DNA of 64,000 nt from Eledone cirrhosa (taxonomy: Eukaryota), in contig OZ024742.1 in the NCBI GenBank assembly GCA_964016885.1, positions 325,934,001-325,998,000 on the forward strand. The letters are read 5' to 3'. Under the pieces are notes generated by a model. It did no database searches and was not told the DNA's origin. It saw only the letters and a program-made list of their open reading frames with translations. This document shows, in pieces, positions 1 through 64,000 of this stretch. Every line of letters begins with the position of its first letter. Within the stretch, counting starts at the first letter, position 1. The position numbers and the translations under genes were made by a program.

Positions 1-280
<280 letters not shown>

Positions 281-777
281 CAGCACTGGTAGAGTACACT
301 TATCATCAAAAGTAGGATTAAAAACATGACCATCCGGCTTTTTTGAATAGGAGTTCTTTACGGGGTATATACTCAGCATACTTTTAAACAGTGGAAAGCT
401 ATTTACAGGAGATGAGCCTTTCATTCCTAGCCGGAAAAGACTCAACCTGTACGCCGTTACCTTGATCGCTGCTCGAAGATATCATATATTTATATATACG
501 TTGTTGTGTATATTAGTTTTAGTATTGTTTTTTTTTTCAAAATGGCGTCTGGAACTTTAATGTTGCGTTGTTAAATATGACAGGTCATAAATTGTGAGTA
601 ATTTCTTGGTGTAGTTTAAGACGAACGCATAATAACCCTTCCCCCTCTTCTTCAACATTAGCAACGGAATATCAGTCAATGCTAATAAGGTACGTGAAAC
701 AGAAGTAAAAGAAAGAAATATACTCCCGAAATAGTGATAACTTTGGGAGTGAATTAAAATAAATATATTGACATAAT

Positions 778-955
778 TGTTTCTACTTTAGGCACAAGGC
801 CAGCAATTTACCAGTACAATACTGGTACTTTATTTTATCGACCCAGTAAGGATGAAAGGCAAAGTTAACCTCGGCGGGATTTGAACTCAGAATGGAAAGG
901 AAGGTAACTATGCTAGAAATCATGGCGTCCAACCCTCGACCGATACTGCCAATTC
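778..955 (-). mobile_element. tRNA-derived SINE (Meta/MESC-like core), family S
   Basis: Minus strand has A box TGGCAGTATCGG, B box GAGTTCAAATCCC, core GCCTTTCATCCTT..GGGTCGATAAAATAAAGTACCAG and tail CCTTGTGCCTAAAGTAGAAAC; flanked by ATATATTGACATAAT at 763-777 and 965-979. Confidence 0.9.
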
Positions 956-999
956 TTCTCCTTTATATATTGACATAATATATAATATATTGACATAAT

Positions 1000-2995
1000 G
1001 ATTTCATTTATTGGCCACAAGGGCCGACATATAGGGGACAATACAAAAGACTGGGACAGTGGGGTTTTACAGAAAAATCGAGTAAACAATATGAATAACA
1101 ATAACAAAGTAACAATAACAAAGTAACAATAAAGTAACAAGAAAATTACAAGAAAAAATTCGCCATGAGGGGGGATGACCACCTAGGGTTCACTCAGGTA
1201 CCCCACCAGTCTTGAACGACCCGACGATTCAAGAGCACATTGAAAGGGCACCCCTCTCCTCTTCAAATTTACCTACCTACAGCCGCATGACCAGAGTAGG
1301 CCCACTCACACGGGCCATTCTCGCCACATTCACCCACCTTTCAGCAAATGTACTGGGGGGGGGCAGCACTTCTCTCTCCACCCTCACCTTCCTTCCCAAG
1401 TGAAACTTGAAAAAGTTGATGCGGGATTGGCCGAAGAGAAAAGTGTCTGTCTTCAGTCCTTTCAACCTCGTCCACCATACAGCCTCTTTCGTTACTGCCA
1501 CCAGACACAGGAAAATTGCCCGCCCTTCCTGGCCACAAGAAGGCGGCGGGTCGATCTTCACTATGGACTCGGCCGATAGCCGCATCCGTTCTACACTCGA
1601 CAACAGCTGTTCAACATAACTCCACAAGTCAGTAAATCACGGACACTGGACGAGTGCGTGCAGAACGATTTCGTCGCTCTGCGCGCATCTCGGGCAGGTC
1701 CGTCTGACAGCACTTCCGTGCCTGTAGAGTTTATCTCGAACCGGCAGTGCCCCCCGGTAGCACTGCCAAGCGAGGGATTTTTGGAAATTATCCATCGTCC
1801 CCGGTACAGACTGGTTAGTTCGACTTCGTTGACTCCCAGAGCCTCTCCGAGTGCGTCGTCGCACTTGCCCACCACTAATGCTCTATAGAACTCGAGAGTG
1901 GAAGATCCACTGACCGCATTGCCCGCCTGGTAGAGGGCAGTGAGTGCCTGGAAACATTCCAGATGCCAGTCACCCAGTCTCGGTCTCTTCTTGACCCAGG
2001 ACTGCAACTCAGTCAAAGAAACGAGCTGCGGAAAGGCCCGTCTGACAAACGGCGACCACACCTGGTCACCGTTTAGGCAGAATATCTGGAAATGCCCAGC
2101 CCTCTACGTAGACGGTGCTAGCAGCAGATGGAACGCCTCACCAGCGGAAGCTGACCCTTCCACAAGAATTTGAAGAGGAGCCGCTCTAAGATGGCGAGGC
2201 GCAAACGGGGGCAAGGGACGACAGTCAGACGGTAGTAGATGACGGACGCGATGTACGCGTTCGCCACATCCGCCCGACCTTTCAGTGATAGCTTCATCCC
2301 AGCCCATTTATGGGTGAGACTGACTACTCTGCCCGTCACCTCGTCCCAATTCTTATCCACCTGGAGATCTGGCCCGAACCAAAACCCTAGCAACTTTACC
2401 GGTCCGTCCGTCCAGCGCCAAACGACGCTGTTGGACGGCATGGACTTGTCTCTTCGGGTGCCGAGTTGAAAGCCCACTGACTTTTCCGGGTTAAGTTTTG
2501 CTCCCGTCAACCTTTCATATTCCTCCAATAAGTTGCCGACCACCTCGATTTGTGAGGTGTCCGACACCATCACGGTGATGTCGTCCGCATAAGCCGACAC
2601 AGCCTTTCCGCGTCCCGGTTCGAGCGGGATGCACTGCAACAGCTCCAGCTTCCGCAGTAAAGGCTCGAGAGTCAATACGTACAGAAGGGAGGAGAGATGG
2701 CACCCTTGACGGGCCGATCGGGAGACCTGACACGGTTCCGAGAGGTGTCCATTAATTTTGACCATATAGCAGGTGCCGCTGTGCATTGCAGCGATCCAGC
2801 TTCTGAAGACGGGGCCGAAGCCAGCCGCCTTGATGACAGCCTCCAGGTACCGATGGTCGACCCTATTGAATGCTTTTGATTGATCTAAATTGATCTGAGC
2901 CCCACCGAAGCCAGGTTTACACCATACCCTCTCTATGATGTATCGCATTAGGTGGAGGTAGTCGTGTATAGACCTGGTTGTGATTGCGCAAGATT
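1000..2995 (-). mobile_element. 5'-truncated Tx1/L1-clade LINE (RT plus zf-RVT region plus 3' UTR), frameshifted
   Basis: ORF 2118-2948 has LDQSKAFNRVDH, RQGCHLSSLLY and AYADDITV; downstream frames give RGALPVRDKL..CPRC..HALVQC (zf-RVT); 3' end AATAAATGAAATC. Confidence 0.9.
2118..2948 (-). pseudogene. Reverse transcriptase fragment of Tx1/L1-clade LINE
   Basis: Non-LTR RT motifs KAF, QG and YADD in the ORF track. Confidence 0.9.
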
Positions 2996-3091
2996 GAAAT
3001 ATTTAACAACAAGAAATAATTAACAACAAATAATTTTAACAGGCAAATAAAGCGACTTACTGTCAGCGAGCAAAATACGTCCGCTTAGACC

Positions 3092-3123
<32 letters not shown>

Positions 3124-3226
3124 TAATAATATTGCTGCTGCTACTATTATTGAAGACAATAACAACAAAAACACCAACAACAAAATCAACTTACTTAAAC
3201 CATAGCAATAACAACAACAATAATAA

Positions 3227-3550
3227 TTGTTTCTACTTTTGGCACAAGGCCAGAATTTAAACCAGTGCATTACTGGTACTTTATTTTATCGACTCTGTAA
3301 GTATGAAATGCAAAGTTAAACAGGGCGTGATTATGCTAATTCAAAAACAACAACAATAATAATAGCTGCTGATATAGGCACAAGGCCAGCAATTATAGGA
3401 AGGGACTAGATTAAATGAAATCCAGCGTGAGACTGGTACTTTATTTCATAGAAATTGTAAAGATGAAAGGTAACGCTAAACAATTAGAAGCTAAACGACC
3501 GTAACTCTATGGCACGAAGCAGGGTGTCCTACGCTCTACCGATTCTGCTA
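3227..3550 (-). mobile_element. Two degenerate/partial family S SINE copies
   Basis: GGCACAAGGCCAG..ACTGGTACTTTATTT..GATGAAA motifs at about 3227-3325 and 3376-3550. Confidence 0.75.
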
Positions 3551-3574
3551 ATTTAAAAACAATAATAATAATAA

Positions 3575-4925
3575 TGGTTTCATTTATTGACCACAAGGTC
3601 CGACATATAGGCGACAATACAAAGACAGACAGCGGGTTTTTACAATAAATTCGAGTAAAAATACACAATGACAAAAAAATTAATAGTAAAATTATAGGAA
3701 ATATATAAACAAAAAACGCTAAAAATATATAAAAATATAACAAAATAAATTCCCCAATAGGGGCAGGCGAAACACCCAGGGGCACCTCAGGTACCCCACC
3801 AATCCTGTACCACCCTACGTTTCGAGGGAACCAGGGAGGGGCACACGTCTCCTCCTCAAATTAACCAGCTTACAGGTGCATGCTCAGAGTAGGAAAATTA
3901 ACACGGGCCATTCTCGCCACATTCACCCACATTTTAGCAAATGTACTGGGGGCAATACTTCTCTCTCCAGCCTCAACCGCTTTCAGTTCTTTCACCCTGC
4001 ACCACCGCACAATCTGTTTTACTACTGTTTCCAGACAGAGGAAAACTGCCTGTCCTTACATGCCAAAACTAAAAAGCGACGGGGTGATCTTCACTGTGGA
4101 CTTGGTCGACCCGGATCCGTCCTACAGACGACTCCAGCTGTTCGATATAACTCCAGAAGTGTGTAATGCACGGACACTGGATGAGTGCTTGCAGAACTGT
4201 TTCGTCGCTCTGCGTGCATCACGGGCATGTTCGTCTGACAGCACTTCTGTGCCTGCACAGTTTCTCCCAAACCGGCAGTGCCCCCCCCCCCCCTTGTAGC
4301 ACTGACAAGTGACGCCGCCCAGAACCTTTCCGACTGCATCCTCCCAACTAACCAACCAGTAATACTCTATGGAACCCGAGAGCGGAGGTTCCAGTGACCG
4401 CATTGCTCGCGTAGTAGAGGGCAGTGAGCGCCTGGCATAATTGTAGATGCCAGGCACCGAGTCTCGATCTCGTCTTGACCCAGGACTCTAACTCATTGAA
4501 AGAGACGAGCTGCGGAAAGGCCTGTCTCACAAATGTTGACCACACCTGTTCACCGTTTAGCCAGAAAAACTGTAGCTGCCGCAGCATAAGCGCGTGTTTA
4601 AGCGTCATGAGCCACGAGATGGCCAGCCCTCTTCATAGAGGGTGCTGGCAGCTGATGGACCGCCTCACTTGCGGAAGCTGTCTCCTCAACAAGAAGTTGA
4701 AGACGAGCTGCTCCAATTTGGCGAGGCGCGAACGGAGATGGCACGACACTTTTGTGGTAGTAGATGACGGAGGGGATGTATGAATTCACAATCTCCATCC
4801 GACTTCTCAGAGACAGCTTCCTCTCGGCTCATTTCTGGTTGAGAGTGACTACCCTAATCGTGACCTCGTCCTAATTCTTATACAGCTGGAGGTCTGGTCC
4901 AAACCAAACCCCGAGCAACTTTACA
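3575..4925 (-). mobile_element. Second, more truncated Tx1/L1-clade LINE copy
   Basis: Clear homology to 1000-2400 (WSTFVRQAFPQLVSFNELESWVK; same 3' UTR); ends in (ATT)n. Confidence 0.88.
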
Positions 4926-5647
4926 ATCTCAGGGACAACAACTGCAGCATAAACAATAAATGCAAAACCGTATCATCAATAAGATGAACCCCAACAACAC
5001 CAACCGATATTACTGTAGTAACAGCAACAACTACAATAACAAAAGCATCAGCTAAATTAAGAAATTATTGTGACTGCAGTAAAGCCCAATAGGGTTAGAT
5101 ATCATAAACCTCGTAATATATTTAAGATTTATTTCCAATTAACGTAGTAAGTGTTGTATAATTTGTCAGACGCAACCATTTTATATTTTAAGTGCTAAAT
5201 GTATCTACTTTACAGAGGAAATGGCAAACGAACTCAACACCAGTTATATTTCTTTTTATTGTATCATTACTCAATTGGATTAAACGTTAGCCTATTTGCA
5301 TTATCAAAAGTTTTCGAAGCTCTAAATACGACCAGAAATGACTATGCGATCAAAAAATAAATGAGTCTTGAAATGGAGAGGCTGCTGGACTAGCATTTTA
5401 AGAAGACCTTATATATTATTAACTAATTAAATACAAGATATAAACGTAGTGTCACATCATATGCCCCAACAGAGTTGATTGTTTTCTGTAAGAAATGTTA
5501 TGAGTTTGCCACATTGTCAATGCGTAAATCCGCTGCGAGTGTTAAGTCACTTTGAAGTTCAACAGGGGCATTCTTTTGGTGTATATGCCGGATTTGATAC
5601 AGATGTTCTCTTGAAAAGTATATGCTTATATATATATATATATACAT

Positions 5648-5684
<37 letters not shown>

Positions 5685-5693
5685 CATATATAT

Positions 5694-6461
5694 ATTAGAA
5701 ATTAGAAATTATAATCTTTCACCGTATTTTAGACTAAAAAATTTCTAGCCTGATAGTGGGGTTTATAACCTTCGGAGAAATGGAAGAAGATGAGTGTTGC
5801 CGTACACGGGAGTCGAACCCACATCTTTGGTTATCCAGACCCCTGTGCTACCATTACACCAATATACATCCCGTCTCCTTCCATTCGAATTAGAAGCTAT
5901 GAACTTAGCAAGTGAATGATAAACAACCAAATTATAAATGTAAACATGTAAGTATGTTTTTGAAACGGTGCGCGAATTAAAATTAGAAATTAGAAATGTA
6001 CGGCAACACTCATCTTTTTCCATTTCTCCGAGGGTTATAAACCCCACTATCAGGCTAGAAATGTCTTTAGGCTAAAATACGGTGAAAGCTTATAATTTCT
6101 AATTTCTAATTTTCAAACTCGCGCACCGTTTCAAAAACATACTTACATGTTTACATTTATAATTTGCTTGTTTATCATTCACTTACTAAGTTCATAGCTT
6201 CTAATTCGAATGGAAGGAGACGGGGTGTGTATTGGTGTAATGGTAGCACAGTGGTCTGGATAACCAAAGATGTGGGTTCGACTCCCATGTACGGCAACAC
6301 TCATTTTTTTCATTTCTCCGAGGGTTATAAACCCCACTATCAGGCTAGAAATTTCTTTAGTCTAAAATACGGTGAAAGCTTATAATTTCTAATTTCTAAT
6401 TTCAAACTCGCACACCGTTTCAAAAACATACTTACATGTTTACATTTATAATTTGCTTGTT

Positions 6462-6462
<1 letters not shown>
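5694..6462. mobile_element. 291-bp tRNA-headed tandem unit: one inverted copy (5694-5996) plus about 1.6 direct copies (5997-6462), embedded in (TA)n
   Basis: TGTACGGCAACACTC recurs at 5997 and 6288; 5694-5996 is the reverse complement of a permuted unit. Confidence 0.85.
6226..6296 (+). pseudogene. tRNA-like sequence (pseudo-tRNA, Gln-like D arm, GGA at anticodon position); mirror copy at 5798-5868 (-)
   Basis: D arm GTGT-AATGGTA-GCAC, anticodon arm TGGT-CTGGATA-ACCA, T arm GTGGG-TTCGACT-CCCAT, imperfect acceptor stem, T7 run at 6304-6310. Confidence 0.75.
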
Positions 6463-6494
<32 letters not shown>

Positions 6495-6654
6495 CCACCG
6501 ATATAAATATATCTATATCTATATATATTTATGGTAATATATCTATATATATATATATATATATGGTAATAATAATAAATTTGAAGACTAAAATCCAAAG
6601 AGGGCTCGATAAAGATAGAAATATATCAAATATATAAGAACGGTAGAGCAAATA

Positions 6655-7046
6655 TTTATTAAAATAACAGATTAAAGTTTAAGCAAGGAACCGCTGCTTT
6701 CACGCTTAACGGGATCTTGAGAAGGAGAGAGAGAGAGATTTATGTTAGGAGTGTAACAATATTTCCAGGTGGTGCGCAGTTCGAAGCACTCATTGAAGTT
6801 ATGAGGTCCGTTTCCTTCGGGTTGTATTCTACTGTAAGGTCTGTAGTGTGCTGAGTTTAAATAGATGAAAATGAGTCGAGGTGAGTGTTGGAGTATATGT
6901 ACAAACTTTATGTGGTGTATCTCGTTAGAAATGGGACCTCCTGTGTGCAACTCTACACACTACACCCAACCCAAAGGAAGCGGACCTCGTAACAACATTG
7001 ACTGCTTCGAACGGCGCGCCAACTCTAATTGTTGTTACACAGCTAA

Positions 7047-7050
<4 letters not shown>
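6655..7050. mobile_element. Old PLE-like terminal fragment with diverged internal inverted repeat
   Basis: 6655-6720 matches family F terminus (24245, 36240, 37855); about 6755-6835 is a diverged inverse of about 6960-7040; flanked by (TA)n. Confidence 0.55.
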
Positions 7051-7090
<40 letters not shown>

Positions 7091-7093
<3 letters not shown>

Positions 7094-7435
7094 ATGAAAT
7101 CGAAAATGCAACTGGAGTCTTATTTTAAAAAGAATATATATATTTATTTGGTTCCTTCACCGGTTTCGCAGTTCTTCTGCTTTTCAAAAGTAGAGTTGAG
7201 ATGGAGGGTCTGTGGTTTTACTCACATCTGAGAAAAAAAACAGACCCTCCATCTCAACTCTACTTTTGAAAAGCAGAAGAACTGCGAAACCGGTGAAGGA
7301 ACCAAATAAATATATATATTCTTTTTAAAATAAGACTCCAGTTGCATTTTCGATTTCATCTTTTTTTTTTAATACTTTCACTCGTGTAGGACACCTCGGT
7401 TATTTTTCATTTTGTAAAAAAACCCTCACTTTCTA
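7091..7435 (+). mobile_element. Fold-back PLE-type element, family P1 (about 140-bp inverted arms) with HHR variant
   Basis: 7091-7225 is the reverse complement of 7238-7365; TTGAAAA-GCAG.AAGAA.CTGC-GAAAC-CG-GT motif; second copy at 30127-30488. Confidence 0.85.
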
Positions 7436-7447
7436 ATATATATATAT

Positions 7448-7540
<93 letters not shown>

Positions 7541-7713
7541 ATTTAGTATATCTACTAACATATGCGTACAGATGTACGCTAATGCTAGCAAATACACAGG
7601 TTATGTCATAGTACCTAGGTGGTTCAATGCAGGAGGATGCAGAACAATAATATAAAAGACGTAAAATAAGAAAATTTAAAAAAAAATTTTTAAATTAACT
7701 TACTAAAATTTAC

Positions 7714-7795
7714 ACTCCAACTAATTAGTTTCTGCAATGGGATAAAGACAGTTACGTAATCTAACTGTCGAGAATTCATTGCGTCATCAGGGAGT
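7714..7795 (-). ncRNA. Type I hammerhead ribozyme in PLE-like element with inverted termini (about 7650-8133)
   Basis: ACTCC-CTGATGA-C-GCAATG...CATTGC-A-GAAAC-TAATTA-GTT-GGAGT: stems I, II and III all pair. Confidence 0.75.
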
Positions 7796-8128
7796 CTATT
7801 CTCAGCTAAGTCTCCAGGCAATGCGCGGACACTGGGGACTCATATGAAAATAATAATAATTCGGTAGATGGAACAGCTAGCGGGGACTGGATTCCATGCA
7901 CTGAAAATCTCGCTGTCACTCGTCAAATGGAAGATTCTAAAGAATCAATCACGTGACACTGAGGCTAGTCGGTAGGTGTGGGATGGTAAGATGACAGAAG
8001 CCTACTATCACACCAATAAATTAGTAGTGGTTTTAGCAGGTTTGCTCGACAAATAATTAATTTGAATATAAAAATGTTAGTAAGTAAGTTAATTTTTAAA
8101 AATTTTTTTTAATTTTCTTATTTTACGT

Positions 8129-8199
<71 letters not shown>

Positions 8200-8200
<1 letters not shown>

Positions 8201-8619
8201 TAAAAGGAAAATAAAATGCTGACAAATTGTTCCCAGTGAAAAATAGTTTAATTAGGAATAAGTAAAAATTAGTAATGAGTATTGGTTAGTATTCAGTTTT
8301 AGTTTTAAGTTTTTATCGGTTGCGCATCTCTAATGCTTTTCAAAAATAATTTTGAGATAGAACGCCCGTGATGTTTGCTCTAATCTGATTAGTTTTGGAG
8401 ATTCTACCAGTTTTATGTGACAAAAGTGGCTCCAGAGGTATTAAAATAAGTTTCTGGCCAATTCGTGTTGCTAAAATTCTTGTGGTCAAAACAATTTTGA
8501 TTGGTCGGTAGAGGTCACGTGAATGTTAAAAATTGATTTTGCGCCAAATGTAGGTTTGTCGAAGAGTGTCCTTTTTCGCCTGATTGAGAAGTTACTGAAA
8601 AATAAGTCTTTTAAGACAA

Positions 8620-8691
<72 letters not shown>

Positions 8692-10220
8692 CAGAGTAAT
8701 TCGTGGTAGAGGGATCGGTCAGTAGGAATGTGTCTGTACGTGTGGAGGGGGATATTTTAACATGTTGAAAGATATATTTCAGCTGTTGTCTTATACGGAG
8801 AATTGTATGTGTGTCTGTGTGTGTATGTCTCTTTGTATGTTAGAGTACACGTGTGTATTTGTGTGTGTCTATATGTGTGTGTGTGTATATATGTGTGTGT
8901 GTGTGTGTATGTGTGTGTGTGGACCGTATTTTTGTGATACTGGTAAAAATGGTGTACATTATTCGATATTTTCAGCGAAAACGATTCTCTCAAGAGAACA
9001 TCAAAAACATAATAATAAAAGGTGTGAAATAATAAAAGGTGTGAAACATAATAATAAAAGGTGTGAAATGATATATAGTATTGTCATAACACCAAGGTGT
9101 GTGTAAGTGTCCAGATTGTACGTACTGCAAGGGGAATCCATTAGGCCCTGCCGTATTGGAATACTTGTGTACAAATATGTATGTGCCCATCTGTGTGCAA
9201 TGCATTTGTGCGTATATGTATGTGTGTGTGTCGGTACGTTTATATCTATAGACATCAAAAGGTATGCACATTTGTGTATATTTGTGTTGCACCATAGAAC
9301 ATGTGTGTTTACGTATGTCATTGTGTTTATATGTGGATAGAGATGTATGTAGGATGTATTCTGATGTAGGTATGTATGTTGACGTGTAAATGTTGTGGGT
9401 TCGTCTTAGGGAGAAGTGTTTAGACGGGGTCCGTATTTTTTAATAAATGAGATTCCTTGCTGATGCGCTGGGTGTGGGTGGCATTATCTTTAAATTTGTA
9501 GAGGGGAAAGATTCTAAAGTTGGGATGATTTTGCGCGGCACAGGTATCAATGTGTTCACTTAGTGGTATTTTCCTGTATTCCCGTATTTTAATTTGGGAT
9601 TTATGGACAGTCATGCGTTGGCGGAGGCTTATTTTAGTCTGGCCTATGTATTGTTCTCGACAACCTGAGCAAGTTAATACATATATTAGATTTTTTTATG
9701 CGCATGTGAAATTGTGTTTTACAATAAAACGTTGTCCTTCTTTGAAATAGAATTCCGAACCCTCTATTAGGTTGATGCATATGCCACAGTTAGGTCTATC
9801 GCATTTTTTTACTGTGGGTTTCGTTGTTGTGGTTAGCAGTAATTTGGCATGTGTTAGGATGTTTTTCATTGACTTAGATTTTCTTTTGCTCTTTATGATA
9901 TCGTGTGTTCGAAGAATTTGGTTCATTCTACGGTCCTTTTTCAACACAGGGATGTTCTGGAGGATGGTGTCAAAGGCCTCATTGTTGAGGGGGTTGTGTG
10001 TGGAGATGTATGGAAGGGTTTTTAGTTTCGGTTGATTTACTTTAGGGTGTCTAAGGTGCTGGGTACTGAGTTTAGGGCACATTGGATTCCATTGTCAATT
10101 AGTGATGCAGGGTAGTCCCTGCCTAAGAGTGAGTCCTTTAGTTCTTGTAGCCGTAATAACAGGTGTTTTTTTATTGGAGACTATAGTACAGATTCTCTTG
10201 GCTAAGTTGTAGGGAATATT
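8200..10220 (-). mobile_element. 5'-truncated Penelope-like element: RT C-terminal end, Zn-linker, GIY-YIG endonuclease, long 3' region
   Basis: Minus frames: NIPYNLAKRICTIV, CDRPNCGIC, FTCA*KNLIYVLTCSGCREQYIGQT..LRQRMTVHKSQI..LSEHIDTC..KESHL; decayed HHR-like TTGAAAA-GCAT..ATGC-GCAAC at about 8312-8345; 3' end in (TA)n. Confidence 0.88.
9420..10082 (-). pseudogene. PLE GIY-YIG endonuclease region, disrupted
   Basis: ORFs 9696-10082 and 9420-9614 flank the NLIY..YIGQT motif. Confidence 0.85.
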
Positions 10221-10465
10221 AAATTTCATTTCCCACTCTTAGTACGGCTGTTACTTAAATATAAGTATGTACACGTACATACATATATGTATACAGACGT
10301 ACAGTACTATGTATATATATATACATACATGCACACATATATATGTACGTATGGATTCACCGAACATTTATTATAAAGCTCGGTGTGTTTGTAAACAAAT
10401 ATCCCGTATTAAGCCGTAGTGTCTAGCAACCATCGTTGCTCGTTTGTTCAACACTGAAAAAGGAA

Positions 10466-10506
10466 CGCTGTACTAGTTTCAAGCTTATTAGCTATCATCA
10501 GCAACG
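10466..10506 (-). ncRNA. Minimal type I hammerhead ribozyme (family R)
   Basis: CGTTG-CTGATGA-T-AGCT.AATA.AGCT-T-GAAAC-TA-GTA-CAGCG. Confidence 0.85.
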
Positions 10507-10885
10507 TATACCTTCCTGCCAGATTGTTGAACGTATATACTTCCCTTATGCATATTGACGGCTGAGTAGCCCAATTTGCATATCGAGTGGGTTAATCGGC
10601 CGGGTGCACCGAAAACGATAAACGGAAAAAATGAAACGAAATTTCATTTCCCACTCTTAGTACGGCTGTTACTTAAATAAAAGTATGTATACGTACATAC
10701 ATATATGTATACAGACGTACAGTAGTATGTATATATATACATACATGCACACATAGATATATATGTACGTATGGATTCACCGAACATTTATTATAATGCT
10801 CGGTGTGTTTGTAAACAAACATCCCGTATTAAGCCGTAGTGTCTAGCAACCATCGTTGCTCGTTTGTTCAACACTGACAAAGGAA

Positions 10886-10927
10886 CGCTGTACTAGTTTC
10901 AAGCTTATTAAGCTATCGTCAGCAACG
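10886..10927 (-). ncRNA. Minimal type I hammerhead ribozyme (family R)
   Basis: Same fold, core CTGACGA. Confidence 0.85.
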
Positions 10928-10962
10928 TATATCGATACAGCAGGCCGATTAACCCACTCAAT

Positions 10963-11010
10963 ATGCAAATTCGGCTACTCAGCCGTTAATATGCATAAGG
11001 TAGGTATATA
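10963..11010 (+). promoter_or_regulatory. Candidate snRNA-type promoter: octamer ATGCAAAT plus TATATA upstream of the HHR
   Basis: ATGCAAAT 10963-10970 (also 10574-10581 and 15397-15404); TATATA 11005-11010, about 28 nt before HHR stem I. Function is inferred. Confidence 0.4.
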
Positions 11011-11037
11011 CGTTCAACAATCTGGCAGGAAGGTATA

Positions 11038-11078
11038 CGTTGCTGACGATAGCTAATAAGCTTGAAACTAGTACAGCG
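11038..11078 (+). ncRNA. Minimal type I hammerhead ribozyme (family R)
   Basis: CGTTG-CTGACGA-TAGCTAATAAGCTT-GAAAC-TA-GTA-CAGCG; predicted cut after 11073. Confidence 0.85.
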
Positions 11079-11218
11079 TTCCTTTGTCAGTGTTGAACAA
11101 ACAAGCAACGATGGTTGCTAGACACTACGGCTTAATACGGGATGTTTGTTTACAAACACACCGAGCATTATAATAAATGTTCGGTGAATCCATACGTAGA
11201 TATATATATGTGTGCATG

Positions 11219-11250
<32 letters not shown>

Positions 11251-11309
11251 CGTCTGTATTCATATATGTATGTACGTGTACATACTTATATATATATAAA
11301 TATTTTTCA

Positions 11310-11886
11310 GACTCGAAACCGATTCGGTAAAGGTAACCATAGTGAGTACAGCGAATTTTTTGAAATTTATTTTGAAACTTTTTCTTATTTGCTAAAACTT
11401 GATTATATATGCTCTGGCTCGTTAATTTATTAACCTGCCATTGAACCACATTGGCATATGTTTGGACAATACATGTGTCCCTAGACGCTTTTTGCGTGTA
11501 GGTGTATATACTTTATTATTATTCTCCTCTTGGTCGAGAAAAGAAATTTGGTCGTTCTGACTGCTGCTAGTTATAGTGGTAGTAGACTGACCTCCCTGCC
11601 TTTGCTTCTATCTTTACACACGGCACTGGACGGAATTGCTTCCACATCATTTATTCTCATCTCGGGAACAATTTTGAATAGCGCCAGTTCGTAATTTGAA
11701 CTCGGGAATTGTATATTCTCCGAGTGAAAAGATCCTTCTGACGAGAGTTTATCTTTGCAATGGTAGGCCGCAAGGACTGTCCATTTATTTTTGAGACTCG
11801 AAACCGATTCGGTAATGGTAACCATAGTGAGTACAGCGAATTTTTTAAAATTTATTTTGAAACTTTTTCTTATTTGCTAAACCTTG

Positions 11887-11890
<4 letters not shown>
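11310..11890 (+). mobile_element. Element with about 95-bp direct terminal repeats (pLTR-like)
   Basis: GACTCGAAACCGATTCGGTA...CTTGATTA at 11310-11405 and 11795-11890; contains HHR 3' half GAAAC-CGATTCG-GTA. Confidence 0.6.
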
Positions 11891-11921
<31 letters not shown>

Positions 11922-12239
11922 TTTAGATCACATTCACTTAGAAATGTATTTTTTAAAAATTATGTTTACTTAAAAATAATCATAGTGTTTTAGTAGTATA
12001 TAGATAAATAGATAGATAGATATATTCAAAATAAACAAACTCCACCAACACCAACACTACTACTACCAAACACACTCCATCACCTCATATTTTAAACTCC
12101 TGTCAAATAATTCAACAGAAGCACACAACCAAAAAAGAATAGATCTCCCCACCACCCAGAAGTTCAAACAGTGGGGAAGGGGATTTAGACCGTTGTCATT
12201 CTTTACAGGAAATGAAAACATTTGTTGTTTCAAAGAAAA

Positions 12240-13785
12240 AGATATTGTAGTGGGATATAGAGAGGGAGAGAGAATTTGTTAGTCTAGTGAGGGTGGGGAA
12301 ATTAAGAGAGAGTGATGTGTGTAGTACAGAGTGAGGGGAGAGAGTTTGTTTTAGTGAGCGTGGGGGGGGGGGGTGTATTGTTAGAAAGACTGAAGTTTGT
12401 AGTGAGATATAAAGAGGGGGAGTGAATTTGGTGGTCTACTGAGAGAGGGAGATTGTGAGAGCAATTCAGATACGTAGTAGGATAGAGGGAGAAAGAGAGA
12501 GAGGGGGAGAAGGTTTGATGGTTTAATGAGAGACGGGAAATTAAGAGAGAGAGAGGGGGGGGTTAAGAGATTGAGAGAGAGTAATGTAAGAGATTGAGAG
12601 AGAGTGAGGTATGTATATAGAGAGAAGAGAAGAATTTGCTGGCTGAAGGAGAGAGGAAGAATTGTGTGAGAGAGTGAGATATGTAGTAGGATATATAGAG
12701 AGGGAGATTGATTGGGGGTCTAATGAGGGGGAATTGTGAGATAGTGGGGTCTGAAGTGGTATAGAATGAGGGGAAAGAGTTTGTTGATTTAGTGAGACGG
12801 GGAATTATGAGAGAGAGTGATGCATGTATTGAGATAAAGAGAGGGGGAGAGAATTTGATATTCTACTGAGAGAGAGGGAATTGTGAGAGTGAGTAAGGTA
12901 TGAAGTGGGATATAAAGAGCGGGAGAGAGTTTGGTGGTTTAGTGAGAGAGAGGTTATTGTGAGAGTGAGACGGAATGAGGTATTTAGTGGAATATAGAGA
13001 AGGGGAGAGAATGTGTAGGTCTAGTGAGAGAGGGGGATTTAAGAGAGTGGATGAGTGTGAGGTATGTAGTGGAATAGGGAGAGGGTGAACATTGGTTGGT
13101 CTACTGAGAGAGGGGGAATTGTGAGCGAGAGTGAGGTATGTATTGGGATATAGAGAGCAGGAGAGTATTTCTTGGTTCAGTGAGAGGGGGGAATTAAGAG
13201 AGTGAAATAGATTGAGTTATATATTGGAATATAGGGAGGCGGAGTTAATTTGGTGGTTTATTGAGAGAGGGGCAATTGTGAGAAAGAAAGAGAGAGAGAG
13301 TGTGTGTGATATATATAGAAAGCGGGAGAGAATTTGTTGGTTCAGAGAGAGAGAGGAGGAATTAAGTGCGTGGCAGAGAGTGAGAGATGTAGTAGAATAT
13401 TGAGAGGGGTAGAGAATCTTTTGGGCTACTAACAGAGGGGGAATTGTGAGAGACTGTGAGGTATGTAGTGGCTTATAGAGAGGGGTGAGAATTTATCGGT
13501 CTAGTGAGAGAGAGGGAATTATGAGAGGGAAAGTGAGTGAGAGAAAGTGAGGTATGTAGTGGGAAATAGAGAGGGAGAGAGCGTTTGGTGGTATAATGAG
13601 AGAGAGGCAATTGTGAAAGCAATAGAGTGAAGCATGTATTGTTATATAGTGAGGGGGAGAGAGTTTGGTTGGCTAGTGAGAGAGTGAGAATTACGAGAGT
13701 GATAGTGAGTGAGTTATATTCTAGTATATAGAGAGGGGAGATAATTTGGTGATTTAGTGTGAGAGGGGGAATTGTGATAGAGTGT
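12240..13785 (+). repeat. Purine-rich diverged minisatellite, unit about 75 bp, about 20 copies
   Basis: Recurrent GAGGTATGTAGTGGGATATAGAGAGGG..GAATTTGGTGGTCTAGTGAGAGAGGGGAATTGTGAGA. Confidence 0.9.
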
Positions 13786-13814
13786 TGAACAGTAGCCTCT
13801 CGTTACGAATAAGT

Positions 13815-13991
13815 GTTTCTACTTTTAGCACAAGGCCAGCAATTACCATATTGCATTACTAGTGCTTTATTTTGTCGATCCCGTAAGGATTAAAGGCAAA
13901 GTTAAACTTGGCGGGATTTGAACTAAGAACACAAAGGGTCATTACTCTATGCTGCAAAGCATGGTGTCTGATGCTCTACCGATATTGCCAA
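13815..13991 (-). mobile_element. Family S SINE
   Basis: Same head, core and tail as 778-955. Confidence 0.88.
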
Positions 13992-14484
13992 ACAATGCGC
14001 TAAAATAACATCAAATAAATACTGCTAAAGATGTCGCAATTTTAATATTTTGCATCAAAACGTAAAAACATATTCTCAATAAAAACAACGTAGTTTTACT
14101 TACACTATATCAGCTACATATATTTCTAATATATACAACGTTGTTTCTGGTTGAGAAGAAACACGATAATCACCAAAATTAAGTGGATGAATATTTATGT
14201 CGAGAATCCGATAGATAGACACACAGATACACATACAAGACATTAAGTGTCCATAATTAAGTTTGAGTCGAGGATGCGAACTCATTTGTCGGGTGTGGTG
14301 TGGCCTGGCATTAACTGCTACAGTCTTGGACAGTAGAAGACGGAAGAAAGTTAGAACCAGCTTCTCTCAATCCGAGAAGCTATTCTACTGTTCATATTTT
14401 AAAAACGTGTGTGAATATTCAATATAAATGTCTATATATAAATATATCGACAGAATTAAACAACCCCATATATGTATATATATA

Positions 14485-15050
14485 TAGTTCAAAAGGACAA
14501 TGAAACAAACGCAGGAGTCAATTGTACATAGTGGTATTAGGTTCACGCTTGCTGGGAGTGGGGGAGGTTTCCACGTTTCTGACTTGTCTTTCATCAGGAG
14601 TGCGGAGGGAGTAAGGAGAGATGTAAGCAGGGAAGTCAATAAGAAGAACACAAAAGAAAGGAAAAATAAAAATTAAATAAAAACAACATTTAAAAAAAAG
14701 GGAAAACAAATGGGGTGAGGGTTGTACAGGTCCGGGATGTCTAGGGTGTGGTAGTGTGTATAGGGGTGAGTGGAGGGTGTTAGGAGTAGAGAAATGGTGG
14801 GGGAAGCAAGAAAATCAGAGTCCGGGTGGCGATGGTGGGAGGTAAGGTGTGTTTGTATGCGTAGATGTGTGTGTGTGTATGTGTGGATGTCAGTATGAGA
14901 ATTTTCAAGGAAGAGAGTGGATGGGAATGTAGGTTTTGAATAACCATTGTGTATGTGTAGGAGTGGACTACATGTCTGTGCATGTATAGTCCCTGGTTTT
15001 GGTATATATATATATGTTCCTAAATTTGCTGTATAAAACAGTCCCATATG
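14485..15050 (-). mobile_element. PLE-like 3' region with decayed HHR
   Basis: Minus strand CTC-CTGATGA-AA-GAC.AA.GTC-A-GAAAC-GT-GGA at 14570-14600; TA-flanked. Confidence 0.5.
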
Positions 15051-15079
15051 TTTGTGTATATATATATATATATATATAA

Positions 15080-15572
15080 ATATAAGTATGTACACGTACA
15101 TACATATATGTATACATACGTACAGGAGTATGTATATATATATACATACATGCACACATATATATATGTACGTATGGATTCACCAAACATGTATTATAAT
15201 GCTCGGTGTGTTTGTAAACAAACATCCCGTATTAAGCCGTAGTGTCTAGCAACCATCGTTGTTCGTTTGTTCAACAATGACAAAGGAACGCTGTAGTAGT
15301 TTCAAGCTTAGTAGCTATCATCAGCAATGTATACCTTCCTGCCAGATTGTTGAATGTATATACTTACCTTATGCATATTAACGGCTGAGTAGCCCAATTT
15401 GCATATCGAATGGGTTAATCGGCCGGGAGCACCGAAAACGATAAACGGAAAAAATGAAACGAAATTTCATTTCCCACTCTTAGTATATATGTATGTACGT
15501 GTACATACTTATATTTAAGTAACAGCCGTACTAAGAGTGGGAAATGAAATTTCGTTTCATTTTTTCCGTTTA
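15080..15572 (-). mobile_element. Family R retrozyme copy (one unit plus short inverted arm)
   Basis: Near-identical to 10260-10660; HHR at 15289-15329 with mutated stem III; inverted arm about 15490-15572. Confidence 0.88.
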
Positions 15573-15585
15573 TATATATATATAT

Positions 15586-15763
15586 AACGAAGGAAGTGTG
15601 GTCAGGAACCAGATGAACCATAATGCACCAGAGTACTCAATAATTAGGGTAGAAGAGTGGGTAATAGGAAAATGTTTAACCCCGACGGCAGAGCTCGTCC
15701 AGAGCAGTCCAGAAATAGCCCCCGCGACGGCTTGAGCTCTGCCGTCGGGGTTAAACTTTTTTC

Positions 15764-15765
<2 letters not shown>
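15586..15765. mobile_element. Family P2 short TA-embedded element with fold-back; further copies near 18045, 18985, 27186, 31545-31860, 39440-39650
   Basis: Shared AACCCCGACGGCAGAGCTC..TTTCGACAGCTA; sense strand reads GAAACGGC-TTGAGCTCT-GCCGTC-GGGG (HHR 3' half). Confidence 0.75.
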
Positions 15766-15794
<29 letters not shown>

Positions 15795-16880
15795 ATTTAT
15801 ATATATATATATAATATATGCGTGTGTGTACATTTGTGAGTGGGTGTGTATCTGTGTATGTGTGTTTGTAATAACAAACACATATTTGTTCGAGTGAGTA
15901 TGTGTGCATAATTTTGAAAATTGAGAACATGAAACATATGTCAATATATCTGCATAATCTGCTAAATGCTACAGTTGCATGGGAAACTGCCAATTTTCGA
16001 AATCCTGTCATATGAACATAAACTATTGCGTGATCTTTGATGAGATAAAGTTTGTTTTTATTGAAATACTTATAATACTACTTATAATATAGACTGCATT
16101 ATGCTGGATCTCATTTACTTATACTGTAATTTGTTAATTCATGGGTAAAACTTCTCCTTGTCAGAAAATTATAATTCCATTGTTGGGGTTAACCAGTGTC
16201 AAATTGGGTATCCATCGCTTTTTTCTGTCCCGGCGTGGGTCATTGCTGCTGAAATCTTATGGCGCTGTGAATTTATCGTGACAATTAGAGCCTGTGGGCT
16301 TTGACCTTGGTGATGGTAGTCATATGGGCGGGAATAACCTTTTCCCCTTCAAGAAAGCTATATGTCACTTATCTGGCACCTCATATATTGCAATCGTCTA
16401 ACAGGTGTCAACCCTATCGCTTCTGTTATGAAACTAGGGGCTTCCACTCGCAACGGAGACATTAATTGAGGAATTCCTTCATGTGCGAGTCGTCATTAGG
16501 ACGGTCGATGCCATTCGTCCTAGGACAGCTTTTGCCATCCCCAACACGAGATGAACACATAGCATCGGAGGGAGAATCGCCATGAGGTTGAATAGCTAAT
16601 GCAATAAATTTTGCTGGCAGTTCTTCAACTGAAAACAACTCACCCGCAACAGAACACTGTTTTCTTTTAGCGACATTAAAAAGAGGCCTGGTAGAGATGA
16701 AAATTGAAGAAATACCATTGTAAATGAATAAAAATGCATGTGTATGAATTTAAATATATATATAATGTAATTATACGGATATATAATATTGACTCGTTCA
16801 CACTAATCGATCAATATAAATTTGGTGCTAAAATACCATGGACAGAGGATACTCATACAGATATTGTTTCGGATAAATAA

Positions 16881-17061
16881 TTGTTTCTACTTTTGGCACA
16901 AGCCCAGCAATTATTCCAGTGCATTACTGGTACTTTATTTTATCGACCCCGTAAGGATGAAAGGCAAAGGTAACCTCGGCGGGATTTGAATTCAGACCGT
17001 AAAGGGGCATAACTCTATACTGCATAGTATGGCGTCCGACTCTTTACCGATACTGCCAATC
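16881..17061 (-). mobile_element. Family S SINE
   Basis: Full-length match to family consensus. Confidence 0.9.
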
Positions 17062-17133
17062 GTAATATTAATATTCTGCACTAAAAAAATCATATAATCA
17101 AATAGAACATTAAAACATTATTACCATAACATA

Positions 17134-17322
17134 GGGCGGTGGATTGGCAGTATCTGTAGAGGGCCGGGCGCCATGCTTTGAAGCATAGAGTTACCTCCCT
17201 TTATGATTTGAGTTCAAATCCCGCCGAGGTTAACTCTGCCTTTCATCCTTACGGGCTCGATAAAATAAAGTACCAGTAATGCACTGGGATAATTGCTGAC
17301 CTGGTGCCCAAAGTAGAAACAC
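17134..17322 (+). mobile_element. Family S SINE with 15-bp TSD
   Basis: TTATTACCATAACAT at 17118-17132 and 17323-17337. Confidence 0.92.
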
Positions 17323-17354
17323 TTATTACCATAACATTAATAATACATAATAAT

Positions 17355-17535
17355 GGTTTCTACTTTTGGCACAAGGCCAGCAAATTACCCAGTGTATTAC
17401 TAGTACTTTATTTTATCGACCCCGTAAGGATGAAAGGCAAAGTTAACCTTGGCGGGATTTGAACTCAGAATGGCAAGGGCCGTAACTCTATGCGTCAAAG
17501 CATGGCATCCGACCCTCTACCGATACTGCCAATCC
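17355..17535 (-). mobile_element. Family S SINE
   Basis: Full-length match, in (AAT)n context. Confidence 0.9.
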
Positions 17536-18162
17536 AATAATAATAAATCCTTAGACTGCACTGTTTCCGGTTTTGAAAAAACACACTAATTACCACAATT
17601 AAAAGGATAATTAAAGTTAAAATTCTGACCTTCAGCAGTAGGAGAGTCTTATTAATTAATTAGACAAGACATTATGGATCAATGCACATACTAATGTGTT
17701 AATATGGTGGGTGACTAGGGAGTAACTATGACATTCTTAGACAGCGGAAAGCAGGGAAGATTGCTAAAAGTAGCTCGCCCTCAAGCCGTGTAGCATGTAT
17801 ATCGATATATTTAAAATATTGAGTGTGTGTGTACGTGTGTATGTGTGTGTGTGTGTGCGTGTATGTGTGTGTGTTTATGTATGTGTGTGTGTATATGTGT
17901 GTGTGTGTGCGCGTGTGTGTGCAATGATAATTCAGAAAACAGTATAAAGGAAGTAATTTTTTTTTGAACGGATTAAGTGTGAAAGCATTCTTGGCTTAAA
18001 ATATGAGTCTACTCAAATGATATATATATATATATATATAATCCGAACAGTTTGGATCTAGCTGTCGAAACGGCCGGAGCTCAGCTGTCGGGGTCCTGAC
18101 TCTTTTCCTATTACCGACTCTACTAGCCTAAGTCTCAGGTTTGGTTTCTTAGCATACGTTTG

Positions 18163-18203
<41 letters not shown>

Positions 18204-18360
18204 ATCAACCATTGCTCCCCACCATTACCTCGTTACTACGCTCACCCCCACCTATCATAAATGCCAAAACATTCCTCTTAACTAAACCACAAATCAAAAA
18301 AACATATGAACGCGAAAATTTAGGCCTTTATATGCCTTATTCTGTCATCACTACCACAGA

Positions 18361-18445
18361 GGTCCGACGAGCTTTTGATTCCAGAGTCGGGCCAGATCGT
18401 TACAGATCGAACCTTAAGCTGATAAGTAGCGAAATGCGCGTCACC
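18361..18445 (+). ncRNA. Hammerhead-like motif (U4C core variant) in TA-flanked element 18200-18490
   Basis: GGT-CCGACGA-GCT...AGC-GAAAT-GCGC-GTC-ACC followed by AATAAA. Confidence 0.6.
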
Positions 18446-19119
18446 AATCAATAAACGTATTGAAGGCTTAACAAATCGTCCTTGCATTATTATATATACA
18501 TACACATATATATATATATATATATATAAAGTAGCAAAGAAAGAGAAGAGACAGAGAATGAAGTACACAATATAAAATATCCCACTAATTATATTTACAG
18601 ACCATATTTCTTTTACTCCGTTCCATTAATATGACCCAGAGAAGACGACAACATGCTCCAAGAAAAGACTACCATCAATATTATTCTATAACGTCGTCTG
18701 TAGTCTCTGTTTATATCTGAGAAACGACCAATTATGTATAAATGATAATAGCATTATCTTATTCATAGTACAAGTAAGAGTGAACGCTTAATAGCATTCT
18801 GTTTTGTCCCTTCCTGCATATGTTCACGCTAAACCAATTGTATATATTATACACGATACACACTAGTTGGAAGAATATGAAAATTAAAATCAACCTATCA
18901 AGAAAAATCATGAAAATGTTTATCCTTCATAGTGATGTTTTTTCAATATCATAGCACATGCACACATTGTACACATGCACGTATGAACTAGCTGTTGAAA
19001 CGACAAGAGCTCAGACATCGGTGTCCAGACTCATTTATGTAATCATACTCTACTACCCCAAGTATCGAGTACTCTGGTGAGTAATGGTCTACGCAATTTC
19101 TTACTGTTACCATCTTGAG

Positions 19120-19196
<77 letters not shown>

Positions 19197-19231
19197 AAAA
19201 AAGAGAGAGAGATAAAGAGAAAAAGAGAGAA

Positions 19232-19367
<136 letters not shown>

Positions 19368-20024
19368 AGTCAGAGAGGTAGCAACATATAGAGTTATATT
19401 AATACGCAGTATTTTCTGACTTGACCAAGTTATGTAGCTCTCGGGGACATTGAAGAAACAAACTATTTCATTGTAATATGCGGCTAGGAGGAATTAATGG
19501 CCAAGGATCGTCAAACTCTTTCTAGTAAGTTTTGAAAGAGACAAGAGAGAAAATGAAATTTACCTGCCATTTTATTTCAGATGATTCAATTGCTAGAGAC
19601 CAATATAAACTGACTGAGTCGGATCAATAGATGTTTTTACCCTTGGCTACTTCTCATTAAATTAGACATCGACAAAAAATAATGCTTCTTTCTAGTTATG
19701 TCCGAATTTATATTATGTCTAAAATTATTACATTTATCTGGTAATTTCGCATTTTTATTGTATAATATTACTTGAATCAGTCACTAAGTATATCTTGAAG
19801 AGCAAAGGAAGAATCAATTATATATTGTGGAGACTGCTGCTTGTTTTCACCTCTGATTTTATAGACACTTAAACATTCTAAATCTTCTTATAACCATTCT
19901 AAATCTCTTCGTTAGAGAGCACCAAAATGATCATTATTAGTCTAGAAAACCCTCGACATTAATACAGCAAATTAAAGTAAGTATTCTGAAGTTGAAATTC
20001 TATCTCAATTGTTTCGGAAGTATA

Positions 20025-20180
20025 GGCAGGCATTTTTGTGTAGTTAAAGAGTTCGTTTCGCAAACATACGGTTTCAGGTTCAATTCTGCACATCAACTAA
20101 GCTTAGTGTCTTCACCTATAATCTTTGCCGTGCGAACGAAATTTGTTAGACGGAACATTCCTAGAAGTATATCGTATATA
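20025..20180 (+). mobile_element. Old tRNA-derived SINE (second family)
   Basis: Decayed A box GTGTAGTTAA, B box GGTTCAATTC and body ..GTGTCTTC..TAGACGGAA resembling octopus OR-type SINEs as recalled. Confidence 0.5.
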
Positions 20181-20754
20181 CATATACTAGCATGTGTGCG
20201 TGATGTGTGTGTATATAGCCGGTTTTCTTTGTCTTTCGTATGAGGCAGCAATCACGTCACTCCAACAGTCACAACAGCTAGCTATGTTAGAGAGATTAGT
20301 GTACTCGAGATTCAAACTTTCAGGTGGGCAGAGGGCCAGGCACTTATTCAGTATGTGTTTTTGCAGTCTCACTTTAAAGTCGTTTACATCAAATGATGCC
20401 TGAGCTTGATGCTATTTTTGAGTCAAGAAAGGATTTGGTCTAGAATAATCGCACTCTCTGAAATAATATGATTGTCATTCAAAAGGATTGGTTTTACATC
20501 AGAGTATTTCCATGTCGCCGCGCATACATACATACATTTATACCTCATACAAGCATGCAGATGTTTGTATGGTCCTATAACACCTGATAGAGTGGTAGGG
20601 GCGCCGTATTGACATGCGGCGTTTCTTGGCCATATTAAGCCTGGCGGAGCCCATCCCTCTCCAGACCTGAGTACAGCAAATTTCTTCCAGAGAAAGATAG
20701 AAAGTGAGAGAGCGGAAATGATAAAGAGATATAGTGGAAGAATTGACTCCAGAA

Positions 20755-20892
20755 CTAGACTGGTGCTTTTGTTTATCGACCTTGAAAGGATGAAAGCAAC
20801 GTTGACCTCGGCGGGATTTTAACTCAGAGAGTAGAGAACCGGAACGAATTATATAAAGCATTCTATCCAACAACTCTCCCAATTCGCCGCCA
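20755..20892 (-). mobile_element. Diverged relative of family S SINE
   Basis: TTTATCGACC..AAGGATGAAAG..GACCTCGGCGGGATTT.AACTCAGA..AATTCGCCGCC. Confidence 0.75.
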
Positions 20893-23587
20893 CACACATA
20901 CGTACAAGTATAAAATATATCAATTTTCTACGCTTTCCACATGTTTCGTGATTTGGTCCTTTTGCAGGAGCATAGTACAAAAAACACTAAAGTAAGTCAA
21001 AGTAACTAAAGTATAAGTAAATACTAAAGTAAACTGATGAGAAATATTTTTAAAAAGTGATTCTGCTACTTTGTAATGTAGCGTATTTGTGAATATGTTT
21101 TATCATAATGTTAATAGCATATCAAATATAGACATTAAGTATGGTGCAGGCTGGGAGTCGCTCTGCTTGTAAATATTTATGCATTTTGTAGCTGAATGCA
21201 GCAGTTGAAGACAAAATTGCTTTGAGAATAATGTGGAAACCTCATGAAGCGACAGTTAAGAGTTAATAAATTCTTTCTCTCTCCTTCTCTCTTCCCCTCT
21301 CTCTTTCTCCCCCTGTCTCACTCCCTCTTTCTCTCTCCGAGCGAGTCACGTGAATACATAAAAATACAGTAATTAAGAACATGGAGAAAACGACAGAGTA
21401 TGAATGTGTTATACATAGAAAGATAGATAGATAGGTATGTCGGTATGTAGATATATAACCTGAAAATAGCCTGCTCAATTATATACATTGTTAATCTAAG
21501 CCATTTACTTATATTCTAGCAGTTTCTCGACTAAACGCATATGCAAACAGACATACCCTCACTCTTTCCCACAAACACACTCACACACATATATATTATC
21601 ATGTTTAGTTGTCTCCTTCATGTCTTTTATTTCTATAATTATCCTTCACTCTATTCTTACCTCCCACTTTCGTTATGTTAATTCCATTGTACTAAACTAT
21701 ATTTTCTCTCATATCAGCAAAAGAAAATGTACACAGTCACTTGTGTGTCTACAATAATAGGCAATTCTCCCTTAATCTCTCTACTGTTTTTAGAAACGTT
21801 ATTTTGCGTTAGAAATAATTTTTCAGGCAAAAGAAATATCCTGAATTTGTTGCATCTCTACAGATAGGCGGCTAAGTCAATACACTAACACTATCAATAA
21901 TAACACCACCCACACTATTAATACCATCGATGCGGAAACAGGCCTGCAAAGTTACACAAAATCTCCGTCATATCACTCTCTAAAATGAACATACTTCATA
22001 GTACAAGACTTGTGTACAATATTGCAATTTAAAAATAAACAATGATAACAGTCAGAATGTTTTGATTGTAGTTCTGCTTGAAGAAGTATAATCAATGTCT
22101 TAAACATAGCAACATTGAGGAAACTGATGGCCGATAGTTCTTTTGTGCATCTTAGTTAAAATCCATAGTATATAACAGTTATTAAGTTGAAATTTCTCTT
22201 TTATTCCCATATTTCAATATCACGATCACATTCGAAATAACAAATGGAATACCTGCTATATTCTCTCAATACAACTTTGCATGAAAAAGAATCGCTTAAA
22301 TAATTTTACACAGCAGGACATAACATCTTGGTCTTTGAATTTCATGCACCGATTTAGTACCCATCGTACCTCAGACGATTTTATCTCATCCCTTTAAATA
22401 TGTAGCCAACCCATGAGGTCGTCAGGCTGCGATACTATTAAAATGAACCTGGGCTAAAGTATCTAATAATTTCTGCTGATGCGGCTCTTTATTCTGGATC
22501 ACTTAGCTCTGATTTCAAAATTAAGCTGAGACCAAATTTATCATTTACTCTTTTGCGTTCGATAAAGGAAATACCAGTATAGGGTTGGTTCTTACACCTT
22601 CTCGCTTTTTTTATGGTCTTCGACACTTTTACAAATCGCAAGATATGTCATGTGCCCAGACAACGCCATGTAAACTCTACCAAGTGTTATGTGTCTCGTG
22701 AACATTTTTATTTTCATATTGTGACCTTCCTTTTTGACATACACTTATAATTTCTTATTTCCTATATCACCTTCGATTCCTACTTAATAAGATCAATATA
22801 TGCGCCTATCGAGCTTTGCATTCTGGAAAACAGCTGTCCAGCGTGTCGTATCCATATATCTGATTAGACATTTTATCTCTCTAAATTTATGTGATCAAAT
22901 TACAGCCAAACTATTAAATAATGCTGATATTCTACTCGATAGTTATCAATTAATTAATATGTTATCTCGATAGAACATAGATGACTAGTTTAAATTTGTC
23001 GACGTCAACAGCATCAGATTTAGAAAATCTCTTATCAGACAGTTTGATCTGTCTGCGCATGTTTATAAGGCAGCCATATATTGCTTAATTAGCACAGACA
23101 ACCAGAAAACACACTATCTAGAAACTGCAGCCAGGTATCTCTCAAAAACCTCTTTACCACTGATTCAGTCTTCAAAAATAGAAGTAGCAAATACATTGGA
23201 AAATTTAGTTCTAGAATACTATCTTTGAATATATAAAATATTATCATGAATTGAACATCATCTGGACTCAGCTGTGCTTCATCAGGGTTTCCTTGTGTCT
23301 AATCAATAACCACACAACCATACACAATACATGCATGTATTCTAGTATCCCAGTTACACTAACGTGTGGGATTAACAGTAACACTTTTATTTTTCTGTAC
23401 GTGTCTATCCGTTCGATACCAGACGCCATCTTTAAAACGCCACATTGATAATTATCCACAATATATAAATCCTCATAACGGTAAAAATCGACATCAGCAG
23501 GACGAAACTCCACACCTTTATCCTTGCAGGAGAATAATACTAACATTGCATCAGAGTGCCTGTCGAAACAAATTCAGTGAGATTTTA

Positions 23588-23699
<112 letters not shown>

Positions 23700-23768
23700 G
23701 CATATGGGGTGGGACATGTGTGCGTGTGCGTGTGTTTATGCATACACACGCATATATATATACACACA

Positions 23769-23804
<36 letters not shown>

Positions 23805-23887
23805 GGAGGTGAGTTTTATTGTAGTACAATAAAGCAATGCAGATATCGGATAAGAAGCACTCTACAGTTTGTAGGACTGGAGTATGC

Positions 23888-24228
23888 ATAATATAAGATC
23901 AAAAGATGGTTAAAGGAGTTCCATGTATTTTATTATGCGCATTTCAAAAACAAACATCATCATGCAATAATATTTGTGTTTTCATCAGATAAAACAGGAG
24001 AACATGATATGAAGGCTAAAAAACACTTGTGGATAGTGCAGTTTTAAATCAACATATCATATGTTGATTTAAAACTGCACTATCCACAAGTGTTTTTTAG
24101 CCTTCATATCATGTTCTCCTGTTTTATCTGATGAAAACACAAATATTATTGCATGATGATGTTTGTTTTTGAAATGCGCATAATAAAATACATGGAACTC
24201 CTTTAACCATCTTTTGATCTTATATTAT
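23888..24228. repeat. Perfect 170-bp-arm palindrome with single-C spacer (24058), PLE-type fold-back
   Basis: 23888-24057 is the reverse complement of 24059-24228. Confidence 0.95.
24122..24188 (+). ncRNA. Type I hammerhead ribozyme (mirror copy on - in left arm)
   Basis: TTTTAT-CTGATGA-AAACA...TGTTTTT-GAAAT-GCGC-ATA-ATAAAA. Confidence 0.75.
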
Positions 24229-24244
24229 ATATATATATATATAT

Positions 24245-24810
24245 ATTTATTTATTAAAATAACAGATTAAAGTTTAAGCAAAGAATCGCTGCTTTCACCC
24301 TTAACGGGATCTTCTGAAACTAACAAAGTCAATCTGTAAACGCAGAACTGGATATTTCAAAAAACGTTGCAACCGGAGGAAGACAGGAAGACGATACTTT
24401 GGTTCGTGGTAATGTTCGCTGGCAAAGAACGGGAAAAAACGAATAATACGTAATTAATAGGAGCGGTGAAAAACAATTACGCGCAAAGACAAAACCACGT
24501 TTATGGTATAAAAGAGGTCGTAGACTAATGTTCTCTTAGGTGGTGCATAGAGACGTTCTCTGGCAATGAACGAAAAAACGAAGATAATAAGTCATATGTT
24601 GAGCGTGGAGAACAATAGCACGCAAAGACAAAACCACGTAAATGGTATAGCAGAAATCATAGACTAAAATTCTAACTAGGAGACCAAATGAATCTCCGCT
24701 ACAGAGTTAAGAACAAAGTAAATAAATACAATACAGAAGTAATAGAAACAAATAAATACATACACGCAAACAGATACGTACATACACAAGCATACGCAAA
24801 ACCTTACCAT
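24245..24810 (-). mobile_element. Family F PLE-like non-coding element
   Basis: Near-identical inverse of 35755-36310; terminus CAGAAGA-TCCC.GTTAA.GGGT-GAAAG (HHR-like) abutting (TA)n. Confidence 0.8.
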
Positions 24811-24929
24811 TGGGAATACTCACCACCCTTTTTCCTATCTCTAGGGTCTTTGTGGCCTGCTTATACTATCTTTCGTTCAATACGTTGCTTCAATACGTTG
24901 CCTAATTCTAAGTTAACTTATATAATATA

Positions 24930-25880
24930 CTAGCAGTGGTACCCGGCGTTGCACGGGATAAGGTATTTTGGAACGCGGGCCGTCAACAGACCTAATCGTT
25001 GAAAAATTGGATGCCTCGACAATATGTAAAGAAAACAAAACGAATACTCTGATGGCTGGATAATCTTTAAGATTTTCCTCGATGAAGCAGAAAAAATGCA
25101 GGTTTTCACATAACGCGGGCCCTAGGGCATGAAGAAAATGAATTTTTTTTATGTGCATAATATGCCTTGAAATTTCGGGAAAATCGGCTAGACGTATCGC
25201 ATAAAATAAGCCCTAAAAAGCTGAAAAAATGAAGGATGAAAAAGTTGAATTTTTTGATGTGCATAACACTCCCTGAAACATAACGCGGGCCGCCAACAGA
25301 CCTAATCGTGAAAAAACTGCATGCCTGGACAATATGTAAAGAAAATAAACCGAATACTCTGATGCAATTAGTATTAGGTATGCTTCTCCTTCCACGAGAA
25401 GAAAATCGGCTTGGAGCTTTTGTACTTTAATAAAGTGGCATGAGTCAGCAGGATAGATGTCACCGCTTATGTCAGAGGGAAGTCTGCAATGCTTGAACAA
25501 GGCATGACGTGCAATCGGACAGCATGTGGTACCTTCTCGAAGGAGTCCGCCGCACCTTAGTAAGTAAACGCAACTGGACAAAGGTTTACAAAACTGTGCG
25601 TATAATTTAACAAATTTAAAGAGGAATGGTGCAATAAAATGGGTCCCCGGAGCGTGTGCGTGTTCACTGGCAGTCCTAAACGAAAGGGTCGCCATCAGCT
25701 ATTTCAAGGGCCCTTAAGAGGGCCATGTAAGCCGTTCACTGACACCCCAAGTGGTGGCCCTAAAATGGGCCATGTGAGCGTTCACTTGTAGCCCTTAATA
25801 GTGATTTTGACTGCGTTTTCTGACATTTGGAGGGTGTTACGGTTGCTTCCACTGGTAGCCTTTAGAATGAATCAGAATGC
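24930..25880 (-). mobile_element. Non-autonomous Helitron-like element with internal tandem repeats
   Basis: Minus-strand 3' end: hairpin CCCGTGCAACGCCGGG followed by CTAG|T at 24930; internal repeat AACGCGGGCC..CAGACCTAATCG at 24972 and 25282; distal boundary uncertain. Confidence 0.7.
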
Positions 25881-25884
25881 ATAC

Positions 25885-26180
25885 GCGTTCAACAATTTGG
25901 CAGGATGGTATACGTTGCTGACGATAGCTAATAAACTTGAAACTAGTACAGCGTTCCTTTGTCAGTGTTGAACAAACGAGCAACGATGGTTGCTAGACAC
26001 TACGGCTTGATACGGGATGTTTGTTTACAAACACACCGAGCGTTATAATAAATGTTCAGTAAATCGATACGTACATATATGTATATATATATACATACTA
26101 CTGTACGTATGCATGTATGTATATATATATATACATACTACTGTACGTCTGTATACATATATGTATGTACGTGTACATAC
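25885..26180 (+). mobile_element. Family R retrozyme partial copy, HHR at 25913-25953
   Basis: CGTTG-CTGACGA..GAAAC-TA-GTA-CAGCG; ends in (TA)n. Confidence 0.88.
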
Positions 26181-26190
26181 TTCTATATAT

Positions 26191-26297
<107 letters not shown>

Positions 26298-26801
26298 TCG
26301 GAAAAATCTCTTCCCTTGAGCTATTTTATTGTAAGAGACTATTTTGAGTTTCTAACTCAATATATACATTTGATATATTCGGCTCCGTTAATTTGTTGAG
26401 CTAATTCAAATGCCGAGTAAACCTGGCTGCTATTTTTAGTGGTGTGAGTTTTTGAGAGACCTGCTAAGTTCAGATATCATGTGCGTTATTATATATACGC
26501 ACACTATTCAGTTTTTTAATATACTTAGAAGTGTCCAGGATACTAATTCTTCAGCCACTGATGAGCAAGAGTTGGTATTAATCTTCACAATTGATTTTGC
26601 AAAACAGCATAGCCAAAGCTATCAGGGTGCTTGGTAGTTACAACCATTCCAGTTTGTATTTATTTTTTTGATTTATTCTTAAATTGATTTTGGAAAAGCC
26701 TATTGTCTATAGTTAGTATTCTGTTCACCTTAGTGAATCTGGTCCCTTACGATTTGAACACATATATGTATAACTGTGTTCGTTTTTTCTTTTATATTCA
26801 A

Positions 26802-26852
<51 letters not shown>

Positions 26853-26946
26853 TGAAAAAGAACAAAGGAACTATTATGACATTATAACAAGTTATTGCCG
26901 ACAGCCGTTTCGTCCGACCCCATATATATATATATATATGTATATA

Positions 26947-26993
<47 letters not shown>

Positions 26994-27018
26994 ATGTATA
27001 TATATATGTATATATAAA

Positions 27019-27078
<60 letters not shown>

Positions 27079-27091
27079 TATATATATATAC

Positions 27092-27175
<84 letters not shown>

Positions 27176-28469
27176 ATGTAGATATAACGAAAGAAGTGTG
27201 GTTAGCAACCAGATGAACCATAACCGACCAGAGTACACGATACTTTAGGTAGTAGACTGGGTAATAGTAAAATAGTCAGAACCCCGACGGCAGAGCTCCA
27301 GCTGTTTCGACAGCTATTTCTGGACAGAAATAGCTGTCGAAATATATATATATAAATAAATTATACAATTATCAAAGAAGTGTTCAAATCATTTAATAGC
27401 TGACAATCGTTTCTTCCAAACACTCGTTTGTACTCATCGGAGCATTATCAATGTTGCACATATAATTAACCTCCTATTCAACTGAACAATAATATAGATA
27501 CATATAAATTGATGTTGTGAGCAACAGTTTCGTATTTACAGGGTGGAATGGATGTGACATATATTTTACTAGAATTGTATTCAAGTTCAAATTCAAATCA
27601 AAATTAAAATTAAAATTAAAATCAAAAGCACGGAGTGGAATACATGCAACAGTTAAAACAAGGGAATAGTCCAAATATTAAAGAGGCATTGAGGAAGCAG
27701 TTTTGAGAAAGGAAGAGTGCGATAACAATTCATATGCAGGCGTGTGCATTGTGTGACTGCGTAAGTCATATACATGAGAAAGAGACAAGCAAAGCTATTA
27801 TGCATATATAGATGAATAAATAGTGCAGTTAAAGCAAATATGTTAATGTAATAGAGTCTATGGTGGGTGTTGAATGTTGATGGTGTTCGAATTAATGTGT
27901 GTTGAGAAACATACAGTTTTTGCAGACTTTTCCATGACATGTTGAATTAAATTTTAATTAATGTTTATATTGAGTGTTTTAAGTTACTGAGAGAAATGGA
28001 TTGTAAATTAGTCTTAATGAATTCATATTCATAGACTATATTTGATCAACCGTTAAATGTTCAGTCGTTAATTTCCGGAAGTGAATAAGGGGAGCTAATT
28101 CGTAAGAGGAGGTAACTAGCTAATTCAGTTCAATTCAATTATTAAAATTCTTTGTTCTAATACACAATATAATGTGATACCATTGGCTCTCTGTTACATA
28201 ACCCTGTATATTTATGCCTGATTTTAAATACAGTATATTCTACTATCATACATTAAAGGTTTCTTTAGATTATTATCTATTCATTACTGGACAAGGTATA
28301 TGTTACGAAGGATTATACAGCTGTTAATATGTCATAATAGATATGCTATATGTGTAATAATATAATCCCTAATATAGAATGTAGAGACATTTAATGTATT
28401 GTGTTAATAAACTATGTGTGCATTTGGAATTGTATAATTAAATGCTTAAATTACACAACATAATAATAA

Positions 28470-28631
28470 TTGTTTCTACTTTAGGCACAAGCCCACCAAA
28501 AACCCAGTGCATTACTGATACTTTATTTTATTGACCCCGTAAGGATGAAAGGCAAAGTCAACCTCGGAGGGATTTGAACTCAGATCGTAAAGGGACGTAA
28601 CTATGCTGGAAAGCATGGCGTCCGACCCTCT
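28470..28631 (-). mobile_element. Family S SINE inside the fold-back spacer
   Basis: Tail, core and B box present; extreme 5' head missing. Confidence 0.88.
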
Positions 28632-29606
28632 TAATAAAGTATATATACACTTATAATTAAATATAAAATGTAATAGCATTCTATATTAGGGATTATATTA
28701 TTACACATATAGCATAGCTACTATGACATATTAACAGCTGCATAATCGTTCATAACATATACCTTGTCCAGTAATGAATAGATAACAATCTAAGGAAACC
28801 TTTAATGTATGATAGTAGAATATACTGTATTTAAAATCAGGCATAAATATACAGGGTTATGTAACAGAGATCCAATGGTATCACATTATATTGTGTATTA
28901 GAACAAAGAATTTTAATAACTGAATTGAACTTAATTAGCTAGTTTACCTCCCCTTACGCATTAGCTCCCCTTATTCACTACCGGAAATTAACGTTTGAAA
29001 ATGTAACGGTTGATCAAATATAGTCTATGAATATGAATTCATTAAGACTAATTTACAATCCATTGCTCTAACTAACTTAAAACATTCAATATAAACATTA
29101 ACTAAAATTTAATTCAACATATGTCATGGAAAAGTCTGCAAAAACTGTATGTTTCTCAACACACATTAATTCGAACACCATCAAGATTCAACACCCACCA
29201 TAGACTCTATTACATTAACATATTTGCTTTAACTGCAGTATTTATTGATCTATATATGCATAATAGCTTTGCTTGTCTCCTTCTCATGTATATGACTTAC
29301 GCAGTCACACTACGCACACGCCTGCATATGAATTGTTATCGCACTCTTCCTTTCTCAAAACTGCTTCCTCAATGCCTCTTTAATATTTGGACTATTCCCT
29401 TGTTTTAACTGTTGCATGTATTCCACTCCGTGCTTTTGATTTTAATTTTGATTTGAATTTGAACTTGAATTCAATTCTCGTAAAATATATGTCACATCCA
29501 TTCCACCCTGCAAATACGAAACTGTTGCTCTCAACATCAATTTATATGTATCTATATTATTGTTCAGTTGAATAGGAGGTTAATTATATGTGCAAACATT
29601 GATAAT

Positions 29607-29651
29607 GCTCCGATGAGTACAAACCAGAGTTTGGAAGAAACGATTGTCAGC
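29607..29651 (+). ncRNA. Hammerhead-like motif (CCGATGA core); mirror about 27399-27443 (-)
   Basis: GCT-CCGATGA-GTAC-AAAC.CAGA.GTTT-GGAA-GAAAC-GATT-GTC-AGC. Confidence 0.6.
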
Positions 29652-29825
29652 TATTAAATGATTTGAACACTTCTTTGATAATTGTATAATTTATTTATTT
29701 AACTGCTCTGTAAAACAACTGATGTTCATACATTGAGCTATTTCTCTTACTGGTAATAAGGTAATTAAGAAATTACTGTCCTTCCTGTTTATAGTTGTTT
29801 ATACTATATACATAACTATAAATAT

Positions 29826-29880
<55 letters not shown>

Positions 29881-29884
29881 ACGA

Positions 29885-30093
29885 TGAATTTGTTTTGCAA
29901 GGTTTTTCATATTAAATCGTGAGTTGAAACACATACTGTTATATTTGGAGAGGGACACATTGTTATAATATTGCCAGAAATAATGATAAAACGCATTCAC
30001 TGTTTGGTTTGGGTTGGTTTTCACGCCCGTATATGTTATATACCCATAGTTAATTTAGCAGACATCCAAAGTTTATCATTGATTAACATTGAT

Positions 30094-30130
<37 letters not shown>

Positions 30131-30484
30131 AAAAAGGGATGAAATCGAAAATGCAACTGAAGTCTTATTTTTTTTTAAAATATATATATTTATTTGGTTC
30201 CTTTACCGGTTTCGCAGTTCTTCTGCTTTTCAAAAGGTGAGTTGAGATGGAGGGTCTGTGGTTTTTCTCACATCTCAGATGTGAGAAAAACCACAGACCC
30301 TCCATCTCAACTCACCTTTTGAAATGCAGAAGAACTGCGAAACCGGTAAAGGAACCAAATAAATATATATATTTTAAAAAAAAATAAGACTTCAGTTGCA
30401 TTTTCGATTTCATCCCTTTTTCTTTATACTTCCACTCGTGTAGGACAACTCGGTTATTTTTCATTTTGTAAAAAAAACCTCACT

Positions 30485-30551
<67 letters not shown>

Positions 30552-30713
30552 CATATAGTCTATCAAAGTTCTTGCATGACACACCGGTAACATCCTCAGT
30601 GTTACTATTATGTTTCCTCCTGTTGTATTATAGAAAACCAACCAAAATCAAACAGTGAGTGTGCTTTATCATTCTTCTGGCAATATCATAACAAGGTGGC
30701 CCTCCTCAAATAT

Positions 30714-30720
<7 letters not shown>
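29885..30720. repeat. Older diverged inverted repeat (29935-30022 vs 30632-30720) enclosing the P1 palindrome; related copy at 48290-48395
   Basis: GTTATATTTGGAGAGGGACAC..TGCCAGAA..CACTGTTTG..GGTTGGTTTTC and its inverse. Confidence 0.65.
30127..30488 (+). mobile_element. Family P1 fold-back copy, about 150-bp arms, single-C spacer at 30276
   Basis: Arms 30127-30275 / 30277-30425; HHR variant CCTT-TTGAAA(A/T)-GCAG..CTGC-GAAAC-CG-GTA-AAGG at 30315-30352. Confidence 0.9.
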
Positions 30721-30755
<35 letters not shown>

Positions 30756-30833
30756 CTACTAATTTCTATATATATATATGTGTATATATAGAAATTAGTA
30801 TCAGTAGATATAAATATATATATACTGATACTA

Positions 30834-30882
<49 letters not shown>

Positions 30883-31019
30883 TTGTTTAGCTCTGGTTTT
30901 TAACTATTGAGCACTTTGCCAGTATCATTTCTGATTTTTGCGTTTCGCTTCGCTTTTTCCTGCCCGTCGAAAATGCGATACTCGCTGAATCTTTATTTGT
31001 ATATATATATATATATCTA

Positions 31020-31059
<40 letters not shown>

Positions 31060-31106
31060 TATCAATGATATTAATAAATGGAAACTATATTTATAAAACC
31101 ATATTT

Positions 31107-31165
31107 ATTCTATTATATATATTTCAAGGGTACCAAAACTGTGGTACGCACTCATCAGATAAAAT
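31107..31165 (-). ncRNA. Type I hammerhead ribozyme
   Basis: ATTTTAT-CTGATGA-GTGC-GTACCA.CAGTTT.TGGTAC-CCTT-GAAAT-ATAT-ATA-ATAGAAT. Confidence 0.7.
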
Positions 31166-31275
31166 ACAAAGTTTGTTTCATAAATATTGACATTGTTTTA
31201 TAAATATTGACAGGAATGAGACCTTAACGGTTCAAGTTTTACCTGAATTACCAACAAATTAAATATCCCTTTGCT

Positions 31276-31326
<51 letters not shown>

Positions 31327-31334
31327 GTATATAC

Positions 31335-31454
<120 letters not shown>

Positions 31455-31858
31455 CTGTGTGTGTGTGTATCTGTATGTGCATATATATGTATAGACAGGA
31501 TAGATTATATTAGGAATAGTTTAGACCATTACTCATTGCAGTCCTCGAAACTGGATCTAGCTGTTGATATGAGAACAGCTTAGCCGTCGAGGTGCTGACT
31601 AATTCATACACACATACATCCTCCACACACACACACATGCACACACACACACAGACACATAGACATACACCCCTCCACCTCCTAACAAACACACATACAT
31701 GCACACACACATATATATATATATATGTAGGAAAAAGTAAAACCCCGACGGCAGAGCTCAAGCCGTTTCGACTTTTTCCTATTACTCACTCTACTACCCT
31801 AAGTATTGAGTGCTCTGGTGCGTTATGGTCCATCTGGTTCCTTACCACAATTCCTTCG

Positions 31859-31908
<50 letters not shown>

Positions 31909-32777
31909 ATATATATGTATATATGTATGTATATGGCAAAAACTTCTCAACAAGCGAAACATGATTATATAGTTGATTTATTTAGTTTCCCAAAATTTGT
32001 TAAACCTGCTCCGAGCATTTTTAATTTATTTCGATATACTTCAAAATGTGCATCAGAGGTTATGATTGATATTTTTATTTTTTATTATTTACTATATTCA
32101 TGATATGAGGAGTAATGTATATTGATTTGTGATTCAGTGATAGATAAATCTGTTACCCCAATATAATTTGAACAACGTAAAATAGTATTGTTAATGTTCT
32201 ATGCTGTATTAGGTTGTTTGAAATTTAAACTCACCAACTACATAATTAAACCAATATTTCATTCCTCTTACATAGTAAGATATTGTGTTGCTCGCACATC
32301 AGTCGGATGGAAAGACGTGATGTTGGATTTTAAAAAAAAATACTGTAAATATCGAAATGCATACGAAAGTGTCTGCCATAATTACCATAATTACCGAACA
32401 ACTGAAAATATTATTGTTCAACAACAATAAAGTAAAGTACCAGTAATGCACTTAGATAATTGTTAGCCTTGTGCGAAAAGTAGAAACAATTATTGTTCAA
32501 CAACTATTGTTTCCTTATTTACCAAGATTACAGATATATTAGAGCAACATGAAGATTTGTTTGTTCTTTTCAAGTTGTGTGAAATATTTACCAAAAGCCA
32601 TTGTCACAGTGGATATCCAATATATTACAAGAGAAGAATTTTTAAATTATTTAAATTCTCATATATCACATGGCTTAATGTTATCGATATTTATCCGTAA
32701 CTGACTGGAGTGTAAAATCTTCCTGCACCACGTCTCTCTCTCTACATCCATCCATCCATCACATATATATATATATA

Positions 32778-33391
32778 TCAAAATGAAAATCCGAAGTCAA
32801 GGTAAAATTTCCAATCATTTTAATCACGACACATGTTTCAATAAGAGATAGATCGATCGTCAAGCCCTGATCAATTATCACTGATCTCATCAGGTGAAAA
32901 TGAATTGTCTTCAAATTCTTGATATGAGGGAGTAAATTAGCAATGTTTATTCCCTCATATGAAGATCAAATAGTCAAAATGCGGCGACTGCTATCAACTT
33001 CAGTTAAGGTCATAAAACAATCAGATTTTTATATCACAATAGCTGCAAAAGACGCTGGACATCAATCAAATCTGTAGAAGTACAGTCGGTCACAGTTAAT
33101 GTGAGTGGGTACACACACGCTTAACACCCACACACACCGACTCGAAGTCAAAGAAAAAATATATATAAATATATACACACATCAACACAGTATCAAATCT
33201 GTAAAACTATAGACGGTCACAATTAGTGTGAGTGGGTACACACAAACCGAAGCGATGACAAAGAAAAAACAATAAATATAAGAATATACCAACATAGCAT
33301 TCACCGAAAAGTTAGTTTACAAAACAACAAATGCTACATTGGTTAAATCTGAATTTGACGAGGCAAATTAGCAATATTGGGTCAACCACAG

Positions 33392-33485
<94 letters not shown>

Positions 33486-34135
33486 GCAAGTAAATTCAGT
33501 TCAGTGTTCTGCTATACGTGTATAGATTGAATTGTAACATCCGTATCTCCAAATAGTGTATGTTATGGTATATACACATCCGTATCGTCCAAAATAGTGT
33601 ATGTCTAGGTATGTACACATCCATGTGAAGAGCAAGCAATCAGCTCATATCGAACTCAGTATGTACCGCTGTCCCATTGAGAATCCGAGTCCCCAAATAT
33701 GTCCGTGCAAGCAACCGCTGTGTAGGCCAGCAAGGGGCTCCGTGAAGGGTTAGGTATGTCGGTTAAGGTGTCAGTAAGTGCGATATCTCGTCATATGGGC
33801 CCTTGGGATATTAAGATAGGTCTTTGAGTGGTGGAGGTGTGTTATCCACCACAAAAGGTAAAGTAAAATAACAAAGGGTAACAAAGCCTAGAGGGTGAGC
33901 GTGGGCCGATTAATGGTGTGTAAGTATTATTGTTCAATCCGTAACTGTGAGCACTCCATGGTTAGATGATCAAAACCTAGAGTAGTGTTCAATCGGTAGG
34001 AACGTGACCAGTCGTAACTGTGGGAACTCAATGTCTAAAGAAAACGGGTACTGTGTGTAGAGTTAGGTATAGAGAGCGTAAACGGTCTTAACTGAGTGTA
34101 TGGGAAACTAACCGTTGTGGAACTACTTCTAAATA
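32778..34135 (-). mobile_element. PLE-like non-coding 3' region between (TA)n tracts
   Basis: Terminal HHR, internal short direct repeats and (CA)n; no ORF. Confidence 0.6.
32824..32897 (-). ncRNA. Type I hammerhead ribozyme
   Basis: TCAC-CTGATGA-GATC...ATCTCTTATT-GAAAC-ATGT-GTC-GTGA. Confidence 0.72.
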
Positions 34136-34526
34136 TATATATATATATATTTATTTAGGTTTGTTGGTTTCTCAGTGGATAGAACTGGTTATTCCATATG
34201 GTCAACTTCGATGTAATATTATGGAGGGCACGTAATGCAACTCACCCGTCTTCGTTTGTGTAGTTGGTGGTGCGAGTACGGAGTTAATTATTATAAAATA
34301 ACAGGAGGCTGGACTGGAGTAATTCCTTGAAAGGATATTATTATACTATGATCATTTTAATGACTGGGTCGGTATGAATCCGGTGACATCATCAGGTATT
34401 TGAAATATAACAAAGGCATATAATAGACAAAATCCATGGGCTGAAAATCAGAGACATGAGGGCAACCGAACATTTAGCAGCTTCTACTCCGGTCGGCCGC
34501 CCTCAAGTAATTATAATATATATATA

Positions 34527-34599
<73 letters not shown>

Positions 34600-35699
34600 G
34601 GATAAGAAATGAATCTTGTTACTCTAGATTTTCATCTGTGTACTCACGGGATCCTGTGAGTGCACAAGTGAATATCCAGGCTAACATGACTCATACATTA
34701 ACTAGTTAGCGTTTGTTCGCATATTTTGTAGTCAATTTCTCTCCCACAGACCATCTGCAACATTATCTGCCATCGTTTAAGGCGCTCCACCTTTTCCTCT
34801 TTTTCCTTTCCGAGTAAACATATTCCAGTTCATTTTCATCGTCACGGTTTGAGTAATCACAGATACTTGTCCTTCAGAGTATAGCTGAAAATAGCTTCGA
34901 ATTCGAATAAATGACATAGAGTGAAATATACTTCTGTCGTTTTTACAAGCAGTATATATAAATATATATATATATATGGGGGGGGGGGGATATGTGCGTG
35001 CCTGTGGGTGTGCGTGTGGGCGTCTGTGTGTGTGAATGTATGTACATACATACAGGTATATGTGTAAATGCATGATTGGATTACGAAAACATATATATAT
35101 GTTGTGATGGAGTGCAATGTAATAAAACAGTGTATAATGATGTAGGAGTATAGATGATTACAGATGTTCCAATATATCAATCTAACATGAAAATATTGCG
35201 TGTATATATATATATGTGTGTGTATATATGTATATATATATATATATATATATAGTGATTACACAACAGTTAGTTCATCATACCGAGAACAAAACAATTG
35301 TTTCACTTTAGCGGATCCTCAGCTCGTAATATAGCGCCGCTGAGGCCCTGGAAATACTCTACGCCACAGACCACATCTTAAACAAAAAATCTGAGGAAAT
35401 TTCGGCATGTAAACATAAATTGCACAAAACTTTCCTGTATTACAGCCCCACGTTATACCCTAACGGATAATTTTTACATATTCTGGTATTTAGGGTTTGG
35501 CTATGTGTATACGGGAGTTTTGCGTCTGCGTGAGTATGCAGGTTCGTACGTATGGTGGGTGTGTGTATATGAGTACTTCTTGTTTTAGTTGACTTACGTC
35601 TCCGAACATTCGTGTATTTATATGTAGGTATGCGTGTGCGCTTGTTATATACCTATTTATTTACTTATATATGTTTATATAATTATTTATTTATTTGTA

Positions 35700-36405
<706 letters not shown>

Positions 36406-37804
36406 ATGTGTGTGTGTGCGTATGTATGTATATATATTAGAATTGAAATGAATCCAAGTTTCTTCTAAATGAACAATGCAAGTCAAACTAAATAAATATA
36501 AGTTATTTATTGGTGTTTTCATCTATTGCTGTAATATTTCACCGCCACTGTGTCTACGAAGATTGTCTCCAATTGTATATACAGACAGATAAACCTTTAG
36601 AATCGCCATACAATTATCTTTATGTGACATGGTTTTTCTTTCATTCAGAATTACTTCAAGTAAATTCATCTTTCATTTGAATGTAATAAATTATTTTTAA
36701 GTGATAGTGAAATTTAGAAAAGTCATCTTTACCAAAACAATTAAATAAAATGTATTTAACAATGTCTCCATTTATCTCTGATTCTAGAAACTTGTAATAA
36801 ATCTTTTATAGCGAAACAAGCTTATAAGTATAATGTGTGTAAAGAATAACATTAAAGAATTATCGACTATTTTAAACGCATATTTTTCTAGATATACAAC
36901 GGATCACATAAGAATTATTCACCTATTTGCATTCTTCAACATGGCGTATTTATTACCTGAAGGTCAGACTGACTTTCCCTATTGAAAATTTCATCTCTGA
37001 CATCTTAGAAGTTAAATGCCTCGTAACAAGTCTCGTATACATATATATAGTAGTACGTCTTTGAAATTGTATATTTTGGTTCAGTCGTATGTCTTCAACC
37101 TTCCGCAAACATTAACCCAAATGTCTGTAAATGCCAAAGTTCGCATTGCTTTTTATTTACGAAATCAACAAATACATACATACTATTCGTCTGCATTGGA
37201 AATTGAGATGATTTATACTGTTACTAGAGTGGTAGCATAATGATTACATTTCAAACATTGGCTAAGTATATATCCATGATAACGCTAATGCCTTTGAGAG
37301 TAGATTAAATTTACACTGCCAATATTCTCTCCCATAAATTGTAGAACATTTTATCCTGGCAAAATAATATCATTAACTTGATGGTACAAATTCATTCATT
37401 GACTCATTAACACTTGGAGGAACGAAAGACCTGCATTGTAAAATACAGTGAGCTTGGGGCATTTTAAAATCAGTGCATTGATGAAGATTTTCCAGGATAA
37501 GTAGGACCCTGGATAGACGAAAATGAAACCTAACACCGTTTCTCGATCAAAATATAATCGCTCTGGTTTTAGGGGTGCCAACACACAAAAAGTGAAATGG
37601 TGTTGAGCAGAACAAAGGAGGGACACAAAATAAGAAAACAGTCACTGGGGTGGTCACATAATGTGTTACTAAAGATTGTTGACAATATATAAAATCAACC
37701 ATCCGGTTATTGAACCAACCAACCGAAAATTTATAATAAATTGAAGTGAAAACCTGCAGGTGCGTGTGTTTGTATTGGCAGCATGATCCTCCAAAATTAT
37801 AACA

Positions 37805-37845
<41 letters not shown>

Positions 37846-37927
37846 TATATATATATTTATTAAAATAACAGATTAAAGTTTAAGCAAAGAATCGATGCTT
37901 TCACCCTTAACGGGATCTTCTGAAACT

Positions 37928-37980
<53 letters not shown>

Positions 37981-37983
<3 letters not shown>

Positions 37984-38127
37984 TTTCTGAAGACGGCATA
38001 TATATGTGTTTGGTATGTATATTTAATTTTGATAGTTTGTATAATTTTGTATAATTTTGTACATAGATCTGTTGAATATGCATGCCAATTCTAACACATA
38101 TATATCCTAGAAACGATCGTTAAATAA
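37981..38127 (+). ncRNA. Type I hammerhead ribozyme with about 110-nt stem II region
   Basis: TTATTT-CTGAAGA-C-GGCAT...ATGCC...-GAAAC-GATC-GTT-AAATAA. Confidence 0.65.
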
Positions 38128-38564
38128 TGAACTTTTTTTGTTTAATATAAGGAACTGTTTCATTGTTTTATTCATTATTTTTTTTAATATTTTATATATA
38201 TATATATATATATATCCTTGCTCGTTTCTCGGAATATATTTATATATATATATATATATGAATTATGATCGTTACAATACATGACTATAATAACAATCGA
38301 TCACTATAACTAATATTTGAGGAAATAGGATACAGTACCTCCGGGGTGGGAGACTACTAGACAGAAGTTCCTCTATCCAATTTCTTCCATCAACTGACGT
38401 ATTATGTATTGTGATAGACTACTATCATAGTCTTCCACATTGGGATAACTATATATCCCACGCACGAGATTTCGCCTATCTCTCTCTTCTTTCTCCCTTT
38501 ATATCTATATATATATATAAATATATATATATGTGTGTATGTGTATACCTTTCTCTTTCTCTTG

Positions 38565-38640
<76 letters not shown>

Positions 38641-39193
38641 CTTTATATAAATACATACATTTACGTACACTAACACAGAAAAAAAGGGATATATATATAT
38701 AACTCTGCAAACAAACGTGCTAATTGCATGTAGTTAGAACATAAACAGCTATCAACCCATGCAAACATATAAACAACAACCACAATAAAAACCAAAACAA
38801 TAGCAACAAACGGAGTTTTAACTCGATATATCAATCGATGTATGCAATGTATACTTATCAAAGAAATTCGTGCCTTGTTATTTGTAAGAAGACAAGATAT
38901 GAATGGGTGAAATCGTAAACGAAGATCTAATTTTTCCCTTTATGTTCGAAAAAAATGTTTCGGCATCTTAATAGTTTCAGAAATCAGGCACAAATATTAG
39001 TGTTTCGGTAACAGTTATAAAAAAACATGTTAGCATCGTTCATTGTTCATGCTAACTTAGTGGATATTTTCACTGTTTTGGTTTTGTTTGTTTACGATAT
39101 TCCTTTCCTCTGTAACCCTACCGTTTCTCCTAGTTGTTATATACATACGTATAGTCTGGTGCCCACACACACGAATACACAATCATACACACC

Positions 39194-39255
<62 letters not shown>

Positions 39256-39274
39256 GCCTGTCTCTTTGTTTCTG

Positions 39275-39355
<81 letters not shown>

Positions 39356-39377
39356 GGAGAGATAGAGAGAGAGGGAG

Positions 39378-39416
<39 letters not shown>

Positions 39417-39648
39417 TAGATAGATAGATAGATATATAATGGAGGAGTTGTGGTAAGGAACCAGATGGAACATAGCGCACTTGAGTACTCAATACTTAGG
39501 ATAGTAGAGTCGGTAATAGGAGAGAGTATGAACCCGACAGCAGAGCTCAAGCCGTTTCGACGGCTATTTCAGAAATAGCTATTTCACTTTAGTCCAGAAA
39601 TAGCCGTCGAAATGGCTTGAGCTCTGCCGTCGGGATCATACTCTCTCC

Positions 39649-39685
<37 letters not shown>

Positions 39686-39698
39686 TCGTTGTTTGATT

Positions 39699-39950
39699 CC
39701 ACCAGCCAGTGACCTCCACCCATTTAATCCACCATCCAGTGACCTCCACCCATCCCAATCCACCAGCCAGTGACCTCCACCCATCCCAATCCACCATCCA
39801 GTGACCTCCAACCATCCCAATCCACCAGCCAGTGACCTCCACCCATCCCAATCCACCATCCAGTGACCTCCAACCATCCCAATCCACCAGCCAGTGACCT
39901 CCACCCATCACAATCCACCAGCCAGTGACCTCCACCCATCCCTATCACCA
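39699..39950 (+). repeat. 31-bp minisatellite, about 8 copies, followed by decayed HHR (about 40004-40046)
   Basis: CCACCA(G/T)CCAGTGACCTCCA(C/A)CCATCCCAAT; then CTGATGA-TTTACTTAGAAT-GAAAC. Confidence 0.9.
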
Positions 39951-40349
39951 CCTTCCCCTACCAACAGAAAATGTGTAAATACCTCCATATCACATTGACA
40001 GTCGGCTTTGCTGATGATTTACTTAGAATGAAACAGTTCTAGTCCTGTAGAAGGCATTTCCATATTATATATATATCGTCAACTCAGGTATAGGTTTAGT
40101 TGCATGTTCATCCGCTGGTTCTGTCTTTGAGAAATATTCCTATATTTTATCTAGACCCGCTCTTATCTGTAGAAACATGGTCTCCTAGCGATGGTTTGAG
40201 CTGGAATAGGCTCGTTATTAAATCAGAGAATCAGGCCGTTCCCCCAATATGTTCAGTTACCTAGGCTTGTGAGGATAAGTGATGAGGAGAACGTATATAT
40301 TGCACAACTCTCACTACTACATTTACAAACCATTTGAGCCCATACCTAC

Positions 40350-40419
<70 letters not shown>

Positions 40420-40830
40420 ATGTGTGTGGGGGGGGGGGGGTGTTAGTGTGCGCGCTAAAATTCAATAAAAATAAATGAACATCACTGAAGAAGAACTCAT
40501 TACGATATTGGCATAACTCTTATGAGAAAAGAATAAGCATTTCTGAAAGCTAGTTTGTAGTCTGTAAGAAAATCATTGGAATAAAGAATGGACTTTTCTT
40601 AGGAAGAAGAGTAAATGCACCTTTGAAATAGTAAGGGGTAGAGAAAGAGAAAATAACGTGGAGTCAAATGACAACGATATTATTTGGAGCGTAATATTCA
40701 TTGAACGTTCAAGCGAGGCATAGTTTTGGAAATTATTTTTGCGTAGGCTTGAATGTCGCAAGAGTGTGGCGTTGGCTTGTGTGTTTTTTGCGTTTTCTTC
40801 CTTTACATATATATATTTACATTTACATAG

Positions 40831-41433
<603 letters not shown>

Positions 41434-41510
41434 TACATACATACATACATACATACATACATACATACATACATACATACATACATACATACATACATAC
41501 ATACATACAT

Positions 41511-44500
41511 GATGGCTGCCCGCTCGTTATCGAGTATGGCCATTGCACAAGAAAATAAAAAAAAAAATTAAATAAAATAATAATAATAATAATAATAATA
41601 AGTATAATAATAATAATAATAATAAATAAATTTAAAAAAAAAAAAATATATATATATATATATATACATACATACATATATACATACACACATACGTACA
41701 CATACACACACACATATACACACACACGCACGCACATAAGCATATCTACACACACACACACACACGATAGCAACTAACACTGCTGCGATCGAATGTGGCT
41801 TTTTAACCCAGCCAATGATCTAAAATGTCTTGCACAGAGTCGGCAACCAAAACATTCACTGGGAATAGTCGGCTGTGGTTGGAGTTCGTGTACTTTTGAA
41901 TGTCGCTTGAGCCCTCCTGCTGATTTACATTCACTACCACATGTTTGGCAAGCATGATGAGTAGCATCTCCAACGGCAGCCTGGTAGTCAACCACTGGTC
42001 TTACTTTATGACTGCGAAGATGACTTTCGAGTCCAGCTTTGCTTAGGCAGAGTCTCGCACAGACGCTGCATCTCAGCACCATAGGAGGACCCTCGCCGTC
42101 TGGAAGTGCAACAGCAATGCCCTTCCTCACATCTCGCTTTACTTTCTCGTGTGCGATTCGAGATGCCTCAAAGGCAACTTTTCCCTCATATACAGTCTTT
42201 CTCCATTTATTACGATCAGCAGCAATATTTTCCCATGTATCAGCAGAGATGTTAGCGTCTTTCAGAGAGGCTTTCAAGGAATCCTTATACCTCTTTTTTG
42301 GTTTATGTGGCGGTCGTTTTCCTTTAACCAACTCTCCATAAAAGAGTTGTTTTGGTATTCTAGAATCCTTCATCCTGGCAAGGTGACCACTCCAACGGAG
42401 TCGTTGTTTAAGCACAAGAGCTTCTATACTGTCACACATAGAGCTTTCCAAAATCTCGACATCACTGATGTGGTCCCTCCAGTGAACGCCATGGATCCGT
42501 CTGAGACACATCCGATGGAAACGCTCCAATTGCTTAAGGTGGTGTCGATATGTGACCCAGGTCTCGCAGGCATAAAAAAGACAAGAGAGTACACATGCCC
42601 TGTAAACCCTTACCTTTGTCCTCCTGCATATATCTCCCCGACCGCAGAGTCGCCTTTCTAGCTTTCCGAAAGCATCACTTGCTTTCCTAATCCTAAGTGA
42701 GATTTCACTGTCAAGGTTGCTGTATCGATTGACAGTGCTTCCCAGGTAGACAAACTGATCAACCACTCCAAGTCGTTTGCCATACACATAGATGTTTGGT
42801 TCAGTGTACTGCTTACTAGGGGCAGGTTGGTACATGACGACGGTTTTCTTGAGACTGACAGTCAAACCCAGGGCAGTGCAAGCGTCAGAAAGTGCATTCA
42901 AAATGTGCTGCATATCACTCTCTGTGTGCGCTACGAGATCGCAATCATCTGCATACAAGAGGTCTCTTATGATTGATGTAAATACTTTTGTCTTCGCAGC
43001 AAAGCGCCTGATGTTAAATATGCTACCTGAGGTTCGATATCGGATGTAAACACCATGCTCGCAATTCCTGAATGCAATACAGAAAACCATTGCAAAGTAT
43101 ATGGCAAACAGGGTCGGTGCTGGAATATCCCCCTGTTTTACTCCATTTTTTACTGAGATAGGCTCCGACACGTTACCTCCGACATTAACCCAAGCCTTCA
43201 TGTCGTCATGGAAAGACCTAACTAAAGCAAGGAACTTATCAGGGCAACCAAGTTTCTGGAGAACCTTCCATAATGCATCTCTGTTGACAGTATCGAAAGC
43301 CTTTGTCAGATCGACAAAATCCTGATACAGATCCAAGCCTTGTTCAATGCACTTCTCCTGGAGCTGTCTAGCTGAGAAGATCATATCAGTAGTGCCGCGT
43401 CCAGCACGAAAATCAGATTGACTTTCAGGAAGAACACAATCTGCAATGTGTGTCAGCAGACGGTCCAGAAGCACCCTACATAAAACGTTCCCTACTACAG
43501 AAATCAATGATATACCTCTGTAGTTCCCACAATCATTCCTGTTACCCTTTCCCTTGTACAAGACCACCATTACTGCATCTCTCCAGTCCTCAGGTACGGA
43601 TTCATTAGCCCATATCCTTCCAAACAACGAGTGAAGATGTTGCAGGAGTCTCTCACCACCATATTATAGGAGCTCAGCATGTATGCCATCCATACCTGGA
43701 GATCTCCCACTGTTCAGCTTCGAAATAGCCACTGCAACCTCCACAAGCGTCGGAGGTTCTGCGAGAGCTACTTTCACAGGACTTTCTGGAATGAGATTGA
43801 GGAAATCTTCACTGACGACAGACGGCTGATTCAAAAGATCATCAAAGCGCGGCTGCCACCTTCGTAGAATTCCCTGTGAGTCACGAAGAAGTTCTTTGCC
43901 ATCCTTGCTGCGAAGCAGTGTCACCAGAGAAGAAGACGGTCCATAAACCTCACGCAAGAGACTGTACAACAGCTTTGTGTTATTGGAATCAGACGCAGTT
44001 TGTATCTCACCAGCCTTCTCACTCCACCACTGATCATTCATCTGAGAAAGACTCCGCCTAACACGTGATTTTACATCCCTGAGTTCCTCATGCAACGTAT
44101 TCCTCTCCTGTGGTTTTGCCGTCAAGTAGCGTGACAGAGCACGCCTCTTATCAGCCAACAAGTCTTCTATATGTACATCATTCTCATTAAACCAGTCCTG
44201 ATGTTTTCTCTGCACCAATCGCAGAACACGCCTGCCTACATCATAAACCGACTTTTTAAGGGTCGGCCAATGCTCACCAAGATCTGCAGCCTGCATCTCT
44301 TCTTCCAATGTCCTCTTCACATTTTTATCCTTAAGACGAGCAGCATTCAATCTTTTGGGCAGGGTAACACCAGGAGCCCGGATTTTACGTTTGGTGATTA
44401 GTTTCACTTTTGCGCGTACCAGGCGGTGGTCCGTCCAGCACTCAGCTCCACGAAGAACACGAACACACTGCACATCCTGTCTGTCACGCATCTTGACTAG

Positions 44501-45693
44501 GACGTAGTCCAAAAGATGCCATTCCTTTGATGCAGGATGCATCCATGTGGTCTTGAATTTGTTCTTTTATTGGAACATGGTCTTGTTAACACACAGATCC
44601 AGCTCCTCACACATCTGCAGCAGGAGCATACCATTGCTGTTACACTTTCCCACCCCATGCCTTCCGATTACATTCCATGTGTTAAAATCCCTACCCACTC
44701 TAGCATTAAAGTCACCAAGCACGATGACTTTTTCTGCCTGAGGGATATTTCTTAGAACACTTTTCAAGGCATGGTAAAAGGACAGTTTTTCTTCATCGAA
44801 AGAATTCATGGTTGGAGCATACACACTCACCAGTGTAGCATATCTTCCTTTGTCCAGCGGAACTCTCATGGACATAAGACGCTCACTAATCCCTACTGGG
44901 AATTCTTCTAATTTATTCACAAGTACAGTCTTAACAGCAAATCCTACCCCAGCCACTCTTCTGGTTCCTTCATCTCTTCCTTTCCAGAAGAATGTATATT
45001 CTCCACAAAATTCCGTAAGATGACCATCTCCAGCTAACCTCGTCTCAGATAAAGCCACGATGTCAAGATCGTAACGCCGAAGCTCCTTTGCAACAAGAGC
45101 GGTCCTTCGTCCAGGACGCTCCAAGGAATCCCTGTCAAGCAGCGTCCGTACGTTCCAGCAGCCAAGACTAAATGCCCTGTTTGGCTCTATTACAATGGCA
45201 CGATGACGAGCGGGCCCAGGCTGTGATAACTTGGGGCCCCTCCCCTTATTGCCAATGATCTTTTTTGTTCCAGAACCTAAATTGCCAATTATCTCTTTTA
45301 CATTGTTCTGGAACATCATTGAATATAAAAAAAAAAAATTAAAAAAAAAGTAAAAATAATAGTAATAATAATAATAATAATAATAATAGTACACTATTAA
45401 TAATTATTAATGCACTCGTGCAATGCCTGTGGGTCACGAATATTTTTAAAGTGAGGAAAGACTGTGCACTGAGTCAATCCCACTCTCTGAGCGACAGCAG
45501 CTATAACCCGAAAAGAAGAAAAGATCAACATCATCGGTAACTACTGAGCCGCAGGTTTTATATCGGAGTTAACCCAGTTTCTTGAGATGCCTTCTCCTAG
45601 AAGTATGCCCTGACAAGGGCTAGGGGTTCTTCACTCCCAGTGGTTTAACTGCGCGATCGGGCATCCAGCCCGATTATTTCTATGTCCCCGCGC
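41511..45693 (-). mobile_element. Near full-length RTE-clade LINE
   Basis: 5' UTR with CCCCTAGCCCTTGTCAGGGCA..CTAGGAGAAGG; single long reading frame; 3' end TGGCCATACTCGATAACGAGCGGGCAGCCATC plus (ATGT)n. Confidence 0.93.
41774..45319 (-). pseudogene. RTE ORF: APE endonuclease, RT and three C2H2-type fingers; about 1180 codons with two in-frame TAA stops
   Basis: GCWNVRTL, ALSETR, SVYAPT, GDFNARVG, HLLDYV, TDHRLV; NYRGISL, QGD, LYADD, YLGS; three track ORFs share one frame (stops at 44567-69 and 43664-66). Confidence 0.93.
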
Positions 45694-45961
45694 AAAAAAA
45701 AAAAAAAAAAAAAAAAACCTACTTATTGACACTTATACGTACGACATACACACACACGCTTACATATGCGCGCACACAGCAACACTCACACATACAAACA
45801 AACACACACACACGCTACTCTACTCACTTACACGCACACACACATATATATATATATATTACCTTCATTAGTGATACAAGATTACAAGATTATGTCAACT
45901 GTTGACTTTCAAGAGTTTGTATAGTTGAAGCCGATCGTATTACAGTCCAGTATTATTATAA

Positions 45962-46110
45962 TTGCTTTACAGCATAGAGTTATGGCTCTCCACGCTCTGA
46001 GCTCAAATCCCGCCGAGGTCAACCTTGCCCTTCATCCCCACGGAGTCAACAAAAGAGAGTACCAGTGATACGCTGGCCAGTCGCTGGATCCGTGCCAAAA
46101 GCAGAAAAAT
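45962..46110 (+). mobile_element. Family S SINE, diverged and 5'-truncated
   Basis: GAGCTCAAATCCCGCCGAGGTCAACCTTGCC..GTACCAG..GTGCCAAAAGCAGAAA. Confidence 0.8.
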
Positions 46111-46889
46111 TATTATTAAGGTTTTCTTAAGGCCCGGTCGCTGGTGATGGTGATGGCGGCAGCGGTGGCGGTGGTGGTGGCAGTTGATGTTGTTGTTGTG
46201 TTGTGTGCGTGTGTGTGTGTGTGTGTTTTGTTATTTTGAGTTTTTTTGTTTTTTTTTCGTTTTTTCCCTTCCTTTTTTTAGGTTTTGATGCCGCTGTTGT
46301 TGTTGTTGTAAATGTTCATTTCAGTTCATTCTGAAGCTGTTGTTGCTGTAAACATTAGTGCCGGTGTTGTTGTTGTTGTAGATGTTGGGGTTGAAATCTG
46401 GTCGTTTGACTGAGTGATGTATATACACACATATACATACACACACATATATATATATATACACATTCAACAGAGAGTAGAGAGTTTGACAACAGGTCGA
46501 TGACTTTAGTCTAGATAGGGTAATGACATGTGATGGTGGGGAGAGAGTGTAGACGTTATTGTGGTGGTGGGGACAGTGAGATGTATCTAGTTCATTTGAC
46601 CGTTTTCTTCTCTTTGCAAAATTTGAATTTTAGCCATGTTATATTGAGATGTAAGTAAATGTAAAATGTAAAATATAAATAAGGATTGCTCTGCTAAAAT
46701 ATACTAAAATATTTGTGTAACTTCCACAAACTTCTGTCGTGACATTCCCGAGTCCAGTGACGAAAAAATTGTTGTATTTTGATGTTTCAGAATACAAAAA
46801 TTAATTAAAAACTTACCCCACGAAAAGACAGCGTGTGTTGTCCTATCTATAAGCTCCCTCATACATACATACATACATACATACATACA

Positions 46890-46921
<32 letters not shown>

Positions 46922-48181
46922 CTTCTTCGATTGATATTTTCGGAGGTCTAAATTTTACGTAGATACACGCTTATAATTATTGAAAGAAGACTATATCTGA
47001 TTAAAATACAGTAGGCCTAAGATATAGAGGATATTCCTACATATAGAGGAAGATGGCTCTTGAAGAAATTTATATATAATTCAATTAACTGTATACACAA
47101 TTCATAGAGAACATTTTAAAAAATTGAATTGTAATTAAATTATAATTTAAGTAATACGAAAGAGTATTTAAACTATATATATATACTGCTATTATTTTTG
47201 TTTACTATTCCCTATAACTGTCCAGACGTTCCATTATATATCGTCTATCTTCTTTGCTTCATTTTAAGTCAATTTCCGGAGTGATTTCACTAATGTATTT
47301 AGTTAAGATTTCTAAATATGAATCCGGTTATGGAAAAGTTTATTTTTTTTGTATCTAAACAACACACATTCCGTTCTGTAAACTATTAATGTCTTCAAAT
47401 GTGGGGGCTTGCAATAAATCTTGAATATTCGCTGTTTCAAATTCTTTTAATACCAGTTCCTGCATCATTTCTACAAATCGTTCCTAATTAAGACTTTGTC
47501 ATTCCCTGTGCTATGGGAATTCCTGATTAAATCTGGGTACATGTTTTTGTAAATCTCAAATGAACAACTACTAAGGCACAAAATGACATTTATCGACTGA
47601 TGTCTGATAGCCGTCACTGTAACTAACATATTTAAATTCCCGTTACGATAATTACCAAAGCTCTAAGTACTATTGATGAAGTTCTGTTTGATAAAACATA
47701 AACGACTTCCCCTGATGCGAACGTTTTCATTGTGTCATGATTTTAAGTGAGTCCAAAAGAGTTGTTGTCTGGCAAATTTAACACAGTATCAACTGACATC
47801 AAATATCAATTGTTCAGAGGGTCATTCTAGTAACCATAACCTAAACCTTTCTTAGAGATATCTATATATCAGGGAAACTATATTTGGAAATGACTTTCAG
47901 TGTACTTTGTTAAAAAGGATGAAGTCATTAATCGGTAAATCTGCACATACATGGATTGGAAGGATAACAGACCTTGAAGGGTAAAAACAAATTCGCGATG
48001 TAGTGAGAGTTCTTATGAAATTATGTAACACGATTTATACTTGTAAAATAAAATTAATCTTTTCTGACATTGACTACAAATTAATCACAATTCTCTGCAT
48101 CGACTTTTGACCCAGACACATTTTTCAGTTCTCGAATAATATCCAGCATAAAAAGTTTTCGTTTCTTGTGTATTTGACTTT

Positions 48182-48282
<101 letters not shown>

Positions 48283-48558
48283 GTGCATGTATTTGTTTTG
48301 CAAGGTTCTTGAAGTGAGATCGTGAGTTGAAACAGATATTATTATATTAGGGAAATGCTTATGTTGCCAGTATTGCCAAAACAAAACACATTCACCACAG
48401 GATTTTCACTTTTTCACTTTATTTTTTATTGATATTTATTGATTAGTTCATCAAAGTTCTTTTGTCACATATTCTGTGAACTCCTCAATGACTATATTTT
48501 CTCTTTTATGTCTAATTTCCTTTTCTGGTCGTAATTTGTTACTCTCCTTCATGAAGTA

Positions 48559-48650
<92 letters not shown>

Positions 48651-48683
48651 GTATATTTATATATATTTATATATATTTATATA

Positions 48684-48728
<45 letters not shown>

Positions 48729-50498
48729 ATACAAACACACACACAGACACACACACACATATATGCACTCACACAGACACACACACGCACTCTCACACAC
48801 ACACACATATATATATACACACACATACATAAATATATATATATATATATATGTATATACACACACTAACATATATATGTATAAGATATATATATTCACA
48901 CACAATGCATTTTGTGTTGTTTCGTTTTGTTCATATACTTCACCATCATTCTCTCATCAACGTTATATATTTATCGACTAGTTCACATATTGATTAGTTT
49001 GAAAGAGGTATTTATCGATTAATTTGACGTCTTAGGTTTCCATTTTGTATTTCTTACTATTATTATCTATTTTATGTAATCACAGTTTCTCAATAATTTC
49101 TTTATTAATACTGACTCATAAGTTCAATAATGTGAATATTCCAGTCAGTAATTTTGTTTTTGTTGTTGTAGCTGCTGTTGTTGTATTGCTTCATATGCCT
49201 AATTTCATATGAATTTGTAAAAATAAAACAAGTAATAAAAGCTCTCTTATTTCTACTTTGCGTATAGTCAACATGCACTACTGTAACCTTTATCGATCTA
49301 CTTACCTAACTTGTTTAGTCTGGCAGTACAACACTTCTGAACGTGCGTAACCAATTTTAAATGTAGCATTATACTGTTCGAATGTTGAATCTGTAACTTA
49401 TAGAATGAGATTCTAGTTAATAAAATAAAAGAAAAACAATGTTACCACATTACTAAATCCTCCCAGGATTTCTTCTTCTAATTTCAATGTTTACACTAAT
49501 TTAAGACACCAATAGTTTCTATATTACCTCAGTCGAGGTAGGTAACATTTAAAATTATTTTTGGCAGAATGTGTTGTTTGAACGATAAACAATATGAGTT
49601 TATAATACTGGTACGAAACAGATTGCATACAATAATATTTACAATTAAAATATGATATTGAAATGAAACAAAAAATAACGGGAATGAAGAAAAAGAAAAA
49701 AAGTGAGTTAATCAACAAAAGAAAAAGAAAGAGATGTGATGGATACACTCTACACCACAATCTAAACGGTGATTCTGCCATGCCCCATAGAGAAAATAGC
49801 GAATACATTGCCACGCGAATGACCATCAATACCCGTTGCAACGACTTCTCCACCTCAGAGAGATTGTTCTTGAGGCGGCCTACTGCTTTTCAGATTTTCA
49901 GATGAAATCTCCAGTGTAAGAACCGTGGACACCAGAGGTCTCGTCGACCGGTACGAAAAGGAAGCGGTCAGACATTTCCATCACAAAATTACATTTCAAT
50001 ACGCTGTCAAAATTGATTGAATGTGTAAGGAAATTAAAATAAATGTGAAATTAAGAAATATTACGTTCGCATTATATATATCCGAAAATGTCAGTCCGGG
50101 GTTGATCCCATCTTACGCTATTTGGATCTCAAACAAATTTTCTCAAAAGCATGAACGTCAAACTGTCTTTGCCTTCTCCGTAATGTATATGATAGCTATA
50201 AGAAATGAAAGAGATCGCAATAGTATTACATAAAAGTTAGTATCGAGAGCTATAATTCAGAAGAAAACCTACCGAGATAAAGCGAGTTATAATATTTAGT
50301 TCTGAGCGTTTATCTTCTGAATTGTAATCCGACCAAAGCCGACATAATACTTTTCCTAAATTAGGCCTACAAAATAAGAACAGAAAATTTACTTCAAACG
50401 AGACAATCGATTATTGTCACCACCTAAGGATCATAGCATTATGAACAGTACCAATCTACAATGGTGAATAGGCAGAATCGTTTGAAAGGATATATATG

Positions 50499-50534
<36 letters not shown>

Positions 50535-50538
<4 letters not shown>

Positions 50539-50913
50539 AATGAAGTAATTCCATCGGAAAAGTCCAGGAAAAAAGAGTGCTCTATGTAAGCAACAGAGCT
50601 TAATTATTATTATTATGTAATAAACAACATAAGGCAATTATTCCATTTACCAGTGGTTTCTTAAAAGCAAAAGGTTTTGCTTTCAATCCTCAGAATGAAA
50701 AATCCTGGTTTGTTTATTGAATATGGATTCTAAAAACGAAAATGCAATCTATATGAAAGTGAGGCTGGAAAAGGGAGAAGGAAAGGAAAAATAAAATAAA
50801 ATAAAACTACACATGCAAACACACACAAAAAAACCCAAAAGCATACTTACACACACACACATATATACACATATAATTTGCACGCATACACATATACACA
50901 TACACATACATAT

Positions 50914-50960
<47 letters not shown>

Positions 50961-51060
50961 CACATACATACACACATATATATATAAGAGCGTACACCTA
51001 CACACACATACACATATATATACACACATATACACATACATATATTCATACATACACACG

Positions 51061-51094
<34 letters not shown>

Positions 51095-51129
51095 TACATA
51101 TATATACACATGTACATATCCATACATAC

Positions 51130-51160
<31 letters not shown>

Positions 51161-51197
51161 CATATATACACATACATATACACACATATACACATAT

Positions 51198-51237
<40 letters not shown>

Positions 51238-51633
51238 GTGTGTACAAGCCTACACATACACACACACATATATATACACACACATATACATACATTCACA
51301 CAAACATACAACGTACATACATACACATACATGAATGCACTCCACTACATATTAACACACGCAAATAAATATAAGAAAAAAATATATAAATAATATTAAC
51401 AAATATTTGACAGCGATACATGCCCCAGCTAACAGGACAGACACGCGTGGTAAGTAAAACACACATAAGCGCATATACATACGTTCGAAATAGTAAACAC
51501 ATACACACACTCTCACACATAAATATACATATACAAATACATAAACACGTACATACACATACATACGCAAACACGTACACGTATACAATATAAACACACA
51601 CATGTATATGTAATTATATACACACACACACAC

Positions 51634-51673
<40 letters not shown>

Positions 51674-52210
51674 TATATATACATACAAAATATAAAAATA
51701 TAAACGCACACACACATATAAATACGTAAACACACATATACATACATAGCTAAACAATTATACACATGCAAATACGTATATATCAAAAGAACGCACAACC
51801 AAATACAAACACACACACATATATACACACACACACACCCACACACAAACCCACACATACATAAAAATAAATAAAAACACACGCAACATATACATACATA
51901 CACGTACATATACATACATACACATATACATATACATATATATATATACACACATATATATACACAAATATATATACACATATATATATATATACACACG
52001 TACACGTACACATACACACATGCATACACATACACACACACATATACATGTGTGTATGTGTAAAGCTCAGTATTAGATAAGACAAATGAACCTTACATAA
52101 ACGTATATATAGTAGTAAAGTAATAAAGCCATACAAGGCAATTAATCCATTCACCAGAGGTTTCTTAAAAGCAAAAAAAGTTTCCTTCAATCTTCAGAAT
52201 GAAATATACA
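50535..52210 (-). mobile_element. PLE-like element with two direct pLTR/HHR copies 1504 bp apart around a (CA/TA)-rich body
   Basis: 50625-50702 is similar to 52128-52204. Confidence 0.7.
50644..50697 (-). ncRNA. Type I hammerhead ribozyme; second copy 52148-52201 has a GUG (non-cleavable) site
   Basis: CATT-CTGAGGA-TTGAAAGCAAAA.CC.TTTTGCTTTTAA-GAAAC-CACTG-GTA-AATG. Confidence 0.8.
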
Positions 52211-52272
52211 AATATATACACACATACAGACACGCACACACACATATATATATATACATATATATATATATA

Positions 52273-52314
<42 letters not shown>

Positions 52315-52512
52315 TATACAGACATACATACACACATACACACACATACATATACACACATACATACACATATATATACATACACAAACATATACGTACA
52401 CATATACATATATACACACAAAAATACATACACATACACATAGGTATGTGAAGGGCAAAACAAAAAGAATATATGGGGTGGGGGGCCTAGAGGAGGTAAA
52501 AATATAAAGGGA

Positions 52513-52622
<110 letters not shown>

Positions 52623-52623
52623 G

Positions 52624-52702
<79 letters not shown>

Positions 52703-52849
52703 CAGAGACAACAGAAGGCCAGATTCAAAATATTCTTTTAATGTTGCAAGAATCACAATACTTTTTTCTATGACCTGCTTACATCCACAAATCATGACCT
52801 AAGACTTTTCCAACGTCACCAGATGTAAATTGAAAAGATTGAGTAATCA

Positions 52850-53254
52850 GTTACAGGATTACGACGAACATAATCAGAGAATACACTTTATTCAGAGACG
52901 TCACGGAATTCAGTTTTACTACCATGACGAACCGCCTTTGCATATCGCACACTCGACAGTGCTAAACATACTGCGTTCGAAAGCACGACCGAGGAAGATG
53001 GAGTTACTTGGCGGTCACAGAAATGCATATCTCATTTCCAATAACCAGTCTACTATGGAGAGAAAACTTTCAACCCAGTTGCAAAGATAGTTAGCAATTA
53101 CAAATTGATGTACTTTTTTAACTAGTGTGCCATCAACTACAGTATCATAAGCACTCATGGCAAGTGAAATGAAAGTGGTTGATGTTTTCAACAGCTTTGA
53201 GTTTTTGATGAATATGATTATTTCATGTACACAATTCTTAGTGTTTCTATTCAT
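52850..53254 (-). pseudogene. Ancient CR1/Jockey/I-group LINE RT remnant
   Basis: SAYDTVVDGTLVKKVHQFVIANYLCNWVESFLS resembles KAFDTV.H..LL.KL...GI.G....WI.SFLS; later motifs decayed. Confidence 0.5.
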
Positions 53255-53880
53255 TTGAAATCCGAATTGTCTATTCTAAGTAAGATAATCTATTACCTAT
53301 ACATCTTTCTAACATTTTAGATGGGTTACACAGTAGAGTTAGGCGGCGATATGATCTGGTAGACTAATGCTTCAGGTAATATCGATGATGTTGAAATTTA
53401 AATATACTATTAGACAAATTAGCATCATTATTTGTATAACACTCCTTATTTCATTTATCATTAAATTAGGGTTAGGGTTAGTATTAGGGTTAGGGGACGG
53501 CCTGTAGCAGTTTCCTCTCTTAATTGCTAATATCCCTTGCCCAATAATATGCAAATGAGTATCTCCAGCAGATCATATTGACGTAAAATTCTATAAGGTA
53601 GAAAATATTCTCCAGTAACTACCGAATGAGTAAACATCACCGATGATGGATATCAACCCTGAAACATTAGCATCTCTAGTTCATATACATATCGATTCAG
53701 TGTCAGACATTTAAGTTAAATTTTGGAAAATTAAAATTCCTAAAAATAATGATTAATTAACGTGGCATAGATTTCTCATGCTCATCATTGGAGTGAGATT
53801 TCTGACATAATCCCAAACAATCTTCCATAAATAGTACAAGCACACACACACCACATACACACACACCACATACACACACA

Positions 53881-53967
<87 letters not shown>

Positions 53968-54119
53968 CATATATACTCTTAAATAAATTAATGTTTTGAA
54001 TTCTCACTGAAAAAATTGTCTTCAACATTTTATACTGAAAGAATCTTTTTCCTTTCTACTATTTGTTTTTATATATATACCAAGTGGTGTGTTACTTTTC
54101 TGCATATACACACACACAT

Positions 54120-54220
<101 letters not shown>

Positions 54221-54543
54221 TATAGAAAGGAAAATTGGCATATACCTCTTTCCAGGTGTCTGACTAATCCCTAGAGATCTTATAGGAATCGGTGTCCGAA
54301 TGGTATATGTATATATATAGGAGATACCCTGTCTGATGACGGATACGGAACTACAGACGGCGCTGTTAGAGTGCTCTCCCTTGCTTGGTTGCTAAATAGC
54401 AGTAGCGGTTTATCACCGATTCTTAAATCTTGTAGAGAATCTATAAGCATGTTTAATTACATGTACATTTCGTATATGATTTAATATGTAACTCTCTATA
54501 TATACACCCATACATATATAAACCCATATATATGTATACGTAT

Positions 54544-54628
<85 letters not shown>

Positions 54629-55397
54629 CATACATACATGTAAATGCATCCTAAATGTGTCCAATATACTTGCGTGAACTTTCGCTTATAACACGTAACA
54701 AATTGGAATGTTTCATGCTATAGACAATCAGGTAGAGAGAGTGGCTTTATTAAACACAACGGTAATTTTTTTTAAATTCATTACTATTCTTTTAAAGAAA
54801 TACAATGCATGAATATAATCAAAAGGTGGGTGAGAATGAAATATATTATATTGACATCAAATATAAATTAGTTGGATTAACATTTAATTCTGGAAAAAAA
54901 ATATATATTCCTTTGTTATTTGTGTTAAAAGTGTTTGCATGAGAGTACACCAATGTTTGTCTGCTTCAGATTATTGCTTTCGTGTGTGTGTTTTCTTAAT
55001 GCTTCATTGTTTTCCTAAGAAAAAAATGCATATGTCTGCTAATGTTTACATGTAGTATGTTATGAGTGCTATTCTGCCATTGCGTGTCTATATGATCTAA
55101 AATATTTTATGTAGCGCTACCATTTATTATTGGAATGTAAATGTAGCTATCCAGAAGTATATATGTGTGTGTTTCGTTGTTTCATTGGATAATATATTTC
55201 TTTATGTTTGAATTCGTATGTGCAATGTTTATTGTATATCACTCTAGCATTTTATTGTCTTTGTGATGTTTTATTGTGAATGCATTGTGATATTGCGTCA
55301 GTTGCAAGGAATTATGTATGATATATGTTAAGGGGTATGTCATATATTATATGTATGAAATATAATATATGACATACCCCTTAACATATATCATATA

Positions 55398-55580
55398 GGG
55401 CGGTGAATTGGCAGTATCGGTAGAGGGTTGGACGCCATACTTTCTAGCATAGTTACGTCCCTTTACGGTTCAAATCTCGTCGAGGTTAACCTTGCCTTTC
55501 ATCGTTACGGAGTCGATAAGATAAAGTACCAGTAATGTACTGTGTAATTGGTGGCTTTGTGCCAAACGTAGAGGCAATTA
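55398..55580 (+). mobile_element. Family S SINE
   Basis: GGGCGGTGAATTGGCAGTATCGG..GTTCAAATC..GCCTTTCATC..GTGCCAAACGTAGAGGC. Confidence 0.88.
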
Positions 55581-55594
55581 TATGTATAACATAC

Positions 55595-56095
55595 CTACAA
55601 TTATACAAGCTTGCATACAATCAGGGGAATCTTCAGATACTTCACCTTGAATAAAGTTTCAGATTTTTACCAGTAATAATTGGGGCTCTGCGATATATTA
55701 CTAGCTACCTCTGTACAAATCCTGAGAATCTGTGCTTCACAGAAACAGAAAGAAAACGGCTAGTTGGGAAGTTGCAATTACAACCCTTTAATAGTACTGT
55801 AAAATTGTGGAAAATATTTAAGAAATTAAGCCTCTAGTAACTGCATACACATCTGTATCAATACAGAAACATCCGCCAGTACACATATAACTCAAAACAA
55901 ACATATCCACACATCCAGTAACGTCCATACCTGCACACATACACAAACACATACAATAATTCATACGTATATCTCTATATGATGTTCTATAAAGGCAAAT
56001 GGATTTTATGTTAGAAACTGATTCTCTCTCTCTCTCTCTCTCTCTCGCTCTCTCTCTCTCTTGGTGAAAATTTATAAAATAATAAAATCACCAGG
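55595..56095 (+). mobile_element. RLE-type non-LTR retrotransposon 3' fragment
   Basis: LQILH..FRFLPVIIGALRY; 3' UTR homologous to 57300-57530. Confidence 0.7.
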
Positions 56096-56154
56096 ACATA
56101 TATACGTATACACATACATAATACACCTATATTCATATACATATATTTATATAA

Positions 56155-56337
56155 TTATTTCTACTTTAGGCACAAGGCCAGCAACTACCCAGTGCCTCAC
56201 TGGTACTTTATTTTATCGACCCCGTAAGGATGAAAGGCAAAGTCAACCTCGGCGGGATTTGAACTTAGATCGTAAAGGGACGTAACTATGCTGGAAAGCA
56301 TGGCGTCCGACCCTCTACCGATACTACCAATCCACCG
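56155..56337 (-). mobile_element. Family S SINE
   Basis: Full-length match. Confidence 0.9.
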
Positions 56338-56689
56338 GCTTCAACTCGATCTTGCATAATGCAATCGCATGATACTTTAGCTGGAGCATCACGCACGTAA
56401 CTTTAGAGTCCTACTAACGACATGCCTACGACCAGGAATGCCATGCATCTCATAAAACTTTACCTATAAAGAGATTCCTGTGCTTGAATCTTTTTTTTAA
56501 GTGAGGAAAGGCTTTACACGCGGTCAATCTTACTGTCTGAATATCGAATGCATTTACCTCGAAAGTAGAACTGTTCTATATCATTGGATGCAAACGAAAG
56601 GTACTTCATTTACATACAAAAAATACATACATGCATACATACATACATACATACATACATACATACATACATACATACATACATACAAT

Positions 56690-57530
56690 TTACCGAACAC
56701 AGGGAACGAAAACAATTTACCAAGAACAGGAATTCATCGCAAAATACCTGATTCACAAAAGAGATAGATATGCAGTCAAAACACCTAGATGTGAGAACAA
56801 GCGCTGACTCTGCATCGAAGATGTCACCCATGTCATAAGCGATGTATGTCATTACGGTACTATCTTCCTCTGAGGCATGATGAAATGGCCTCAACACTGT
56901 ACAATGCAATCCGTAGAAAAGATAGCCCTGACAATAAATACATTAAAAGCTACAGCAATGTGGAAGACATATACATACTATGAAAGAGTGCAATGTTCCA
57001 ATAAAAACCCCAATAAAATACAGGCATAACAGACCAGATATGATATGGGACAGGGAAAAGAAGGCATGCACGTTAGTGTAAGTTAGCTGCCCAGCAGATG
57101 CCAATATGATATTAAAGATTAGCGAATATCTATGCGGAACTAATGAGAAATCTACTGATACTCCACCCTGACTATACCTTCAGATTTATGCCTGTGTTTA
57201 TTAGGGCGTTGGGATATGGATATGTTTGTAACAGCCTCAGTACAAATCTTGAGATGCTGGGCTTCACAGGAACAGAAAAAACACGACTACTCTAATAACT
57301 ACATAAACACTTGTACAGATACAAAGCATATGTACATGCACACATATAACTCATAACACACATCCACACATACAACATCATCCATACCTGCACACGCATG
57401 CATGCAGACATCATACATATTTACTTAGTTGATATTGTGTAAATTCCAATGAAAGAGTATTGTCTCTATGTTAGAAACCTACCCTCTCTCTCTATTGGCA
57501 AAAATTTGTGAAATTATAAAACCAGAAGAT
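56690..57530 (+). mobile_element. RLE-type (R4/Dong-like) non-LTR retrotransposon 3' part, frameshifted
   Basis: QEQEFIAKYL, LCIEDVTHVIS (CCHC remnant), YYLPLRHDEMA, HNRPD..WDREKK..VSCPADAN, FRFMPVFIRALGY; flanked both sides by (CATA)n. Confidence 0.8.
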
Positions 57531-58213
57531 CATACATACATACATAGGGATTATTGCCACGAGGCAATGAAAAAACTATTACTTTCTTAATTTCTTTATC
57601 TCTTGTCTCTCGTCCTTCCCTATTTCTTGCTTCATATAATTATTTCTATTTTTATTACGTACACATTTTTCCTGATAATGTATTGCATATTCTCTATTTA
57701 TTATTCAAATCGTTGTTCATACTAGCATTAGTTCATTCTTCATATATTGGATTTCATGATTTGAAAAAAACCTCTACCATGTGGTCAATATGTTTTCTCT
57801 TTTTATTTCTTCGACTTTGATCTATTAGATTATACATACGTACATAAATACATACATACATAAATACATACACACATAGATACATACACACATAGATACA
57901 TACAACATAAATACATACACAACATAAATAAATACACACATAATACATTATACAAACATAAATACATACACACACATAAATACATACGAGTATACACATA
58001 AATACATACATACAAACTTACATAAATATATTCACACATATATATACTACATATATACATACATACTTACATATATACATATATATACATACATAAACGA
58101 ATAAATATAAACTTTCATACATATATAGATTAATATATTCATACAATTATTTATTTATATATTATGTATGAGATGACAAATGTTCACATTAAAATGGTAT
58201 TATTCAATATCGA

Positions 58214-58300
58214 ACATTACATATGTTTCGCAGATAATCGGTTCGAGATTGTAATCGATATGATACACCTAAATCTAATATCGATCTGTTTATCAGACGT
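58214..58300 (-). ncRNA. Hammerhead-like motif (CTGATAA core)
   Basis: ACGT-CTGATAA-ACAGAT...ATCTGC-GAAAC-ATAT-GTA-ATGT. Confidence 0.6.
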
Positions 58301-58562
58301 GTCGCTTTAAAACATTTTGATTTGTAACATTCTGTATCGACTAAAAACATGATAAAATTAAACTTCTTTAACTTATACATTACATATTCACACTTCTGTT
58401 TAGAATCATACATCACACAGATATCACGAGAAGCATACACTTTCTTTGGAATCGCCATGTTCAAGTAATTGCATTGAGTGCTCATACTCTTTCGCCCTAC
58501 AGTAATCAACAAACATTACTATATACTCTATGTACATATATACATGTGTGTATATATATATG

Positions 58563-58841
58563 TACAACCTGTCTCATGGTCGGGTCGTTGGCGACTAAAC
58601 TGGCAACCCCACCAAGGTTTCTTGGTGACGAAGGTGACTTTGGATATCCTGCAAGACTAAAAACAAAACATGTCAAAGGGCAAAGGAGCTCTTAAGAGTC
58701 AATGGCCATCCAAAATCACCGGGAGAGATGACCCCTTAGCCTTTGTCAAGGCAGAATTCTAGGAGAGAGAAAACTCTGATATAACACCTGCAACCCTGAT
58801 GGTATCCAATGATGTTGACTTGTTCTTCTTTTTGGCAGCCA

Positions 58842-58844
<3 letters not shown>
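58563..58844 (+). mobile_element. Bipartite RTE derivative, internally deleted
   Basis: 5' part joined directly to terminal GGCAGCCACCAT. Confidence 0.8.
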
Positions 58845-58919
<75 letters not shown>

Positions 58920-58927
58920 TATATATT

Positions 58928-58987
<60 letters not shown>

Positions 58988-59076
58988 ATTCAATACATTA
59001 ATACATATATACATGCATAAATAAACACATACATAGGTACACAAATACATGCATATATACATACGTACGTCCATGC

Positions 59077-59683
59077 ATGGTGGCTGCCAACTCGTTTTCG
59101 AGTACGGCCACTACTTTATATCCATGTAGGAGAACCCCTACCGATGCGCTGAACGAGTGTGCCTTTTTATTCCAGCCAGCGACTTGAAAACTCTGGTACA
59201 AACACTACACCTGTGACAATTATTGACACATAGTGCTGGGCCCATGGTACCATGTGACATCAAGTGCAGAGAGATCTCCAGATACAAAGCAATGCCTGTG
59301 CGGTGAAGCTTTTATAGTGAGCAAAGGCACTGCACAAGCCAGTCCCACTCTCTTAACCAAGATGATATTTACCGAAAAGAAGAACAAGTAAACATCATTG
59401 GATACCATCAGGGTTGCAGGTGTTATATCAGAGTTTTCCTTCTAGAATTCTGCTTTGACAAAGGCTAAGGGGTCACCTCTCCGGGTGATTTTGGATGGCC
59501 ATTGACTCTTAAGAGCTCCTTTGCTTTTTAACAGGTTTTGTATTTAGTTCTGCAGTATGTCCAAAATTACCCTCCTCACCAAGAAACCTTGGTGGGGTTG
59601 CCAGTTTAGTCGCCAACGACCCGAACATGAGACAGGTTGTGCTGGGATACATGTTACCAGTAGCACCAACTGGTGACCTGACC
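59077..59683 (-). mobile_element. Full-length bipartite non-autonomous RTE derivative (about 600 bp)
   Basis: 5' half homologous to RTE 5' UTR 45420-45640; 3' half encodes CSVCTRVFKSLAGIKRHTRS and the RTE-like 3' tail. Confidence 0.85.
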
Positions 59684-60344
59684 ATACATACATACATACA
59701 TACATACATACATACATACATACATACATACATACATACATACATACATACAGACAGACATACATACATACATACATACATACATACATACATACATACA
59801 TACATACATACATACATACATACATACATACAAATATCCTGGAACTTTGAGAAAATATTTGTTGTATATATAGGATAAAATCGATTTGGTTGCTAATGAT
59901 ACAAACACAAACACGACTTTACACGCACTCACATGTACAGAGTTACATGTAGCAACATGGTTATATGGATTGAAACATTTACCCGCATAAACAACTTAAT
60001 TAAACATGTACATACACATAGTGGCATGTACATAAACATATTGACATAATTTGGTCATGTATTTGTGATTAAATTAGTTTACAATCTTGATGAAATATGC
60101 CGATAACTTTGTTCATAAATTATACAACACAAACAAGCTCTATGCAGACATGGCCACGTGTGTGTTTATGTGCGTGTATATGTGTGTGTTTCTTTGTATA
60201 CTTCTGTGTGTGTGTGTTTGTGTGATGTATGATTATGTGTGTATGATTATGTGTGTATGATTATGTGTGTAATTGTGTGTGTGTGTGTGAGAGAGAGACA
60301 GACAGACAGAGTGCGAGAGAGAGAGACAGACAGAGTGAGAGATG

Positions 60345-60420
<76 letters not shown>

Positions 60421-60609
60421 TATAGATAGAGAGAGAGAAAGTAACAGAGAGAGCGGGGGAAGGGTGTGGAAACTCCGTCGGTTCCGAAAACCAGCGGTAT
60501 AGTACTTTGATTAACGGAATAGACATCTATTGAAATGAATGTGCTTTTGACTGCGCCTTCCACCAAAACTTGTACCATTAATACAGTACTGAAGAAGATT
60601 CGATGTATC

Positions 60610-60740
60610 ATGGCTCACCCTTTGGATTACATGTACATCTTACGATTCGGCAGCTGATTGAATTGGAGCAACGAGACGTAAAGTGACTTGTTCGAGGAAA
60701 CATCACCCCGTTATGAATCAGAATCACGATTTTAACTTCA
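60610..60740 (-). mobile_element. Old CORE-like SINE remnant
   Basis: TGGAGCAACG..AAGTGACTTGTTCGAGGAAACA..GAATCAGAATCACGAT pattern. Confidence 0.45.
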
Positions 60741-60870
60741 AATAGGATCAAATACACGAGCCCACATACACTTATTCACATACATACACACAGTAAAGCT
60801 GTTGACTTGTATAGTGAGAAACATATATGTATACATCTAAAGACAGTGAAACACAAACATTAATATATAA

Positions 60871-61040
60871 TTGTTTCTACTTTTGGCACAAGACCAGCAA
60901 TTACCCAGTACATTACTGGTTCTTTATTTTATCGACCCCGTAAGGATGAAAGGCAAAGTTAACCTCGGCGGGATTTGAACTCAGACTGTAAAGGGACGTA
61001 ACTATGCTAGAAAGCATGGCGTCCAACCCTCTACCGATAC
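60871..61040 (-). mobile_element. Family S SINE
   Basis: Match to family; short flanking repeat ACAAACAT.AATAT. Confidence 0.9.
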
Positions 61041-62068
61041 AAACATAAATATATGATGCTGACATAAACCACGTAAATATAATTTCATTATTCCATTAAC
61101 AGAACAATAAATACAGAAAAAATAGACAAACATATATAAATGTTTCCGAGCATTTATGCATGTAGCTACAATGTATTCGCTTAGATGTAAACACAGATTT
61201 GATACAGTAGATACGTACCAAATACGAACACAAACATATACTGTATATACACACGCATTTAGTCACACACCATACACTTCATATATACTAATCTTCACAA
61301 ATACACACAACTCACAGTTTTGTAAACAATAATATATGCAAGAACCATACAATATCAAAATATATTCACAAACCATGAGTCAGATAAAAACAAATAACAC
61401 GTATATACACACGTAAAACACTGCATACATACACAACGTTATGTTACATATAGAATAACATATCACACAATATAACACACATACACGCATTAAATTATAC
61501 GTTCAAATATATATATATATCTACATAAATACATACATGCATACAAACACACATGCATCCACATATAAATAAATACACATTAACATACATCTTGTATAAT
61601 AACATGATAGATAGAGGCAATAGCGTATTATAAATCCATATAAACACACAATACAATATCACATAACATTTTTAGATAAAAAAATAATTTTAATAAAACA
61701 CACATACACACACGCGGATAACTACATCTATGTTTCACCGCACTATATAACATGTCTACACAGAGATTGAAAAATAACATATACATTTCTGCATTGACGA
61801 AAGTATAACGCAAACTTTGAAAATTTAAGAAAATACTCACGCAAAAACAACAATCTTGTACAGTCACAAAAACTGGTGCACAAACATACATTAAGATTTT
61901 TCACAGAAATACCAAAGGAATATCTTTTTCTAAAACTATACATAAATGCAACTAATGTATATTTGATAGTAGCCTACTTCATTGTCATCTGCCAAATATT
62001 TCCTTACATTTATTTATTGTCTTTCAAAGATCTTGAAATATGCAAATATTAATATACATATATTTACT

Positions 62069-62099
<31 letters not shown>

Positions 62100-62104
62100 G
62101 TGTG

Positions 62105-62144
<40 letters not shown>

Positions 62145-62148
62145 CATG

Positions 62149-62197
<49 letters not shown>

Positions 62198-62250
62198 GTG
62201 TGTGTCTGTGCGTCTCTGTGCGAGTATTTGAATTCTTATATGGAGAAATA

Positions 62251-62433
62251 ATTGTTTCTACTTTTGGCACAAGGCCAGCAATTACACAATGCACTACTGG
62301 TACTTTATTCTATCGACCCCGGAAAGATGAAAGGCAAAGTTAACCTCGGCGGGATTTGAACTCAGATCATACAGGGAGGTAACTCTATGCTTCAAAGCAT
62401 GGCATCCGATCCTCTACCGATACTGCCAATCCA
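62251..62433 (-). mobile_element. Family S SINE
   Basis: Full-length match. Confidence 0.9.
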
Positions 62434-63109
62434 CATGTTCCATATTCTTAATAAATTGGTACGAACAACAAAAAATAGTCAAAGATGTGCGCAAGACTTA
62501 CATATATTTCTACATAATGTATATATATATATAAATATGTATGCATATATATATATATATCTGCGGGGGGGGGGGGGGGCGTGTATGTTTATATACATGG
62601 TTATGCATACACTCACACACATATGAAAACACGTATAAGTACACACATATATACACATATATATGAATGTGTGTATATATATATATATATAAAATTTAAA
62701 AGAACGGAGTTAAAGACTAGCGTTAATACCCTGTAATTTAATGAGCTCAAAGAATGGAATCCGGGCTCTTTATAAGACAGCATGCATATAGAGAAAAATA
62801 CACAAAGAGGTATGTGTTCAATTATAGGAGATAGAATACCACTAGAGTGAAAAACATATTGTCTAAGAAATGGATAGAGAATACATATCAATTAAACGAA
62901 TAAATTAAAATGGACAGAACATCCTTTTATAACTATAACACCTGGACAAACTCAAATAAGAGAATGTTTCGCTGTAAAAAGTGAAGATTCCATATTGCAG
63001 AAGGCCTTATCATCACGTCGATTCGTAGACAATATGTTTTTCATTCTGTTGCTATTCTATCCCCTATACTGAACACATAGCTTTTGGTATATTTTTCATT
63101 ATATACTGA

Positions 63110-63176
<67 letters not shown>

Positions 63177-63201
63177 TCTCTCTCTCTATATATATATATA
63201 C

Positions 63202-63325
<124 letters not shown>

Positions 63326-63341
63326 ATATATATATAGATAA

Positions 63342-63412
<71 letters not shown>

Positions 63413-64000
63413 TGTTTCTTTATTAGCCACAGGGGCACAAACGAAGGGTACAAATACAAAGTAGGAAGTTTACATACAATAAAAACGTGTAAAATGTTTT
63501 CACAAGTGCAATTTAAAAAATTAGTCGATTTTCCCCAATAGGGGGAGACAGTTCATATGGGTAACACATACCCCCGAAAAAATGTGAAACCCTCATCTCC
63601 AGGAGTACGAAGAGCTTGTACTCCTTTCCTCTCCTCCTCCTTTTCCTCAAGACAGGCTGATATAGAGAGAAGGCCCATTCACTCGGGCCATTCTCGCCAC
63701 TTTCACCCACCTTTCATAAAACTTGCTGGAATACCGCACATCTCTCTCCATGCTGATTCTTCTTCCAAAGTGGTATTTGAAAAAAAGAATCAGTTGTTGG
63801 CCGGAGAGAAAGGTGTCTGACCTCAGCCCTTTCAACCTTGTCCACCATACAACCTCTTTCGCCATAGCTATCACACGAAGGAAAACCGCCTCTCCTTCGT
63901 TTTTGATCATGACAATGGACTCGGTGGTCAACCGGATTGGTCCCACCCGCGACAATAGTCGTTCTACATAGCCCCACAGGTCAGTGACGCCTGGGAAGTG
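63413..64000 (-). mobile_element. Third Tx1/L1-clade LINE 3' end (runs off window)
   Basis: AMAKEVVWWTRLKGLRSDTFLSGQ..ERWVKVARMARVNGP homologous to 1277-1627; ends CCCTGTGGCTAATAAAGAAAC plus (TATC)n. Confidence 0.88.

Follow-up and report, generated by a model that had tools for sequence, protein, structure and literature searches.

A high-copy 420-nt hammerhead repeat family with a Penelope-type insertion signature in Eledone cirrhosa

The unit and its predicted hammerheads in the window

The window analyzed here is a stretch of 64,000 nt from the Eledone cirrhosa genome and belongs to an assembly of 3.0 Gb. Three loci of a repeat unit of 420 nt are found in the window, and the first of these adjoins a fragment of a Penelope-like element (PLE), denoted PLE-A. 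The features are collected in Table 1.

Table 1. Features of the three repeat loci and of the adjoining PLE fragment (window positions; unit positions are counted from the predicted cut)
Feature	Positions	Strand	Remarks
PLE-A fragment, own 3' repeat ending in (TA)n	8131-8197		
PLE-A fragment with RT thumb, Cys-rich linker, and GIY-YIG	8198..10220	-	5'-truncated, frameshifted; adjoins the unit, separate from it
3'-terminal partial unit (positions 1-252)	10221..10470	-	clipped before the usual 273 end
Full cut-to-cut 420-nt monomer	10471..10890	-	non-coding, 38% GC
5' partial unit (381-420), upstream half of ribozyme 2	10891..10931	-	
Type I hammerhead 1	10465..10506	-	intact; predicted cut 10471/10470
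Type I hammerhead 2	10885..10927	-	core intact, additional U next to stem II; predicted cut 10891/10890
Inverted arm, unit ~279-420 + 1-217	10932..11294	+	stops at the 217 site in (TA)n
Hammerhead 3	11038-11079	+	within the inverted arm
Second locus: minus arm 229-420 + 1-217, plus arm 185-273	15077..15573		both ends (TA)n
Hammerhead 4	within 15077..15573 (second locus)		stem III broken
Third locus, single arm 358-420 + 1-217	25886..26189	+	ends in (TA)n
Hammerhead 5	within 25886..26189 (third locus)	+	stem II weakened

The five type I hammerhead motifs that a preliminary description had placed at these three loci were recovered using a structural scan together with alignment. Complete type I motifs are reported by the scan with the last base before the predicted cut at 10471 (-), 10891 (-), 11073 (+), and 25948 (+). 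The GUA cuts at 10471 and 10891 are predicted exactly 420 nt apart, as had been proposed. The motif is made up of a 6-bp stem I, CUGA(C/U)GA, a 4-bp stem II, GAAA, a 2-bp stem III with a 2-nt loop, and GUA. Stem III is the palindrome ACUAGU that was first described, with the A15.1-U16.1 and C15.2-G16.2 pairs enclosing the loop. Three of the five hammerheads are intact and two are damaged. The copy with the predicted cut at 15294/15293 (-) aligns with the others, but a change of G16.2 to C disrupts stem III and further changes are present, while stem II is weakened in the copy at 25948. One additional U is found next to stem II of the copy at 10891, the core of which is intact.

The unit is non-coding, as claimed, with a longest stop-free frame of 51 codons. 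Its GC content is 0.38, and it has no LTR architecture. Head-to-tail repetition is real at the first locus, but the arm comprises only about 1.7 units (381-420, 1-420, and 1-252 across 10931-10221). The inverted arm that had been claimed is present. Dispersed copies, described earlier as near-identical, are likewise present at both of the other loci, but their identity is 92-98%, with one stretch of 85% across a microsatellite.

The Infernal/Rfam check proposed with the preliminary description was negative, as no hammerhead family reaches its gathering threshold in the window. The sole sub-threshold hammerhead match is HH9 at 10448-10519, which scores 26.7 bits (E = 5.7e-4) where the gathering score is 52. 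Matches of the miRNA type, also below threshold, were rejected as artefacts of the hairpin and the TA repeat. Relative to shuffled sequences the fold of the monomer has a z of -7.2, to which a TA-rich hairpin contributes part. In the minimum-energy fold of a single ribozyme the stem III strand is mispaired with the core, and two ACUAGU strands are predicted to form a duplex. This folding prediction fits activity as a dimer, as described for hammerheads with a short palindromic helix III (PMC4209133).

Other repeats were recorded in the window. A second hammerhead-like family, with a period of ~485 nt and a long stem II, lies beside the unit at 11305-11890 (+). Its stem III is CCGAUUCGG, it ends in (TA)n, its ribozyme was read by eye, and related copies occur at the sampled loci L150 and L207. 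Further hammerhead families at 23934 (-)/24182 (+), 50648 (-), and 7719 (-) recur in sampled loci, and two of them have a palindromic stem III. A possible minimal hammerhead at ~14560-14600 (-) was seen by eye and missed by the scans. The genome appears to hold many hammerhead families. A near-intact LINE broken by two stops, which we take to be RTE-like, a degraded LINE, presumably L1/Tx1-like, a tRNA-like repeat, and a 76-82-nt purine-rich satellite are located at 41774-45403 (-), 1244-4783, 6229-6293, and 12649-13777, respectively.

Family size, subfamilies, and insertion ends

The genome-wide check of copy number revealed a high-copy family with dispersed copies and tandem arrays. A 26-mer from the ribozyme core has 6,693 exact matches in the genome against 0 for the reversed control, and the family is therefore not a product of chance. 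A second core variant gave 2,102 exact matches, and a 20-mer just past the cut gave at least 13,531, again with 0 for each reversed control. The first 100 matches of the 26-mer core form 60 clusters within 52 Mb, of which 56 were sampled as 6-kb loci and one more as a long array; two others were in the set already, and one was left out. The sample further includes 20 arrays from among those with the best scores, and, for the second core variant, 17 loci and a long array. The left end of one array and 20 loci that differ in their first five bases were added.

In the sampled material, 293 hammerhead motifs were found across 93 loci, with one type I motif per unit, and the unit length ranges from 420 to 430 nt. 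The description of the family as young holds for the latest lineages and is limited to them because older subfamilies are also included; the family far exceeds the three loci of the window. Stem I is ACGUUG/CAGCGU in 86 loci, ACGGUG/CAUCGU in 8, and ACGUUG/CAUCGU in 2, such that one pair has changed between subfamilies from G-U (8 loci) to U-G (86 loci) by way of U-U (2 loci). The catalytic core is unchanged in subfamilies that have diverged by 10-20%. An older form of the ribozyme has a predicted cut after GUU and an extended palindrome. As judged from these sequences, the compensated change in stem I and the constant core provide modest evidence that the ribozyme has been kept under selection. 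The evidence is modest because most loci were ascertained through the ribozyme, by patterns inside it, which inflates both the apparent conservation and the number of cut-site crossings.

Some further observations concern the unit and its arrays. The octamer ATGCAAAT at unit positions ~310-317 (window ~10574-10581, -) is present in 47 loci and is altered to ATGCATAT in 18 loci, the youngest lineages among them. Newt satellite 2 is said to have an snRNA-type promoter with an octamer. Two old satellites were found, one of 45 full units with a 4-unit higher-order repeat (L166-L168, G000:C1:51.773-51.794 Mb) and one of ~35 mosaic units (L218-L219, G000:C1:53.355-53.371 Mb). Contigs from two other organisms contain parts of the unit, including the tandem joint, at low depth, and the family may be present in relatives too.

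The insertion ends were first tabulated for the 56 loci taken in coordinate order. Of 97 3' ends, 83 fall at unit positions 207-221 (mode 217) or 264-273 (mode 273) and run nearly always into (TA)n, and the 5' ends are scattered. Over 101 loci, 167 of 196 arms finish at one of these two fixed ends, 217 or 273 nt past the cut and 56 nt apart. The same two ends are in use in older subfamilies. The 101 loci comprise 39 simple two-armed head-to-head loci, 45 single-armed loci, and 17 complex loci. One 217 arm is paired with one 273 arm in 38 of the 39 simple two-armed loci (binomial p = 1.5e-10 against 0.5). The second window locus obeys this rule, and the first combines a 217 arm with the arm clipped at 252. 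A modest excess of 5' ends at unit positions 381-400 (18 of 167 arms) may be an artefact of hairpins at the inversion junctions.

In PLEs, an inverted truncated copy accompanies the element and a tail of 30-40 bp is found at one end only (PMC8557442). This tail is set by two internal start sites of the PLE reverse transcriptase, which extends both target strands (PMC11167929). Comparable pairing was observed for PLE-A, in which a short and a long end ~33 nt apart are combined in 13 of 16 two-armed loci (35 of 39 loci could be classed). The paired ends and the (TA)n of the 420-nt family are the two-start tail signature of PLEs. The insertion traits of PLE mobilization are found, namely two alternative 3' ends, an inverted 5'-truncated arm, and a (TA)n target. 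We hold it very probable that the unit is a non-autonomous hammerhead element mobilized by a PLE. The retrozyme reading of the preliminary description is supported, but the PLE-type insertion signature and the abutting PLE fragment had been overlooked in it.

Read-through of the cut site and uniformity of the arrays

Not one of the 167 arms has a 5' end that coincides with the cut site, the nearest being at positions 5 and 418, in a set taken mostly from loci chosen with a pattern that spans the cut. Genome-wide, positions 1-25 are intact in 8,498 copies, and in 7,810 of these (92%) the 5 bases on the far side of the cut also match exactly, which is about the level that mutation alone would leave by our own estimate. 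On a linear monomer with both ends cut, cDNA synthesis would halt at position 1. This pile-up, the expected mark of a cleaved linear template, is absent from the arms and from the genome-wide count and was rejected, and thus the template was either circular or uncleaved.

Two substitutions private to L206 are present in every unit of both arms (7 full units), and private variants are present in all units of both arms of L068 and in all units of the single-armed loci L059 and L061. A private length variant occurs in 9 of 10 full units of L054, on both arms, and another in 4 of 5 full units of L060. In total, a private substitution or length variant marks all or nearly all units in 6 of 22 young multi-unit loci, and both arms in 3 of the 22. 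Private variants across all units point to one monomer copied repeatedly, as on a circle, and favor that template rather than prove it. The internal distance of the 11 youngest arrays is 0-0.5 substitutions per 325 columns.

In most young arrays the haplotype is one of a small number that recur at other loci (minimum distance 0), so that fixed private variants are a minority. Two of the 22 young multi-unit loci are not uniform: in J051 the arms differ in length and one arm has a C-to-T change in 13 of its 16 units, and in L200 a variant is confined to one arm. An origin of the alternating 420/422 arrays L064 and L065 from dimeric circles was considered and rejected, as the units are mosaic. 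The inverted arm of L064 is free of the arm-wide variants, and L065 and L066 resemble local duplications. Because of the non-uniform J051 and L200, the few shared haplotypes, and the duplication and mosaicism at the DNA level in old or alternating arrays, dimeric circles were dropped and a circle is regarded as the rather probable template of the element and not as a firm one.

The same element and PLE enzyme could instead operate on an uncleaved linear multimer from homogeneous master arrays, with the ribozyme slow or serving another step and with no need for a circle. Read-through across the cut is predicted equally by this alternative, and in the minimum-energy structure of the monomer the 2-bp stem III takes an inactive fold. 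J051, with a block of 13 units that match the haplotype of four other arrays exactly, could have served as the master of these arrays, and ribozyme mutants insert normally in vitro (PMC11167929). The locus-private variants in all units (nearly all in L054) of both arms of L206, L068, and L054 would, however, require a bottleneck of one monomer followed by re-amplification. The compensated change in stem I and the constant core would also argue that cleavage matters. We consider the linear multimer unlikely, and a circular template is carried forward as the preferred reading.

Penelope-like elements and the proposed cycle

PLE-A is a candidate for the type of element that mobilizes the unit. 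The family has many copies with 95-96% identity. Homologues of an intact relative carry RT and GIY-YIG domains, and the relative has a Cys-rich linker of the Neptune/Nematis type, an assignment made by motif (motif from PMC8557442). Those PLE-A homologues that bear a name derive from assemblies of bivalve symbionts, a hint of a mollusc lineage. A Pfam search with a 132-aa PLE linker fragment gave no match. The junction between the unit and PLE-A at 10220/10221 has a 5-nt microhomology and is without the usual 273 end. It more likely arose by a deletion after two separate insertions than by a template switch; the two outer ends that survive are each a short one.

The abutting PLE-A was examined as a parent of the unit and rejected, since its 3' repeat is unrelated to the 420-nt unit. 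DNA similar to the unit is present near PLE-A in 6 of 39 loci and lies outside the element. This enrichment is read as shared (TA)n targeting, for example in L096, where (TA)n lies between the unit and PLE-A.

The preliminary description had named as its alternative that the unit is always simply the pLTR of a coding PLE. This was addressed with five PLE families and the sampled retrozyme loci, none of which bore it out. The PLE loci compared were 39 plus eight more for PLE-A, 30 for PLE-B, one for PLE-C, 20 for PLE-D, and one for PLE-E. Each of the five families has its own 3' end, unrelated to the unit, and four of the five have a different hammerhead-like motif. PLE-B and PLE-C have a hammerhead-like motif with a U3-A8 core and an ACCGGU palindrome, PLE-A has a further altered version that was read by eye, and PLE-D has a different, canonical hammerhead motif. 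The U3-A8 core is a known variant in PLE hammerheads (PMC4209133). RT/EN matches were detected near 11 of 95 retrozyme loci and near 3 of 20 more. On re-examination of these 14 loci, none had the match contiguous with the unit as its 3' repeat, and the matches are separate neighbors. No ORF with RT and GIY-YIG flanked by the 420-nt unit was found among the families and loci examined. No autonomous partner with a homologous terminus was found in the five PLE families, in a genome with a large PLE diversity from which scoring covered only the best candidates. The tail is not significantly similar to the ends of PLE-A or PLE-B (p of 0.03-0.15, uncorrected, in 18 comparisons), nor to that of PLE-C.

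PLE-A and PLE-B match the retrozyme in target and age range. Many intact RT-EN frames of 770-784 aa are present in PLE-B and young PLE-A (L170-L199 and L220-L229), and PLE-B has an additional upstream open frame of ~400 codons. Inverted terminal-repeat fragments of PLE-B are located in the window at 30124-30557 and 7093-7514. The PLE-B copy at 30204 (-) has the U3-A8 hammerhead-like motif with the ACCGGU palindrome, and this motif was found in 31 loci in all.

The unit could still be the terminal repeat of an unsampled coding PLE family, with the loci as its 5'-truncated copies. Its insertions are built like those of PLEs, and in the window a PLE fragment lies directly beside it. The PLE diversity noted above also leaves room for such a family. 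In addition, 24 of 57 Xenopus retrozyme families match known TEs, nearly all of them PLE termini (10.64898/2026.07.22.740005). Against this, no ORF is found in arrays of up to 21 full units, the RT/EN matches are not contiguous with the unit, PLE-A to PLE-E have unrelated 3' ends, and (TA)n keeps the unit and PLE-A apart in L096. This origin is judged highly improbable. The least probable account, disfavored as the main route, is amplification and dispersal at the DNA level with the ribozyme as a relic: duplication and conversion at the DNA level are evident in the two long old arrays (45 full units; ~35 mosaic units) and in the alternating arrays L064-L066, but the two fixed 3' ends, the random 5' ends, the 217/273 pairing, the (TA)n targeting, and thousands of dispersed loci of one to two units would be left unexplained.

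The preferred reading is a non-autonomous retrozyme, the predicted self-cleaving RNA of which is probably circularized and likely reverse-transcribed by a Penelope-like enzyme; on balance we think this reading probable. In the proposed cycle, a tandem locus would be transcribed. The ribozymes would then pair through the ACUAGU palindrome and release monomers of 420 nt, a step suggested by the structure and by known newt/axolotl and PLE ribozymes. A host ligase would close the circle, as may be expected from PMC7229834. A Neptune-like PLE protein with RT and GIY-YIG domains would nick (TA)n on both strands, and cDNA synthesis would start on each strand at its own fixed internal site, the two sites lying 56 nt apart; the ends and their pairing are observed, and the enzyme is a presumed one. 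The cDNA would pass the ligated cut site one or more times to give head-to-head arms of tandem units, for which the read-through is observed and the rolling circle is proposed. Some arrays would later be reshaped at the DNA level. Two published results count against this cycle. The ribozyme was dispensable and unprocessed RNA was the main substrate for a PLE in vitro (PMC11167929), and cleavage was seen in 1 of 9 Xenopus dimers (10.64898/2026.07.22.740005).

From its sequence, the unit has the testable defining features of non-LTR retrozymes and belongs to a large, recently active family that is predicted to self-cleave. Newt satellite 2 and schistosome Sm-alpha are reportedly tandem hammerhead repeats like the unit, and helix III of newt satellite 2 is also said to be too short to work well as a monomer. 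Both are named in PMC7229834. The metazoan non-LTR retrozymes of coral, mussel, and axolotl described there are likewise non-coding, GC-poor tandem repeats in which each unit has a single type I hammerhead, and they range from dimers to long multimers. They too have a strongly self-paired monomer and co-exist with PLEs, and the amphibian retrozymes share the weak palindromic helix III. Their RNAs are 170-400 nt in length and the unit of 420-430 nt is just above this range; expression and cleavage were demonstrated for them (PMC7229834), whereas the present family is known from the genome. The vertebrate non-LTR retrozymes of Li, Clavereau, and Pollet (2026, 10.64898/2026.07.22.740005) are of the same class, with a proposed PLE dependence and with monomers, dimers, and multimers in one family. 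The support given in the accessible text of that study is co-occurrence and pLTR homology, the arrays are discussed as local amplification, and no mollusc is sampled. No homologous pLTR was found here, and the link is instead the two-site tail, the inverted arms, and the (TA)n targets. PLEs themselves have two alternative 3' ends, an inverted 5'-truncated arm, partial tandems, AT-rich or (TA)n targets, and a palindromic minimal helix III (PMC8557442, PMC11167929, PMC4209133). Unlike them, the unit has no ORF, its tail is 56 nt rather than 30-40, and it forms long perfect tandem arrays of a small unit.

The retrozyme class, its mollusc members, and its proposed dependence on PLEs have already been published (PMC7229834, 10.64898/2026.07.22.740005). 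In the accessible text of these two papers, the enzyme that moves animal retrozymes and circles as a real intermediate are proposed without proof, and PLE mobilization and tandem cDNA from circles were put forward without insertion-end evidence by Cervera and de la Pena (2020, PMC7229834), in whose main text the word "inverted" has 0 occurrences. No description of the 420-nt family or of a paired-end signature in retrozymes was found in the literature covered, which lay outside Repbase, Dfam, subscription journals, and bioRxiv supplements. The value of the family lies in the genomic evidence for PLE-driven mobilization, the element class itself not being new. The two-start signature, the lineages of zero divergence, and the many intact PLE ORFs together mean that a decisive assay could draw on a matched RNA with predicted starts, on a target, and on candidate enzymes.

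We tentatively suggest, as a possibility that may well fail, that the PLE reverse transcriptase primes twice, on both target strands, and copies a ribozyme-made circle for up to ~17 rounds, in trans and with no terminal homology. If this is true, the family would be direct genomic evidence that an animal retrozyme is retrotransposed in trans by twin priming on a rolling circle, and, with PLEs that still have intact ORFs, the cycle could be rebuilt in vitro.
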